In this document: one piece after another, positions 1 through 64,000 of the stretch
Numbering within the stretch: the first letter of the stretch is position 1
Layout of the letters: each line of letters begins with the position of its first letter
NCBI GenBank assembly: GCA_963719505.1
Contig: CAVRCF010000005.1
Location: forward strand, 224,001 to 288,000
Length of the DNA: 64,000 nucleotides
Reading direction: 5' to 3'
Source: Halobacteriovoraceae bacterium
Lineage (GTDB): Bacteria; Bdellovibrionota; Bacteriovoracia; Bacteriovoracales; Bacteriovoracaceae
Program-made: the position numbers and the translations under genes
The notes under the pieces: generated by a model
The model's input: only the letters and a program-made list of their open reading frames with translations
What the model was told of the DNA's origin: nothing
Database searches by the model: none

Positions 1-1
1 C

Positions 2-787
2 TTTATTTTAGACGAAGCCGACAGAATGCTTGATATGGGCTTTCTTAATGATGTTAAGAAAATAGTAAAATTAATTCCAAAGAAGCGACATACTCTTTTA
101 TTTTCAGCGACTATGCCTGCTGAGATAAAGAAACTTGCTATGGATCTGTTGGATAATCCAAAAAAAGTAGAAATAACACCAGAGTCGACGACTGTTGAAA
201 AGATTGAACAAACACTTTTATTTGTAGAGAAATCAGATAAGCGACGTCTTCTTGAAAGTGTCCTTGAAGACAAGGATATAAAAAAGGTTTTGGTTTTTTC
301 GAGAACGAAACATGGCGCTGATAGAATTGTTAAAAATTTAACTCAGGCCAAGGTCTCGTCAGTTGCAATTCATGGCAATAAGTCTCAAAATGCTAGAGAG
401 AGAGCTCTGAGCGAATTTACAAACGGCAAGGCCCGAGTCTTAGTTGCAACCGATATTGCGGCTCGTGGAATCGATATAAAAGATGTCTCTCATATTATAA
501 ACTTTAACCTACCAGAAGATTCTGAAAGTTATGTCCACCGAATTGGTCGTACGGCCAGAGCGGGAAAAAGTGGTGTTGCGATCTCTTTTTGCGATGGTTC
601 TGAATTGAAGTTTTTAAAGGGGATAGAAAAAACTATTGGGATGGAAATTCCAAAAAATACTGATCATCCTTTTCACACAGATAAAAAAAGCTTAACACCT
701 CCAGCTCCTAAAGAGCCAAGAGGTCAAAGGCCAGCACAAAACAAGAATCAAAGCCGTAAAAAACAACAGCGAAGAGGAAGAAACTAA
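2..787 (+). CDS. rhlE: DEAD-box ATP-dependent RNA helicase (RhlE-like), 5' truncated by window edge
   Basis: Frame from base 2 reads FILDEADRM (DEAD box); SAT, ARGID and HRIGRTAR motifs; basic C-tail. Confidence 0.9.
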   Translation, partial: FILDEADRMLDMGFLNDVKKIVKLIPKKRHTLLFSATMPAEIKKLAMDLLDNPKKVEITPESTTVEKIEQTLLFVEKSDKRRLLESVLEDKDIKKVLVFSRTKHGADRIVKNLTQAKVSSVAIHGNKSQNARERALSEFTNGKARVLVATDIAARGIDIKDVSHIINFNLPEDSESYVHRIGRTARAGKSGVAISFCDGSELKFLKGIEKTIGMEIPKNTDHPFHTDKKSLTPPAPKEPRGQRPAQNKNQSRKKQQRRGRN

Positions 788-1404
788 AACTTATTTCTTC
801 TGTAACCTTCGATGTTTGGATCATTTTGGTAATCAATTTGAGTTTGAATCATTTTTCTAAAAGGATTAAGAAAAGTGTCTGTCTGGGTCTTCGTTACTTT
901 TTCTAAATTTATTGCACTCAATTCTTCTAAGACGACTTTTACAGACTCTATAGTAGAGAGGCAGTAGTCTTTGGGCTGCTTTTTAAATTCATAGATCGAT
1001 TCTGACGTTGAATGAAAGCTTATTTTTGGTAGCGCCCGAAGGTTTGGAGAGAGCTTCATTAACTTTTTTGAACACGGCCAGGTTGCATCGATAATAAAGA
1101 TCGTATTGTCTTCTTCAGTTGGAATTGATTGGACTTCAAGAGCATCTTCTCCCGGATAGAGAACATAGCAGTTTGTGGTCTGGATAAGTTCATTTACCCT
1201 TTTATGATCAGCAAATGATTCCCCCATGTAAAATTCAGAATTCACAAGGGACAGGTGAGTCATGCGACCTGTATTATTTTTAACTTTTTTAAACTCGTGC
1301 ACATGAATCAGAACAACGAAAAGGGTCTTAGTCTCAATAGGATTAATATCTTCACAAAAGCAAAGTGTTCTTGGCCTCATACATTTATAGCATTTCTCTC
1401 GCAT
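784..1404 (-). CDS. tapT: DTW-domain tRNA-uridine aminocarboxypropyltransferase
   Basis: N-terminal CxxC..CxC, NTG, LYP, IDATW (DxTW) and LSTIE motifs. Confidence 0.85.
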   Translation of the reverse strand: MREKCYKCMRPRTLCFCEDINPIETKTLFVVLIHVHEFKKVKNNTGRMTHLSLVNSEFYMGESFADHKRVNELIQTTNCYVLYPGEDALEVQSIPTEEDNTIFIIDATWPCSKKLMKLSPNLRALPKISFHSTSESIYEFKKQPKDYCLSTIESVKVVLEELSAINLEKVTKTQTDTFLNPFRKMIQTQIDYQNDPNIEGYRRNKF

Positions 1405-1745
1405 TAAAAACCGTTGTTGAAAATACCTATAAACATGATGGCCAAGCCTGCAAGCATAAGAGCGAAGTCATAGGAGTTTTGGATATCGGCTGCTCGGTTA
1501 ATAATGGATTGTTTTGAACTGCTTGCTGGCAGTGACTTTTTCGCTTTTGCAAGGTTTGATTTGCTTGATGCGTTACTTTTGACAACGAATATTTTTAGAC
1601 AAAAAAGCCCAATCAGAAAGAATGAGATCAGGTAGGGGATATTGAAGTCTAGTTTGAAGTTTAAATAGAAAGGAATCACGACAAAGACGAATAAAATAAG
1701 GATAAATTTAAACTGTAATCTTAGGTAGAGAGTGATCTTTTTCAT
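1404..1745 (-). CDS. Hypothetical membrane protein
   Basis: 113 aa, about 3 hydrophobic segments, 1-bp overlap with DTW gene. Confidence 0.7.
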   Translation of the reverse strand: MKKITLYLRLQFKFILILFVFVVIPFYLNFKLDFNIPYLISFFLIGLFCLKIFVVKSNASSKSNLAKAKKSLPASSSKQSIINRAADIQNSYDFALMLAGLAIMFIGIFNNGF

Positions 1746-1901
1746 AGCTTAAGGTAAACAAAATTTTGATAGGCGTCAATAAGACTTAAACGTATAAGAT
1801 GTGCTTATGTTTATTATAATTATCTCTAAAAAGACTTGGACATTTTGATTAAAGACTGTGAATATGCCGCTTACAAAAAGACAGGTCACCGGGAGATTTC
1901 C

Positions 1902-2957
1902 ATGAGAAATAAAGCGTTAGTTTTAATGATTGTTCTATTCAGTTTTTCAGCATCGGCAAAAACATTTTCTATCATGTCTTACAATATTGAAAATCTCTTT
2001 GATACTGTTCATGACGAAGGTAAAAAAGACTACACCTACCTTCCTTTAAAAGTGAAACAATCCAGTCCTAAAATTCAAGCTTACTGTGCGGCTATGAGAG
2101 TGAGGCATTACAAAAGAAGCTGTTACAAGCTTGATTGGAATATGGACACTTATAAAGCCAAAATTAAAAACCTCGCTCGAGTCATTCTCTCTTTCAATAA
2201 AGGCTTAGGGGCTGACATTATCGTTTTCCAAGAAGTTGAAAATAAAAATGCCTTAAAAGATTTGATCAAATACGGCCTAGAAGGCCATGGTTATAAATAT
2301 ATCTCCCTCATCGAAGGTCCAGATGCTCGTGGGATTGATATTGGAATGATCTCTCGTTATCCCATCGTTTCAGAAAAACTTAATCAAGTAGATATCTCAA
2401 CAGCTGCAAGGGGTAGTAAGACCAGAGGGATCTTGGAGACGACCTTTGATATAGACTCAAAGCTTGTGACTGTCTTTGGTAATCACTGGCCTAGTCAGGG
2501 AAATAACGACAGAACAAGACTAATTGCTTCAAAGGTTCTGGAAAAAGCCGCACTTGCATCTAAGTCAGATTTAGTTATCGCCCTAGGTGACTTTAATCAA
2601 ACCCACAGCGATTCTCCTCACGGAATAAATTTAAATATTCTTCCCCTTTTTGAGGACGTAGAAGTTCTTGGGAGGACATTTTCAAATGAGTCAGCTTACG
2701 GAACTCATTGGTATAGAGGTGGTTGGGAATCATTAGATAGAATTTTTGTTCTAAAGTCTTCGCTAAAGTCGACCACCTATATTGATCACAGTGCTTTTGA
2801 TATTGTTAACGAAAACTTTATGGTGAGAGACTTTGACTGGACGGACTTTGATACTGGTGGTCAAAATTTAGATAACAATATCCCATGGCGATTTAATACT
2901 AAGTCTAAAGAGGGTTACTCTGATCATCTTCCGGTGGGAATAAGTATCAATCTTTAA
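1902..2957 (+). CDS. Secreted endonuclease/exonuclease/phosphatase (EEP) family protein
   Basis: GGAG RBS before ATG 1902; signal peptide; YNIENLFD, QEVEN, NHWPS, GDFN, LDRI, SDHLP motifs. Confidence 0.88.
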   Translation: MRNKALVLMIVLFSFSASAKTFSIMSYNIENLFDTVHDEGKKDYTYLPLKVKQSSPKIQAYCAAMRVRHYKRSCYKLDWNMDTYKAKIKNLARVILSFNKGLGADIIVFQEVENKNALKDLIKYGLEGHGYKYISLIEGPDARGIDIGMISRYPIVSEKLNQVDISTAARGSKTRGILETTFDIDSKLVTVFGNHWPSQGNNDRTRLIASKVLEKAALASKSDLVIALGDFNQTHSDSPHGINLNILPLFEDVEVLGRTFSNESAYGTHWYRGGWESLDRIFVLKSSLKSTTYIDHSAFDIVNENFMVRDFDWTDFDTGGQNLDNNIPWRFNTKSKEGYSDHLPVGISINL

Positions 2958-3192
2958 ACAGATCTCGTTTTTGATCTCGGGAGAGTTGCTTGATAGCGTA
3001 CTCTCTTTTTAAGGCTTCACTTTTTGTCTCAACCGTTTCTGAATAAACAATTTTTATGGGTGGATCGGTGCGAAAAAACTTAGCTCCCTTGCCAGACTTA
3101 TGTTTTTCGAGCCTTGCATCTAAGTCTTTGGTGATACCGGTATATAACCGCTTCTTTTTCGTTTCAATGATATAAATAAACCATTTTTCCAA
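2947..3192 (-). CDS. GIY-YIG nuclease family protein (YhbQ/UPF0213-like)
   Basis: WFIYII..LYTGIT..RLEKH..GKGAKF..EALKRE; likely TTG start at 3192. Confidence 0.85.
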   Translation of the reverse strand: MEKWFIYIIETKKKRLYTGITKDLDARLEKHKSGKGAKFFRTDPPIKIVYSETVETKSEALKREYAIKQLSRDQKRDLFKD

Positions 3193-3238
3193 GTTAAAAC
3201 CTTTGCTATATCCCTGATCTGTTGGGTATAGTTTTCGG

Positions 3239-4345
3239 ATGAATAAATACAATCTCAAAGACATAAGTATTGTTAACACAATATTTCTTATACTTACGCC
3301 TACTACTGCTTTGCTATCTCTTGTCATGTGGCTAAGGACAGCTTCTTTTGATATTAACGTCTTAGTTTTTATAGTAGCAACTTATATTATATCAGGAATT
3401 TCAATTACTGCAGGCTACCATAGGCTTTTTGCCCACAAGACATATTCGGCAAATCCTTTTGTTAAATTTTTCTTTCTCATCTTTGGGGCCACGGCTTTTC
3501 AAAACTGCGTTTTAAAATGGGCCAGCGATCACAGACTCCACCACTCAAAAGTAGATGGACAAGATGATCCCTATAATATCAACGAGGGCTTTTTCTATGC
3601 CCATATGGGATGGATATTTTTAAAGAAGAACTCTGAGATTAAGACTCGTTACGCAAAGGACATGTTGAGTGATAGGCTTATCATGTGGCAACATAAATAC
3701 TACACATCTATTGCTGTTGTGTTTGGAATACTTCTCCCAGGCGCTTTAGCCTTTTTACTTTTTAATAATATCTACGCGGCGATCGCTTGTGTTTTTATGC
3801 GAATTGTTCTCGTACACCACTGTACATTTTTTATTAATTCTCTTTGCCATGTCTTTGGATCGACTCCTTATACAGCTATTAATTCCGCTAAGGACAACTG
3901 GTTGATGGCTTATTTTACCTTCGGTGAGGGCTATCATAACTTTCATCACTTTTTTCAAACCGACTTTAGAAATGGTATCCGCTGGTATGACTTTGATCCT
4001 ACAAAGTGGTTGATAAAAACTTTGGCCCATTTAAAATTGGCAAGTGATTTAAAAGTTACTCCAAAAAGAAGTATTATCAAAGCGAAGCTCAACATGAGAA
4101 TGCAAGCTCTTGGAAGCCATGATGTCTCAAGACTCTCTGACCTAGAAGAGTTACAAAAACAAATACTGGAATCTTTGAAAAATCTAGAACACTTTAAAAA
4201 TGAATTAAAACTCAAAAAAAGAGAATTTGATAAATTTTCAAAAAAGATTTTAAAAAATAGAATTAATCAAGCCAAGAAGGAACTTCACCTGCATTTGGTT
4301 TTGTGGAAATTAAGTATAAAAAGACTTGAACAATCCTATATCTAA
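3239..4345 (+). CDS. Acyl-CoA (delta-9) fatty acid desaturase
   Basis: His boxes HRLFAH, HRLHH, HNFHH; GEGYHN; TM segments. Confidence 0.92.
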   Translation: MNKYNLKDISIVNTIFLILTPTTALLSLVMWLRTASFDINVLVFIVATYIISGISITAGYHRLFAHKTYSANPFVKFFFLIFGATAFQNCVLKWASDHRLHHSKVDGQDDPYNINEGFFYAHMGWIFLKKNSEIKTRYAKDMLSDRLIMWQHKYYTSIAVVFGILLPGALAFLLFNNIYAAIACVFMRIVLVHHCTFFINSLCHVFGSTPYTAINSAKDNWLMAYFTFGEGYHNFHHFFQTDFRNGIRWYDFDPTKWLIKTLAHLKLASDLKVTPKRSIIKAKLNMRMQALGSHDVSRLSDLEELQKQILESLKNLEHFKNELKLKKREFDKFSKKILKNRINQAKKELHLHLVLWKLSIKRLEQSYI

Positions 4346-4359
4346 AAAAGTAATCATCT

Positions 4360-5979
4360 ATGTTAAACGTCTCAAATGTAACTAAAATTCAAGGTGGAGA
4401 AACTCTCTATTCTAAAGCCACTTTTCAAATTAACCCCGGAGAGAAGGTGGGACTTGTTGGTCCAAATGGTTCAGGAAAATCCACACTTTTCAGAATGATC
4501 ATCAAAGAAGATAGTAATTTTGAAGGTCAAATTAGTTTTCCAGATAAATTAAAGCTTGCTTATTTTTCTCAAAATGTCGGTGAGATGAAGGGCAAAACAG
4601 CTCTTCAGGAAGTGATTGAGGGTGATGAGAAGATAAAAGTTTTAAGTCAAAAACTTAAAGAATTTGAGGTTAAGCTTTGTGAGCCCATGAGTGACGATGA
4701 AATGAATGCCGTTCTTGTGGAAATGGGCGATGTTCAAACAGAATTCGAAAAGCGTGGTGGCTACGATATTGAAACCAGAGCGGAAGAGATTCTCACAGGT
4801 CTAGGAATTGCTCCATCAGATCATCATAAAGATACTGGAGATTTCTCTGGTGGTTGGAAAATGAGAATCGCTCTGGCAAAGGTTCTTGTTTTAAAGCCCG
4901 ATCTCATTATCATGGATGAGCCTACCAACTATCTGGATATGGAAACTATTTTGTGGCTAGAGAATTGGCTTCAAAATTATCCCGGTGCCATTTTTATGAC
5001 CACCCATGATCGCGACTTCATGAATAATGTTTGTAAAAAAATAATAGAAATATCTAATAAAACAATGACTGTTTATTCTGGAAATTACGATTTCTACCTT
5101 AAAGAAAGGGAGATAAGACTCGACCAGCTTAAAGCTGAGCACGCTAGACAAGCCGAGATGCTTTCAAAGGAAGAAGAATTTATTGCAAAGTTTAAAGCTC
5201 GTGCTTCCCATGCGGCTCAAGTTCAGTCTCGTGTGAAAAAAATTGATAAAATTGAAAGGATCGAGCTTCCACCTGAGCAAGAAGTGATGAATTTTGATTT
5301 TCAAGCTCCTCCAAGGGGTGGAGATGATGTCGTGGTCTTCGAAGATCTTGGAAAAGTTTGGCAAAAAAATAATGGTGAAGATCATAGAGTTTTCAAAAGT
5401 CTAAGTGGAACCATTCAACGCCAAGATAAAATTGCCCTCGTGGGAGTGAATGGTGCAGGTAAGTCTACACTTCTAAAAGTTATTTGTGGTCGTACAGAAC
5501 CTACTGAAGGAACCTACAAAATTGGTCCAAGCATAAATGTAGGCTATTTCTCCCAGTATTCATTTGATGTTTTAAATCCTGAAAGTACAGTTTATGAAGA
5601 AATTCAAGGCAGTCTTCCGCTAGCTTCTGACGGGTTTTTAAGAAACCTTCTGGCGGCTTTTTTATTTCGTGGTGATGATGTTTTAAAGAAAGTTAAACAT
5701 TTATCTGGGGGAGAGAAAAGTCGGCTTATTATGACCTCGTTACTTTCTCAAGGAAATAATTTTCTTGTTCTAGATGAGCCCACTAACCATTTAGATATTG
5801 CCTCTAGAGATGTCCTGCTCAAAGCCTTGAAAGGTTTCGAAGGAACCATTCTTATTGTCTCTCACGATAGACACTTCCTCCACGGCTTAGCACAGAAAGT
5901 CTACGAAGTAGACCAAGGCGAGATCAGAGTGTATCCAGGTAATTATAAATACTATCTTGAAAAAACTAGTTCAATATAG
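4360..5979 (+). CDS. ABC-F family ATP-binding protein
   Basis: Two ABC domains (GPNGSGKS, GVNGAGKS, SGGW/SGGE, DEPTN), no TM segments. Confidence 0.92.
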   Translation: MLNVSNVTKIQGGETLYSKATFQINPGEKVGLVGPNGSGKSTLFRMIIKEDSNFEGQISFPDKLKLAYFSQNVGEMKGKTALQEVIEGDEKIKVLSQKLKEFEVKLCEPMSDDEMNAVLVEMGDVQTEFEKRGGYDIETRAEEILTGLGIAPSDHHKDTGDFSGGWKMRIALAKVLVLKPDLIIMDEPTNYLDMETILWLENWLQNYPGAIFMTTHDRDFMNNVCKKIIEISNKTMTVYSGNYDFYLKEREIRLDQLKAEHARQAEMLSKEEEFIAKFKARASHAAQVQSRVKKIDKIERIELPPEQEVMNFDFQAPPRGGDDVVVFEDLGKVWQKNNGEDHRVFKSLSGTIQRQDKIALVGVNGAGKSTLLKVICGRTEPTEGTYKIGPSINVGYFSQYSFDVLNPESTVYEEIQGSLPLASDGFLRNLLAAFLFRGDDVLKKVKHLSGGEKSRLIMTSLLSQGNNFLVLDEPTNHLDIASRDVLLKALKGFEGTILIVSHDRHFLHGLAQKVYEVDQGEIRVYPGNYKYYLEKTSSI

Positions 5980-6634
5980 GACTTTCAAACTTTAAGCCTA
6001 TTCCTTGGGGATAGGTCCCTTTGGCCAATGTTTTTCTCGCGATAGTCGCTTTGATTAAAATGGGTTTTTTAAGATTAAGTCTAACGGTTAATAAAGCATC
6101 GTATGGCAGATTAAAAACATCTCCAAAACCTTTATCGATAATAAAAACCCCAGTCTTTGAAATATCGTAAGTGAGAGACTTTATTTTTTTGCCATTGCAT
6201 TCAATCTCAACAGGTATCTCTTTCATCTCTCTTTTAGGAGTCATCCAATATCTAAATTTTTCATCTTCAATAACCCGTCTTATGTCTTTACGGTAAAAGC
6301 CCAAGCTTATCGTTAAAAAGAAAAGACTAGAAAGACCCGTTTGAAGATGGGTATAAATCTGACCATACTCGGCAACGATATAGTTATTTAAACAAATGGC
6401 AATATTGAGAATAGGTAAAACGTAAAAAAGATTCTTACTCATCTTTAGGGTAAAGATTCCGGTGAGAACTAAGAACGCCGCACTGATAAGGTTTAGGGGA
6501 GTGAGCTTGCTAAAGACAAGTCCCATATCAAGGGGATTTAGATCAAAGAGGTAACAGATTTGAACAGGAAACATAAGGGCACTTATAAAAAGGTAGGTGC
6601 TCATAAAGGTTAAAAACAATGGCTTTTCTTTCAT
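5966..6634 (-). CDS. Membrane protein with C-terminal PilZ domain
   Basis: About 4 TM helices, then PKR..DISKTG..GIGLKF (PilZ DxSxxG). Confidence 0.75.
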   Translation of the reverse strand: MKEKPLFLTFMSTYLFISALMFPVQICYLFDLNPLDMGLVFSKLTPLNLISAAFLVLTGIFTLKMSKNLFYVLPILNIAICLNNYIVAEYGQIYTHLQTGLSSLFFLTISLGFYRKDIRRVIEDEKFRYWMTPKREMKEIPVEIECNGKKIKSLTYDISKTGVFIIDKGFGDVFNLPYDALLTVRLNLKKPILIKATIARKTLAKGTYPQGIGLKFESPILN

Positions 6635-6641
6635 TTTTGAC

Positions 6642-7706
6642 CTACTTGTTAAATTGATGACAATAACTTTTTATATTATTAACGTATTTTCTGGCTTCAC
6701 CTAATTCACTAGACCAAATCCATTCTTCTTTGTGTTTCTCTATATTTCTTTTTACGCGTGATGCTCCTGAATTATAGCTTGCAAGAATAATGTCGGTTGT
6801 TTTATGAGCTTTTAAGTTTTTCGTTAAAAACTCATTATTGTATTCATTTTTCCAAAAATTTACTAAATGTCCTAAGTATATAGCACCACCTTCTAAACTT
6901 TTTTTCTCATTGAGACGCCAGTCATTTTTTTCATTGATGACACCTCTGAAGATTTTGTACTTTAAGTCTAGATAGGACAACTTATTCGAGCCGGGATAGG
7001 ACTGAAAGGTTGGATCAATCATTCGGATATCATGGTCTGCAATTGGAGTCACCTGGGTTAGCCCCACGGCTCTTGCGATACTGACGGCTTTGGGATTAAA
7101 TGAAGATTCCTGGGCCACAAGGCTAGCCAGAAGAACGGGATTGAGAGTTTTATTTTTTGCAATCTCGTTAATCTCTTTAATAAGGTATGATTTTTGATTA
7201 AAAGGACTGAGGTGAGTAAGCCTTTCAAGATCCTTATAAGAGCACTCAGGTTCACCAAGGTCGTAGTAGATGGGGGCATGATTATCTTTATCGTAATAGA
7301 GAAATGAGATCTCATTGCGAAGGCCTGGAAGAAGAGACAAGTTTCTAAAAATAACTTTTGCCTGTGTTCGCTCTTTGTTAAAAACTATATCTTCACTTTT
7401 TAGCCACCTAAAGACGATTTCTCCATTATACAAAATATTGTATTGGAATGGTTCTCGAAGACCGCTTTTATTTTTAATGATAAAAGAGAGATCAAAGTTT
7501 TGATGATAAATTTTGTGCTTTGGTATTGATTGGATTGTCACGTCATCGGCTTGTGCCATTTTTCTAAACAGATTCGTCGGCTTTACCTTGTCCTCTTTAT
7601 CTTGAGGAGTGATAGATGCTCCAAAGGGCGAAGTTGGTCCGGCACAAGAGAACAACAAAATGCTCGTCATATACATGAGGGTGATAGTCGTCAGTTGTTT
7701 TTCCAT
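6642..7706 (-). CDS. Lipoprotein with SLT lytic transglycosylase domain
   Basis: Lipobox LFSC; QESSFNP, GLTQV, ASYNSG, EARKYV motifs. Confidence 0.85.
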   Translation of the reverse strand: MEKQLTTITLMYMTSILLFSCAGPTSPFGASITPQDKEDKVKPTNLFRKMAQADDVTIQSIPKHKIYHQNFDLSFIIKNKSGLREPFQYNILYNGEIVFRWLKSEDIVFNKERTQAKVIFRNLSLLPGLRNEISFLYYDKDNHAPIYYDLGEPECSYKDLERLTHLSPFNQKSYLIKEINEIAKNKTLNPVLLASLVAQESSFNPKAVSIARAVGLTQVTPIADHDIRMIDPTFQSYPGSNKLSYLDLKYKIFRGVINEKNDWRLNEKKSLEGGAIYLGHLVNFWKNEYNNEFLTKNLKAHKTTDIILASYNSGASRVKRNIEKHKEEWIWSSELGEARKYVNNIKSYCHQFNK

Positions 7707-7844
7707 TTGGGCATAGTAACAGAAATCAAAATCTGAGACTGGAAAGTTTACAGCTTAATAAAAAAGGGTGGTTAGCTTGGGACTGCTAATGGGAAAAACG
7801 TAAAATACGCAACGATTTGTCGCCATTTTTGCTTTTTCAATACC

Positions 7845-8669
7845 TTACAGTTCGATCTGATCCATCATCATAACGTACTCTAGAGCGGAGCTATTGCTGC
7901 GGTTGAGAGACGTTCGACAACCCCGAGTCGAAGTATAATCATTTGGACCCCAAAGATACATACCAATGGGTCTTAGAGTTTGCTTGTCAAAAACGGGAGA
8001 TCCAGCTGATCTTGTTTCTGAATCCAGATCAGCTTTAAAAAAGGTCTGATAGATATACTGGGACGAAGCCATTGAAGAATACTTTAAAGGAAGACCATGA
8101 GGGTGGCCAAGCATGATGATGGATCCATCTTTCACAGGGGCTTCTGATGTTTTTAAATCAATAAACGTTTTATCCACAGCTGGTCGGTCTAGTTCGACTA
8201 TTGCATAGCTTACTCGTCTTCCAATATTTTGAACTCTTTTAATTATTTTTTTACAAGAGAAGATATCTTTTGAATCAGCTGTCTTCACTCGGTGGGATTT
8301 AAAATTTCTTTTGAAGTTAAAGACCCATTTATTATTGTCGCAATCTGTTTGGTTTGAAATGCATGAGCCCGTTGTTAAAAGAGTGTTTTCAGAAATTAAG
8401 AAACCTGTACAATTTGCAATCGTTGTTTGATTGGAAAACTTGGTATCATCACAATAATTATCGCTCCCTAAGCTGACAGCGATAAATTTACTATAATCAC
8501 CTTTGTCTATCATGGATTGAGCTGGAATCATGGCCGCTACCGACTGGGACAAACGCTCAATCTCTGGACTATTAATATCGTAAAAATCAACTCTAGAATC
8601 TGATCCGTAGATAGTTTTGTGCGCAGCAGAAATATTGATTGATAGTAGTATTATTAAGAGTTTAAACAT
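7845..8669 (-). CDS. Secreted trypsin-like serine protease homolog, catalytic triad substituted
   Basis: IYGSDSR, CTGFLI, GHPHGLP, GSPV; TGSC/SYA/SAGSP replace TAGHC/DYA/NSGSP. Confidence 0.75.
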   Translation of the reverse strand: MFKLLIILLSINISAAHKTIYGSDSRVDFYDINSPEIERLSQSVAAMIPAQSMIDKGDYSKFIAVSLGSDNYCDDTKFSNQTTIANCTGFLISENTLLTTGSCISNQTDCDNNKWVFNFKRNFKSHRVKTADSKDIFSCKKIIKRVQNIGRRVSYAIVELDRPAVDKTFIDLKTSEAPVKDGSIIMLGHPHGLPLKYSSMASSQYIYQTFFKADLDSETRSAGSPVFDKQTLRPIGMYLWGPNDYTSTRGCRTSLNRSNSSALEYVMMMDQIEL

Positions 8670-8767
8670 TTTTTCTCCAGTGTTCATCCCACTATATCTA
8701 AAAAATCTTAAGACGCCAATAAAGGGTTTTTACTTGTCTAAGTTAGTCCAATATTGGATGGTAACTT

Positions 8768-9805
8768 ATGATTATTGTTCTTCTTCTTATAAGCTGTGTT
8801 TTAGGTGCTACGTGTTTTTCAACTCAGTCGAGTGACGCTTTTTCTCGCCAAAAAGAATTGACGGCATTTGTGAACAAGCAGGTGCAAATTTCTGGGATAC
8901 CAGCTCTTTCGGTTGTGATCGGTAACTCACATGGTGTTATTTATAAAGAGTCCTTTGGGTTAGCAAAGAAGAATTCGATCTATGATCTTGCATCAATCAC
9001 TAAGGTTTTTACGGCCACAGCTTTTTTAAAAGAACTTGAAGGTCAAAACATATCTGTCGATAGTCAGTATCAAGATGGCGTTAAGTTCTCTAACCTTCTA
9101 AGGCATAGCTCTGGTTTTAAAGCCGGTTTGTCGAATCATGATTTTAAAACAACACCAGCTGAGACTTTTAAGCATATAAAGACGATGAGACCCACAAGAA
9201 CATCGGGGCTTTTTCATTACTCTGATATTAATTATCTCATCTTGGGTCTTGAGTTAGAGAGGCTTTCAGGGTTGAAACTTAATGAGTATCTGACATCGAA
9301 TGTTTTAGCTCCTTTGGAAATGGATTCAACTTCCTTTAGGCCGAAAAACTGCGAACGATGTTTAGAGACAGTGAAAGATAAAAAAGGTGTGGTCCATGAT
9401 CCGACCTCAAGGTTTCTTGGAGGTGTGACTGGCGATGCAGGAGTCTTTTCTTCTCTTGATGACCTTGCAAAGTTTACTTCTGTGTTTCTTAACGATGGTC
9501 TCTATTGCGGCAAAGAAATTATAAGCTCTCGACAAGTCAAAATGATGAAAGAAAAAACGGCGTCGGTTAGGGGGCTTGGGTTTGATATTACAAGTCCTTA
9601 CTCGAGACTTCCAAGAGGTGATTCGTTCGCTTTAAATGACTCTTTTGGACACACTGGTTACACTGGGACTTCTGTCTGGATCGACCCTACTAAAGATATC
9701 TTTGTTATTGTGCTCAGTAACTCCGTTTTAAAGCCTAAAACAAAGCCAAAGTTTCTAAAGCTTAATAACAAGATTTCAAGCTTTATAGGTCAATCACTTC
9801 TTTAA
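8768..9805 (+). CDS. Serine hydrolase, beta-lactamase/AmpC-like family
   Basis: SITK (SxxK), LLRHSSG, YSD, VHDP, GHTG; signal peptide. Confidence 0.88.
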   Translation: MIIVLLLISCVLGATCFSTQSSDAFSRQKELTAFVNKQVQISGIPALSVVIGNSHGVIYKESFGLAKKNSIYDLASITKVFTATAFLKELEGQNISVDSQYQDGVKFSNLLRHSSGFKAGLSNHDFKTTPAETFKHIKTMRPTRTSGLFHYSDINYLILGLELERLSGLKLNEYLTSNVLAPLEMDSTSFRPKNCERCLETVKDKKGVVHDPTSRFLGGVTGDAGVFSSLDDLAKFTSVFLNDGLYCGKEIISSRQVKMMKEKTASVRGLGFDITSPYSRLPRGDSFALNDSFGHTGYTGTSVWIDPTKDIFVIVLSNSVLKPKTKPKFLKLNNKISSFIGQSLL

Positions 9806-11647
9806 TAAACGTCTAAAAATTTTGATGTTCTTCTTATTGAGGTCTCCAGCATACTTCATTTTTTCATAGTGATCGATAATTTCCTTAGCATGGGGAATGT
9901 GTCCAATCTTTTCTCTCATTTCGACAAGTGAATCGCTTGGGCTGACGCAGTTTCCAATCTTTTTTAAGTATTTATCGAAGAGTTTGTCGATAAGCTCTTT
10001 TTTCTTTCGTCGCTCACTTGGTTTTAAAAAGTAAAAAAGGAAAAAAATAATGATTAAAGAGGCACCCAAAAGATAAAAGACTTTCTTTGTGATCTTTAGA
10101 TCTTGGGAGTAGGCGTCCTGCTTTTCCATATCGTAATTATCTAAAAAGAGTGACGCTCTATAGTTGATGTAGCTCCATATCTTTTTTGCATTGATAAAAA
10201 GGCTATTTTTTCTTCTTCTGTCGCTAGTGAAGTCATCACTAGATGAATTAAAGTATGTCTGGCCGCCGAGGGTAATTCTTGAGGGGTCGATAAACCCAGT
10301 GGGGTCAACTTTAATCCATCTTTTGTTGACCAAAACTTCAACCCACGCATGAGCGTCATTTGACGAGACTGTATAGTAGCCACCTAGATCATTATAGATA
10401 CCACCTTGAAATCCAGAAACTAAGCGAGTAGGGAAATCTAAATACCTAAAAAGAATACCAGCGAAAGAGGCGTAGTGGGTGCAATAACCAATCTTCCTTT
10501 GAAGAAACTTTTTTAAAGTTGTAGAGTCACCAGGAGACAAAGAGTAGGTAAATTTGTTTTTGATTAAAAAAGCTTTGAGTTTTCTTTGAACAAAGTTAAA
10601 ACTTTTTCCTTTAAGCTTTTGTTGTTTAACAAAGGTCTTAAGCTCATTTGGTATAAAACTTGGTAGTTGTGTGTAGGCCTCACGGTTTCTGGAGCTAGAA
10701 TCTAGAATCCTTCCTCCCAGTGAACTAATGGCATTTACAATGGCCTTTCTTCCTTTATTGTAAAAAGTAAAAGTATTCGTCGTTGCCGTTTTGTACTGAC
10801 CGATATTGCTCGATTCTATTTCATATGGAGTCTCAAGAAGGATAATGTCTTTTTCTAGGTCTATTTCATACTTGACCTGATACACGATAGGACTTTTTAT
10901 TTTCACCTTGGGGGTGGACGGTCTGAGTTTTCCCGTGTTCCAGTTAAAACCATCTGTATAGCTTAGGACTCTTCCCCTCCAGTAGAGTTGTTCACTAAAA
11001 AGTTCTCTATCTGTTCGCGCGACAAAAGCGGTTTGGGATGAATTTTGCAAGTTGAAGATCGAAGAGTTATCAATATTTTTACTATAGCCAATTTTTCCTT
11101 TTGTTTGATTATTTCTTCGTGGAAAAAATCCTGAGTATCGAGGAAAAAAGATAAAGAGCAGAGCGATAAGAGTGAGGCTAATGAGTGATTCAAATCCACC
11201 TATAGATGTAAAAGATAAAAACTTTAAAGGGTGAGTTTTTTCATCATCATGTTTATCAAGAGTTAAAAAGATAAAAGAGATACTGTAGATCATGACTAGA
11301 AAATATAAAATATCCGTTTTAAAAAGGGAGAAGGCCGCAATCCAGAGGAAAGCCAAAGTGCGGGCTACTTTATCTTGAGAAGATTTAGTATAGATGATTC
11401 TAAGAAGGCATGTGGTTCCCAGGAAAGTGATCATTGGCTCGGGCAGATAAAATGCACCAAAGCTTTGTTTCAAATTATAGATAACTAAAGCGGCCAGAGC
11501 AAAGATGAGATATTTGGTTTTTTCCTTCCAAAACGCTAGCACAAGCATGGCCACCAGAGGTGCGATAACAGAGATATCTAAAAACTCTAAAGCTAAAAGA
11601 GGAAAGGGCATCAGGCAAAGAATAAAGAGATACTTAACCTTAATCAT
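9794..11647 (-). CDS. Membrane-anchored transglutaminase-like protein (TgpA/DUF3488 type)
   Basis: N-terminal TMs, LYWRG, GYCTHYA, DAHAWVE, VDPT triad; ATGA overlap with upstream gene. Confidence 0.85.
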   Translation of the reverse strand: MIKVKYLFILCLMPFPLLALEFLDISVIAPLVAMLVLAFWKEKTKYLIFALAALVIYNLKQSFGAFYLPEPMITFLGTTCLLRIIYTKSSQDKVARTLAFLWIAAFSLFKTDILYFLVMIYSISFIFLTLDKHDDEKTHPLKFLSFTSIGGFESLISLTLIALLFIFFPRYSGFFPRRNNQTKGKIGYSKNIDNSSIFNLQNSSQTAFVARTDRELFSEQLYWRGRVLSYTDGFNWNTGKLRPSTPKVKIKSPIVYQVKYEIDLEKDIILLETPYEIESSNIGQYKTATTNTFTFYNKGRKAIVNAISSLGGRILDSSSRNREAYTQLPSFIPNELKTFVKQQKLKGKSFNFVQRKLKAFLIKNKFTYSLSPGDSTTLKKFLQRKIGYCTHYASFAGILFRYLDFPTRLVSGFQGGIYNDLGGYYTVSSNDAHAWVEVLVNKRWIKVDPTGFIDPSRITLGGQTYFNSSSDDFTSDRRRKNSLFINAKKIWSYINYRASLFLDNYDMEKQDAYSQDLKITKKVFYLLGASLIIIFFLFYFLKPSERRKKKELIDKLFDKYLKKIGNCVSPSDSLVEMREKIGHIPHAKEIIDHYEKMKYAGDLNKKNIKIFRRLLKK

Positions 11648-12495
11648 TGCATGGCCAATTGAGTGAGACATAAATGAAGGTGTTCAGCGCCTTTCGAGCT
11701 ATCAGAGGTAAAGCCTTTAAGCTTAAGTGTCCATGGAATATTTGTTTTATTAAAATGGGCCACTAAAAATGCAAGCTTTTGGATTTTTGTCTCAAGATCA
11801 CCAGAGACACTTTTAAGGGTTAGAACCTGAGGAGTGTAATTATGGGTTTCAAATTTTTTCCAATAGAGTTGTTTGTTCTTTGCAAAAATTCGCCAATTAA
11901 TTCTTTTGGCGGGCATATCTTTTTGATAAGGGATGTGGAGGCTAAATTCATCATCACTGGTGTGATCATGAGCATGACTTTCATTTAAAAGAGTCTCTAA
12001 ATTGTAGATGACCCTTTTGGGATAAATGACCAGCTCTTTGTTTGTTTGATAAAACTTCCAACAATAAAAAAGTCCAAAAGATCCACTGTTTTCAATTTTA
12101 ATTTTTGAAACTTGGTAAACCCCTCGCGGGATGGTTTGGTTTTTACTCAAATCAATATAGTCTTTGTTGATAAGGGCTTTTAACTCTGTAGTCTTAGGAA
12201 CAAAAGACAAGCTAAATGAGTGATGGAGAGATTCTTCTTGATAGGAGTGGTTGAGTTGAAAATTTTCAATTTTAAGCTTTTGGACCTCTTTATGGGTCTT
12301 GAGCATTTGGATAAGTAAAACGGTTAAAAGCCAAAAAGCGATAATCAAAGTGACGTTATTGGTGTAGGTCAAAGCGATGAGAAAAATAGAAAATGTTATC
12401 GCTGTGTAAATAAAGCCAAAAGCAGTTGGGACGATGTAGATATTCTTTCTATTTTGGGTCTTTTTAACCAGAAAGTTTATCAGTCTTTGGATCAT
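11644..12495 (-). CDS. DUF58 domain protein
   Basis: IYIVPT, FGLF, IYP, YQKD..RINWR..AK; lies between MoxR and transglutaminase. Confidence 0.78.
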   Translation of the reverse strand: MIQRLINFLVKKTQNRKNIYIVPTAFGFIYTAITFSIFLIALTYTNNVTLIIAFWLLTVLLIQMLKTHKEVQKLKIENFQLNHSYQEESLHHSFSLSFVPKTTELKALINKDYIDLSKNQTIPRGVYQVSKIKIENSGSFGLFYCWKFYQTNKELVIYPKRVIYNLETLLNESHAHDHTSDDEFSLHIPYQKDMPAKRINWRIFAKNKQLYWKKFETHNYTPQVLTLKSVSGDLETKIQKLAFLVAHFNKTNIPWTLKLKGFTSDSSKGAEHLHLCLTQLAMQ

Positions 12496-13400
12496 TATCT
12501 TATAGCGACTGAGTTTAGCACTTCTTGAGCTTTTTGATGTTCTATTGCAACCGATGAGTTTGATTGTGAAACAAGGCGATGACCACAGACAAAAGGAAAG
12601 AGGTATTTGATATCGTCGGGAATAACATAATCTCTGCCTTTTAAATAAGCAAAAGACTTGGATACCTTGGTCAGGTCAATACCTGCTCTATTACTTAGTG
12701 AGATGATAGATGCATTTGATCTGGTGTATTCGAGAAGATTATAAATGTACTCATAAAGTGAGTCGTCAATTCTTATATTTTTAACTTCTTCTTTGGCCTC
12801 TTTGAGTTCACTGTTAGAGATCTTTTGAGTGATAATAACTTCTTTTGAACCCATATCAGTCTTTAACATTTTTAAGGTCGATTCTTTATCTGGATAGCCA
12901 ATGTCGAATTTCATGCAAAATCTATCAAGCTGAGACTCTGGAAGATCAAATGTTCCTATTTGAGTGCTTGGGTTTTGGGTGGCAAAGACTGTAAAGTTAG
13001 TTGATAAATCATAAGACTTCCTATCAACTGTCACTCTTTTTTCTTCCATGGCTTCTAGGAGAGCACTTTGAGTTTTAGCCGGAGCTCTATTGAGTTCGTC
13101 GGCCAAGACGAGGTCACCAAAAATGGGACCTTTATGGAATTCAAAATTTTGTTTATTAATATCAAATATACTCGAACCAATAATATCACTGGGAAGAATA
13201 TCGTTTGTGAACTGTACACGGCTGAGATCAAAGTCAAAAAGATTTCCAATGATTTTCGCCAGCGTTGTCTTGCCGACTCCAGGGTGGTCTTCAATAAGGA
13301 CATGTCCCGAGCTTAGGACAGCACAAACACTAAGAATAATGCGCTCATCTTTACCTAAAAGATAATTCTGGGCCTCACCAAGCCATAGTAGTTTTTTCAT
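12495..13400 (-). CDS. moxR: MoxR family AAA+ ATPase
   Basis: PGVGKT, RVQFT, LADELNRA, QSALLEAM, ATQNP, LPESQLDRF. Confidence 0.93.
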   Translation of the reverse strand: MKKLLWLGEAQNYLLGKDERIILSVCAVLSSGHVLIEDHPGVGKTTLAKIIGNLFDFDLSRVQFTNDILPSDIIGSSIFDINKQNFEFHKGPIFGDLVLADELNRAPAKTQSALLEAMEEKRVTVDRKSYDLSTNFTVFATQNPSTQIGTFDLPESQLDRFCMKFDIGYPDKESTLKMLKTDMGSKEVIITQKISNSELKEAKEEVKNIRIDDSLYEYIYNLLEYTRSNASIISLSNRAGIDLTKVSKSFAYLKGRDYVIPDDIKYLFPFVCGHRLVSQSNSSVAIEHQKAQEVLNSVAIR

Positions 13401-14143
13401 TATTTAAGCTTTGAGGATTTAAATTGATTCTCTTTAAGCTTAAGACCAAGTTTTCTGTCATCCCATGTGATGATTGATCTTTTTTGTGTCTGCACATTCT
13501 TCATCTCAATCTTATTGGCCAAAAGAAATGACTTATCACCAACTTTATACGTTTTGAAATCTGATATTGTGGACTCTTTTAATAGCTCGCCTCTTCTATC
13601 GAAGTACTTTATCTCTAAAGGGGTGAGGTCAGTTTTAGAAATTTTGGTTATCAGTTTTGTATAACCAGATTTCTTCTTTGGCGTAGACTCAATAGTCCAA
13701 GTTTCTTTATCTTCTGATTGTATTTTATAAGTGTATTTATCTAGAACCTGACCACCAATATCTTCATAGCTAAATTCACTTCCCATAAAAGATCCAGCTT
13801 GGTTTTTTGAATTAATTTTTTTTACACGTTTGAATTTTGGAAGGTAGAGCCACTGCTTATTATCGTCATCAACTAAAGTCCATGTGAGTAGTTTTGTTCC
13901 TTTGATATCGGCTGGCTTCACAAATTCTGTGATGGATTTATCACCCTCTTTGTTGTTTTCCAAAACACTTGCCTCCATAATTCTTTCAACTTGAGTACCG
14001 TGGGCATCGATCAAGATCATCTTCATCTGAGCTTCAGAGCCGATAAATCCTTGTCCTTTCTTTTCCACCTTTTGCATAACTTCTAGCCCAGTCATAGCAA
14101 AAGCCTGATAGAGGAAAATGAATGATAAGATAAAAATTTTCAT
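13400..14143 (-). CDS. Outer membrane lipoprotein-sorting (LolA-like) protein
   Basis: PADIKGT, QWLYLP, KRVKKI, SFMGSEFSYED motifs; signal peptide. Confidence 0.85.
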   Translation of the reverse strand: MKIFILSFIFLYQAFAMTGLEVMQKVEKKGQGFIGSEAQMKMILIDAHGTQVERIMEASVLENNKEGDKSITEFVKPADIKGTKLLTWTLVDDDNKQWLYLPKFKRVKKINSKNQAGSFMGSEFSYEDIGGQVLDKYTYKIQSEDKETWTIESTPKKKSGYTKLITKISKTDLTPLEIKYFDRRGELLKESTISDFKTYKVGDKSFLLANKIEMKNVQTQKRSIITWDDRKLGLKLKENQFKSSKLK

Positions 14144-14155
14144 GTTTTGCTTCCT

Positions 14156-15433
14156 TTAAAAAAATCTAGTTAATTCTATATTAAAGGAGTCCCCATTTGC
14201 AATAGCCCTTAATCCTTCAAAGTTTGACAAGTCTAGTCCATCTTTAGGGTTTTGAGCTTCAATAATTCTGAGACCAGTTTCCAATTTCCATCCTTGAAAG
14301 ACCCTGTATGAATGGCTAACGGAGTAGATTCTCTCTTCAAAATGGTCGACGTCGTTGATGAGAAAAGCGATGATTTCGTGTCCTTTAAAATCATTAAAAT
14401 TGTGACGGTATCCAATAGCTGCATCTCGTTGAAATGGGGAGAGTATCCTTGCAGAGTCTTGAGTTGTTCCAAGGACAGTTTGATATTCAAGAAAAACTGT
14501 TCCCTCTGTATCATTACCATAGGTAAAGGATCTCTCAATTCCAAATGCTGTAAGTGAGAAATCTTCTTTTGAATTTTGCACCGATAGAGTTGGGGGGATA
14601 AAAAGTTCAACCGAGTCTTCATCGTAATCGTAGCGAGCGTGTTCAAATTTTACGATATAAGCATCTATATTCTTTTGAAGTGTAAGTCCGTATTGGTGCA
14701 TCTTTAAGTAATAAGGTGTGATTTCTAGTTGCTCAATTGTTGGCGAATTATTTTGAGTTCTTGGCGAAGAAATTAAAGGATTGTTGGTATCATATTTTCT
14801 AGCGTAGTGAAAATCAAAGTCAAAGCTTTCAAAGTTATGCTGATAACGAATAATAAATTCAAACATGTCGGGCTCGTCTTCGATTTTTTGATCACCATTA
14901 ACATACTTTGTTTTCTCAAAATCTATCAAAGCTCCATTTCTATTGCTCTCATCTGGAAAAATAGAGGGAATGTTTTTAACAATGGCTATTAATTCAATAA
15001 AGGAGGACTCAAAGTCTTTGTGATAAACGATTGATGGCAGACCCAGTCGCTCAATGAGATCACCATTTGAATCAAAGTTTTTTGCATTGATAGTATCTAC
15101 AGGGTGAAAAACCTCTAGCACTGACCAATTAAAAATATGATTCCCAGCTGAAAGTGAGCTCGCGCGAAATTCTTTTTTTAAGTATGTCTCATCAAAGTTG
15201 AGAATATTTCTTTTTGAATTGTTTTGATCTACTCTTGAGAAAAATCCCAAATGAAATCGCAGGCTATCTGCTTCGTAATCAGATTGAAATTTTGTTTTCA
15301 AGTCCAGCTGATAGTCTTTTGTTTCGGGCTTATTATCATCAGGAAAAGCTTTATACCTTACTCCCACTTGTGCTCTATAATCAAAGTCAGCAAATGCCAT
15401 AAGAGGAAATAAAAAGCCTATGAGTAGTTTCAT
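14156..15433 (-). CDS. Putative outer membrane beta-barrel protein
   Basis: Signal peptide, alternating beta pattern, C-terminal Phe, context between MMPL and LolA-like genes. Confidence 0.7.
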   Translation of the reverse strand: MKLLIGFLFPLMAFADFDYRAQVGVRYKAFPDDNKPETKDYQLDLKTKFQSDYEADSLRFHLGFFSRVDQNNSKRNILNFDETYLKKEFRASSLSAGNHIFNWSVLEVFHPVDTINAKNFDSNGDLIERLGLPSIVYHKDFESSFIELIAIVKNIPSIFPDESNRNGALIDFEKTKYVNGDQKIEDEPDMFEFIIRYQHNFESFDFDFHYARKYDTNNPLISSPRTQNNSPTIEQLEITPYYLKMHQYGLTLQKNIDAYIVKFEHARYDYDEDSVELFIPPTLSVQNSKEDFSLTAFGIERSFTYGNDTEGTVFLEYQTVLGTTQDSARILSPFQRDAAIGYRHNFNDFKGHEIIAFLINDVDHFEERIYSVSHSYRVFQGWKLETGLRIIEAQNPKDGLDLSNFEGLRAIANGDSFNIELTRFF

Positions 15434-17718
15434 TTCTTATCTCGATCTAAAATGAGAAGGACTGCTGGTAGGATGATAACATCTGCTAGCAACGCGACAG
15501 TGAGGATTAAGGCGACCATAACACCAAAATTTGAATTCGGAACGTATTGGGCAAAGTAGAAGACTCCAAAGCCTGCAACGATAATTAAAGTCGTATTTAC
15601 CAAAGAAGGTATCGTTGTTTCAAAGACATTTTCTAAAGTGCTTAATGTCGATTCTCCTTTGTCTTTTAGTTTCTTATAAGAGAAAAGAAAGTGGATACTA
15701 TCATCAACGGCAATTCCCAAACACACTGAAGCGATAATGACACTTCCCATGTCGATATCCCATCCAAAAAAGACGAAGAATAAGCTTCCAATGATGAGGG
15801 GGTAAAGATTAGGGATCAAGGCCAAAAGACCTAATTTTAGGGATTTCAAAGTGATGATTAAGATCAATGTTATTAAAACAAAAGCCAAGACAAAAGATTC
15901 AACAAAGCTTGAAACAACATAAGGGGTAAGTTCATGAAAAAGGGGGGTTTTACCTGTAACCTTGGCGTCGAGTCCGATCTCTTTGGCTTTTTTCTCCATC
16001 GTTCTAAACAGGCCCAAGGCTTCTTGTGAATTCCTAATGGTCCATTTCGCTGAAAGATTAATATAATCATTCTTTAGACTGATTTTATCATTGAGCTCTT
16101 TTCCCGGAGGTAATCCCATAGAATAGAAAACAAGTTCTTGGGCTATCGTCTCTCTATCATCCGGTATGGTTTCAAAAGATTTATTATTTTGGTTTAGAGT
16201 CTTATTGATATCTTTAATAATATCTGTGATGCCAAAAGTTGAGTGGATATAGGGCTTAGACTCCAACCACTGCTGGAAGCTATCGACTTTGACTAAAAAC
16301 TCAGAAGACTTCGCTTGGTTGATACCACCAGCATCTATAAGAAAAACAATAGAGTCACTTGGCCCGTTATGTTTTTCAATTTTATTGATATCTTGAATAA
16401 ATTTATAGTCGCTTGGAAATTGGCTATAGGGATCTAAATTGACTTTGAGATTCTTAACGGCCATATGGATCGAGAATCCTATGCTTAAAATAGTAAGAAT
16501 AAGAATGGGCCAGCGATAATTATTGATGAAAGCAATTGATTTTTTACTCTTCTCACTAATGATGACTTTTACGTCGTTTTCAATCTCACCTGAATGTTCG
16601 TCTTTTACAAACTTTAACAAAAGAGGTGCGATAAGTCCGTAGGTGAGTAGCCAAGCGAATATAACGCCGAATCCGACCATCACCCCCATCCCACTGATAG
16701 GATCAATCTTAGCATTAGAGAAGCTTAAAAAACCGACACAAGTTGTAAGGCTTGTCAGAAGGGTTGGGTAAACGTTCTTAATAAGAGCGTGCCTTACAGA
16801 ACTTTGAACACTATTGCCGTGGGATTTCGCAATAAAGAACACGGTAAGTAGATGAATACTATCAGCGATGGCCACAGTTAATAAAATGTTGGGAGCGACA
16901 GCTGAGAGTGTGTTTACCTTTATGCCAAGATAGCCAGACAAACCCATCATCATGATTATTGAAGTTATAAGGATGACGTAAGGGATGAGGACACCGCTGA
17001 TGTTTTTATAAATCATCCATAAAATAAGGGTAAAAATCACAAAGAGAATAGGAACAAGCCTTCCCACATCTTCTTGTGTTATTTCTTTAAAGATATGAGT
17101 GAGTATGGCCGTGCCAATGATTTGATACTTATAATTCTCCATTCCTTTTTTCTCTACCAAGGCCCTAATTTGCTTGGTGATAAGCTCATTGTCAGCAATT
17201 GAGTTAAAGGATGGTTTGATTTTAGCAACGATGACTGAGAGCTTTCCGTCTTTTGAGATATAGTTTTCTTCAATAAAGCTGTGGTCTTTTACTTTTTTCT
17301 TGAGTTTCTCGATATAACTTTGGTCTATACTTTGGGTATCAACGAGTGCTCCGACATCGATTTCATCTTCGACAATATCAACGTAGTCAAAATTTGTGAG
17401 CGAATCAACTCTTATAACCGAGTCTACCTTCCAGATATCGTTTGTGAGCTCTTCCAAGTGAACAAGTGATTCTTCGTTGTAAAGACCCTCTTCGCGATAG
17501 ATGCCTAAAACTAAGGAGTCATCATTACCAAAGAGTTTTTCATAAAAGTCGTAGCGCTGAAGAAGAGGATCTTGTTCAGAGTACCAAATACGATATGAGA
17601 AATCGCTTTTGATTTGAAAGAGACCAGGAATTGAAACCAAGACCATCAAGATCGAAATCATGATGGCACGGTTTGGGTGGTCTATAATACTTTGAGTGAT
17701 CTTCTCTCTAAAATTCAT
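15430..17718 (-). CDS. MMPL/RND family transporter
   Basis: Two repeats of TM + periplasmic domain; AIADSIH and GIAVDDSIH motifs. Confidence 0.9.
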   Translation of the reverse strand: MNFREKITQSIIDHPNRAIMISILMVLVSIPGLFQIKSDFSYRIWYSEQDPLLQRYDFYEKLFGNDDSLVLGIYREEGLYNEESLVHLEELTNDIWKVDSVIRVDSLTNFDYVDIVEDEIDVGALVDTQSIDQSYIEKLKKKVKDHSFIEENYISKDGKLSVIVAKIKPSFNSIADNELITKQIRALVEKKGMENYKYQIIGTAILTHIFKEITQEDVGRLVPILFVIFTLILWMIYKNISGVLIPYVILITSIIMMMGLSGYLGIKVNTLSAVAPNILLTVAIADSIHLLTVFFIAKSHGNSVQSSVRHALIKNVYPTLLTSLTTCVGFLSFSNAKIDPISGMGVMVGFGVIFAWLLTYGLIAPLLLKFVKDEHSGEIENDVKVIISEKSKKSIAFINNYRWPILILTILSIGFSIHMAVKNLKVNLDPYSQFPSDYKFIQDINKIEKHNGPSDSIVFLIDAGGINQAKSSEFLVKVDSFQQWLESKPYIHSTFGITDIIKDINKTLNQNNKSFETIPDDRETIAQELVFYSMGLPPGKELNDKISLKNDYINLSAKWTIRNSQEALGLFRTMEKKAKEIGLDAKVTGKTPLFHELTPYVVSSFVESFVLAFVLITLILIITLKSLKLGLLALIPNLYPLIIGSLFFVFFGWDIDMGSVIIASVCLGIAVDDSIHFLFSYKKLKDKGESTLSTLENVFETTIPSLVNTTLIIVAGFGVFYFAQYVPNSNFGVMVALILTVALLADVIILPAVLLILDRDKK

Positions 17719-18596
17719 TACTTAAACGACATTGTCCGTGCTTCGTTGAATTCTTTCCAAGCTTTGTTAACTTCTTTTTTATCACTTTTCTTAAAGCTAT
17801 TAACTTGGTCATCAATCGCTCCGTAGCGATAGGTCACTAGATCGATTTCTTTTGTATTACCAAGGATTTGCTGCATTCTTTTTGTATGCTTAACGTGATC
17901 ATCAGCAAAGACTATCGCTTTAAAGTTTGAACCTGTTTTATGTAAAAGAGTCTTGAGCATAATTCCTTTATTCATTCCCGATGTCATAAACACGCCATTC
18001 ATATAACTTGCATACAGTGGTGACTTATTTCCCGAAACCTCTAAGTCATTTTTTGTCAGTCCATTTTTACTTGGATTTTCAAGGGAGTAGGGTTTGTAGA
18101 CACCAGCGTATCCGTACTTTGGACCAATGGCAGAATCGACAAAGTTAAAGTCATTCATCTGTAGTGCTCTTTGCGTGGCATTTCTAAAACCTGGTCCACG
18201 ACTGGTAAGAAGAATAACTTTGTATCCTCTTTTTTGAAGATGTCTAACAACTCTTGGTGTTTCTTTTTGAGCTGGAATCATATTAGACATGGCAAATATT
18301 TGACCTTGAATATCGAGAAGTTGATTAAAGTCATTAGTGACACAAAAATCAGGAGCTTTCTTTTTTATACAGTTCTCTGACTGCCATCCCCACCATTGAT
18401 CAGCACCGAAGTCTTGAGGCATCGCCATTAATGTATTATCGATATCAAAAACGACGAGAACATTGTCTTTGCCATACTTATTTCCCATCTCCATAACTTT
18501 TCTTTCAATTTCTAGGATTGAGTTTGTCTCTTTTTGCTCGCCGGAGAAAGCTAAGTAGCTCGATAAAAGAATTAAAATAAATAGAACCATTCTCAT
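17718..18596 (-). CDS. Secreted HAD-like protein (DUF2608 type)
   Basis: VFDIDNTL, LTSR, NKG, FADD HAD motifs; signal peptide. Confidence 0.75.
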   Translation of the reverse strand: MRMVLFILILLSSYLAFSGEQKETNSILEIERKVMEMGNKYGKDNVLVVFDIDNTLMAMPQDFGADQWWGWQSENCIKKKAPDFCVTNDFNQLLDIQGQIFAMSNMIPAQKETPRVVRHLQKRGYKVILLTSRGPGFRNATQRALQMNDFNFVDSAIGPKYGYAGVYKPYSLENPSKNGLTKNDLEVSGNKSPLYASYMNGVFMTSGMNKGIMLKTLLHKTGSNFKAIVFADDHVKHTKRMQQILGNTKEIDLVTYRYGAIDDQVNSFKKSDKKEVNKAWKEFNEARTMSFK

Positions 18597-18610
18597 TTAA
18601 ACCTCGTTTA

Positions 18611-19208
18611 TTATATTTTTAACATTAATGTTCCAGCACTGCTGAAGTCTTCTTGCGTTTCAAGTCCATCGCCGCGGGTGTAGATGGTGTATAAGGACAG
18701 ACCAAAAGATCTGCTAAACCAAATATTCATCCCAGTAGAGAGATAAAAGTAACTGAGGTCATAGTCTGTGACTGTCACGTTACCTACTGTCTGCTCCTAA
18801 ATCCACATCATTTTCGTCTGTTGTTACACTGACATATCTTGGATTTATAAAGAGTTCGAAAAAATCACTAAAAGCATTTGAAGCGATTAAGCCTCCGTAG
18901 TAATAGGTTGAATCTCCCCCTGCACCGTAGCCCGTTTCAAAAGCGTATGACGATCCCAGTTGGGCGTTTTTAAATGAGTATTTTGCGTACAGACCAGAAC
19001 TTGCAAATCCACCAAACTCCATGACATAGCCAAAATCTAGATTGGCCGATGCCCCAAAACCCATCTTTAAATAGTAGCTAGAGTTTGCACTTCCAAGTTC
19101 AACCTGTGAGTTTCCAGCCCCTAAAGAGCGAGCGGATTTGTTGGAAGAAAATGGCGCAATTGAGCAGCCTGAGATGATAAAAAGAATCGTGATAAGAAGT
19201 ATCTTCAT
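18611..19208 (-). pseudogene. Putative outer membrane lipoprotein/beta-barrel with a +1 frameshift near 18790
   Basis: Lipobox ISGC; ORF stops at 18780 but the +1 frame continues VGNVTVTDYDLSYFYLSTG...LMLKI* to 18611, 14 bp before the next gene. Confidence 0.65.
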
Positions 19209-20401
19209 TTTAGTTTAAATGTTCCTATAATGGGGTAGTGATCGGAGGCGTCTTTAAATAACTTATAGCTTTTATCGACAATGGCCCAGCATGTTTTTGA
19301 TTTTTCTCTCCAGTTCACTAAAACTTGAGAAGCTGCGACATTTGGATTCTCCGGCTTTTTTGAACAGCCAAGCCCAGTTCGGCTAAAGTCTGGATGAAGT
19401 ATCTCACCTTTGATCACTTCAATGTTTTTGCTCGTTCCAATATAGTCAAGCATCAAGCGAAAAGGCTCTGCACCGTAACTACTTCCCTCGTTGGTAAAAC
19501 TAAGTTTTGATGGTGGGATCCACATATTTATTTTTTTAAAAAGTCTTCTTAAAATTAAAGAGCCAGGGTTGGCGGTCGAGTCATATGCAGTATTCCAATC
19601 ACCAACAGCGACGAAATAGTCAGTTGATTTAAGAGGTTTTATTTTGGGTAGATTGACAGGGATATCAGTCGATCCGGTGAGGTACCATTCAAGAAAACGA
19701 AGTTGATCGCGGTTTCTTTTATAGTTTGGAGATTTGGCATTTCCAAAATTGAAGGCGGCCACGGTATGAAGAAGAATGATATGAACTTCTTTATTATCTA
19801 TAGAGACAGTAATATCGGAGAAATTTTTATCAAAGAGTTCAGCACTTTCAGGAAAAGCTGATCCATCGGCAGTTCTAAATTCTTTTAGATCTATGGCCGC
19901 ATTAAAGTCGCTCCAGAGGATTTTTGAGAATACTTTTTTTGAGATGATTTCGTATTTTGATAAAAGAGCTGAAGAGTACTGTCCTGGCATAGTTCCAAAG
20001 TTAACTTGATCGGCACTCGCCCGCGCTTGTGGTGCATTGGGATCGATATGGTAGTGACCATTTTCTTTTTTCTTGGCCTTTAATCCTGTGTTGGCAGGGT
20101 CGATACTTTTATCTTTAAAGTCCTTGAGGTCGAGATACTTGGCAAGTGTTGTTGGGTTCTCAGCAGTTGTCGTAAAGCTTGGGTTTGGAACATTTGGTAA
20201 ATCGTATTGAATCTCATTTATGGAGAGAAGATCGAATTTATGCTTTGATAGAATCTCTTTAACGGCTTTTAATTGATCACTTCCATCTTTAAGCTTTTTA
20301 GAATCTAGCTCTTTGATATTGTAATGAAGCAATGTGAAAGAGTCGCGGGCCATAGTTGTCCAAGAACACAAAATGATCATAAAAGTTAAAATGTTTTTCA
20401 T
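19205..20401 (-). CDS. Secreted EEP family protein
   Basis: HYNI, INEIQYD, GDWN, LDYI, SDHYP. Confidence 0.85.
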   Translation of the reverse strand: MKNILTFMIILCSWTTMARDSFTLLHYNIKELDSKKLKDGSDQLKAVKEILSKHKFDLLSINEIQYDLPNVPNPSFTTTAENPTTLAKYLDLKDFKDKSIDPANTGLKAKKKENGHYHIDPNAPQARASADQVNFGTMPGQYSSALLSKYEIISKKVFSKILWSDFNAAIDLKEFRTADGSAFPESAELFDKNFSDITVSIDNKEVHIILLHTVAAFNFGNAKSPNYKRNRDQLRFLEWYLTGSTDIPVNLPKIKPLKSTDYFVAVGDWNTAYDSTANPGSLILRRLFKKINMWIPPSKLSFTNEGSSYGAEPFRLMLDYIGTSKNIEVIKGEILHPDFSRTGLGCSKKPENPNVAASQVLVNWREKSKTCWAIVDKSYKLFKDASDHYPIIGTFKLK

Positions 20402-20563
20402 AGGTAGTTCCTATCAAACTATCAGGTATTTGACCATTATCATCAAAAGTACGGATATTCTTGTTTATAAGGATCCGTAAATATTACATAAAGCCGGAAG
20501 GTTTATTGCGCCGTATTAACCACTATGTTACTTATGGCTCCAAATAACCCCTAAGGAGAATGT

Positions 20564-22477
20564 ATGAAGTTTAATAAAACTCTGCCTCTAGTGCTTTTAG
20601 CTGCTGTAAGTATCGGAAATCTTTCGGCTAACGAAGAAGTTGAAGCAAAGAAAAAATTTGAACCGCCTAAAAACCAATATGGAAAGAGCATCTATCCTTT
20701 TGTTCCTGTTTCAACTGAATATATAGAGCAAAGAGCTCGAATTATGAGTGAAGATACAAACTATATTTCTAATTTTAACGACATTATCAAAAAAGGTTTG
20801 TCTGAGAGAAATACTGAAACGGCAATTGAGCCAGGTGCAAAGCCTTGGATGAGTACTTATTGGCCACTCAATAAAGGTCTTATTGCTGACCCCTATACAC
20901 CGAACTTTAATCCACTAAAAGATTTTATGTGGAAACCAAATCACAATAAACTTGTTAAAAGACAAGAAGAAGTTCTTCCAAAATGGAGAGAACTCGATAA
21001 CGAAGAACTTGATGTTCTCGCACCTTCTGAAAAATACGACATTCTGATAGGGGATGAAAATTTCACACTTACAAAGAAAGTAGTGAAGTATATGGACGAC
21101 TGGGGAAGTAAAAAAGAAGACGCTTCTTTATCCAAAGTGGATAAAGTTGGTGCTGATACCTATCAGATCGCAACAAACTACGTTAACTGGGGATGGACGA
21201 ATTCTAATAACGATCCGTTCACTTCTGTCGAAGACGCATATCCTTTGGCCAGTCGTCTAAGAGGTGGTTTAACTGATCATATTGCCAAGTATCTTTTAGA
21301 TGAAGGTAAAGCTAGAACATTAAAGTCGGCGCTTACGATGGCAAGACCAATTGCTATTAGTGAGCAAACAAACTTTGTGATGAAAAAGCCATCGGGCTCG
21401 ATTGCAACTTGGGAAGGAATTTGTCACGGCTGGGCCACAGCTGCTGGAAATGTTCCAAGACCAAGAAAGACAGTTTCTTTTACACTTGAAAATGGAAAGA
21501 TCTTAAAGTTTTTTCCAGATGATATGAAAGCTCTGGTCTCATATTTGTGGGCAAACTCTCTCGTTCAAGATTCAAGAATATATGATGACAAAACGGATAG
21601 CTTCTCTGGTGGTGGGATTCTTATGCAAGGTCTTCGTTGTAACGATAGTTTTCCTAAAAAAGATCCATGGGGAAGAGTTTACGATGATCAGCCAGATGAG
21701 CACTCAAGAGAGCTTGAGCCAAGATGTGTAGGGGTTCACCCAGCACTTTGGCACTTAGGACTTGTGAATATTATTGGTAAGCAAGGTAGAAGCTTTGTTG
21801 TTGAAAGAAAAAAATCAAAGAAAGTTGATAACCATCCAATGTATGGTTATAAAGCCGAATACTTTAATCCGTATGACGGTGAATACGAAGGGGATATCGC
21901 TTCAAAGGTTAAGCCAATTACAAAAGAAGATCAGTTTTTTGACTTCAGAAATAAAGAGGCAACTCATATTGTGGGTGTTCGTTTAACGATGTCATATATC
22001 AACTGGAACAGACCACAAAGATTAGAAACTGACGATGAGTCAATGGATGAAGTTCGCGACATCGATATGCTCTACGATCTTGAACTGAATAAAGATGGCG
22101 ATATCGTTGGTGGTCAGTGGAGAGCGACTGAAGTTGGCCGAGGTAATATGTTTAATGCGGAAAGAAAACAGCCGGATTTCTTTTGGGCCGTAACAAAAGA
22201 TTGGAAAGGATACTTTAAAGGAAGAAAAGATCTTCCTGAGTGGAAAAGTGGACTCCCTCCAAAAGAATACAAAAAGGCTTCGATTGCCTCTACAAATCAA
22301 TTGTATCACTCAACTCCAGAATTTGGGTGGTATGACAGATGTACGATCAAAAGAGACAAGAGAACTAAAATTAACAAGCATCTTCCAAAAGAGATTCGCG
22401 TTAATTGTGAGCATATCTACGAGAGACCTCAGCCACTGATTCAGGTCATCGATAAATTGATAGATATGGCGAAATAA
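20564..22477 (+). CDS. Secreted transglutaminase-elicitor-like protein
   Basis: PWMSTYWP, PSEKYD, TWEGICHGW, DMKAL, NHP, YDLEL..G.I.GG.W, PDFFW motifs. Confidence 0.72.
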   Translation: MKFNKTLPLVLLAAVSIGNLSANEEVEAKKKFEPPKNQYGKSIYPFVPVSTEYIEQRARIMSEDTNYISNFNDIIKKGLSERNTETAIEPGAKPWMSTYWPLNKGLIADPYTPNFNPLKDFMWKPNHNKLVKRQEEVLPKWRELDNEELDVLAPSEKYDILIGDENFTLTKKVVKYMDDWGSKKEDASLSKVDKVGADTYQIATNYVNWGWTNSNNDPFTSVEDAYPLASRLRGGLTDHIAKYLLDEGKARTLKSALTMARPIAISEQTNFVMKKPSGSIATWEGICHGWATAAGNVPRPRKTVSFTLENGKILKFFPDDMKALVSYLWANSLVQDSRIYDDKTDSFSGGGILMQGLRCNDSFPKKDPWGRVYDDQPDEHSRELEPRCVGVHPALWHLGLVNIIGKQGRSFVVERKKSKKVDNHPMYGYKAEYFNPYDGEYEGDIASKVKPITKEDQFFDFRNKEATHIVGVRLTMSYINWNRPQRLETDDESMDEVRDIDMLYDLELNKDGDIVGGQWRATEVGRGNMFNAERKQPDFFWAVTKDWKGYFKGRKDLPEWKSGLPPKEYKKASIASTNQLYHSTPEFGWYDRCTIKRDKRTKINKHLPKEIRVNCEHIYERPQPLIQVIDKLIDMAK

Positions 22478-22501
22478 TTTAATAAAAGATAAAGTTTGCA
22501 C

Positions 22502-22532
22502 AGGGACCTCAAAGTGGGGTCCCTCTTTTTTT
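22502..22532 (+). terminator. Rho-independent terminator
   Basis: AGGGACCTCA-aag-TGGGGTCCCT followed by T tract. Confidence 0.8.
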
Positions 22533-22618
22533 CACACGACTTCGTTTTCTCTAGAAGGCTAGAATAATTATCAGTATAACCGCAAATAACAAAAACCAAT
22601 TAACTAAGGAAGTATATT

Positions 22619-22915
22619 TTGAAAAGAATATTAGTTGTAATTTTAGCTTTAGGAAGTCTTTTCTCTTTTGCAAACAGTAACGAGATTCATGAGCTTGTTT
22701 GCAAAGAGATAGTTGCTGGCTACAGTTCTGCGTTTTTTGATGTAGAAAGCTGTGTCTTAGAGACTGAACTTGAAGGATCAGTAGAAGCAGGTGATACAGA
22801 GTTGAGTCTTAATTTTTATGACTGTGATAGTGAATCGGATGTTACATATTTTTATGATGTTAAAGAAAAATCTATATCATCTGGAGACTCTTGGATTGGT
22901 GTCGCTTGTGATTAA
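22619..22915 (+). CDS. Small secreted acidic hypothetical protein
   Basis: AAGGA RBS, TTG start, signal peptide, 4 Cys. Confidence 0.7.
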   Translation: MKRILVVILALGSLFSFANSNEIHELVCKEIVAGYSSAFFDVESCVLETELEGSVEAGDTELSLNFYDCDSESDVTYFYDVKEKSISSGDSWIGVACD

Positions 22916-22946
22916 AACTCTTAATCAAAAAATTTCAAACAAACTC

Positions 22947-22982
22947 AAAAAGGCTAGGAGATGAAATCTTAGCCTTTTTTTT
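22947..22982. terminator. Bidirectional terminator
   Basis: AAAAAGGCTAGGA..TCTTAGCCTTTTT between convergent genes. Confidence 0.8.
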
Positions 22983-23385
22983 AGATTCTAATCTGCCCTT
23001 TTTGATAAGGAAGATCTTTTCTTTTCTTGGCTTTTTCTTCATAAAGTTTTTTCTCCATTGAAATCACACTACAAGGAAGTTTTCCATCACAAAGCTTAAA
23101 GCGATCAAGAAGATACTTGTACTGGTAGTTGGCCAGTGCCTTTTGCTTTTTAGTAAGAAGGACCACCACAATATGCTGTCCATCTTCGCTTCTTTTTATA
23201 AGTTCGGAGACCGGTGGATTGACTTCACTTTCTCTGTAGAAGAATTCAATAGTGTCACCTTCAGTAGATTTTGCTTCGACAACTATTTTTAAAGGCCTGA
23301 TCATAAGAATATATATACATCCAATGCTTCCAAGAAGGCACAGCACCATAAAGGCTATAAAAACGGTATTTTGTTTTGTCTTCAT
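22981..23385 (-). CDS. Hypothetical protein, single N-terminal TM
   Basis: GGAG RBS before ATG 23385. Confidence 0.65.
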   Translation of the reverse strand: MKTKQNTVFIAFMVLCLLGSIGCIYILMIRPLKIVVEAKSTEGDTIEFFYRESEVNPPVSELIKRSEDGQHIVVVLLTKKQKALANYQYKYLLDRFKLCDGKLPCSVISMEKKLYEEKAKKRKDLPYQKGQIRI

Positions 23386-23444
23386 TTTTCTCCCAATATC
23401 CAACCAATGTCTTTTATAACTAAAGCGTCAAAAATCAAATACTC

Positions 23445-23472
23445 TTGACACTATTGGAATAGATATTATCTT
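23445..23472 (+). promoter_or_regulatory. Putative sigma70 promoter of htpX
   Basis: TTGACA-N16-TATCTT. Confidence 0.45.
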
Positions 23473-23514
23473 TAATTGTGTATTCAGACAAAAAAACTTT
23501 TAAGGAGTTTAGCG

Positions 23515-24411
23515 ATGTTTAAGAGAGTGGGTTTATTTTTACTAACAAATATAGCTGTTATTGCTATGGTGACCATTATTACCCAGGTTTTTGGTCTAGA
23601 GCCCTATATGAATGCCAATGGCTTAAATTATCAAGCCCTTCTCATCTTTTGTGCTATTTGGGGGATGGTGGGTTCATTTATCTCTCTTGCTATGAGTAAG
23701 TTCATGGCAAAACAGATGATGGGTGTAAAGATTGTGGAACAAAATGGTCAGTTCTCTGGCTTAGTTAATACAGTCCATCGATTGGCCAAAGCGGCAAACC
23801 TTCCAAAGATGCCTGAAGTTGGAGTTTATGACTCTCCAGAGGTCAATGCCTTCGCAACGGGTCCTTCAAAGTCAAATTCCTTGATCGCTGTATCAACGGG
23901 CCTATTAAATGGAATGACTGAAGATGAAGTAGAAGGTGTGCTCGCTCATGAAATAGCACATGTGGCCAATGGAGATATGGTCACGATGGCGCTTGTCCAA
24001 GGTGTCGTGAATGCCTTTGTTATGTTCTTTGCAAGAATCGCAGCTTTCGCCGTTCAAAACTTCCTAAGAGGAGATGATGATGAAGGTGAGGGATTTAGCT
24101 ATATGATCAACTTTGTTTTGATTATGGTTTTTCAAATCGTTTTTGGGATACTAGGGTCGGTTGTTGTGGCTTTCTTTTCTAGGTACAGAGAGTTTAGAGC
24201 AGACTCCGGGGGAGCTCAGCTCGCTGGTAGAGAAAAAATGGTAGCGGCGCTAAAAAGACTTCAAAATCAGTTTGAGAGAGGAAACTTTAACGACGATGCT
24301 CCAAGCATGAATGCGATGAAGATTTCGACAAAAGCCTCACGCTTTGCAGCGTTACTGTCAACGCACCCTCCACTGAGCACAAGAATTAAAGCACTACAGA
24401 TGAATGCATAA
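23515..24411 (+). CDS. htpX: Protease HtpX (M48 zinc metalloprotease)
   Basis: NAFATG, HEIAH, GDMVTM, SRYREFRAD, THPP; AAGGAG RBS. Confidence 0.95.
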   Translation: MFKRVGLFLLTNIAVIAMVTIITQVFGLEPYMNANGLNYQALLIFCAIWGMVGSFISLAMSKFMAKQMMGVKIVEQNGQFSGLVNTVHRLAKAANLPKMPEVGVYDSPEVNAFATGPSKSNSLIAVSTGLLNGMTEDEVEGVLAHEIAHVANGDMVTMALVQGVVNAFVMFFARIAAFAVQNFLRGDDDEGEGFSYMINFVLIMVFQIVFGILGSVVVAFFSRYREFRADSGGAQLAGREKMVAALKRLQNQFERGNFNDDAPSMNAMKISTKASRFAALLSTHPPLSTRIKALQMNA

Positions 24412-24438
24412 AAAAAGGGAGCTTATAGCTCCCTTTTT
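24412..24438. terminator. Bidirectional terminator
   Basis: AAAAAGGGAGCT-tat-AGCTCCCTTTTT. Confidence 0.85.
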
Positions 24439-24442
24439 CTTT

Positions 24443-24766
24443 TTATTTTTTCGTACAGATAACTGTGTCGTAATTTTGTGAACACTCGTCTTTGGTTGTT
24501 AATGAGAAACTTCCGTCCTCATAAACGAGCTCTCTTGTATATCCATTCCAACTTGTTAAATAAACAGCAAATTCATCTCTCATATCTTGAGAGGTGTGAT
24601 GCAGCTTTGATGATCCATCTGGTGCAATTTCCTTAACAAAAACATCTCCGTGATGAATTGAAATATCGACAGACTTGATATCCGAGTAGTTAAAGTCATT
24701 ACAGATGAAACCTTCTGCACTGAATACTGAAGTTGAAAGCATAAGAGCTAAAAGAAGCTTTTTCAT
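24443..24766 (-). CDS. Small secreted hypothetical protein
   Basis: AGGAG RBS, signal peptide. Confidence 0.75.
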   Translation of the reverse strand: MKKLLLALMLSTSVFSAEGFICNDFNYSDIKSVDISIHHGDVFVKEIAPDGSSKLHHTSQDMRDEFAVYLTSWNGYTRELVYEDGSFSLTTKDECSQNYDTVICTKK

Positions 24767-24868
24767 TGGGGGTCTCCTAAATTAAGTTTCCACCTTCATA
24801 CCGCTCTTTCCTACAATTTTCACCCTTTTTTGTTGAATACGAGTAAAAAATACTTAAACTTAACATTA

Positions 24869-25306
24869 ATGAGAATATTACTTTTTCTTTTCACATTCTG
24901 CGCCTTCTCAAGTGAACTTAAGCATTTCTATACGGATTTCTGTACATTTTTTCCTGAGGGAACACGGCTCAAGCCCAAGCTTTGGGAAGAGTGCTGTGTG
25001 CGCCACGACCTCGTTTACTGGGCCGGTGGAACAAAAGATCAGCAAAAGCAATCTGACTTAGAGCTCAAGCAGTGCGTGACAATCAAAGCGGGTAGAGCTT
25101 GGGGTTCACTCATGTACAGGGGTGTGAGAATTGGGCATCTGTCCCCGATTAAAAGTGAGATGAAATGGGGCCACGGCTGGGGAGATGATAGATCTTTTCA
25201 ACCTCTAAAATCTGTCGAGATAGATCATATTCGAGACCTTTTACAAACTACTGAAATTAAAGAAGAATTCAAAGATCACTACATAAATACTTATTTAACT
25301 GATTAA
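24869..25306 (+). CDS. Secreted phospholipase A2-like protein
   Basis: DFC..PEG, CCVRHDLVY, D.ELKQC, MYRGVR; signal peptide from ATG 24869. Confidence 0.55.
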   Translation: MRILLFLFTFCAFSSELKHFYTDFCTFFPEGTRLKPKLWEECCVRHDLVYWAGGTKDQQKQSDLELKQCVTIKAGRAWGSLMYRGVRIGHLSPIKSEMKWGHGWGDDRSFQPLKSVEIDHIRDLLQTTEIKEEFKDHYINTYLTD

Positions 25307-25311
25307 AAAGC

Positions 25312-25339
25312 TCAAGTTTTAACCTCAGCTTGCCGATAC
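25312..25339 (+). promoter_or_regulatory. Putative sigma28 (FliA) promoter
   Basis: TCAAG-N15-GCCGATAC upstream of ATG 25347. Confidence 0.65.
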
Positions 25340-25346
25340 CATTAAC

Positions 25347-25961
25347 ATGAAAAATTTATGGTATTTATCTCTTATTTTTGTCTCGTCTCAAGCTCTTTCC
25401 AATGAAGATTGTATTAATAAATACAAGCAAAAATACTTCAAGCATAAGCATCGCTACGAAAAGGCAGTTGATCGATACGATAGAAGGCGGGAAGCCGCAC
25501 GAAACCAAATTTTCTCTGCCCAAGCTTCAGGCTCAATAACGGCAGGATCAATCTTTGGTGCGGCGACAATTCAAAACGATGTTAGACCTAAGAGATCAGA
25601 CTATAATTTAAGCGGTGAACCGATCATTAATGCTTATGATTTTAATTTAGACTCTCGTCAATCAAAGCCCAGTTATTTAGATGAGCTTTACAACGAGGCT
25701 TTGGCCGTTGATGCCGATACCACTTATGAAGCCGTACAAGGTCTTTTGAAAAAAGGCATGCACGATGGAGAGTTTTGTTCTTGGTTTGGTTTAAAAGATA
25801 AAGATAAAATTACAAAATTTGTTCTAGAGGGTCTTGCTAAAGATAGATCTCTTACAGCGTCGAACTTAAATGTTAATGACTCCCACCCAGGCCAGGCCCG
25901 GGAAGTACCTAGGGAGACAGAAGAATCAAGTCAGTCTACAGTTTTTGCAACTGGGCAATAG
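25347..25961 (+). CDS. Secreted hypothetical protein
   Basis: Signal peptide, 204 aa. Confidence 0.72.
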   Translation: MKNLWYLSLIFVSSQALSNEDCINKYKQKYFKHKHRYEKAVDRYDRRREAARNQIFSAQASGSITAGSIFGAATIQNDVRPKRSDYNLSGEPIINAYDFNLDSRQSKPSYLDELYNEALAVDADTTYEAVQGLLKKGMHDGEFCSWFGLKDKDKITKFVLEGLAKDRSLTASNLNVNDSHPGQAREVPRETEESSQSTVFATGQ

Positions 25962-26874
25962 TTCTATTATATTCACTGATCAATTGATCTACCACTTGTT
26001 GAGTCGATGGAATATCTTTGATCAAAGAACAAACCTGTCCAATTTCTAATTCCCCTTGATCCACATCGCCATCGAGCATTCCTGCTTTGGCACGACCGCG
26101 ACCAAGATGTTCGAGGCGCTTTTCTTTATCAGCTCCTGTTAACTCCAACTTCTCAACTTCCTCAAAAAACTTATTTTTAAAAAGTCTAACGGGAACAAGA
26201 TCTTTCATCATAAGCTTTGTTGATCCACTTTGAGAATTGAGGAGAAGATTTTTATAATTATCATGAGCACTACTTTCTTTGGTCATTAAAAAACGAGTAC
26301 CCATTTGGATGGCCTGTGCACCAAGAGCTAAGCCCGCGGCTATAGAAGCTCCTGTGGCAAAACCGCCGGCGGCAATAACAGGTATTTTTACAGCACGAAC
26401 AACTTGTGGAATTAGTGCAAGCGTTGTTATCTCATCGCGCCCATTGTGCCCACCTGCTTCAAAGCCTTCGGCAATAATAGCATCGACTCCGGCTTCTTCG
26501 CATTTATTTGCAAGCTCAGGTGTACTGGTAACATGAATAACAATACAGCCTTTATCTTTTAAAAACTTGGTGTACTTTTTAGGACTACCTGCACTTGTAA
26601 TAAAAACTTTGATTTTATTTTGTAAAGCGATCTCAATTTGTTCCTCAACTTTTGAATACAAAAGGGGAAGATTAATGGCCACGGGTTTATCAGTCAGTCT
26701 ATTTACTTTTTGCAACTGTGAATCGAGCAAATCAAGACTCATGGAACCAGCGCCCACGACACCCAAGCATCCCGCGTTTGCTGCAGCCGCGGCTAGGTTA
26801 GCTCCTGAGACCCATACCATTCCCGCTTGAATAAGGGGGTATTGTATTTTTAAAAGATCGGTTATTTTATTCAT
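25936..26874 (-). CDS. Nitronate monooxygenase / FabK-like flavoprotein
   Basis: YPLIQAGM, EGFEAGGH, IAAGG, MGTRF, GQV motifs. Confidence 0.88.
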   Translation of the reverse strand: MNKITDLLKIQYPLIQAGMVWVSGANLAAAAANAGCLGVVGAGSMSLDLLDSQLQKVNRLTDKPVAINLPLLYSKVEEQIEIALQNKIKVFITSAGSPKKYTKFLKDKGCIVIHVTSTPELANKCEEAGVDAIIAEGFEAGGHNGRDEITTLALIPQVVRAVKIPVIAAGGFATGASIAAGLALGAQAIQMGTRFLMTKESSAHDNYKNLLLNSQSGSTKLMMKDLVPVRLFKNKFFEEVEKLELTGADKEKRLEHLGRGRAKAGMLDGDVDQGELEIGQVCSLIKDIPSTQQVVDQLISEYNRTIAQLQKL

Positions 26875-26877
26875 GTC

Positions 26878-27618
26878 TTAGTCCAATGTATAAGTAATAT
26901 AATTTTCATCAGTGATGGTAATTACGGGTGACTTTTCTAGATGATCAAGAATGTACCTTTCAGTCACTCCGGTTGTCTTCGCTCGTGTTGACGCTCTTTT
27001 ATTGCCAAACTTCTCTCCATCATAAACTGTCCAGCCTCCGGCGATCATTGATTTTCTGATAGAGGATGAAGCGGAGTAGGTGCTCATAATACAATCGGCT
27101 TTGGCACTTTCATAAAGATCTTGAAACCACTGGCTTGTCCAGAGTATCGCGTTTCTTTTTGGACTAAAGGCATCTTGATAGATGCAGTCATAGCTAAACT
27201 TCATTTCTTTTTGAAATTTTGGAAAAGTTTCTCGGCCATTACCAATAAGAAGATACAGCTCAAAATCTTTGTGTTTTACATGATAGAAGTAGTCACTTTT
27301 TATATAGTTTGAAAAAAGGGGATCTTTTTTAAGAGTGTATAAAACAAGATCCTCATCTATTTCAATAGAGACAAAAGTAAAGCGAGATAAAGAAGCTTTA
27401 TATGTTTCATAAAAACCAACACCGACGCCAAAGCCTGCTTCAAAGATGTTTATTTCTGAGTCTTTTGATTTGTTAACGACATCACAGCCATCAATATAGT
27501 GGACCTTTGTTTCACTTGCGGCTCCAGCTATTGAATGACAGGTTTCATTATAAAGCTTTGAGAAAACGGTCAGACTACCATCATCAGTTTTTATAAAATC
27601 GTAGTTTTTTAGGTCCAT
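26878..27618 (-). CDS. mnmD: tRNA mnm5s2U methyltransferase (stand-alone MnmC methyltransferase domain)
   Basis: TDDGS.T..S, HS..GA..ET, EAGFGVG, DAFSP, TYS, GNKR. Confidence 0.82.
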   Translation of the reverse strand: MDLKNYDFIKTDDGSLTVFSKLYNETCHSIAGAASETKVHYIDGCDVVNKSKDSEINIFEAGFGVGVGFYETYKASLSRFTFVSIEIDEDLVLYTLKKDPLFSNYIKSDYFYHVKHKDFELYLLIGNGRETFPKFQKEMKFSYDCIYQDAFSPKRNAILWTSQWFQDLYESAKADCIMSTYSASSSIRKSMIAGGWTVYDGEKFGNKRASTRAKTTGVTERYILDHLEKSPVITITDENYITYTLD

Positions 27619-27640
27619 ATCATTTACTATAACAAGCTAT

Positions 27641-28393
27641 ATGCAAAAATATTATCACTTTTATGAGAAATCCTATGAAAACTTCACTCCAGATTGGTTT
27701 AGTGAGAACAATATTGAAAAAATCGAATTGTTTCTCAAAGAAAACACGGAGAGTATCAAGAAGTTTATTGAAAGCTATGAGCGTCAATTTGACTGGGGTA
27801 GTGACTCTCTGAGAGGCAAAGAAGTTCTTGTCGCAGGTTGTGGTTTTGGTGGACTTTGTTTCTATCTAGAATCCAGAGGGGCTATTGTGACGGGAGTTGA
27901 TGTCTCAAAACTTGCTATCTCAGGTGCGATAGAGATTAAAAAGCTTTTAAATAAACACGTAAACTTTAAGTGCATGGATCTAACAGAACACAGCAATCTT
28001 GAAAAATACGATTTGATTTTTGACGATCATCTTTTGCACTGCCTTACAACAAAAGATGACCGTTTAAGTTATCTAGCTCATCTCAAAAAAAAATTAAAAC
28101 CTGATGGATTGATTTTTATTGAGTCCATGGCCTTTCATTCAAGCCTGCAAGTACCTGCTGATTACAATTTTGATGAAGAAAATATTCTTTGGAGGAAAGA
28201 TCTAATGGTTCGAAAAATTGCCGAGTCGATAGAGATTGAACAAGAAGTAAAAGAGTCGGACTTGTTTATCAATTATCTTTTCTTTCACTCGGAACTTTGT
28301 TTCCAAGCTTTCCCAGAGTACAAAGACTATCCGGCGCACTTTTTGCCAAAAACTATTCGCCTTACATGCATGGCGGAATCACCTTTTGAATAA
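27641..28393 (+). CDS. Class I SAM-dependent methyltransferase
   Basis: VAGCGFG, GVDVS, LKPDG. Confidence 0.8.
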   Translation: MQKYYHFYEKSYENFTPDWFSENNIEKIELFLKENTESIKKFIESYERQFDWGSDSLRGKEVLVAGCGFGGLCFYLESRGAIVTGVDVSKLAISGAIEIKKLLNKHVNFKCMDLTEHSNLEKYDLIFDDHLLHCLTTKDDRLSYLAHLKKKLKPDGLIFIESMAFHSSLQVPADYNFDEENILWRKDLMVRKIAESIEIEQEVKESDLFINYLFFHSELCFQAFPEYKDYPAHFLPKTIRLTCMAESPFE

Positions 28394-28485
28394 CACTGTA
28401 TGTCTAAGAAAAATTTTTCTCGTTCCCAGAATCACTTTCATTGACTATCATCTAGAGACTAATAATTTAATTTAAGGATTTATCT

Positions 28486-30159
28486 ATGAAAAGAGTATGG
28501 CAAGAAAGTTATCAAGAAGGTGTTCCTCATGAAATTAATATCAATGAATACAAAAGTATTCCAGATATATTAGAACAATCCTTCAAAGACTTTGCCGATA
28601 GACCTTCTTTTCATTGTATGGGAAAGACTTTTACTTTTGCTGAAATAGACTCTCTTTCTCAAAAATTTGGCTCTTACCTTCAAAACGATCTCGGTCTTAA
28701 AAAAGGCTCGAGAGTGGCGATTATGATGCCGAATATTTTACAATATCCAGTCGCTCTTTTTGGAATTCTAAGAACGGGAATGATTGCGGTAAACGTGAAT
28801 CCTCTTTATACAGCGAAAGAGCTTGAGCATCAACTTATTGACTCAGGAGCTGAGGCGATTATTATTTTTGAAAACTCTGCTCAGATATTACAAAAAGTCA
28901 TTTCAAAAACAAAAGTTAAGCACGTTATTACAACAAGCATTGGTGACATGTTAGGTTTTCCAAAATCAATCCTTGTAAACTTTGTTATCAAGCATGTTAA
29001 AAAGATGGTTCCTTCTTGGTCACTTCCAGGAAATATTAAATTTAATGACGCTCTTGCTGCAGGTGATGCTTCTAAATTTAAAAGAGCAAAATTAACTCTG
29101 GAAGACACAGCTTTTCTTCAATACACCGGTGGAACGACAGGTGTTTCAAAAGGTGCTGATTTAACTCATGGAAATATTGTGGCCAACGTACTACAAGCAA
29201 AAGTTTGGATCGCAAAAGATTTAAAACTGGGGGAAGAAATTATTATCACACCTCTTCCGCTTTATCATATTTTCTCATTAACAGCCAACTGCATGATCTT
29301 TAATTCCATTGGAGCTCTTAACGTTCTTATTACAAATCCAAGAGATATTCCGGCCTTTGTTAAAGAATTATCTAAATGGAAATTTTCTGCCTTTACTGGG
29401 GTTAACACACTTTTTAACGTTCTTGTGAATAATGAAGACTTTAAAAAATTAGACTTTTCAAATCTTAAAGTTACTTTGGGTGGTGGTATGGCCGTGCAAA
29501 AAGCTGTAGCAGAAAAATGGAAAAAAGTGACAGGAAAACCACTTATAGAGGCTTATGGACTAACAGAAACAAGTCCCGCAGCATGTATTAATCCACTAGA
29601 TATTCCTGAATATAATGGAAAGATTGGTGTGCCGATTCCGTCAACAGACATGAAAGTTATCGATGAAGAAGAGAATGAAGTTGCTCTAGGTGAGAGAGGC
29701 GAGATTGCTATTAAAGGGCCACAAGTAATGCGTGGTTACTGGAACCAACCTGAAGAGACGGCTAAAGTCATGACTAAAGATGGATTCTTTAAAACCGGAG
29801 ATATCGCGACACAAGACGAGAGAGGATTTTTTCAAATCGTTGATAGAAAGAAAGATATGATTTTAGTTTCAGGCTTTAATGTCTATCCAAACGAAATTGA
29901 AGATGTTGCCACTTCTCATGAAAAAGTTTTAGAAGCAGCGGCCATTGGTATCCCTAATGAAAAATCAGGAGAGGTCGTTAAGCTTTTCATTGTTAAAAAA
30001 GATCAATCTTTAACGGCTGATGAGATGATCGCTTTTTGTAAGACAGAACTTACAGGTTATAAGATTCCAAAAATCGTTGAGTTTAAAGATGAGCTTCCAA
30101 AAAGTAATGTCGGAAAGATTCTTAGAAAAGATTTAAGAGATATGGAAAAGAATAGTTAA
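28486..30159 (+). CDS. fadD: Long-chain-fatty-acid--CoA ligase
   Basis: YTGGTTGVSKGA, YGLTETSP, TGD, DRKKD, SNVGKILR. Confidence 0.95.
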   Translation: MKRVWQESYQEGVPHEININEYKSIPDILEQSFKDFADRPSFHCMGKTFTFAEIDSLSQKFGSYLQNDLGLKKGSRVAIMMPNILQYPVALFGILRTGMIAVNVNPLYTAKELEHQLIDSGAEAIIIFENSAQILQKVISKTKVKHVITTSIGDMLGFPKSILVNFVIKHVKKMVPSWSLPGNIKFNDALAAGDASKFKRAKLTLEDTAFLQYTGGTTGVSKGADLTHGNIVANVLQAKVWIAKDLKLGEEIIITPLPLYHIFSLTANCMIFNSIGALNVLITNPRDIPAFVKELSKWKFSAFTGVNTLFNVLVNNEDFKKLDFSNLKVTLGGGMAVQKAVAEKWKKVTGKPLIEAYGLTETSPAACINPLDIPEYNGKIGVPIPSTDMKVIDEEENEVALGERGEIAIKGPQVMRGYWNQPEETAKVMTKDGFFKTGDIATQDERGFFQIVDRKKDMILVSGFNVYPNEIEDVATSHEKVLEAAAIGIPNEKSGEVVKLFIVKKDQSLTADEMIAFCKTELTGYKIPKIVEFKDELPKSNVGKILRKDLRDMEKNS

Positions 30160-30164
30160 GGTCT

Positions 30165-31391
30165 ATGTTTAGTGACTTAATCGTTTTTGCCACTGCGACA
30201 GCACTGGCCTTTGGCATTAAGTCACTGACGAAGAACTTGTTGTGGGTCATTCCCACATCAATGATTGCTGGCTTTTTAGTTTTTATCGGCTCAACTGAAG
30301 TCTTGGGTTTTTATAAGCTTTCAAGCCATTTCTCTTTTTATATTGATATCCTTCTCGCTTATATCTTTGGAAGTTTTCCTCTATCCATTTCTTCCGTAGA
30401 TAAATCATTTTTTAGTAAAGTAAAAACTCTTTGGCAGTATTCAGCTTTGCAATACGTCTCCCAGTGGGGGATATCTCTGGTTATAGTGATCTTAGTGCTA
30501 AAGGGTCTCTTTCCCTTTCTTACTGATCAGTTTTCTGTTGTGTTGCCTGCTGGTTTTGCCGGAGGCCATGGGTCAGCTGCAGTAGTGGGGGATATCCTGG
30601 GCAAGATGGGCTTTCAAGAAGCCTTGACCCTAACGATGACAATGGCCACCGTTGGTGCTCTTTTCTCACTAGTCGGTGGCGTTGCGTGGATCTACTGGGG
30701 AAGACGAAAAGGGTACCTTGAAAACATTAATTTTGATGTCCAAATCGAAAATAAAAAACCTTTTTATATAAATCCTAAAACCTTTATTGTTTTAACTGCA
30801 GCGATTATTGTGGCTTTTTTCTTAAAGCCTTTTTTCTCAAATCTTTTGCGCTTTGAGATCCCAATCTTTGCTGTAACAGTTGCAGTCTCTGCGGCGATTA
30901 GATTCGTTAGACCAAAAATAAAAATTCATGCCCTCACTCTTGAGAAAACCACAAACTTTTCAACAGACTTTCTTGTGCTCATTGGAATAGCAGGGATTAA
31001 GATCTTTGTCGTTGAACTCTATATCTGGCCTCTTGTTATTATGTCACTCGTTGGACTATCTCTTTGTATTATCTACTTTAGATGCCTAGGTATGCGGGTT
31101 TTTGAAGAAGATTCATTTACTAAAGCGGTTTTTACCTGGGGGTGGTCAGTTGGTGGACTCGTCTTTGGTTTGGCCTTAGTTAAGATGATTAAGAAACAAG
31201 ATAATATGGGAATTCTTGAACAATTTGCTTTCACCTATCTCATGCTCGCTCCAATTGAAATTGGTCTGCTTTTATCCATGCCTTTTCTCACAACCAAAGG
31301 CATCGCCCTTTACGCCGCTATACCCCTGTTATTATTGGCACTTATACTCATAAAGATTCTTGCTGGAAAAGCCGATAAGGTATTGAAATAA
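30165..31391 (+). CDS. Sodium/glutamate symporter family protein (GltS-like)
   Basis: Multi-TM; GFAGGHGSAA motif. Confidence 0.78.
   Translation: MFSDLIVFATATALAFGIKSLTKNLLWVIPTSMIAGFLVFIGSTEVLGFYKLSSHFSFYIDILLAYIFGSFPLSISSVDKSFFSKVKTLWQYSALQYVSQWGISLVIVILVLKGLFPFLTDQFSVVLPAGFAGGHGSAAVVGDILGKMGFQEALTLTMTMATVGALFSLVGGVAWIYWGRRKGYLENINFDVQIENKKPFYINPKTFIVLTAAIIVAFFLKPFFSNLLRFEIPIFAVTVAVSAAIRFVRPKIKIHALTLEKTTNFSTDFLVLIGIAGIKIFVVELYIWPLVIMSLVGLSLCIIYFRCLGMRVFEEDSFTKAVFTWGWSVGGLVFGLALVKMIKKQDNMGILEQFAFTYLMLAPIEIGLLLSMPFLTTKGIALYAAIPLLLLALILIKILAGKADKVLK
31351..31378 (+). promoter_or_regulatory. Putative sigma28 (FliA) promoter
   Basis: TAAAG-N15-GCCGATAA, consensus boxes, 65 bp upstream of ORF 31444. 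Confidence 0.65.
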
Positions 31392-31443
31392 CAGTTGTGT
31401 TACCAATTAAAAATCTCTCTTTAGTTGGACTAGGTATAATGAA

Positions 31444-33459
31444 ATGATGAAGCTAATACTCTTATTCATATTAACTGTCTCAGTTGTTGCTGCACCTAAA
31501 AAAGATGAAGCTAAGGAAGAAGTAGATCTTGCTGTATCCGCAATTTACGAGAAAAGAAATGAAGACCAGATTGTTGAAGGTAATGAACTTTTAAAAAGTT
31601 GTAAATCCGAATTTAAAGACGATATTAATGGTGCTGAAGATTGTATTAACAAAGCTATAAAGAATTTCAAAGAAGAAGATCTGGAAAAGATTGCAGATAA
31701 AATTAAACTTGGCTCTTATGATACCAAAGCCTCTAAAAGTGCCAAAACGATTAGAGAATATTTGTCTGAAAGAATGAGTAATGCTCTTAGAGGCGCACCA
31801 AAAAACGGCGTGAAAGAAATTTCAATTAGAGATATGAAATTTGTTGATCACGCAGTTTACGCAAAAATTTATAGATCACAAATAGGTAAAAATATTCTTT
31901 TAGAAACCACTAATTACTGCCTTTCCAATTTTGGATACAAGGGAGAGCCAGGATACCTAGTTACACCTGTTGGTGTACCTATTGCAGGTCCTGATGGTGA
32001 TTTTGGCTCAACCCAAGCTATTGCGATAAAAGAGGCGGGAAAAGTACAAGATACAGCGTCTATCACAGGTGCAGTTGAAGTTTCAAAATTAAATAGTAAA
32101 AAATACGAGACTATAGATTGGAGTACTGTTAAGCCAACTCAAGTTTCAACAGACAGTTCATTTTGGAAGGAGAAAGCCACTGAATTTGAGCTTTGTGACG
32201 AAATGAAAGAAGACTCTGGTGAATGTAAGTATGAAGACAAAAAAGTGAGAAGCTCTTCAATAGTTTCAGCTTTTAAAGACTTCGAATTTGATATTGGTCC
32301 AGATTATATGAAATCAAAAATCTCTTTTTGTACTCAGCACGTCGTGAGAAACATGTGTGAAGTTTATAGATGTAGAAATGTCTATACTACAACTTCTAAA
32401 AAAGAGGCTTTGGACTATTGTACTGAACTTGGTATGAACGTAACGTATACAAGTCAAATAACCCCACTCCCAACAGATGGTGACGAAGCTGCGGGAATAA
32501 AGGCTTGTGGACTTGTCGATAGACTTAAAGAATACCGAAAAGTTATTGGTGCTCTAGGAGAGATAGATAAATTAAATGATTCCAGTAAAGTTGGAGATAA
32601 AGGTTTTGCCATAACAAGTACTTTTTCAAAAACATATAATGGTGGTAAAGGCGAAAAATCCATAGAAGATATTACCACCATTGCCTCTGCTGAATTTAAA
32701 GACGTTAAATTTGTCGATGAAGCTGAGCTGCAAAAACTAAAAGATGAATGTTTTGTTGGTGGAGAATTTGATAGCTCAAACAAAGATTGTGAAGTTCTTG
32801 TAAAAAATGAACTAGACGAAGAAAAATCCTTATCCATTAGAGCAGAAATGGAAGCTGAAACATCCGCTTATTTAGAAAGAGTTAATCAACTCAAAGAGAA
32901 AAATGACAAAGAAGGTTTACTTGAATTTCTAAAAGAGCAAGGTTTAGATGCAAAATATGGAGATTTGGAACCCGAAGAGTTGGCAAAATTAATCGAGGAT
33001 CAATATAAATCTCAAAGAGCATCATTGAAAAAGTCGATGATGGATAAATATAATAAAACGAGGGATGCTGGGAAGGGGGCACCGACTGATGAAGCTAAGG
33101 CAACAGCAAAAGCAGAGGCTCTTGCTGATGTTGCAAAGTCTAATGTCGTCAATATGGAAAAAGAAAAAGAAAAACTTGAAACTCTTTTACAATACAATAA
33201 TATTTTAACTTCTTATCTTGGCGCTACTATTGGCAGTGGAGATGATAAAGTTGAGACAACTTTATCCTACCAAAGACAAATAGAACTTGATCAAGGAAAT
33301 GATGAATTTGTTGATAAATATGAAACTTACTTTGATGACCAAGGCGCTTCTCAGTCGACAGAAAATACAAACTTACAGGTTGATTTAAACTTTATTGATT
33401 CTTTATTGGGTAATTCGAAAGAGTCAGATGCAGTATTAGAGAAAAAAGGACCTAATTAA
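31444..33459 (+). CDS. Large secreted Cys-containing, coiled-coil hypothetical protein
   Basis: Signal peptide, 671 aa. Confidence 0.8.
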   Translation: MMKLILLFILTVSVVAAPKKDEAKEEVDLAVSAIYEKRNEDQIVEGNELLKSCKSEFKDDINGAEDCINKAIKNFKEEDLEKIADKIKLGSYDTKASKSAKTIREYLSERMSNALRGAPKNGVKEISIRDMKFVDHAVYAKIYRSQIGKNILLETTNYCLSNFGYKGEPGYLVTPVGVPIAGPDGDFGSTQAIAIKEAGKVQDTASITGAVEVSKLNSKKYETIDWSTVKPTQVSTDSSFWKEKATEFELCDEMKEDSGECKYEDKKVRSSSIVSAFKDFEFDIGPDYMKSKISFCTQHVVRNMCEVYRCRNVYTTTSKKEALDYCTELGMNVTYTSQITPLPTDGDEAAGIKACGLVDRLKEYRKVIGALGEIDKLNDSSKVGDKGFAITSTFSKTYNGGKGEKSIEDITTIASAEFKDVKFVDEAELQKLKDECFVGGEFDSSNKDCEVLVKNELDEEKSLSIRAEMEAETSAYLERVNQLKEKNDKEGLLEFLKEQGLDAKYGDLEPEELAKLIEDQYKSQRASLKKSMMDKYNKTRDAGKGAPTDEAKATAKAEALADVAKSNVVNMEKEKEKLETLLQYNNILTSYLGATIGSGDDKVETTLSYQRQIELDQGNDEFVDKYETYFDDQGASQSTENTNLQVDLNFIDSLLGNSKESDAVLEKKGPN

Positions 33460-33461
33460 AA

Positions 33462-34886
33462 ATGTTACTTAAGCTCCTCTGTGTTTTTATTATTTTCTCC
33501 TGTGCTCAAGCCCCTAAAGTAAAGAAAATAAAGGTCCTTCCCAAAGATATATATTCAAATTTTAGAAATATTGATCTTTTTTATGGCCCCAATTACTCAT
33601 ATTTCCAACCAATTGCTTATCCTCTTAGTAAGTCTGAGATGACAGTCGATATCATAGAGTCACCGATTGGGACCTTGTGCAAAGTTGGCTTCTACGGAGT
33701 GGCAAGTGCACAAAAGAGTTTCACGTTGACTGCTAAAAATGCTGGAGAATTTAGGGCCATCTATTGTCGTTACAATAACTTTCTAGATTATGGATCCATG
33801 GAAATAAGAGTAAAGTACACGATTAAAAAATATGAAGTTGTTGAAACAAAAGTCGACAAAAGAGCGACTGAAGTCCTTTTTAAAAGCTTTTTAACTAATC
33901 CCAGTAAAGACCTTATCGACTATAGTGTAGAGTCTTCTCCAGTAAATGGCTTTCTTATTTTGGATGAAGATAACAAATATACTGCCTCTAAAAAAGTCTA
34001 TGATTCTACGGTAAAGATCCAGTCCTATAGTCTGTCGAAATATCCAATTAATTGCAAGATTGGTGAATTTGCCATTGATAGAAACCAGTCTTATATTGTT
34101 CATAATTTTACAGGTCTTGTTAGTTGTTCTGCCAAAGAGAAGGTCGTTGTCACCTTTAAATCTCAAAGCCAAACAAGCCTTCGCAATAGACTCAATGAAG
34201 CCACTAAACCTGAGGAGCTCTTTGATGAGCAAAAATTAGAACTCAATGAACAGCTTTTCTCGATAGATACATCTATAGAAAATAGAGTCTCTGATTTTGA
34301 ATTGGCCGTAAAGTCTGCTAGAAAAAATAAATACTCTAAGCTTTTTGATCATCAGGTAAGTGGAAAGAGTACCTTGCAAAATTATCAAGTAAAATTGAGT
34401 CCTCATACTGTGAAGTATGTTGTTGATGGAACTATTCGCTTTACTCAAGAAGTTTCTCGAGTCTCAATTTTTGTTAACTCACACCTTAAAACGAATCTGT
34501 TTGAGTTCGATGCTTTAAATCATCTTTTTGGCCACAATCAATTGGAAGAAATTAGTGAAGTTAGAGATGAGGCTTTTTCAGTATGTGAAGAGTCTGTCGG
34601 TATTTACTACAAGACAGGTAAGATTAAAGCATCTTCTGAATGTACTAAAAAAACGATTCCACTGGATTTTTATCGCTCAAATAAGTTTATTGCCTCTGGT
34701 GATTCACTTGGGGATGGTAAGTTCAAATGGGAAAAAATTGGTGTTCGCTACAACGCTTTTTTAAATGACGAGCAGATCTCTAATCTTGTTTTTAAAGCTA
34801 AAAAAGGTAAACAGTCAGTGCTGGAAGCCCGCGATGATGCATCGATCATCAATAATGAAGTCCAATCAAGTCTTAGTCCTTATTAA
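33462..34886 (+). CDS. Hypothetical lipoprotein
   Basis: Lipobox IFSC, 474 aa. Confidence 0.75.
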   Translation: MLLKLLCVFIIFSCAQAPKVKKIKVLPKDIYSNFRNIDLFYGPNYSYFQPIAYPLSKSEMTVDIIESPIGTLCKVGFYGVASAQKSFTLTAKNAGEFRAIYCRYNNFLDYGSMEIRVKYTIKKYEVVETKVDKRATEVLFKSFLTNPSKDLIDYSVESSPVNGFLILDEDNKYTASKKVYDSTVKIQSYSLSKYPINCKIGEFAIDRNQSYIVHNFTGLVSCSAKEKVVVTFKSQSQTSLRNRLNEATKPEELFDEQKLELNEQLFSIDTSIENRVSDFELAVKSARKNKYSKLFDHQVSGKSTLQNYQVKLSPHTVKYVVDGTIRFTQEVSRVSIFVNSHLKTNLFEFDALNHLFGHNQLEEISEVRDEAFSVCEESVGIYYKTGKIKASSECTKKTIPLDFYRSNKFIASGDSLGDGKFKWEKIGVRYNAFLNDEQISNLVFKAKKGKQSVLEARDDASIINNEVQSSLSPY

Positions 34887-34978
34887 CCTTGTGCCAATCT
34901 TTTTGGGCTCAATTCTTATCAATATTTTCCTATATGCAGTTTTTTCACAGATTCGATGAATCGTGGTTATAATAAGTC

Positions 34979-35845
34979 ATGCTAAAAGTTAATAATCTAT
35001 CCAAAAAGTACAATGGCCTCATGGTTCTTGACGATATTTCTCTTTCATTCGAGGAGGGAAAGTTTATTACCCTTCTTGGAAAAAATGGCTCCGGTAAGTC
35101 TACTTTGATGAGATTAATCTCCGGTGAGGAACTCTCCAACGATGGCTCCGTTTCCTATCAGGGAGAGGATCTTTCAAAAATGGGATTTTCTAAGACTGGC
35201 GAAATAGGTTTTGTTCACGAAAAACTAAATTATGTGGGGCAAGATTCTATCGGGGATTTTATCTCTAAAATTTCAACTCTTTTTGACAACTGGGATCAAG
35301 AGTATTTTGAGTTTCTTTGTAAGAAAAGAAAGATCTCTTTAGAAAATAGCTTTGAGATGTACTCTAGAGGTCAAAAGATGCAAATTGCTCTGATGATCAA
35401 TATGAGTATGGGGGCCAAGCTTCTTTTGCTCGATGAGATTACTTCAGTCATTGATGTTCACGGAAGGAAGTTCTTTTTAGATGAACTCAAAAAGTTTGTG
35501 CAAAAAGGCAATACCGTTATAATGACGACCAATATTATTAATGAACTTGAGTTCTACACAGACCAACTTGTGATTTTAAAAAACTCAAAAATTGAACTTA
35601 ATATTGATGTTGCAAATTTGGAATACGACTTTATAAAAGTTAGAAAAGTTAAAGACTCTACAAGTGATTTCTTCGAATCCAAGGATTTGATCTGGTCAGG
35701 TGTTAATTCAGATCTTTCAGTCTCGTATATCGTTTCTAAAGATAAGGTTTCTCGAGAGAGTTTGGAAGAGGATATCATTGATAGAAGGGGAGTCACTTTA
35801 GAGGATGTCTTTGTCTATTACTTCTCTGAAGAAGAGGTGCAGTAA
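34979..35845 (+). CDS. ABC transporter ATP-binding protein
   Basis: GKNGSGKS, YSRGQ, LLLDE, TLEDVF. Confidence 0.88.
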   Translation: MLKVNNLSKKYNGLMVLDDISLSFEEGKFITLLGKNGSGKSTLMRLISGEELSNDGSVSYQGEDLSKMGFSKTGEIGFVHEKLNYVGQDSIGDFISKISTLFDNWDQEYFEFLCKKRKISLENSFEMYSRGQKMQIALMINMSMGAKLLLLDEITSVIDVHGRKFFLDELKKFVQKGNTVIMTTNIINELEFYTDQLVILKNSKIELNIDVANLEYDFIKVRKVKDSTSDFFESKDLIWSGVNSDLSVSYIVSKDKVSRESLEEDIIDRRGVTLEDVFVYYFSEEEVQ

Positions 35846-37089
35846 TGATGAAACTCATAAAAGTGTTTTTGACGCCTTTTCTTAAATTGTGGAGTGTCTA
35901 TTTTGCTCTCCATCTTTTCCTTGTGCTCTCCATTAATGCAATTGGTATCTCCTCTTTAAGGGGTAGTTTTTCCGAAGTCATCCTTTTTGTCTTTTTCGGT
36001 TTTCTTCTGATTTCTCCAATTTATTTGAATAATAAAACGAACGTCTTTGTAAAAAATATAAGCTGGATGATTAACTCTTCGAGAAATCGAACTCAGCTTG
36101 TCATCTACTATCACTTAGAACTTATTGTTAGGATCGTGCTAACAGCACTTCCTTTCATCATTTATTATTATACCCTCTCAACTTTTGCAAAGGACGATAC
36201 ATCAGTCGATTCATTTTTACCCGATAATAGCCTCCTTCTATTCCTTGGAACATGGGCATCGGCCAACTTTTTAGGTCTATCGATGGGTGCACTAAATAAG
36301 AATCATCAACTGAGAGCAAGAAAGAAAAATTCTTTTAAAAAGAATCTTCTCTATATAACTTTGTTTCTTTTCGGTATTTACATGGGGGGAGTCATTATTG
36401 AATCTCCTTTGGCCGTAGAAGCATTTTTAATTATCATGTCTTTTTTATTTTTAGTTTACGTTTATTCGACACACTTTGTTCTTTTTCGAACACGGACTCG
36501 TAAGCTTATTTCTATCATCGGATCAGTAATTCTTTTTATTCCTTCAGTTTCTACGCTAGGTACAGCTTTTAAAAATGTAGAGTCCGGAGTTAATCCAATT
36601 GAAAATTATTTTGCTTTAGGATCGCTTGTAAGTTTTGCTGATATTAAAAATAGAAATGAAATTTTTCAGTCCATCGAAGATAAGCATAAAATAAAGAGGT
36701 TTATCGAAATTTCTGAAAGTTCTGAAGATTTAAATACAATTGCTAAGATTAACGCTAGCAATGGAGTTAAATTAAATCATTTTCTATTAATTTGGACGCA
36801 AAGACGACTAGAAGTATTTGAGCTAGAGGATCTTATCTCTAGATTAGAGGGCTTTTCTGACAAAGATCAAAGTCAAATTATTGAGGCAAGATCACTTAGA
36901 GGTATCACTGGTAGGTTTATAATTGCCAATGAGGACTTCATAGATGACCTTATTGCAAGTGGCTCAAAGGTGAGGCAAGCCGTGGCTTTGGAGCTTGAAG
37001 CGACTAGAAAGACTAAAAAAGAGCTTGAATCCTTTAAAAATGGCCTCTCACTCAATCTCACGGATAAGGAATTAGAAGCAATTGAGTAG
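35845..37089 (+). CDS. Membrane protein, probable ABC permease partner
   Basis: About 7 TM segments, 1-bp overlap with ABC ATPase. Confidence 0.7.
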   Translation: MMKLIKVFLTPFLKLWSVYFALHLFLVLSINAIGISSLRGSFSEVILFVFFGFLLISPIYLNNKTNVFVKNISWMINSSRNRTQLVIYYHLELIVRIVLTALPFIIYYYTLSTFAKDDTSVDSFLPDNSLLLFLGTWASANFLGLSMGALNKNHQLRARKKNSFKKNLLYITLFLFGIYMGGVIIESPLAVEAFLIIMSFLFLVYVYSTHFVLFRTRTRKLISIIGSVILFIPSVSTLGTAFKNVESGVNPIENYFALGSLVSFADIKNRNEIFQSIEDKHKIKRFIEISESSEDLNTIAKINASNGVKLNHFLLIWTQRRLEVFELEDLISRLEGFSDKDQSQIIEARSLRGITGRFIIANEDFIDDLIASGSKVRQAVALELEATRKTKKELESFKNGLSLNLTDKELEAIE

Positions 37090-37172
37090 TTAAAGGTGTG
37101 AAAATTTAGGTATATCCCCTTTTATTTGTCTTACCTTCGGTGTAGGTTGTCGCCTTAACACTGGGGAAAGAT

Positions 37173-37751
37173 ATGATTAAAAGGTTAGGGGTAATTGCCC
37201 TATTATTGATTTCGTTTTCAAGTATTGCTGCAGATATTGAAAGCTTGGAAAAACTCTTCACAAAAAATTATAATTCATTCTATACGCCTAGGTTCTGTGG
37301 CCGAAATATCGAAAAATTTGTCAAAGTTGCTCATCAAAACGGTATTGATCTAAGCAACTCATACGTCGCCAAGATTGTCGGTGGTGGTTTTTTAGAGACA
37401 AGTGCCTTTTACTCTCGCACCAATCCAAATGATAGAGTTATGATTGGATATTTTCACATGGTTTTAGTCGCTGATGGATATGTGTTTGACTTTGATCTAG
37501 GGGAGCCCGCTGTTCTCAAGCTCTCAGACTATGTAAGGCTTCAATTTACGCCTCCTTATGAGCCTTTTAGAATTTACGGTATTGACTACACAGCTAAAAG
37601 CAATCCTGGATCTTGGGATGTAACGGCATTTGAGACACTCAAATATGGTCGTGGAATCGAGTCCAAGCTTTGGAAAAAACAGATAAAAGATCTTATTTCA
37701 ATGGATAGAATGATGAGCACTCATAGAATGGGTGTTCTCAATAGCTTATAA
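37173..37751 (+). CDS. Secreted hypothetical protein with papain-like Cys-His-Asp pattern
   Basis: Signal peptide; YTPRFCGRN, YFHMVL, VFDFD. Confidence 0.65.
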   Translation: MIKRLGVIALLLISFSSIAADIESLEKLFTKNYNSFYTPRFCGRNIEKFVKVAHQNGIDLSNSYVAKIVGGGFLETSAFYSRTNPNDRVMIGYFHMVLVADGYVFDFDLGEPAVLKLSDYVRLQFTPPYEPFRIYGIDYTAKSNPGSWDVTAFETLKYGRGIESKLWKKQIKDLISMDRMMSTHRMGVLNSL

Positions 37752-37842
37752 ATGAGAAAAATTAGATAACCAATATTTTATTATTAATATGGATCTACTA
37801 AGAGCATTCGACTAAAGTGCAAAAAAACTTCAAAGGATCAAT

Positions 37843-38253
37843 ATGAGATTTTTATTTTTAATATTTCTTTTATCAGTAAGCACGAGCGCTCTAGCTGAGA
37901 CGGGAATAAAGATTACACAAAACAAATATGGTAAGGTTAAGGTTCTCTATGTGACATCAGAAACGGCACTTGGTCTTGAAGAATTTGATGATACTTATAA
38001 TAACCTTTTATCGGCTTGCTTTTACGGAAAGACTTCTCATATTAAATCAATCTTAGTCAAAATGGCAGAGAATTCTGGGATCTCAGATTCTCAGGGTATC
38101 CCTTTTCCAACTTATGATGAAGATGGATATGAACTAGAAGGGAACTTTATCTCGATTGAGAATACTGCCTTGGCCTTAGCCGTGGCTATTAACTATAACT
38201 ACACTGACGAGCTTGGAATCAATCTTGATTTAGAGCTTAGAAGTTGCAAATAA
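37843..38253 (+). CDS. Secreted hypothetical protein
   Basis: AAGGA RBS, signal peptide ALA. Confidence 0.72.
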   Translation: MRFLFLIFLLSVSTSALAETGIKITQNKYGKVKVLYVTSETALGLEEFDDTYNNLLSACFYGKTSHIKSILVKMAENSGISDSQGIPFPTYDEDGYELEGNFISIENTALALAVAINYNYTDELGINLDLELRSCK

Positions 38254-38270
38254 ATATAACGGAGCAAAGT

Positions 38271-38726
38271 ATGAAAAATTCAATAGGGCTTATTCTTTTA
38301 TTTATCTCATCATTATCTTTCGGATCAACGACATACGATATTGAATGTGTCTCTGACGAAGCCTATACAGATCTTGGGTCAGCAAACCTCAAGTTAAAGT
38401 CAAAGATAACAGTTAATGGCGAGAATAATTACGTTTTAGATCGTGGATCATTTCAGTTTTTTATCGAAGATGCTTGGACTGACCAGAATGTTTCTGTTGA
38501 TTCCATTGAAAATTACAAAAAATACAATCCAAGAGTCTATAAGGGATATGCAAAGTTTCCAAGTATATCGAGAGAGTTTTTTGGTAAGGTGGATTTTATA
38601 GTTCCACACGAGGCCCTTTTAACGGGTGCAAATTCTTTTACTGGAGTTTTCATTCTTACTTGGGTTGAAGATCACTGGGGCGGAACTATAACGGCAGAAT
38701 GTGAGTTAGAGGCTCCAGTACTATAA
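38271..38726 (+). CDS. Secreted hypothetical protein
   Basis: GGAG RBS, signal peptide. Confidence 0.72.
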   Translation: MKNSIGLILLFISSLSFGSTTYDIECVSDEAYTDLGSANLKLKSKITVNGENNYVLDRGSFQFFIEDAWTDQNVSVDSIENYKKYNPRVYKGYAKFPSISREFFGKVDFIVPHEALLTGANSFTGVFILTWVEDHWGGTITAECELEAPVL

Positions 38727-38735
38727 GAATGAATG

Positions 38736-38751
38736 CGCACGATAAGAAACA
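38736..38751 (+). repeat. Left copy of 16-bp direct repeat (attL-like half dif site)
   Basis: CGCACGATAAGAAACA, identical to 46929-46944. Confidence 0.8.
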
Positions 38752-39112
38752 ATGAGCCAACACATACTTTTTAATAACTTAAGAATACCTACGATATCAA
38801 TCATTTATTAGTCTTAACCAACGTCTATCCCATCTGAGAGGGGGTAAGCGTTGGTCGTACAGTTGAATAAGTATGAACAAGGTTGAACACCTTTTTTACT
38901 TGTCGGTCCCCTTAAAGACCCCTCGTGAATATCTCATTACTTACTCTTAATATAACAAATGATCACTGATCAAAGCAGAAATCGCCACTTATTTTTGTCG
39001 AATATCTGGATCTTTAAATTTTTTCCCATCCTTAATTTAAATTAATTTACGATGGTTAGTCCCTGTTTAAGGGTGTTAAGAACTTTTCTACATGGCATTA
39101 AGAAATCTTACA

Positions 39113-39139
39113 TAAATTACTTCTTGTTCTGTCCGATAC
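39113..39139 (+). promoter_or_regulatory. Possible sigma28 promoter of island operon
   Basis: TAAA-N15-TCCGATAC. Confidence 0.4.
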
Positions 39140-39175
39140 TGTATCCAACCAATCAACTATCTTTTTGAGGTTCAT

Positions 39176-41656
39176 ATGAAACTAGTCATTGTTTTATTTT
39201 TATCATTATTTTCACTTTTGGCTCTCAGCCAATCTTCAAAATATAAAAGCCCATCTTACAAGAGCGAAATGATAAAAAAATATAAGAAAAAAAATATGAT
39301 GAAGTATAGTGGTCAAAAGACCCGTGCTTCTAATAAAAAAGCAAAAAAATTTGATGACATGACTATGCTTAAAAGAGGAAAGAAAATTAGTCACTATATT
39401 TATGCTGATCAGTCTAGATTTGTTAAAAGAACATATCTAGAGGAGAAGAAGAGTTTTCTAAAGAAGTTAGTGAATAAACTGTTCGGCAAGATTCAAGTTA
39501 CTGAACTTGAATCAAGTAACGAAAATGAATTAAAATTGAGGCTTGATAGCAAGAAGGATAGGTACCTGGTAAGAAAGATATACTACAAACTTGGAGGTAT
39601 ATTTTCCCAGACATACACCGTTGAGACTATTGTAGAGGGGGAGGATATAGTTGCTGTAATTGATATTTCTTCTCTTCCTGTAGGTGAGTATAAAGCTTAT
39701 TTCAAATTTATTTATGAAAAAAATGAGAAAAATAAAAAGAGTAAGAAAAAATCAAAACTTTACTCAACTTACGGTTATGGAGTTTTTGAGAAAAAAGAAA
39801 AATTAATAAATATCCTTGCAGACATACAGGTTCAACATGATCAAAGCCGTGGCTTTGTTAGTGTTGATGCATCAGGATCGACTTCCGACGCAGGGGACAT
39901 TGTAAGCTTCACTTATATATCACTAAAAGACGGTCTTGAAATAAACAGATTTACCTCTGAATACTCTGGTGAAAATGTCGCTTTTCAAGAATCTGGAACA
40001 TTCGAAATTCAAGTTGAAATTGAAGATAGTGCCGGCAATAAGTCTTTGAGTGAGAAGCGTGTCGTTCAAATAAGTAATGCAACACCGATAACGCTCTTTA
40101 ACGTCACTCAAGTGGAAGGTTTTAATGGACATTTTCTCATTGATGCAAGTGCTAGTTCTGACTTTGAAGATGGTAAGGCATCGCTATTTAGATATGTTTT
40201 GTATTCTTTTAGTCCAGAAAATGGAGTTGAGATATTCATTGACCACTATACAACTGAGGACAATTATACAATTGCTGTTCCTGAGGCTAATAAAGACTAT
40301 AGATTAACAGTAAGAGCTTTTGACTCCACAGACCAATTTGCTCTCGGAGACGTTGTGGATATTAGATTCGATGGTGACAGAATATCACCAAAACTGGTTG
40401 ACTACTATCTCGCCACAGATGAAAATTTCTCAAACATTAAATATTTTGGAGCATTCTTCAATTCAAGTAAACCAATAACACAGTTTGTATATTCAGTAAC
40501 TCATGAAGATGGAGAATCATTAGCGCTATTCCAAGACTCATCTGTAAGAGATAGTGGGGTAGAACTTACTAAACCAGGACTTTGGACATATGAATTCTAT
40601 GGTATCGACGAAGATGGAAACAAATCGGATGTTTTAAAAATAACTGAAGAGAATACTTGGACAAAAGAGGGCTTTACCCCTGTCGCAATCTTCAACGCCA
40701 TTGATATCAGTGGTCACGATCCAAGAATTCAATATATCTACACTGGATTCGAAGATAAGTTTGGTGAGGTTGTTAGCTATAGCTATACAAAAGCCGAGCA
40801 TGAGGATGGTACACAAATTCAAGCCCTAAATGTTGATTTTAGCGATATAGCAAAAGAATTTAGATTTCCAAAGAAAGGAACTTATAATTTCACAGTTGTA
40901 GCGGCCGACAATGACGGAAATACTTCGGAGCCTTATAGCTTTTCACACTTTATTGACTGGGGAGATTTCGTTCCGACAGCTGCAATAAGCTATGAGAGAG
41001 ACTCCGAGGATCTTTTTTTGATAAGAGTTAGTTCTGATAGCTCAGAGCCATCGTTTGATATAACTCATCAATTTAGAGCTATCCATACTGATGGTTCGAC
41101 TTTATCATTCGATTACATCGATAGTGTTCAGAATATTAGTCTCTCGAAAAGTGGAGAATGGACGATTACTTATAATATCAAAGATCAGTTCAATAAAGAA
41201 TCAGAGCCATTTGTATTCTCTTTTGTTGTTTTTCAAACACTCCCCGATGGTGAAGTTATACCAGTTGATCCAGGTGAGGAAGGTAAGCGAACAATTGCTG
41301 GTATTGATGCTGATAACGATGGTGTTAGGGATGATCTTGAAGTATTTTTACAAACAAGAAATCTCGATCTCAATAAGCGCAATACCTTATTAGAGTATAT
41401 CAAGAAAATGCAAAATGGATTAGAGGGTAGCGATGAAGAATTAGTAACAAGTGGTTACGAGGTTATTGATTATCGATACTGCTTGAAGAGCAGGTTTGAT
41501 GAAGAAGAACTTTCAAACTTAGAAAAGAAGCTTAAAGTAAAAATGTATAACTCTAGAGATAGGCTTCACGCATGGGCAAGAAGCCAAGTCGCTTTCTCAG
41601 GTCAAGTTTTTGCGATAGAAACAAACAAGGATAAATATAGTGAATATTGTAATTAA
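39176..41656 (+). CDS. Secreted PKD/Ig-like repeat protein with C-terminal DxDxDG domain
   Basis: Signal peptide, Lys-rich N-terminus, DAS.S and HEDG..GxW repeats, PVDPG..TIAGIDADNDGVRDD. Confidence 0.75.
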   Translation: MKLVIVLFLSLFSLLALSQSSKYKSPSYKSEMIKKYKKKNMMKYSGQKTRASNKKAKKFDDMTMLKRGKKISHYIYADQSRFVKRTYLEEKKSFLKKLVNKLFGKIQVTELESSNENELKLRLDSKKDRYLVRKIYYKLGGIFSQTYTVETIVEGEDIVAVIDISSLPVGEYKAYFKFIYEKNEKNKKSKKKSKLYSTYGYGVFEKKEKLINILADIQVQHDQSRGFVSVDASGSTSDAGDIVSFTYISLKDGLEINRFTSEYSGENVAFQESGTFEIQVEIEDSAGNKSLSEKRVVQISNATPITLFNVTQVEGFNGHFLIDASASSDFEDGKASLFRYVLYSFSPENGVEIFIDHYTTEDNYTIAVPEANKDYRLTVRAFDSTDQFALGDVVDIRFDGDRISPKLVDYYLATDENFSNIKYFGAFFNSSKPITQFVYSVTHEDGESLALFQDSSVRDSGVELTKPGLWTYEFYGIDEDGNKSDVLKITEENTWTKEGFTPVAIFNAIDISGHDPRIQYIYTGFEDKFGEVVSYSYTKAEHEDGTQIQALNVDFSDIAKEFRFPKKGTYNFTVVAADNDGNTSEPYSFSHFIDWGDFVPTAAISYERDSEDLFLIRVSSDSSEPSFDITHQFRAIHTDGSTLSFDYIDSVQNISLSKSGEWTITYNIKDQFNKESEPFVFSFVVFQTLPDGEVIPVDPGEEGKRTIAGIDADNDGVRDDLEVFLQTRNLDLNKRNTLLEYIKKMQNGLEGSDEELVTSGYEVIDYRYCLKSRFDEEELSNLEKKLKVKMYNSRDRLHAWARSQVAFSGQVFAIETNKDKYSEYCN

Positions 41657-42149
41657 GTTACTGACATTAATAACGTTCGTTTCATGTACTCAAGAGAGAC
41701 TAATCGTTGATGGTGCTCTTGAACCACCTGCTCCTGGATTTTTCGAGAAGGATGCTACATTGTTAGGAGTTGACTCAAATGAGAATGGAATACGAGACGA
41801 TGTAGAAAGATTTATAAATAGAGAATATAAAACGGCAAACTTTCGGAACGCAGCAAGGCAATACGCTTTTGCTGCTCAAAAAATTATGCGACAAGGTTTA
41901 AGCCAAAAAAGAAAAAGAGAATTCGTGCAAGAGTTAATGCTAGGTACAAGATGCTTTAGAGCATTTACTTATAAAATAGAGGCTAGTGAGTATAGTAAGT
42001 CTTTAGTCGAAAATGTATTTAATACATCGGATCGAGACAGCAAGTACAAGGATGCAACTAAAACTTTAAATGGATCATTGCTTCGATATTATCATACTTA
42101 TGAAGACAGAGTAAAAGGTTGTAACTTCGATGTTACTGAGGAGATTTAA
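41640..42149 (+). CDS. Lipoprotein with P-x-P..TLLGVDSNENGIRDD domain
   Basis: GTG start, lipobox FVSC, paralogous to C-terminus of upstream protein. Confidence 0.75.
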   Translation: MNIVIKLLTLITFVSCTQERLIVDGALEPPAPGFFEKDATLLGVDSNENGIRDDVERFINREYKTANFRNAARQYAFAAQKIMRQGLSQKRKREFVQELMLGTRCFRAFTYKIEASEYSKSLVENVFNTSDRDSKYKDATKTLNGSLLRYYHTYEDRVKGCNFDVTEEI

Positions 42150-44396
42150 TTGAATAAATTAATAATTTTAATGTCATTTGTATTTATTATTCCTTTCAAT
42201 GGCTACTCAGCAGTTTGCGAAGATGACGAAGTGATGTCATTTATATACCTTAACGGTATTATGAACAGTACTGAACAGTCGCAAGCCAACGCCGATAGAG
42301 TTTTTAGAACAGCTATAGAAGGTAACTTTAGCAAGAAACTTTATGGTGAGGACGGTATGAAGTTTTGCCCACAGGTAGCTTATAATCAGAAAGACGGTCT
42401 TTTGCTAGATCTAATTGAAACATTTGCTCAGAAGTATAGAGAAAGATCCCCTGAAACCTTTAGTTATGAGATGGTAGCGAAATGGATTTTCGATAAAAAA
42501 GATTTTATAGAGACTTTTTTGCCACGCTTGCCGGGTTCTGATCCTAATTCTAATAACTTTGATCCCAATTTAATCTCAAGTTATGAATCTTTAACTGAAG
42601 ACTTAATAGCTGATTTTGTCAGAAAAGGGGCATCAAGAGAAAGTACGACTAATTTAAAAATTTCAAATAAATTAGATCAAATAATTATAGATGAAAAAAA
42701 AAGGACTGTCTTAATTAGTCATTCTCAAGGAAATTTATTTGCTAATGATTATTATCAAGAGTTTGCTTCCGATGAAGCCAATATACCTTTTTTAAAAAGA
42801 TTGGCGAATCTTCAAGTTGGTAGTGCGGCGGCTACAGTTGCTGCCAAAACAAAAAGCTTTGGTGACCACATGACTGGCAAGCAAGATAATATTATAGGAG
42901 CTTTAGAGACTCTTGGTTTTGCAATTAATCCACCTAATATTGAATATGATCGAGTTTCAATTATAAACAAAGGGAGGGGAACGGGACTATTCGAAAACAT
43001 ACCTGTGCTTTCTATTTTTGGTTCTATAATTAGGAACTCACCTGACTTAGTCCAGGGTCATAGTTTTTTAAATATATATACAGCCAAAGACGTTAATGGA
43101 AAACTTGATGGTGAAGATAACTACAGATCAATGGCGTCTATCTTTTCTGATAAGTTTGAAGCTTTAGCTAGAAAGATAGCACCTCCTAAATTAGTTATTG
43201 AGCCTATTGAACAAATCAATAATAATGGAACTCTTGCGCAAAGATTAAAAATTGTTTTTGCACCAGATGAGAATAGGGCTGGTGAACTTATTGATCTTTC
43301 AAAATTGACTACCTTTCAAGTCGATAACGGGAGCGGAATTTATGAAGAAGCCGAGCCATTTAATTTAGGAGCAATTGATTTAAATGTTAATAATCGTGAC
43401 GTTCTTAGGCTAAAATTCGAATACGATTTTGATATGTATGAGCTTGAATATGATTTTATGAATGTTGTAAATCCAATTGAAAATGTTGAGGTTTTTAACG
43501 ACAGTGTTTTGAATATGACAGTTGGCATAACTTTTAACTCTCTCGGCGCCGGACTCGATTTTATTTATCAAGACTTTGACAATGGCGGGCAAGAGGTTAG
43601 GTATACTCTTAGTGGTAACGGTTACCAAGAAATTGTTGTAAAGAAGTCATTTAACGCTCAAGTTTTTGTTCTCGAGGAAGAGCCAGTATTTATAGATGCT
43701 TCCTTAAAATTGGAAGACACTATCACAAATGTTGAATACTTATCTAATACATCATCATCTATGCGGATTAGAGTTCATCATAGGGAGCTCTCTAGTGGTT
43801 TCCCACTAATAGGATCAGTTGATGAAGGAACCAAGTTGGGCGTAGGTCTTTTTACCGATATTACGGTTAAGACAGAAGGAGAGGGAAGTATTTATATACC
43901 AGGAGGTAGAGAGTGGGACACTTCTCTTCCAGAGGACAGAGAATATACTTTTGATGGCAAATTTATAGAAGATCTGAAGGGAATTATAACAAATAATGAT
44001 AGTCAAAGATTGGTTCAAACTAGCTTTGAGGGAAATTGGACATTTAGTTATATTCCATACTCAGAATCCGGTGCATCTAATGAACCAGTTGTGTTAAACT
44101 ATATTGCTCCATCAACTGGCTCTCTCAATTATCTCCTCGGAGGTTGTTCGTTATCAACAGTTGATGTGCCAGCAGACGACCCTGATGACGCTCCTGTAAA
44201 AGAGATTCATTTTTTTGCACAAAACGAATATCTTTTATCAAATGCTAATTCTGGCCGCGTAAGTAGCTGTGCAGATGTTAACTTGGATGCAGATGTATAC
44301 ATAGTTTACAAGTCAAATGGGAAAGAGATTAGAAGAAGAAAACTACCAATATACTTTGCGACATATAGCTCCGATGTCCTTGTTGAAGGCCAGTAA
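42150..44396 (+). CDS. Secreted alpha/beta-hydrolase (lipase-like) with beta-rich C-terminus
   Basis: TTG start; YLNGI, SHSQG, QDNII, GHSF. Confidence 0.68.
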   Translation: MNKLIILMSFVFIIPFNGYSAVCEDDEVMSFIYLNGIMNSTEQSQANADRVFRTAIEGNFSKKLYGEDGMKFCPQVAYNQKDGLLLDLIETFAQKYRERSPETFSYEMVAKWIFDKKDFIETFLPRLPGSDPNSNNFDPNLISSYESLTEDLIADFVRKGASRESTTNLKISNKLDQIIIDEKKRTVLISHSQGNLFANDYYQEFASDEANIPFLKRLANLQVGSAAATVAAKTKSFGDHMTGKQDNIIGALETLGFAINPPNIEYDRVSIINKGRGTGLFENIPVLSIFGSIIRNSPDLVQGHSFLNIYTAKDVNGKLDGEDNYRSMASIFSDKFEALARKIAPPKLVIEPIEQINNNGTLAQRLKIVFAPDENRAGELIDLSKLTTFQVDNGSGIYEEAEPFNLGAIDLNVNNRDVLRLKFEYDFDMYELEYDFMNVVNPIENVEVFNDSVLNMTVGITFNSLGAGLDFIYQDFDNGGQEVRYTLSGNGYQEIVVKKSFNAQVFVLEEEPVFIDASLKLEDTITNVEYLSNTSSSMRIRVHHRELSSGFPLIGSVDEGTKLGVGLFTDITVKTEGEGSIYIPGGREWDTSLPEDREYTFDGKFIEDLKGIITNNDSQRLVQTSFEGNWTFSYIPYSESGASNEPVVLNYIAPSTGSLNYLLGGCSLSTVDVPADDPDDAPVKEIHFFAQNEYLLSNANSGRVSSCADVNLDADVYIVYKSNGKEIRRRKLPIYFATYSSDVLVEGQ

Positions 44397-44431
44397 GTTA
44401 AAAAAATACACACAAAAGCTAGAACTTAAAA

Positions 44432-45668
44432 TGCAGTAGTCACGACTTGCGTTTACAAAACGCTCTCAGTCAAAGCTAATTTTTATTGTACAGAGATCTC
44501 ATCACCTGTACTTTTGTTATCGTAAACCATCTCTCCATACTTTAGAACTCCTTCGGTAAAAGTTTCATAAGGAGTTCTCCCTTTGCACCTCTTTCCTTGA
44601 TTCGTTCTTTCAAAGTTATAGATCTTCATGAAATCGTCTAAGTCTTTCTGCATTTGATCTAGGCTTTTATAGAGGGTCTTTCTAAAAGCAACACTATAAA
44701 ATTCAGCCTGAATCGTTTGATTCAGCTTCTCTACGGCTCCATTTGTTTGGGGATGTCTCACCTTGGTTCTACTGTGTTCAATATCGTTAAGGTGAAGAAA
44801 AAGCTGATAGTGGTGTTGTGTTTTTACTCCACAGTACTCTCGACCGTTGTCTGTTAAAACTCTCACAACTGAGATCGCATGCTCATCAAAGAATGGAAGA
44901 ACTTTACTGTTAAGAAAGTCCGCTGCGACTGTTTGGGTTTTATCAAGATAGAGTTTTGCAAAGCCGACATTTGAATAAGTATCGATTCCCGTTTGCTGAT
45001 AAATTTTTCCAACACCTTTGATGTACCCTACGTAGTAGGTGTCTTGAGCAAAAAGGAACCCACTGTGGTGTGTTTCAATTTCTCCATGTGCCTCTTTCTC
45101 GAGCTTTTGATCTTCTAATGCTTTAACTTGAGATTCTGTCAAAATGTTCTTCTCGTTTTTAGACCACTCTTCAAGTCTTTTAAGGCGGAGTTTTTTGTTC
45201 TCGATTTGATGACGAAGCCATACACTTCTCACGCCACCTGGACTAATCAAGATACCGGCTCTTTTAAGCTCGTTAGAAACTCTTACTTGTCCATGAGTAG
45301 GATTTTCTAGGGCATAGTCTAGGATCGATTTCTCTGTTTCTGGGGCACAGCGATTGGCCATTCTCGGGCCTCGTCTAGTCTTCTGAGTAAGTCCTTCAAG
45401 GCCTTCTTCTTTAATCGCTGTTTTAATGTCGTAGTAATGTTGTCTGCTCACACCCATTTGTTTGCAAGCTTTTGAAATGTTCATCATCGTGTCAGCAAAG
45501 TCTACTATGCTAAGTTTCCGATTAATGAGATACTGTTGTTGAGTCATGTGTTTCTCCTTTTTGTTAAAACTGTTTTGTAGTAATTACAATTTTAACTGAG
45601 AACGCATGACTCAAAAATTACCGGCAATCTTTAGTCAAGTGTTGTAAATGCAACTCGTGTTACTTCCA
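44432..45668 (-). mobile_element. IS481 family insertion sequence
   Basis: 26-bp imperfect terminal IRs (44432-44457, 45643-45668); CTTAAAA duplicated at 44425-44431 and 45669-45675. Confidence 0.88.
44483..45547 (-). CDS. IS481 family transposase
   Basis: HTH N-terminus; QDT, TDNGREY, PQTNG.VE (DDE), YN.ER, GRTP. Confidence 0.95.
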   Translation of the reverse strand: MTQQQYLINRKLSIVDFADTMMNISKACKQMGVSRQHYYDIKTAIKEEGLEGLTQKTRRGPRMANRCAPETEKSILDYALENPTHGQVRVSNELKRAGILISPGGVRSVWLRHQIENKKLRLKRLEEWSKNEKNILTESQVKALEDQKLEKEAHGEIETHHSGFLFAQDTYYVGYIKGVGKIYQQTGIDTYSNVGFAKLYLDKTQTVAADFLNSKVLPFFDEHAISVVRVLTDNGREYCGVKTQHHYQLFLHLNDIEHSRTKVRHPQTNGAVEKLNQTIQAEFYSVAFRKTLYKSLDQMQKDLDDFMKIYNFERTNQGKRCKGRTPYETFTEGVLKYGEMVYDNKSTGDEISVQ

Positions 45669-45780
45669 CTTAAAATCTTAAACGGAAAATGAACTTTTTA
45701 AGTTCTAGCTCTTTAATAAACTATCAAAATAAAACTTTTATTATCCCTTTAGTTTAAAGACGAGACTGAAAACTAAGTAA

Positions 45781-46767
45781 TTACCATCTAAAGTAGTATT
45801 TATTAAATTCTCTCATGTGAATTTTTATTTTATGCAGAAAATACTCTAAAGAGAATGAGTGTTTTTCATCTAGCTGTACATTCTTTTCGTATTTGTTCTC
45901 AATTTCTTTTCTAGTAGGCAAAAATTTGCATCTATCATTATATGATTTTTTTTCAAGTAAGGAACATACTCTTCCATTCTTATTGTTACTATCATTATTG
46001 AATTGTAGGTAGTTTTGTGTCAGATAAGGTTGATCGGCATTAACAATTTCCCACCCTTCCTTTCTTATAGATTTTATCAAGTCTCCTAAGAATATTGCTG
46101 TAGTATCGTTTTCATGAATTAAAAGAACTTGGTTAATATCACTTTGTTTTATATTTTTCGAAACTCTATCAATCTCCTTCATTTTTGAAATTATATCTGA
46201 GATGTAAAGTTTTTTTAATTCGTTAAAATCTATTTCATTTCCTAGGTGCAAATCCTCTTGAACTAATTCATCTAAAAACCAATCATTACTTACTACTGTC
46301 ACATAACTGTCAATGATATTACTTTTATTTAAGTATGTTATAAATCTAGATGTAGACTGTTTTGATTTTCCTCTATCTAAATAAGGAAAACGAAAATATT
46401 GACTCTGGATATTAAGTTCCTTCAGTATCTTATCAGCTTTTGAAATATCTAAAATAAAATCTTTTAAGTGGATTCTACTTGAAGACATGTGTGAATGGGT
46501 GTGATTTCCTATTAAGTGTCCATTTTCTATGTAGCTTTTTAAGATTGTTTTACTTTCCTTCGATTTTAATCTATTTGTAATGGTGAAAAATAGGACTTTG
46601 CCTACTTTTTGCTCATTGAGAGCATTTATTATAGTTTTGCTCCTTTGGATTGAAGTAAATATAGCTCCATCATCAGCTACTGAATCGTCTATCGTAATTG
46701 AAACTTTTTTAGCAAATGTTGAGGGTGAGAAAAGAAGTATGAATAATAATAACATCGAGTAAATCAT
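45781..46767 (-). CDS. Secreted polysaccharide deacetylase (CE4/NodB)
   Basis: ITIDD, GNHTHSH, FRFPY, DW, LIH. Confidence 0.85.
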   Translation of the reverse strand: MIYSMLLLFILLFSPSTFAKKVSITIDDSVADDGAIFTSIQRSKTIINALNEQKVGKVLFFTITNRLKSKESKTILKSYIENGHLIGNHTHSHMSSSRIHLKDFILDISKADKILKELNIQSQYFRFPYLDRGKSKQSTSRFITYLNKSNIIDSYVTVVSNDWFLDELVQEDLHLGNEIDFNELKKLYISDIISKMKEIDRVSKNIKQSDINQVLLIHENDTTAIFLGDLIKSIRKEGWEIVNADQPYLTQNYLQFNNDSNNKNGRVCSLLEKKSYNDRCKFLPTRKEIENKYEKNVQLDEKHSFSLEYFLHKIKIHMREFNKYYFRW

Positions 46768-46927
46768 AACAAAACTTTATACTATATTAGCTTAGAACTG
46801 TATAAAATGAAAATTTGCAGTTAATTAATGATAATCTATAATCAAACCAATATCTACTAAGTGATTCTTTTGTCGAGTAAAGGGGTCTAGAGTGATCCCA
46901 TTCGAATCATACATGTCATCTTCCGGG

Positions 46928-46955
46928 TCGCACGATAAGAAACATTATCGTGCGA
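46928..46955. other. Palindromic dif/Xer-like recombination site (11-6-11)
   Basis: TCGCACGATAA-GAAACA-TTATCGTGCGA, perfect 11-bp inverted arms with the ATAA-N6-TTAT core of dif sites. Confidence 0.7.
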
Positions 46956-47002
46956 TGCGTTACTATCTTTAGTTATATACTCCTATAATCACAGCTTTTG
47001 GT

Positions 47003-47632
47003 CTACTTCTCAAATATCAATGTATAATCATCTCCGCCAGCACGCATTTGATCATTAGCACTCCACATTGGCTTCGGACTTTTAAATTTCATCGTGTATT
47101 TATAGTCTCCAAGATATTCAGTAAGTTCCTTATTTGTTATTCCTGGTACATACTCAGTGCTGCGTCCATCGCTGCATGAAATAACAGCATTAAATGCATT
47201 TCGTGCTGGATTGAAACCTTCTTTTCTTGTTTTGGATTTAGTAACGACACAAATGTCTTGTATTGCCTGATTTGATTCAGGCTTAAAGACCCTCAGTGTT
47301 GGGAAATTTTCAACTAGACCTGGGAAACTTGATCTTTTATCGTCTGGGTCACCAGGCTTATATATCATCATTTCTTTGTATTTCTTACGTCCCATCAGAT
47401 TATGAAGGTTAATTTCGGCCATTTTGGTACGTCTATTAAGTAGACCAGCATTAAAGAGAACTTCAGTTTCAAAAGATTTGGTTTGGCAGACAATTTTATG
47501 GTGTATTTTACCCATAATAATCCCCTCTTCTTCAACCTTATAGCCGATACATATACTGTCTTGTAATTGTGAGGCTGAGGCAAAGCTTGATAGGCTTCCA
47601 ACGGACATTAAGGCTACTAAAAGTTTCTTCAT
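47003..47632 (-). CDS. Secreted hypothetical protein
   Basis: AGGAG RBS, signal peptide. Confidence 0.72.
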   Translation of the reverse strand: MKKLLVALMSVGSLSSFASASQLQDSICIGYKVEEEGIIMGKIHHKIVCQTKSFETEVLFNAGLLNRRTKMAEINLHNLMGRKKYKEMMIYKPGDPDDKRSSFPGLVENFPTLRVFKPESNQAIQDICVVTKSKTRKEGFNPARNAFNAVISCSDGRSTEYVPGITNKELTEYLGDYKYTMKFKSPKPMWSANDQMRAGGDDYTLIFEK

Positions 47633-47755
47633 AAGTGACACTCCTGATATTAAAAGAATAAAGTCTTTAATAGATAAAGTATCTCAATAATCAAGATTGG
47701 ATGCACGGACAAGAGTAAGTTTTACTAAGGGATGTTAGAAAACTAACACTCAAAA

Positions 47756-47995
47756 TTAATTAAAGTAAACCTCACAAATATACTGTGGAAACCCTTGCTC
47801 AGTAAATTCTGGATAACAGTCTTTTGATAAAATATTTTGATTTTTAGCTTCAAGTTCTTTAATTTTAATCTCCATAATCTCTTCTGGTTCTCCAGGAAAG
47901 CTACTGACGATCTTAAGCTTTGGAAGGTTTGAGTAATATGATGATGCTGAAAACGCCATTGTTGAAAATACGGATAAAAGAATAATTAACTTCAT
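47756..47995 (-). CDS. Small secreted hypothetical protein
   Basis: AAGGAG RBS, signal peptide. Confidence 0.68.
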   Translation of the reverse strand: MKLIILLSVFSTMAFSASSYYSNLPKLKIVSSFPGEPEEIMEIKIKELEAKNQNILSKDCYPEFTEQGFPQYICEVYFN

Positions 47996-48102
47996 AGATC
48001 TCCTTGAGGGTTATTAAGCTAAAAGGCTACACTTAAAACGTACTCATTTGAAGAGAATAAACCTTTCATCTCGACGTCGTGTGTGGTGCTAAATGACTCT
48101 TT

Positions 48103-48639
48103 TTATTTCACTTTGGGGAAGATATCGGCGATTTTACTTCCTGTAAATTTGGCGACCCAACCTTCAGGATTATTAAACATTCTTATGGCCGTAAATTCAG
48201 GATTTTCTCCCATATCAAACCAATGAGGTGTGTTTGCAGGAACTGAGATAAGGTCGTTTTTATTACACAAAATACTGTAGACAGAGTCGTTAATATGCAT
48301 CGTGAAAAGTCCTGAGCCTCGAACAAAAAACCGAACTTCATCTTCAGAATGAGTATGTTCAGAAAGAAATTTATCACGCAGCATTTTCTTGTCGGGATGA
48401 TCTGGATACATACTGACGACATCAATTGCTTTGTAGCCTTTAGTCTCGACAAGTTTATCGATTTCAACTTTATAAGCTGAAATAATATCTTCTTGATCCA
48501 TCTCTTTTGTTATTTCTTTGTCAGCAGTCCATTGTCTAAATTCAATGCCAACGGCCTTTAACTTTTTAGCAATCTCAGAGTCCGAATTTTCCGAATCTAG
48601 ATTATTTGCTTTCTCATCAAAAATCGTTAATTTACTCAT
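48103..48639 (-). CDS. mtnD: Acireductone dioxygenase
   Basis: EHTHSEDEVRFF, VPANTPHWF, GWVA. Confidence 0.93.
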   Translation of the reverse strand: MSKLTIFDEKANNLDSENSDSEIAKKLKAVGIEFRQWTADKEITKEMDQEDIISAYKVEIDKLVETKGYKAIDVVSMYPDHPDKKMLRDKFLSEHTHSEDEVRFFVRGSGLFTMHINDSVYSILCNKNDLISVPANTPHWFDMGENPEFTAIRMFNNPEGWVAKFTGSKIADIFPKVK

Positions 48640-49300
48640 GGGTAACCTCGGCTTTATCAAAGCTTTTTATCATCTTAAATTTTGAATCATCATACAGGCC
48701 ATCTCTATTGACATGAATAACATTAAGCTCAGCTTCAGACGCGGCTTTTGCCTCATCAGGACTGTCGGTAAAAAAAGTAATCATCTGTGGAGATACGTCA
48801 ATATCTGAGGCTATAGTCTTGTAGGACTGAGATTCTTTTTTAGGACCTGAAGTTGTATCAAAATAACCTTTAAAAAGAGATGTTATATCACCTGATTCAG
48901 TATGAGAAAAAAGAAGCTTTTGGGCCTGAATACTGCCCGAAGAATAGATATAGAGATCGAGACCTTGATCTTTCCACTTATTTAAAGCGGGGATGACGTC
49001 AGGGTAGAGGTGAGCGGTGTACTCCCCTTTTTGATATCCTTCTTTCCAAATCAGACCTTGAATATCTTTAAGTTCTTTGACTTTTTTATCCTCGTCTATC
49101 CATTTTTTTAAAAGCGCTATCACTTCATCAATGCTTGATATATTATTATCGGCTTTTATTTTTTGAATAAGAGGCGCTAAGTTTTCTTGTTCACTTCTCA
49201 CAAAACTTTCAATATTTTTTTTGGCAAAAGGAAAAAGGATATTGTGAACAAAATTTATATCTGTCGTTGTGCCTTCAATATCAAAGATTAATGCTTTCAT
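48632..49300 (-). CDS. mtnC: Enolase-phosphatase E1 (acireductone synthase)
   Basis: DIEGTT, LKDIQG.IW, YSSGS, FDT..GPK. Confidence 0.93.
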   Translation of the reverse strand: MKALIFDIEGTTTDINFVHNILFPFAKKNIESFVRSEQENLAPLIQKIKADNNISSIDEVIALLKKWIDEDKKVKELKDIQGLIWKEGYQKGEYTAHLYPDVIPALNKWKDQGLDLYIYSSGSIQAQKLLFSHTESGDITSLFKGYFDTTSGPKKESQSYKTIASDIDVSPQMITFFTDSPDEAKAASEAELNVIHVNRDGLYDDSKFKMIKSFDKAEVTHE

Positions 49301-49906
49301 TTTAAACCCATTTTTATATGTTCAACTCTTACGGCCATGAGAAACTCTGCCCCTTCAAGAAATCTTTTTGCTCGTTGGATTGTTTCGGCCCAAACGTAGA
49401 TTCCATGCCCTCGTAAAATAAGACAAGGAACTTTTTCAAAATCATCTTTCCAGCTTTTTTCAATATCGACGGCCAATTGATCAATATCCTGAGTGTTTTC
49501 ATAAATATGAAAACGTACCGTTTCCTCATGAGACTTTATTTTGCTAAAAGCTTTTTGTAGTTCAAAGCCTTTAAATTCGAGGATATTCTCTTTTGTAAAC
49601 AAACTCAGTGCCGTTCCAGTTATACTATGAGAGTGCAAAACACAATTCGCTTCGGGAACCAGTTCCATGATTTTTGCGTGAATCATGGCTTCATCTGAAG
49701 GCTTTAGAGTTTCGTGGTCATAATTGCCAGCGAAGATCCATTTTGATAAAATCAGACTCTTTTAGCTTTCCTTTATCGACTCCTGAAGCCGAGACAAAAA
49801 GGCTTGAATCATCGATTCTCAAGGAATAGTTACCACTTGTCGCAGGAGAATAATTTTTTTCATTCATCCAGTGGCAAACTGCTATTAAATCAGATAAATT
49901 GTTCAT
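49297..49906 (-). pseudogene. mtnB: Methylthioribulose-1-phosphate dehydratase, +1 frameshift near 49733
   Basis: PATSGNYS and SGVDKG in 5' part; shifted frame continues KPSDEAMIH, HSHS, GHGIYVW. Confidence 0.85.
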
Positions 49907-49970
49907 ATAATATGAATCTCCATTTTTAGGCTAAATTTACAGATAGTCGCGATTAATTACAAGGATAAAG

Positions 49971-51107
49971 ATGCAATTTGAGAGTAAATTCCCTCATATG
50001 AAGACCACTATTTTTAGCGAAATCTCAGCTGTGTCCAATGAATTTCAGGCGACAAACTTAGGTCAAGGGTTTCCAAACTTTACACCATCTCCTTATCTTC
50101 TGGAGCGACTCACCCATTATACAAATGAGGGTTTTAACCAATACGCTCCTATGAGTGGGATGCCAAGGCTTCTTCAAAGTGTTGCCAATACTCACCGAGA
50201 AGTTTATGGCCAAAAGCTTGATGCTCAAAATGAGATTACAATCACCAGTGGCGCAACTGAAGCTCTTTTTTGCGCCATTTCGACTGTCGTAAATTCTGGG
50301 GACGAAGTTATTATCTTTGATCCAAGCTACGATAGTTATGCGCCAAATATAGAACTCAACGGCGGTGTGCCCGTTCGTCTCAACTTAACAGAAGACTTTG
50401 GTTTTGATTTTGAAAAAATTAAAGACGCCATCACTTCTAAAACGAAAGCTATTATTATTAATTCTCCTCATAATCCATCGGGAAAGTGTTTAACAAAAGA
50501 AGAACTCGATAGCTTTTGGGAGCTTATAGAGGATAAGAATATCTATATGATCAGTGACGAGGTTTATCAGCATATTATTTTTGATGGAAAGTCTCATCTC
50601 TCCCCTTTTAATGATGAGCGCTTTAGAGAGAGAACCTTTGCTATTAGTTCATTTGGTAAGACCTTTCATGTTACGGGATGGAAGATTGGCTATTGTGTGG
50701 CTTGTGATCTTTTAACAAAAGAGTTTCGAAAGATTCACCAGTATATAACGTTTTCAACTATGGGGTCGGCTCAGTTGGCGTTAAGTGATATGCTTGATCA
50801 TAAGGGCGAAGAACTTCAGGGCCTTTCAGATTTTTATCAAACGAAAAGAGACTTTTTTCAGTCTCAACTTAAAAAAACTCATTTTAAAATACTTCCTTGT
50901 GATGGAAGCTTTTTTCAGCTTGTTGATTATAGTGAACTAAGTAGCAAGGGGGATATGGACTTTTGTATAGAACTTATTAAAGAGAAAAAGCTTGCCGCTA
51001 TTCCGTTGAGTTCTTTTTATCAAACACCACCAAAGTCTAGTATTATCAGGTTTTGTTTTGCCAAGGATAATGAAACTCTTGAGAGGGCTTTTCAATATCT
51101 TATTTAG
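49971..51107 (+). CDS. ybdL: Methionine aminotransferase (YbdL/MtnE-like, PLP class I)
   Basis: NLGQGFP, NQYAP, PHNPSG, SDEVY, SFGKTFHVTGWKIG, RFCFAK. Confidence 0.9.
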   Translation: MQFESKFPHMKTTIFSEISAVSNEFQATNLGQGFPNFTPSPYLLERLTHYTNEGFNQYAPMSGMPRLLQSVANTHREVYGQKLDAQNEITITSGATEALFCAISTVVNSGDEVIIFDPSYDSYAPNIELNGGVPVRLNLTEDFGFDFEKIKDAITSKTKAIIINSPHNPSGKCLTKEELDSFWELIEDKNIYMISDEVYQHIIFDGKSHLSPFNDERFRERTFAISSFGKTFHVTGWKIGYCVACDLLTKEFRKIHQYITFSTMGSAQLALSDMLDHKGEELQGLSDFYQTKRDFFQSQLKKTHFKILPCDGSFFQLVDYSELSSKGDMDFCIELIKEKKLAAIPLSSFYQTPPKSSIIRFCFAKDNETLERAFQYLI

Positions 51108-51462
51108 CTTCTTTAACATAGCTATAGATGTATCCACCCCTATCGCTTCCACTTCCGCTTTTAACGCGAAATTTTTTACCAATATGATATTTGGTTTTTG
51201 ATGATTCTTCTAAGGTCACTTGAATTGACTTAGGAGTGTCATCGCAACTTGATCTGGAACCCGTAGGAGAGCCTCCATTGGTGAGCTTTAAAGTCGCTAA
51301 ATAGGTAAAGTTGTCACTACCGTCGCCGGCATGAGCTTCGTTGATCATATTGAGTGTATTGAGTTTTTCAATATTTGATATTTCAGCATCATACTGACAG
51401 CTCGATCTGTCTGAAGCAAAAGAAGAAAAAGAAATGAGACAGAGTATGATGAGAGCTTTCAT
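51100..51462 (-). CDS. Secreted hypothetical protein
   Basis: Signal peptide; ATGA overlap with upstream gene. Confidence 0.68.
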   Translation of the reverse strand: MKALIILCLISFSSFASDRSSCQYDAEISNIEKLNTLNMINEAHAGDGSDNFTYLATLKLTNGGSPTGSRSSCDDTPKSIQVTLEESSKTKYHIGKKFRVKSGSGSDRGGYIYSYVKEAK

Positions 51463-51731
51463 TGGCAAGACCTAATATCTCTTGCATAAAAAACACCATT
51501 ATTTTTCGAACCGACAATAACGATGCATTGTCTCCAACTAAGATTTTTCATTTTTGTGTCAACGGCATCATTTAGTGGAATAACATATTCTCTTGGAGAG
51601 TTTGGAAAGTATCCTCCAACAGCTAAAGTTCCACCGACTTTGTTATATTCTATAGCAGTTTGTTGAAATTGAGCGCCTTGGGCCATATGCGCGAAAAATA
51701 AGCCCAATACCAGTGGTATCATCTTGTACAT
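51459..51731 (-). CDS. Small secreted hypothetical protein
   Basis: AAGGAG RBS, signal peptide. Confidence 0.68.
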   Translation of the reverse strand: MYKMIPLVLGLFFAHMAQGAQFQQTAIEYNKVGGTLAVGGYFPNSPREYVIPLNDAVDTKMKNLSWRQCIVIVGSKNNGVFYARDIRSCQ

Positions 51732-51860
51732 TTGATTCTCCTTGTGGGTTATAACAAGCAAAATCAAAGCCATAAATTTCTATCTGATATTGGGTTCTTA
51801 ATGCGGTGAATGGTGCATAAAAGCCAAAATTTTTAGTGGCATTATGACTTTTTAGAAGAA

Positions 51861-52280
51861 TCACATTTTTTTGTAACTACAAATAAGAACATGATGACTA
51901 TCTCCGACGACACGTTCTTTTTCATAACTTAAAAATTCTTGGGAAAATGATTCTTTAATTTCGATTCTAGAGATGAGCTCTTTTTTAAGACCAAAAAGCT
52001 TTCTCTTATGTGTTTTGGTGAGAATATGATTGTTGGATACTTTATTCGTTATGGTAATTTTACCAACCTTCGTCACACTTGATTCCAAGTAAATTGTCGA
52101 ACTGGTGACGGCCATATTTTCATAATAGAGATCAATAACGACAGAGTCATGGCGGATGGGATCCATCGTTATTTGAAGTTCAGTAGGACAGGTCACTCCC
52201 CCATTTTTTTTGATATAGAGACCGTTTAAATCGGCATAGAGATGAGTTGAGATAAATAAAAGAATAAGTGTTAATTTCAT
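51861..52280 (-). CDS. Secreted hypothetical protein
   Basis: AGGAG RBS, signal peptide. Confidence 0.72.
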   Translation of the reverse strand: MKLTLILLFISTHLYADLNGLYIKKNGGVTCPTELQITMDPIRHDSVVIDLYYENMAVTSSTIYLESSVTKVGKITITNKVSNNHILTKTHKRKLFGLKKELISRIEIKESFSQEFLSYEKERVVGDSHHVLICSYKKM

Positions 52281-52375
52281 AATGGCTCCTGATTTTTATA
52301 AAGCCTTATAGAGCTTTTTAAGACTTCTTTCTACCTTATTGAAGTTATTATGGTTTCATTTTAAGACCAAAACAC

Positions 52376-52403
52376 TCAAGTAAATGGGACAATCAACCGA
52401 TAG
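52376..52403 (+). promoter_or_regulatory. Putative sigma28 (FliA) promoter
   Basis: TCAAG-N15-ACCGATAG. Confidence 0.6.
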
Positions 52404-52428
52404 GGAGTATAATTTAAAAGGAGAGTTT

Positions 52429-53328
52429 ATGAAAAAATTAGTTTTTGGCCTTGTCATGGGCCTGTCTTTAGCTTCATACGCTGATGTTGATTATGAATAT
52501 TGTAATGAGACGACAAATAAGGTGTATCAATTAGCCAAGATAGATGGTCATGAGCTCCCTAACCTCTTTGAGATTGGTGAAGATGGAAGACTTATTGTCA
52601 ACGAAGACCACGCAAAGCTCATCTCTTTTGATACGAACGAAACAGACTCCGTACAAAATTATAAGTTTAAAACCACGACTGAAAAGCGCTCTATTTTGAG
52701 GCTCTTTAGAAGAAATGATACGAAGATTGAAGAGCTTGAATACACCTTTGAAGTTCAAAGAGACTCCAAAGGCAGAATCAAATCTATTTCTCAAAAAAAT
52801 AGCTGCGCAGACTGCGCAGGTGGATCTTCTTTAGAGTTTACCTACTCAAAAGACAACTGTGTCCCATCTGTTTATGTAACGGAAAATCTCCAAGCTGAAA
52901 AAGCCATCGTCACTGATACTCTCGTTTGCCGAGAGATAGTTGAAAGCGAAAAAGATCTTATTAAGAAAATGAGAGAGGGAAAGAAATGTCTTAATGAACT
53001 TAATGAACAGTATGCCCTTAGTCAGGATAGGCTTGATAGACATGTAAAAAGATTGAAAGATCAAACAGATAAACTTGATAAAGGTATTGAATCACAGCTT
53101 TCAAAAAGTCTTAAGAAGATAAGTGAGCTTGGTAAGAAGTTATCTAAACCTCTTACTAAATACGCTGAGATGGCCGAAGATGAATTCGATGTGAGAATTT
53201 CAACTTCAGAAGTTATAACTAATTGTATGAAGACACTTGATAAAAAAATGTTAACGGGAAATAAAGTGTTTGATGGAAATGTTATCAAACGCGAAGATGC
53301 TCCTATTGTTGCTCCTTTGGCGCTCTGA
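52429..53328 (+). CDS. Secreted hypothetical protein
   Basis: AAGGAG RBS, signal peptide, paired Cys, coiled-coil C-terminus. Confidence 0.75.
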   Translation: MKKLVFGLVMGLSLASYADVDYEYCNETTNKVYQLAKIDGHELPNLFEIGEDGRLIVNEDHAKLISFDTNETDSVQNYKFKTTTEKRSILRLFRRNDTKIEELEYTFEVQRDSKGRIKSISQKNSCADCAGGSSLEFTYSKDNCVPSVYVTENLQAEKAIVTDTLVCREIVESEKDLIKKMREGKKCLNELNEQYALSQDRLDRHVKRLKDQTDKLDKGIESQLSKSLKKISELGKKLSKPLTKYAEMAEDEFDVRISTSEVITNCMKTLDKKMLTGNKVFDGNVIKREDAPIVAPLAL

Positions 53329-53344
53329 GGCTGTCGAGCAATAA

Positions 53345-54457
53345 CTAGCGCAAAATTTTTCTAACGAGATCTAAACTTTGAGTGTTGTGAAATCTTTTTA
53401 AATCTTCTAAGGTTTTTAAAGATTTCCCATACACTCTTATAGAATTTTTAAGCTTATATTCCTCAGCTGTTGAGTGCTTACCTTGCCCTAATGAATTAAC
53501 AATACTTTTTATAGATGCTGCTAAGAACAGGTAATGCAGACGATCTTTATTTTGTCCTCGTCTTCTTCTCCATGTGTAGTCATAAGCCCTTTGAAAGTGA
53601 TGGGGTCTATATTTTAATATTTGTGTTATCTTGTTCTCAATGTCTTTTTCATTAATCAGATCTTCAAGCTGAACTTCGCAGGCCGAATTGTCGATAAACT
53701 CTTGTCCCAAAAAGACGACTTCTTTTATAAAGTTGTATCTTTTGGGTGACGTTGATTTGAGGACTTCAGGCTTTATTCTGTAAGAGCTAACACTTTCAGA
53801 AAAATCCTCAGCAGGATTTGTCATGGCATAATTGGAGACAAGATTGTCTGAGATAAGGGGGGAACCCTCGTAGATACTTCCGTCTCTTCTTGTGGACCTA
53901 ACTTTCCAACCCCCATCGATATTCTCCCAGGTCTTTGAAGAGTCAACATCGGCCACTCTATGACCAAGAAGATGAGAGAGCTCATGGTAAATGATTGATG
54001 TTCTCATATCACTATCAAAGAGCATCCAGCGGTTGGGATTTATATACAGCTTGCTTCCTTTCATCGAAGCCACGCCCTGTCTTTGTTCTTCTATGTGATA
54101 ACTTGCACTGGTTGAAAGAAGATTAGAGCCTATATATTGCCATCTAGGAACGAGCATAATGGCTTTATAAATGTCTCTAATATGCTGATCTGTAAAACGA
54201 GAATCAGCCATATAAGCTGAGATATTGTGGCCTAGACCTCTTAACAGATTATAGATATCGCTTAGAGTAAGTTCAGAGATATCTCTCGAAAGACAGTGCG
54301 CCTTTTCAAGATCTCCTGGCATGACAGCGTGAGAGTCCTTACCATTTTTAGTTCCTATTTCAGGATTATAAGCTTTGAAATCACTGTGCGCGACAGTGCT
54401 AATGGTTAAAATAGAATAGAGACTCATCAAGATTGTTTTCATAATGCTTCGCATCAT
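53345..54457 (-). CDS. Secreted zinc metallopeptidase (HExxH)
   Basis: HELSH, VSNYAMTNPAEDFSES; start may be 54442. Confidence 0.72.
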   Translation of the reverse strand: MMRSIMKTILMSLYSILTISTVAHSDFKAYNPEIGTKNGKDSHAVMPGDLEKAHCLSRDISELTLSDIYNLLRGLGHNISAYMADSRFTDQHIRDIYKAIMLVPRWQYIGSNLLSTSASYHIEEQRQGVASMKGSKLYINPNRWMLFDSDMRTSIIYHELSHLLGHRVADVDSSKTWENIDGGWKVRSTRRDGSIYEGSPLISDNLVSNYAMTNPAEDFSESVSSYRIKPEVLKSTSPKRYNFIKEVVFLGQEFIDNSACEVQLEDLINEKDIENKITQILKYRPHHFQRAYDYTWRRRRGQNKDRLHYLFLAASIKSIVNSLGQGKHSTAEEYKLKNSIRVYGKSLKTLEDLKRFHNTQSLDLVRKILR

Positions 54458-54538
54458 ATCTTAAATATTTTTTCATTTCATCAGGTTTGAAACATTTATA
54501 GTTTTGACGAAAAGGTCGCTATTCATTACCCTTATCTT

Positions 54539-55231
54539 ATGAAAATTATTGCCTTTTTATTGAGTTTTAGCGCGTTTGGAGCCTCCACTTTCGTAGATGA
54601 ATGGAAATCTCCTGTGAGCTACGACTCATCAAAAGCCGTCCTGACCTATGGAACATTGGCCACCACCCTTTTAGTCTTAACCGAAGAATCTACCATCGAT
54701 AAAGTTCAAGCCTACTCAAAAGAAAGAGGTCTTCTAAGCTATGATATGTCTAAATTTGGAGACTTAACTGGACAGGTTATTCCAAACGTCTTGTACATCT
54801 CTGGCTCCTATATCTATGGAAAATTCAATGATGAGACTCGCTCATTAAGAAGAATTAAACTCATGGCCAAGGCCACATTTTATAGTGGGCTCACCACGAT
54901 GATTCTAAAAAATGTCATTGGCCAAAGAAGACCCGATAGTGAAAATAGACAATCATTCCCTTCCGGCCATACCACGACGGCTTTCGCGTTTGCTTCAGTT
55001 ATTGCCATGGAGCATGAATGGTATTGGGGAACAGCGGCTTATGCGATGGCCACTGTTACAGGTGTAAGTCGAATTCACGATAACGCTCATTATATCCATG
55101 ACGTGGTGGCCGGAGCGACTATTGGATCGGCTTTTGGAATCGCACTTTCAAAGTTGGCCGATGATGATGCCCAGTACTCCTTTATTCCAACTCAGGGTGG
55201 GGCAATGCTTGGTCTTGTGAAGAAGTGGTAG
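54539..55231 (+). CDS. PAP2 family phosphatase
   Basis: K..IGQRRP, SFPSGH, SRIHDNAHYIHDV. Confidence 0.9.
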   Translation: MKIIAFLLSFSAFGASTFVDEWKSPVSYDSSKAVLTYGTLATTLLVLTEESTIDKVQAYSKERGLLSYDMSKFGDLTGQVIPNVLYISGSYIYGKFNDETRSLRRIKLMAKATFYSGLTTMILKNVIGQRRPDSENRQSFPSGHTTTAFAFASVIAMEHEWYWGTAAYAMATVTGVSRIHDNAHYIHDVVAGATIGSAFGIALSKLADDDAQYSFIPTQGGAMLGLVKKW

Positions 55232-55232
55232 A

Positions 55233-55466
55233 CTAAAAAGTATAAGAGGATTTGGCGACGATAACTTCTAAGTTGAATTTATCTTTGTCTTGTCGTGTGA
55301 GATTGGAATGAAAAACTTTTAAGCCTCGAGAGTTTAGGTCGGATTCGATATTATCGGCTTCGATTGATGTTATATTGAGATATTCATAGACTGCTGCTTG
55401 ATAGTTTTGAGAGATGTCATACTTTTCATACTCGTCAAAAGGAAGTGGCTTTTCTGTAAAGTGCAT
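55233..55466 (-). CDS. Hypothetical protein
   Basis: 77 aa, 1-bp overlap with upstream small ORF. Confidence 0.65.
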   Translation of the reverse strand: MHFTEKPLPFDEYEKYDISQNYQAAVYEYLNITSIEADNIESDLNSRGLKVFHSNLTRQDKDKFNLEVIVAKSSYTF

Positions 55467-55627
55467 TAGTCTTTAATCACTTTATATTCAGCTTCAACGA
55501 TATCGTCATTAGGATCTTTTTCTTCTTCTTTTTTCTTGAGTTCAGCTTGTTGAATTATTTTTGATGCCTTTAAAATCGTCCTTATGCCAAAGATAATGGC
55601 CAAAACAACTAATATTTTTAAAATCAT
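55466..55627 (-). CDS. Small membrane protein, 53 aa (absent from ORF track)
   Basis: MILKILVVLAIIFGIRTILKASK...DDIVEAEYKVIKD*; overlaps both neighbours (ATGA and TAATG). Confidence 0.72.
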   Translation of the reverse strand: MILKILVVLAIIFGIRTILKASKIIQQAELKKKEEEKDPNDDIVEAEYKVIKD

Positions 55628-57317
55628 TTCTTACCCTTCTGTGCTTTTTCTTCAGCCGCTTTTGCCTCTTCAGCCGCTTTCAGCTCTTCCATTTTCTTTT
55701 GTTCTTCAGCTCTTTTTTGAACAACTTGATTTTTTAAGTCCTCGACACTAGCTTTTTCTTCTGCCTTTTTAAGTTCTTTTGCTCTAAAGAAAACGGAGTT
55801 GATAAATTTTCTTAAATCACTTCTTTGGACTTCACCTATAGTGTGAATGACTGCATAATAATTAGCTTTGATACCGGCTTGATTTGGAGCAGGGGCTACT
55901 GAAATATACATACTCACCGGTTTATTAATTTTAATTACAGTTCGCTCTGGAAGTTCTAGTTCAGTGTCAAAATAAACATCATTTTCAGATACGGCAACTA
56001 GCTTCATATCAATTTCTAATTCAGCATAGGTTGCAGGATGATCTTTTTTGATGAAAAGAGTTCCCTCGTCGTGCTCTACAGCTGAAACAAGAAGCTTCTC
56101 TTTCAACATCTCTGACATTTTTAACACCAAGTCGGTGGTCATTTTTTCTTTGAAAGAGAGAATGTTTTTATAGCCCAATGAGCAGTCATAAGCCTTTTAG
56201 AGTCATAGGTTCCACTATTAAAAACGATAATATAGGGATTATACCCCTCTATAGATTTGAGATGTCCGACAAGTGTTTGTAGATTTTTTAATTCGTTATA
56301 GGAGTAAGCAATATCTGCATTTACTTCTAACTCCTCTTCCTCAATTTGCTCCATATTGAAGACGATGAGCTGGGCCATAACTTTTTTTAACTCTTTTAGC
56401 GGCTCTTTTAAATATGGTTGGCATCTTAGGACAAATGGAAATTGATCAGTAAGCTTCTCTTGAGCGTAAAAACTTAGCTCTTTATCGATAACCAGAGTTT
56501 TAAGTTTTTTGGGATTCGAGATGTCTTGGTTTTGCTCAATCCACTTTTCAAGCATCATTGTTGATTCGAGAACCTGATCTTCATATTCGAGTTCTAATTT
56601 TTGAACTTCTTCAGGCGGTAACTCGTCTTCAAAATTTGGCAAAGTCGCGTATTGAAAGCCAAATTCTTGAGAATATTTAAAGTTATAATAGAGATCTTCA
56701 TCAGTTGAAGATGCACAGTCGGCCATGAGCGACTTGAGAATTCCTTTATTAGACCAATGGGTATGGATGGCGTAAGTGTCTCCCATTTTAAGACTTAAAT
56801 CCGACTCAATACGAATCCCCTCTTTTGAAAGGATACTGACCATGCAAGGGATCCTGCCAAGAATCTCATCTGAGAGCTTCGCTGTAGCAAAGCCATGAGG
56901 CACTAATTTGTCGGGAAAGCTATAAGCGATACTATTGTAAACTAAGGAGCTGAGTTCAATACTTTTAATATGAACGCATGTTACTCCGGCTAAAATGGCC
57001 CGCTGGGAGTGGTGAAAATCTTGATTTTGATCAACAAGCCCAACAACAAAAGGTTTATGTACTCTATTTAACCGTGCTAAAACTCTAACAATGTGGAGCA
57101 TTTGGTCTGTATTTTGTGAAAAGTCGATAAAGATAATTTTAGGTTTTTTCGCACGAATATCACCGATAAGAAGTTGAACCTCTCTATCGTTGCTCTTGTG
57201 CAAATCAAGGAATTCAAAAGATAATGATTCGTAAGTTTGAGAAAATTTAGATTTAAGAGTTTTCCAATAACCAATATCGGATCCTACATAAATAATTTTT
57301 GGCGTAATTGTTGTCAT
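55624..57317 (-). pseudogene. Receiver-like/PilZ-like signalling protein, frameshifted near 56180
   Basis: REC-like N-terminus (IIYVG, IFIDF); ORF 56139-57317 continues in overlapping frame LGYKNILSF...; domain calls are tentative. Confidence 0.55.
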
Positions 57318-57972
57318 AAACTATTCTCTTTCAACCTGTCTTGGTACATTTTGAGGTAGCTACTGCTAACCTCATCATTTGAATATTTAGACTTCGTTTC
57401 ATAAAATTTTATACACTTTTTATAATATTCAATTTTTACGGATTTTTCACTATTTTTAAAAGCTCCTGTCGCCAGAACTTCCTCTCCCTTAAATTGAGAA
57501 AGGACAAGAACCTCATAAAATTTTGAATTATCAGTAATTAAATTCTCCTCGACAATTAAATACTTAAGCTTTGCAATACTTGTTCTTACTTCGTCTAAAT
57601 TATTATGAGCACTTAAGATTATTATATCATTTTTGTTTAACTGAAGTCTAAGGTTTTCCAAAATTCTTATACTTAGCTTACCTCCGATACCAGCAATTAA
57701 GATCGTTTTCCTTAAATTTTTGTCAATTTTGATCTTTGTACAGTCTTCAAGTAGGATGTTAACTTTGTCCTTCAGGAATATCCGCAACTAGAGGAGTAGA
57801 GAGATTCTGTTATGGTATCGACAATATCAACAAGATTGACTCTTTCGATGGATTGGGACTCAATCAAAGAATAGCCAATATGCCCGTGGTCACAGCAAAA
57901 ATCAAAGAATTCTGGATTTGGATATTTTAAACATAAGCTTTTAAGATGATTTAATCGAAAGCTTAAATTAAG
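57314..57972 (-). pseudogene. trmK: tRNA (adenine22-N1)-methyltransferase TrmK-like, frameshifted near 57770-57790
   Basis: LSFRL, DFCCDHG, IAGIGG, KFYEVL split across two frames; start codon unclear. Confidence 0.72.
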
Positions 57973-57976
57973 ATTC

Positions 57977-58777
57977 TTAATTCCCAATCTCCTTGGAAAG
58001 CTCCTCGGTTCGATAAATTGCTTTATCAATCGCCTGAGAAGTTATTGAAAGCAAATCATGGCGTTTGTATTCTTTAACGGCTTCTATGGTAACTCCAGCT
58101 TTACTGGTCACCTCAGATAGAAGTTCAGAGTAACTTTTATTTGATTCTTTCATGAGTTTGGCAGATCCTAAAAAAAGATTATCGAGTAACTCTTTACTCA
58201 TTTTTTCTTCAAAGCCCAAAGATTTCATCTTTTGAAATAAAGTATCCGCAAAGTTATAGATGTAAGCTGGGCCACAACCAGAAAAAACAGTAAGAGTATC
58301 AAGTTCTCTTTCATCCTTACAAATAATAAGGCCTGAGTCGCTAAATATACTTTTAAATTTTTCTACTAAATCTTCAGGAAGTGCCTTATCAAAAAATGAT
58401 AAGGTTACCCCGGCGTTCACACCGATGGGAGTGTTTGGCATAATTCGAAAGATGCTTTTAGACTGAAAAGACTCCTCTAACATATTGACATCTGTTGCGG
58501 CCAACATGGAGACAATAACGGGGTTTTCAGTGATCTTATTAAAGTCCAAGCACAGATCTCTTAACTGTTGAGGCTTACAACCAATAAGCCAGAAATCAAT
58601 CTCAAGAGCACGAAAATCATCTAGACTTCTTAAAGCGTTTCCACCAATTTCTTTCGCTAACTTTTCAGCTTTAGTAAAAGAGGGTGTATAAGTGTAGAAG
58701 CTTAAATCCTTATTTTGAGATAAGTTTTTAACAACGGCATAAGCCATACTTCCACAACCTATAACTCCAATATTCAT
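57977..58777 (-). CDS. proC: Pyrroline-5-carboxylate reductase
   Basis: GCGSMA, KPQ, RIMPNTP, SGCGPAY, VTSKAGVT. Confidence 0.93.
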   Translation of the reverse strand: MNIGVIGCGSMAYAVVKNLSQNKDLSFYTYTPSFTKAEKLAKEIGGNALRSLDDFRALEIDFWLIGCKPQQLRDLCLDFNKITENPVIVSMLAATDVNMLEESFQSKSIFRIMPNTPIGVNAGVTLSFFDKALPEDLVEKFKSIFSDSGLIICKDERELDTLTVFSGCGPAYIYNFADTLFQKMKSLGFEEKMSKELLDNLFLGSAKLMKESNKSYSELLSEVTSKAGVTIEAVKEYKRHDLLSITSQAIDKAIYRTEELSKEIGN

Positions 58778-58788
58778 CTCTTTCCTCT

Positions 58789-61700
58789 CTACAGGTCTAG
58801 CTCTAAAGGAGCACCATGCCTCATAGTGTTGATAGCAAAAGAGCGCACAATACTGTATTCCTTTGCATATCTATCCCAGTCGCGCATAAATATAGTTTCA
58901 CCACTAACGATGTATTTCACTAAGAAATCTCTCTCTACTTCAAACAGGTGCTTACTAACAAGATCAATAATCTTTTTAGAGTTTTCACTGACCACAAACT
59001 CAAAGTTTGAATCCCGTAGAGTCTCAGTTAATTTTTCTTTATTTAGGTTAAAAGCGACGATATTAAAGGGAGAGAATCCTACAATATAGGCCAAATCAAT
59101 AATTGGCATCCAGCTTTCATAACAATCTTTATTAAGGCAAACGACATTAACCGCATTTCCAACACCGATATTAACTAACATATCGACTAAAAGAGAAAAA
59201 TCAATCTCGTTACTTGCTGCTATGAACAGACCGTGGCCGAGTTTGAGGTCACGTTTGTCAAAACTAATCTGACCGGGAATATCTCTGTTGGGAAATTCTC
59301 TTTTTTCGAGAAGGTTTGTATCGTCTTTTAAATACTCCATCAGACTGATGAGATCATCCTTTTGATGATAATCAATTCCCTTAAAGAAATATTCGTATCT
59401 ATTGATGAGTCTATCAATTAACTCAATGAGGTTATCAATTCTTTTTCTTTGCGTGAGTTTTGATTCGCTAGCAAGGGCAAAATCATCAACGAGTTCATTA
59501 TCGAGCACAAGGTCATCTAGCTTCTTTTCGGAGTCAACGGTCATAAAGCTGTAGAGATAATCTTCTCCACCAGCTTTTGGTCCAGTTCCACTCATTTTAA
59601 AGCCTCCAAATGGCTCAATGGCAACTCGCGCCCCTGTATTTGGTCTATTGATATAGATGTTTCCACACTCAAGTTTTGGAGCGAGATAATCAATATCATC
59701 TTGAGACTGACAAAAAATCCCACCCGTTAGAGCGTATTGAGTAGAATTAAAGATAGTCACAGCTTCATCTAAATCATCAAAAGGAATAATATGAATAAGC
59801 GGACCAAAAATTTCAGTTTGAGCGATACTGTCCTTATCCATAGATCGAAGAGCACTCACTTCATACACTGACGGTCCCACACAATGACCTGGGTAGTCTC
59901 CTTGAGATAAGTCTACATGAACAACGCCACCGAACTTCTCAACCTCTTCAGCGGCTTTTTTATTGAGTTCAATCAGTCTCTCTTTATCTTCCGCACCAAT
60001 AAGAGGATTGATAAATGTATCGAAGTTATCACTCTTTCCGACAGTAATATCTCTTACTGCATGAACAAAGCGTTGAATAAAAGCATCTTTCACTTTTGCA
60101 TCGATAATAATTCTTGAAGCCGCTGAACATTTTTGGCCAGCGTGAGCAAAACACGCATAGATAAGTCCAGAAACTGTTTCATCAAGCTCACAGTTATTTG
60201 TCACGATGACTGCGTTTTTACCACCCATCTCAGTAATTGCCATTCGGCTAATACCTTCTTTTGTTTTCGATTTTATAGTCTTATAAATTTCAGTACCAAC
60301 GGCTTTAGATCCCGTGAAAACGACACCATCGATGTCTTTATGGTTTGTGATATGGGCACCGATATCTCCGTGACCAAAAGCGAGCTTGAAGACATCTTCA
60401 CTGATCCCAGCTTCAAGAGCAAGGTCATAGAATTTCTTCACAATTAAAGGGGTCTGCTCAGCTGGTTTTAATAAAACGGTATTCCCAGTAACAAGAGCGG
60501 CCACACTCATCCCCACAGGTATCGCCAGCGGAAAGTTCCAAGGGGCAACAACACCGATTACACCTCTTGGTGAATAATCTCCGTGATGAATCTTTATATC
60601 AAAGTAGGTTCTCACGTAGAAAAGAATAAAATCGATCGCCTCATCAACATCAGCGATCGCCTCTTCTATCGTTTTACCAGCTTCAAAAATAATAAGGCTG
60701 GTGAAACTCTCTCTATTAATGAGGAGTAAATCAGCTAACTTGAGTAAAGCTGCGTGCCTTTCATTTTTGAGATCGGCCCAACTTCCTTCGATGCTTGCCG
60801 CTTTAAGGACTTCAATCTTTGCGTCGACACTTTCTTTAGAATCTAACTCGACACTTCCGATGACCATGGTTGGATCAGAGGGAGAAAAGACCTTTTCACC
60901 TTGATGGTTTGTATCCATACTCAAAAGCTTTCTTTGCTCAAAACACTCTAAGAAATACTCTAAATGTTGGGGTCTATAGGTTCTAATGGGGTAGATATTT
61001 TTAAAGTTACGTCTAAGCTTCAATATAGAATCATCATAGACTAATTCTTTTTTAAGAAATTTTTCTTCAATCCTCTCGGTCGGAGTTTTGAAGTTCATTT
61101 TCTTTTTATGACTTCTCATAATTGTTAAAATTCCAACTTGAGAGGAGTTTTCCATAATTCTTCTTACAAGATAAGCCATCCCAACCAAAAGATTTCCAAC
61201 AGGAATATAATTTCTTGTTGGCCACTTCATTAAAGATAACCCATAAGACAGTGCCTCGTAAGTCATATGAAGACACTGATGCTCGATCATAGGCGCATTT
61301 GGAAAGTTGGTCTCCCTCAGGGCTTCTGCAAAACAGTGGTCTTGAATATTATGACTCGCGACCGCAAGTTGAATATGTTGATCTTCTTTAAGGCAAAGAT
61401 AAACAACTTGTCTAAAGTGAATATCTGTTTCTTCCTTATTTAAAAACTCTGGGGCTTCAAAATTAAAGGCTTTCGCTTCAACCGTCTCAACGTCCCAATA
61501 AGCCCCCTTAACCAGTCGAATAGGCATTCTGAGCCCTCGTTTTTTAGCAAGTGCCAAGACATCTTGGAAGTGAAGGTGTCCATCTCGAAGATAAGCCTGA
61601 ATAACGATACCGGTATCGGAGAAGTTTTTAAGCTCTTCCGTCTCTAGTAAAAGTTTACCGTAGACTTCTAACACAGTATCTCTGTAGTGATAGTGTTCGG

Positions 61701-62886
61701 CATCGATATTGATAAACACTTCTTTTTTCTTGGCCGCTAAAAGTATATTTCTCAAGCGAGGTGCAATAGATTTATAGGTAGACTCAAAGTCATAGGGCTT
61801 AAAGTCGTGAGTAAGAGCTGATACCTTGATTGATACGTGCGCTTTATTTATTCCAGCAGCGTTTCGCTGACCGGGTTTAATATGCTGACTCATTCCATCA
61901 ATAAGTTCTATCACTTTTGATTCATAGAGATTGGCTTCTTCTTTGGAGACGACAAGCTCCCCTAGTTGATCTAAAGTCGCGTCTCGGTTTGACTTTAATA
62001 ATGATGCCAAAGACTTTTTAGCCGTCTCGATTGTCTCTCCGGCAATAAACCTTTTGGCCATAAATGAGACTGAAAATTTAATCGTTGCAGAGAGAATTTT
62101 TGCCGGAATTAACGAGCAAAAATTGTAAACGAAGTTAATCGCTATAAGGTATCTCTTTGGTAAACCTTTATCTTGCCCTTTAAGTCGCTTCATTTTTGCG
62201 GTCTTTGAATCGGCATTTAGTCTTCTCAAGGCTTCAAGGAATATTCGTTTCACCTCTTCCCCATCATTTTCGTGCTCAAGAGAGGGAAGAATGGCCAAAA
62301 ACTTTAAAAGGTGAATTCGTATGAGTTTATAATTGGCCGTTAAATCCAAGCCAATATCAGTTAGTTTTTCAAACCATGACTGATCATATTGATTTATTTT
62401 CTCTATTAAATGACGGGACATCTCCTCTGTCTTTTCCAATGCCTTCTCAAATTCACTATCTCTAAAGTTGACCAAGCCATGCTCGTGACTGATTTGATCA
62501 ATGATCGGGGGTGAATTCTCGACGGGGATTTTCGCGATCTTATTAGCGTGCTTAGAAATATCAGAAATCTGCTCTTCCATATCATTGTGTGTATACCAAC
62601 GAAGAAGCGCCAACTCATAATTTAACTGTTTTGATCCGACTAAGACTTTTTTCTCTTTAGGAAATATTGCACCGGTCATTTGAATATTCTTCTCTTCCAT
62701 AGAAAAGCGAAATGGGAGATCGTATTCCTTATCCAAGACATATCTTATCTTCTCTTTGATCGAGGCACAAAACTCACCCTCTCGAATAAGATAGTTTTCA
62801 TGAATATCATAAAAACTCATGCTCCAACTTTCTTCTTTAATTAGTGATTCAACTGACTTTACTTGATACAAATTCTTCTGACTCAT
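58789..62886 (-). CDS. putA: Bifunctional proline dehydrogenase / P5C dehydrogenase
   Basis: FIAGET, SIKVS, RLVKGAYW, YLVRRIMEN; PWNFP, FTGS, EMGGKN, GQKCSA, EIFGP, GPKAGG. Confidence 0.93.
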   Translation of the reverse strand: MSQKNLYQVKSVESLIKEESWSMSFYDIHENYLIREGEFCASIKEKIRYVLDKEYDLPFRFSMEEKNIQMTGAIFPKEKKVLVGSKQLNYELALLRWYTHNDMEEQISDISKHANKIAKIPVENSPPIIDQISHEHGLVNFRDSEFEKALEKTEEMSRHLIEKINQYDQSWFEKLTDIGLDLTANYKLIRIHLLKFLAILPSLEHENDGEEVKRIFLEALRRLNADSKTAKMKRLKGQDKGLPKRYLIAINFVYNFCSLIPAKILSATIKFSVSFMAKRFIAGETIETAKKSLASLLKSNRDATLDQLGELVVSKEEANLYESKVIELIDGMSQHIKPGQRNAAGINKAHVSIKVSALTHDFKPYDFESTYKSIAPRLRNILLAAKKKEVFINIDAEHYHYRDTVLEVYGKLLLETEELKNFSDTGIVIQAYLRDGHLHFQDVLALAKKRGLRMPIRLVKGAYWDVETVEAKAFNFEAPEFLNKEETDIHFRQVVYLCLKEDQHIQLAVASHNIQDHCFAEALRETNFPNAPMIEHQCLHMTYEALSYGLSLMKWPTRNYIPVGNLLVGMAYLVRRIMENSSQVGILTIMRSHKKKMNFKTPTERIEEKFLKKELVYDDSILKLRRNFKNIYPIRTYRPQHLEYFLECFEQRKLLSMDTNHQGEKVFSPSDPTMVIGSVELDSKESVDAKIEVLKAASIEGSWADLKNERHAALLKLADLLLINRESFTSLIIFEAGKTIEEAIADVDEAIDFILFYVRTYFDIKIHHGDYSPRGVIGVVAPWNFPLAIPVGMSVAALVTGNTVLLKPAEQTPLIVKKFYDLALEAGISEDVFKLAFGHGDIGAHITNHKDIDGVVFTGSKAVGTEIYKTIKSKTKEGISRMAITEMGGKNAVIVTNNCELDETVSGLIYACFAHAGQKCSAASRIIIDAKVKDAFIQRFVHAVRDITVGKSDNFDTFINPLIGAEDKERLIELNKKAAEEVEKFGGVVHVDLSQGDYPGHCVGPSVYEVSALRSMDKDSIAQTEIFGPLIHIIPFDDLDEAVTIFNSTQYALTGGIFCQSQDDIDYLAPKLECGNIYINRPNTGARVAIEPFGGFKMSGTGPKAGGEDYLYSFMTVDSEKKLDDLVLDNELVDDFALASESKLTQRKRIDNLIELIDRLINRYEYFFKGIDYHQKDDLISLMEYLKDDTNLLEKREFPNRDIPGQISFDKRDLKLGHGLFIAASNEIDFSLLVDMLVNIGVGNAVNVVCLNKDCYESWMPIIDLAYIVGFSPFNIVAFNLNKEKLTETLRDSNFEFVVSENSKKIIDLVSKHLFEVERDFLVKYIVSGETIFMRDWDRYAKEYSIVRSFAINTMRHGAPLELDL

Positions 62887-62951
62887 ATAACTCTATATCC
62901 TTTTTAAGATTTCCCACTAGTCTACATGTTCGGTAAAGAAAAAGCGAACAA

Positions 62952-62980
62952 TTGACTGTATGTATAGGTCTCTATAAAAT
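62952..62980 (+). promoter_or_regulatory. Putative sigma70 promoter (leaderless transcript)
   Basis: TTGACT-N17-TAAAAT, 6 nt before ATG 62987. Confidence 0.6.
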
Positions 62981-62986
62981 TTAGTG

Positions 62987-64000
62987 ATGCTACTCAATCT
63001 TGGGCTCTTTTTAGCCATATTTATAAATTTCGCATACGGCCAAACCGTTCAAATCTACTCTATAGAGGACCTCAAGGTCTTATCCATTGAGAAAAGCTAT
63101 GAAGAGTTCTTCAAGCACGCAAAGGACGTTGTTCCATCAAAGCGCGATGCCAATTGGAAAAACTTGGTAAACACCATGAGCTCCGACTACCTCAATCGCC
63201 TTATGGCCGTTGAGATTAGTGCTAAAGAGATGGAGACCATAACTGAAATATCGAATTGGAATAGTTTAAAAGACGATGAGTTTTTTGTAGAAAAGTTTAC
63301 AAAAGTAGCATCTCGTTATTTTACACAGTGCTTTAAGTCAAAGGGGGCAGTTTGTGAAAAGAATCTTCGAGCTTTTGTCAAAGGCAGAAAGATTGATAAG
63401 AAGCTCCGCATAGAGCTTTCAAGCATTTTGTATGCGAATGGTATTCAAAAAAATCTATACTCATTGATTAAACCTATGGCCCAAGACACCTTGGGTGAAT
63501 TTTATTGTGGAAAGCCTCCAACATCTGAGATTATTTTAAGTGAGATTTATCAAAACACGGCCTCTACAAAGTCGATACATAAAGACTGCTTAAAGGTTCT
63601 TCTTCCTAAAATAAAGGAAAATCTTACAAAAGGGGCCAGTCCTCTAATGAGATACACCACTTATAGTATTCTAAAAAACTCAAAGACGCTGACCAAGCTA
63701 GATGAATCCACTTATCTTACAGCTCAGCTCATCTCTCACTTTAATCTGGATGCAAATCAAATGTTGCGAGGTTATAACGAGCTCAAAAAGTTATCAGTCA
63801 CACCAACTCAAAGAGAGCAGGTGCTCAACAAGCTCAAACAAATGATTCCTTTGCCAGGACTCGTTTTTAAACAGCGAACGAAACCAGCCTATGCAATCAT
63901 CTCTGGCCTTCTTCGCTACATGCCAGAGTATCTAGACTTTTATGCGACAACTTGTCTTGATCATTTGAGTGGAAAAAAAGAAACAGCTGGTGGCAATCCT
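62987..64000 (+). CDS. Secreted hypothetical protein, runs off 3' end
   Basis: MLLNLGLFLAIFINFAYGQ...EEFFKHAKDVVPSKRDANW; apparently open to window end, hence missing from ORF track. Confidence 0.75.
   Translation, partial: MLLNLGLFLAIFINFAYGQTVQIYSIEDLKVLSIEKSYEEFFKHAKDVVPSKRDANWKNLVNTMSSDYLNRLMAVEISAKEMETITEISNWNSLKDDEFFVEKFTKVASRYFTQCFKSKGAVCEKNLRAFVKGRKIDKKLRIELSSILYANGIQKNLYSLIKPMAQDTLGEFYCGKPPTSEIILSEIYQNTASTKSIHKDCLKVLLPKIKENLTKGASPLMRYTTYSILKNSKTLTKLDESTYLTAQLISHFNLDANQMLRGYNELKKLSVTPTQREQVLNKLKQMIPLPGLVFKQRTKPAYAIISGLLRYMPEYLDFYATTCLDHLSGKKETAGGNP

Follow-up and report, generated by a model that had tools for sequence, protein, structure and literature searches.

The stretch analysed here, a window of 64,000 nucleotides from a genome of 3,694,142 bases with an estimated completeness of 83.5% (G000), contains two direct copies of the 16-mer CGCACGATAAGAAACA, at positions 38736-38751 and 46929-46944. 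These are the only copies in the whole genome when zero to one mismatch is allowed. The right copy lies within a perfect 11-6-11 palindrome on the forward strand, TCGCACGATAA-GAAACA-TTATCGTGCGA (46928-46955), a layout of 28 bp in which two inverted 11-bp arms surround a 6-bp central region. The left copy belongs to a hybrid site on the same strand, GCGCACGATAA-GAAACA-ATGAGCCAACA (38735-38762), whose second arm has, by direct reading, 2 of 11 bases in common with the canonical arm. Identity between the two sites is limited to one arm and the spacer, and stops at the spacer edge. The original prediction had reported the repeat, the palindrome on the right and the unrelated second arm on the left. 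All three hold, and the scan of the complete genome added no further copy.

On its own, a palindrome of this form is unremarkable: 28 perfect 11-6-11 palindromes occur in the genome, the majority of which are terminator-like, with an A-run and a T-run. The non-random part is the pairing of this palindrome with a half copy 8.2 kb away. With two mismatches tolerated, none of 100 shuffled sequences contained two matches to CGCACGATAAGAAACA, and the chance of an exact copy on the same strand within 10 kb to either side is approximately 5e-6, as calculated from base composition.

The 8,176 bp between the repeats (38752-46927; approximately 6.9 kb before the insertion of an IS) represent the proposed island. 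Its forward strand encodes a predicted secreted protein of 826 aa with Ig-like/PKD repeats, for which all Pfam domain matches are weak (39176-41656), a putative lipoprotein of 169 aa, whose signal sequence ends in VSC and whose assignment is a lead only (41640-42149), and a secreted protein of 748 aa with no known family (42150-44396). Searches of the ESM Atlas with the 748-aa and 169-aa proteins returned no usable family. On the reverse strand are an IS481-type insertion sequence (44432-45668; transposase 44483-45547) and a secreted polysaccharide deacetylase of 328 aa (PF01522; 45781-46767). The IS481 assignment, made in the original prediction from sequence inspection, is confirmed by Pfam rve/HTH matches, together with a weak match to LZ_Tnp_IS481. 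Elsewhere in the genome, two more copies share at least 99.7% identity with it. As the IS is flanked by its own 7-bp target duplication, CTTAAAA (44425-44431 and 45669-45675), it inserted at a later time. Both flanking genes encode secreted proteins without a family: one of 160 aa on the left (38244-38726, forward strand), which ends 8 bp ahead of the hybrid site, and one of 212 aa on the right (47003-47641, reverse strand), 47 bp past the palindrome.

The enclosed DNA had been described as free of recombinases. Indeed, no tyrosine or serine recombinase is encoded between the sites, where only the nested IS contributes a recombinase, its DDE transposase. No island genes for replication, transfer, packaging or Xer activation were found either, and DUF3653 (PF12375, XafT) was not found in the genome, at its estimated 83.5% completeness. 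The description of the island as AT-rich stands only in part. Its GC content is slightly below that of the genome (34.7% versus 36.8%), but the difference is marginal, placing the island at the 6.8th percentile among genome windows of 8.2 kb, and clearly low values (28-31%) are confined to 45.5-47.0 kb. Other searches of the genome returned nine flagellin matches and none to SusD, and a histone-fold search found none.

Dif is the terminus site used by a Xer-type tyrosine recombinase to resolve chromosome dimers, and the palindrome at 46928-46955 is very probably the dif site of the G000 chromosome. With up to three mismatches, the core GCACGATAAGAAACATTATCGTGC is present in 32 of 121 family genomes, representing 18 of 69 genera, and 31 of these 32 have it at a single place. 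A reversed control pattern had no match across all 121 genomes. The full site occurs once in G000, where it is intergenic and flanked by convergent genes, and its neighbours are unrelated between genomes at both the DNA and the protein level. The position relative to GC skew was checked in two genomes, and in both the site lies on the cumulative maximum: at C5:270928 within a maximum spanning 266-280 kb in G000, and at 191478 within one spanning 170-200 kb in G054. Further, 68 of 90 cells at the outer arm positions are complementary, compared with 43.8 ± 3.8 after shuffling right arms among genomes, and none of 2000 shuffles was as high as observed. The outer arm bases thus co-vary in a way that maintains the symmetry of the arms. 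Conservation, skew position, intergenic setting and arm co-variation thus bear out the initial suggestion of a symmetric Xer/dif-like site. This would pinpoint dif, and so the replication terminus, for a poorly studied bacterial family. A literature search, with most subscription journals beyond its coverage, returned no dif/Xer paper for Bacteriovorax or Halobacteriovorax.

A cognate Xer recombinase is presumably encoded in G000. Among ten tyrosine recombinase matches in the genome, one is Xer-like. Its gene (C5:399034-400029) lies outside the window, 128 kb from the palindrome and not adjacent to it. The protein scores 159 bits against the XerC model (TIGR02224) and 150 bits against the XerD model (TIGR02225), for which the cut-offs are 335 and 330. 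No G000 protein reaches either cut-off, so the pair expected of a two-recombinase XerC/XerD system was not found, although a second Xer could be missing from a genome estimated to be 83.5% complete. Canonical XerD was likewise not found in the 41 family genomes that are at least 95% complete, none of which reaches the XerD cut-off. At E ≤ 1e-25, 19 of these 41 have two or more matches, 19 have one, and three have none. The best match of the G000 protein is the Xer-like chain 4a8e_A (E = 1.7e-19), with E. coli XerD at 5e-15. The genome also encodes an FtsK that includes a gamma domain. Since both arms of the family dif are symmetric, a single recombinase probably binds both. We infer that the Xer-like gene is paired with the palindrome, and nominate its product as the recombinase of the family.

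A second island of the same attachment type is present in G112, a genome from another genus. There, CTGCACGATAA-GAAACA-ATAGTCCAACA is followed, after 7.9 kb, by GTGCCTGATAA-GAAACA-TTATCGTGCAA, and identity between the two sites is limited to GATAA and the spacer. The right site occupies the dif position of G078, as judged by syntenic genes approximately 3 kb to the right. The foreign arms of G112 and G000 match at 14 of 19 anchored positions, CCAACACA included (binomial probability 2.6e-5). The cargo of the G112 island is unlike that of G000, apart from the family of the 169-aa lipoprotein, the sole cargo family common to both, members of which also occur outside the two islands. In G121, three sites bound two tandem phage-like elements of approximately 9 kb each that lack an integrase; a capsid-sized protein of G121 has no relative among viral contigs. 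The dif arm that is retained is the left one in G000 and G112, and the right one in the phage-like elements of G121. Different cargo at the site, which the original prediction had proposed to look for, is therefore present in the form of the G112 island, with its shared hybrid architecture, and the G121 elements. Integrase-less elements appear to exploit the family dif in at least three genera.

The related attachment arm is known from two genomes only, G000 and G112. No further foreign arm accompanied by a canonical arm was found in 237 family genomes with two mismatches allowed, and the single match to the hybrid/attP junction pattern in genome contigs was the G112 site itself. Relaxed in this way, the foreign-arm search of the 237 genomes returned nine extra matches, compared with six for the control. 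A canonical left arm is absent from all eight that were inspected in context, and we consequently regard them as noise. Beyond the arm, similarity between the non-coding left ends of the two islands is not significant, being equalled by 120 of 500 shuffles. Two other sets of candidates were set aside as chance matches, probably so in the first case: a second site in G129, which has a mismatched arm and lies inside a 623-aa ORF, and 21 exact matches to the spacer-plus-right-arm 15-mer in viral contigs, which have no dif-like partner arm or second site.

An empty site was not found in relatives. The same-genus genomes G001-G003 share neither flanks nor cargo with G000. Their flanking DNA matches in the palindrome only, and neither the flank nor the island proteins were found in them, other than two weak matches (24-28% identity) to a left-flank protein of 414 aa. 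The attL/attP junction pattern had no match in viral contigs or in metagenome contigs, and a search of metagenome contigs for the right-flank protein produced 120 pattern matches, with no relative among them.

Judging from the sites and their conservation, we consider it probable that the 8.2-kb block is an island that was once integrated at dif by the Xer machinery of its host. The DNA would have arrived as a circle carrying the attachment site TCGCACGATAA-GAAACA-ATGAGCCAACA, in which a good arm and a non-binding arm enclose a 6-bp central region identical to that of dif. A single Xer-type recombinase, for which the product of C5:399034-400029 is the candidate, would act on both symmetric dif arms and swap strands at the central region. 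Integration would then generate the one-armed hybrid site at 38735 (attL) and rebuild a full dif at 46928 (attR). With no second arm in the hybrid site, excision would be disfavoured, and the block would remain stable. Its cargo comprises secreted or envelope proteins only, and the IS481 landed inside it later.

Several traits of IMEX elements are seen at this locus. A dif and a dif-like site stand in direct orientation with identity limited to an arm and the central region, the island has no integrase of its own, and its att type recurs with other cargo in G112. Phage, plasmid or ICE functions for replication, packaging or transfer were not found in the island. The properties of dif, the hybrid site, and the parallels in G112 and G121 together point to an IMEX island similar to GGI and LME-1, whose cargo is secreted proteins and into which an IS481 inserted later. 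The original prediction of a one-armed attP, recombined in trans by the host in the manner of an IMEX, is thus supported in part, by the evidence for dif, the hybrid site of G112 and the tandem elements of G121. Against it, no empty site, circle or mobility gene was found, and the cargo has a native appearance.

This appearance stems from similarities elsewhere in the genome. The 826-aa protein has a paralogue at C5:300.2-302.8 kb (80% identity over 760 aa), and an inverted paralogous operon (C5:300969-303010), approximately 30 kb away across dif, matches the first 2,044 bp of the island cargo at 91.6% identity. The family of the 169-aa lipoprotein is found elsewhere too. It is therefore conceivable, though rather improbable, that the hybrid site is the scar of an old Xer event, and that the intervening DNA is mostly native, reshuffled terminus, including an IS and a paralogous operon that arose by duplication or conversion, with no discrete mobile cargo system at present. 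The inverted paralogue, the absence of mobility genes, the GC content close to the genome mean, the later arrival of the IS, and flanks that are as strain-specific on both sides as the island itself would all be consistent with such a history. However, the foreign arm is kept at an equal offset in another genus, which argues for a shared and selected attachment site over a decaying scar, and the arm and spacer of both hybrid sites are base-perfect.

It is highly unlikely that the 16-bp repeat is the target-site duplication of a transposon that landed in a hairpin. An insert between direct repeats at a palindromic target would fit, but its ends (ATGAGCCAACACATAC... and ...CATCTTCCGGGT) have no terminal inverted repeat on direct reading, and none of the longest 25 of 89 inverted-repeat pairs joins the ends of the island. 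The sole transposase is that of the IS481, which has a 7-bp duplication of its own. Further, the stretch shared by the G112 sites is just 11 bp and ends at the same spacer edge, as expected of strand exchange at a central region and not of a fixed staggered cut. Least credible of all is that the half copy is fortuitous and the palindrome an ordinary operator or bidirectional terminator, since the abundance of perfect palindromes in G000 and the position between convergent genes are outweighed by the lack of a T-run after the palindrome, the absence of any call in a terminator scan, its occurrence at one place per genome in 18 genera among unrelated neighbours at the skew switch, and a half copy far beyond chance expectation.

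Integration by host Xer is thus the explanation that we favour, and it may form part of something larger. The family could possess an undescribed single-recombinase Xer/dif system with symmetric, co-varying arms, in which a gene-free att module, marked by the conserved non-dif arm AT-N3-CCAACACA, moves secreted-protein operons between genera and integration is promoted in trans, although we regard this extended proposal as doubtful. If a single recombinase is used, the arms would be equivalent, such that a one-armed att of either polarity could integrate. Elements of both polarities at a symmetric dif would then offer a clean natural test of the order in which a single Xer exchanges strands, and the same contrast would show how integration turns irreversible. 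For annotation, an integrated island would account for the terminus-proximal block of secreted-protein genes.

Elements of this kind are already known (GGI, LME-1, TLC-phi), and their presence here, in a little-studied lineage, is moderately surprising. The GGI is far larger than the G000 island, encodes a type IV secretion system, and resides in a host whose XerC and XerD act at an asymmetric dif. The G000 island, in contrast, carries approximately 7 kb of cargo for secreted proteins, lies at a dif with symmetric arms, and probably depends on one recombinase. The two are alike in other respects: the GGI of Neisseria has an arm that hinders Xer-mediated excision, and no Xer-activating factor of its own (PMC6744903), features that the G000 island would share. 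TLC-phi, CTX-phi and VGJ-phi are IMEXs of Vibrio cholerae that use host Xer, have an attP whose second arm binds poorly, and form tandem arrays at dif (PMC6744903). Unlike the G000 island, they are phages or satellites that have genes for replication, and their host uses XerCD; TLC-phi encodes XafT (DUF3653), which was not found in G000.

Bdellovibrio bacteriovorus HD100 has a predicted site of the classical XerCD/dif type, TCTTCTGATAAGTTATATTATGTAACGG (PMC2731167). It resembles the G000 site in its 11-6-11 layout, inner ATAA/TTAT bases, terminus position and intergenic setting. It differs in having unlike arms and another spacer, and the G000 family has no XerD at cut-off in 41 genomes. XerS/difSL, XerH/difH and archaeal XerA use a single Xer on a palindromic terminus site (PMC2731167). 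In G000, by comparison, the Xer-like protein is only distantly similar to those of solved structure, its gene lies 128 kb from dif, and its putative site is 28 bp long with perfectly symmetric arms. LME-1 of Legionella is a mobile element that carries a partial dif mimic and integrates at the dif of the single-recombinase XerL system, leaving one intact and one modified dif, of which the modified site stabilises the insert (PMC9765430). Its att contains 22 bp of dif, and three substitutions distinguish the modified site, whereas an entire arm is replaced in G000. Recombination was shown experimentally for LME-1 (PMC9765430), whereas that of the G000 island is proposed from sequence. In Legionella too, it was a mobile element that revealed the dif site (PMC9765430).

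The feature is real: very probably a dif site with an adjoining integrase-less island, probably of the IMEX type. As originally noted, the 16-mer CGCACGATAAGAAACA occurs at two positions in the window (38736-38751 and 46929-46944), and a scan of the whole 3.69-Mb genome (G000, in which the window corresponds to C5:224001-288000), allowing up to three mismatches, found no other copy closer than two mismatches. The right copy lies within a perfect 11-6-11 palindrome at 46928-46955, TCGCACGATAA-GAAACA-TTATCGTGCGA. The left copy belongs to the site GCGCACGATAA-GAAACA-ATGAGCCAACA, a hybrid of dif arm, spacer and foreign arm. Reading both sites confirmed that they are identical from arm position 2 up to exactly the spacer edge.

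Judged from sequence comparison, the palindrome at 46928-46955 is very probably the chromosomal dif site. When the DNA of the right flank was searched against 40 relatives, the palindrome alone matched, in two genomes of the same genus and two of other genera. With up to three mismatches, its core GCACGATAAGAAACATTATCGTGC was present in 32 of 121 genomes of the family (18 of 69 genera), at a single place in all but G121, which has two; in G085, two core matches were counted as one place, being the same place read on both strands. The reversed control pattern of the core had no match in any of the 121 genomes. In G000 the site (C5:270928) is intergenic, with convergent genes on either side, and falls within the 266-280 kb plateau on which the cumulative GC skew peaks; over the preceding 260 kb the skew is positive, and over the following hundreds of kb it is negative. 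The site in G054, from another genus (C3:191478), also lies at its contig's cumulative-skew maximum (170-200 kb), with the same spacer orientation. A comparison of 30 distinct sites showed hardly any variation at arm positions 4-11 and 18-25, and the three outer arm positions are complementary in 68 of 90 cells, a count that overstates independence because the genomes are related. Shuffling right arms among genomes gave a mean of 43.8 +/- 3.8 complementary cells, and 0 of 2000 shuffles reached 68. Properties such as these serve to define dif sites in PMC2731167.

Immediately 3' of the right arm stands TGCGT(T/C), at 46956-46961 in the window and also in stretches L014, L018, L022, L023 and L036; in the relative G002 (L012), the complement AACGCA is found on the left side of the site instead. 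A possible reading is an accessory motif that can switch sides with respect to the spacer. To the right of dif is an ordinary methionine-salvage cluster (48103-51107), encoding an ARD dioxygenase, a HAD enolase-phosphatase-like hydrolase, a class II aldolase fragment of 129 aa that aligns solely with the model's C-terminal part, and an aminotransferase.

The block between the two sites encodes a secreted protein of 826 aa with weak Ig-like/PKD matches, a 169-aa protein whose signal is of the lipoprotein type, a secreted protein of 748 aa that belongs to no family, and a secreted polysaccharide deacetylase. It also holds an IS481-type insertion sequence (44432-45668) bordered by a 7-bp duplication; two further copies in G000 are at least 99.7% identical to it. 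Immediately beyond both ends of the copy in the block (44414-44431 and 45696-45713) there is an inverted repeat of 18 nt, 94% complementary, that overlaps its target duplication; this copy seems to have inserted into a short palindrome that separates convergent genes. The original prediction of an IS481-bearing island with no recombinase of its own was correct: none of the genes between the sites encodes an integrase or a function in replication, packaging or transfer, and DUF3653 (XafT) has no match anywhere in G000. Its AT-richness held only mildly, with GC at 34.7% against 36.8% for the genome (6.8th percentile). Near the block's left end, 38922-40962 matches a paralogous operon in inverted orientation, with 91.6% identity over 2,044 bp and divergence beyond that stretch. 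This operon of three genes (842, 175 and 657 aa) lies some 30 kb away across dif and outside the window (C5:297740-303010; L076:5740-11011). The paralogy suggests that a duplication or gene conversion recently spanned the terminus, and because of it the cargo has the look of a native family of fast-evolving envelope genes, not of foreign DNA. Elsewhere, searches of G000 returned nine flagellin matches and none for SusD.

The same type of att arrangement recurs in G112, from another genus (C25:53856-61758; L052:9857-17759), where the hybrid site CTGCACGATAA-GAAACA-ATAGTCCAACA is followed by 7.9 kb and then the near-dif site GTGCCTGATAA-GAAACA-TTATCGTGCAA. Both sites are intergenic and share GATAA and the spacer alone, which places the crossover at the central region. 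The right site occupies the same place as dif in G078, of the same genus, relative to syntenic genes starting about 3 kb rightward; the left sides of these two genomes are unrelated. Over the foreign arm and following bases, 19 positions were anchored, of which 14 agree with G000, CCAACACA among them (binomial 2.6e-5). The cargo is unlike that of G000, comprising an AbiEii fragment, an HNH/NUMOD4 endonuclease and arrays of ~290-aa paralogues without known family, except for a small lipoprotein family common to both, which also occurs just outside the island.

A less likely but reasonable alternative is that the hybrid site is a scar left beside reshuffled native DNA, which would suit the cargo's paralogous operon and the lack of mobility genes; the conservation of the foreign arm between G000 and G112 argues against pure decay. 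The 16-bp repeat does not fit a target-site duplication, as the insert has no terminal repeats and the stretch shared in G112 is shorter, yet stops at that spacer edge too. G000 has 28 perfect 11-6-11 palindromes, mostly A-run/T-run and terminator-like, which makes such a structure no rarity in itself. A chance repeat or terminator is excluded by the missing T-run, the lack of a call at 46928-46955 in the terminator scan, the uniqueness of the repeat and the dif properties of the palindrome.

Besides the islands of G000 and G112, G121 has three sites on one strand, one full and two with a degenerate left arm, exact spacer and exact right arm. They delimit two tandem phage-like elements at dif (C6:9977-27925; L050:9977-20000 plus L051:1-7925) of 8.95 and 8.97 kb. 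Each encodes an A32/FtsK-type ATPase, an SLT transglycosylase and a weak match to a replication initiator, and an integrase is absent from both. Their arm polarity, with the right arm exact, is opposite to that of the G000 and G112 islands; from these arrangements, we infer that elements exploit the family's dif site in both polarities. Five more genomes (G072, G073, G113, G066 and G106), left out of the hybrid-site count, have an exact or near-exact half site, one canonical arm plus GAAACA, and no full site (L095:10007, L096:10001, L097:108, L098:1490 and L099:1218). The calculated chance expectation is about one exact 15-mer per 121 genomes, and the half sites could mark where other elements join, represent asymmetric dif variants or have arisen by chance.

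Of ten tyrosine recombinase matches in G000, a single one is Xer-like (C5:399034-400029, 331 aa). Its scores, 159 bits against XerC and 150 against XerD, are well below the equivalog cut-offs, and no solved Xer protein is close to it (best E 1.7e-19); the next-best recombinase scores 73 and 68 bits. Among 41 family genomes that are 95% complete or more, none attains the cut-off for XerD. A 90-170-bit match occurs in 38 of them (exactly one in 19, more in 19) and in 3 there is none. G000 also encodes FtsK with a gamma domain. The symmetric, co-varying arms and one Xer-like gene suggest a single-recombinase system, in a genome that is only ~83.5% complete.

Strand exchange by tyrosine recombinases takes place where the central region meets the arms. 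A circle carrying P-O-X, with a good arm, an identical spacer and a non-binding arm, would recombine with dif (L-O-R) to yield L-O-X (38735) and P-O-R (46928), the arrangement present in G000. If just one arm of the element site is bound, a single strand pair could be exchanged, and replication would then resolve the junction, as described for CTX-phi-type IMEXs. Alternatively, a trans-acting factor may assist integration, as proposed for GGI (PMC6744903). Excision from a one-armed hybrid site would be rare, an effect shown for the modified site of LME-1 (PMC9765430). The predicted IMEX-like insertion at an Xer/dif-type site is supported in its dif identity, missing integrase and recurrent att type in G112; integration and excision of the G000 island we infer from its sites.

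The family's dif/Xer system appears undescribed in the literature searched, and is the more useful by-product. The island most resembles GGI and LME-1, and represents another case of a kind of element that is already known.
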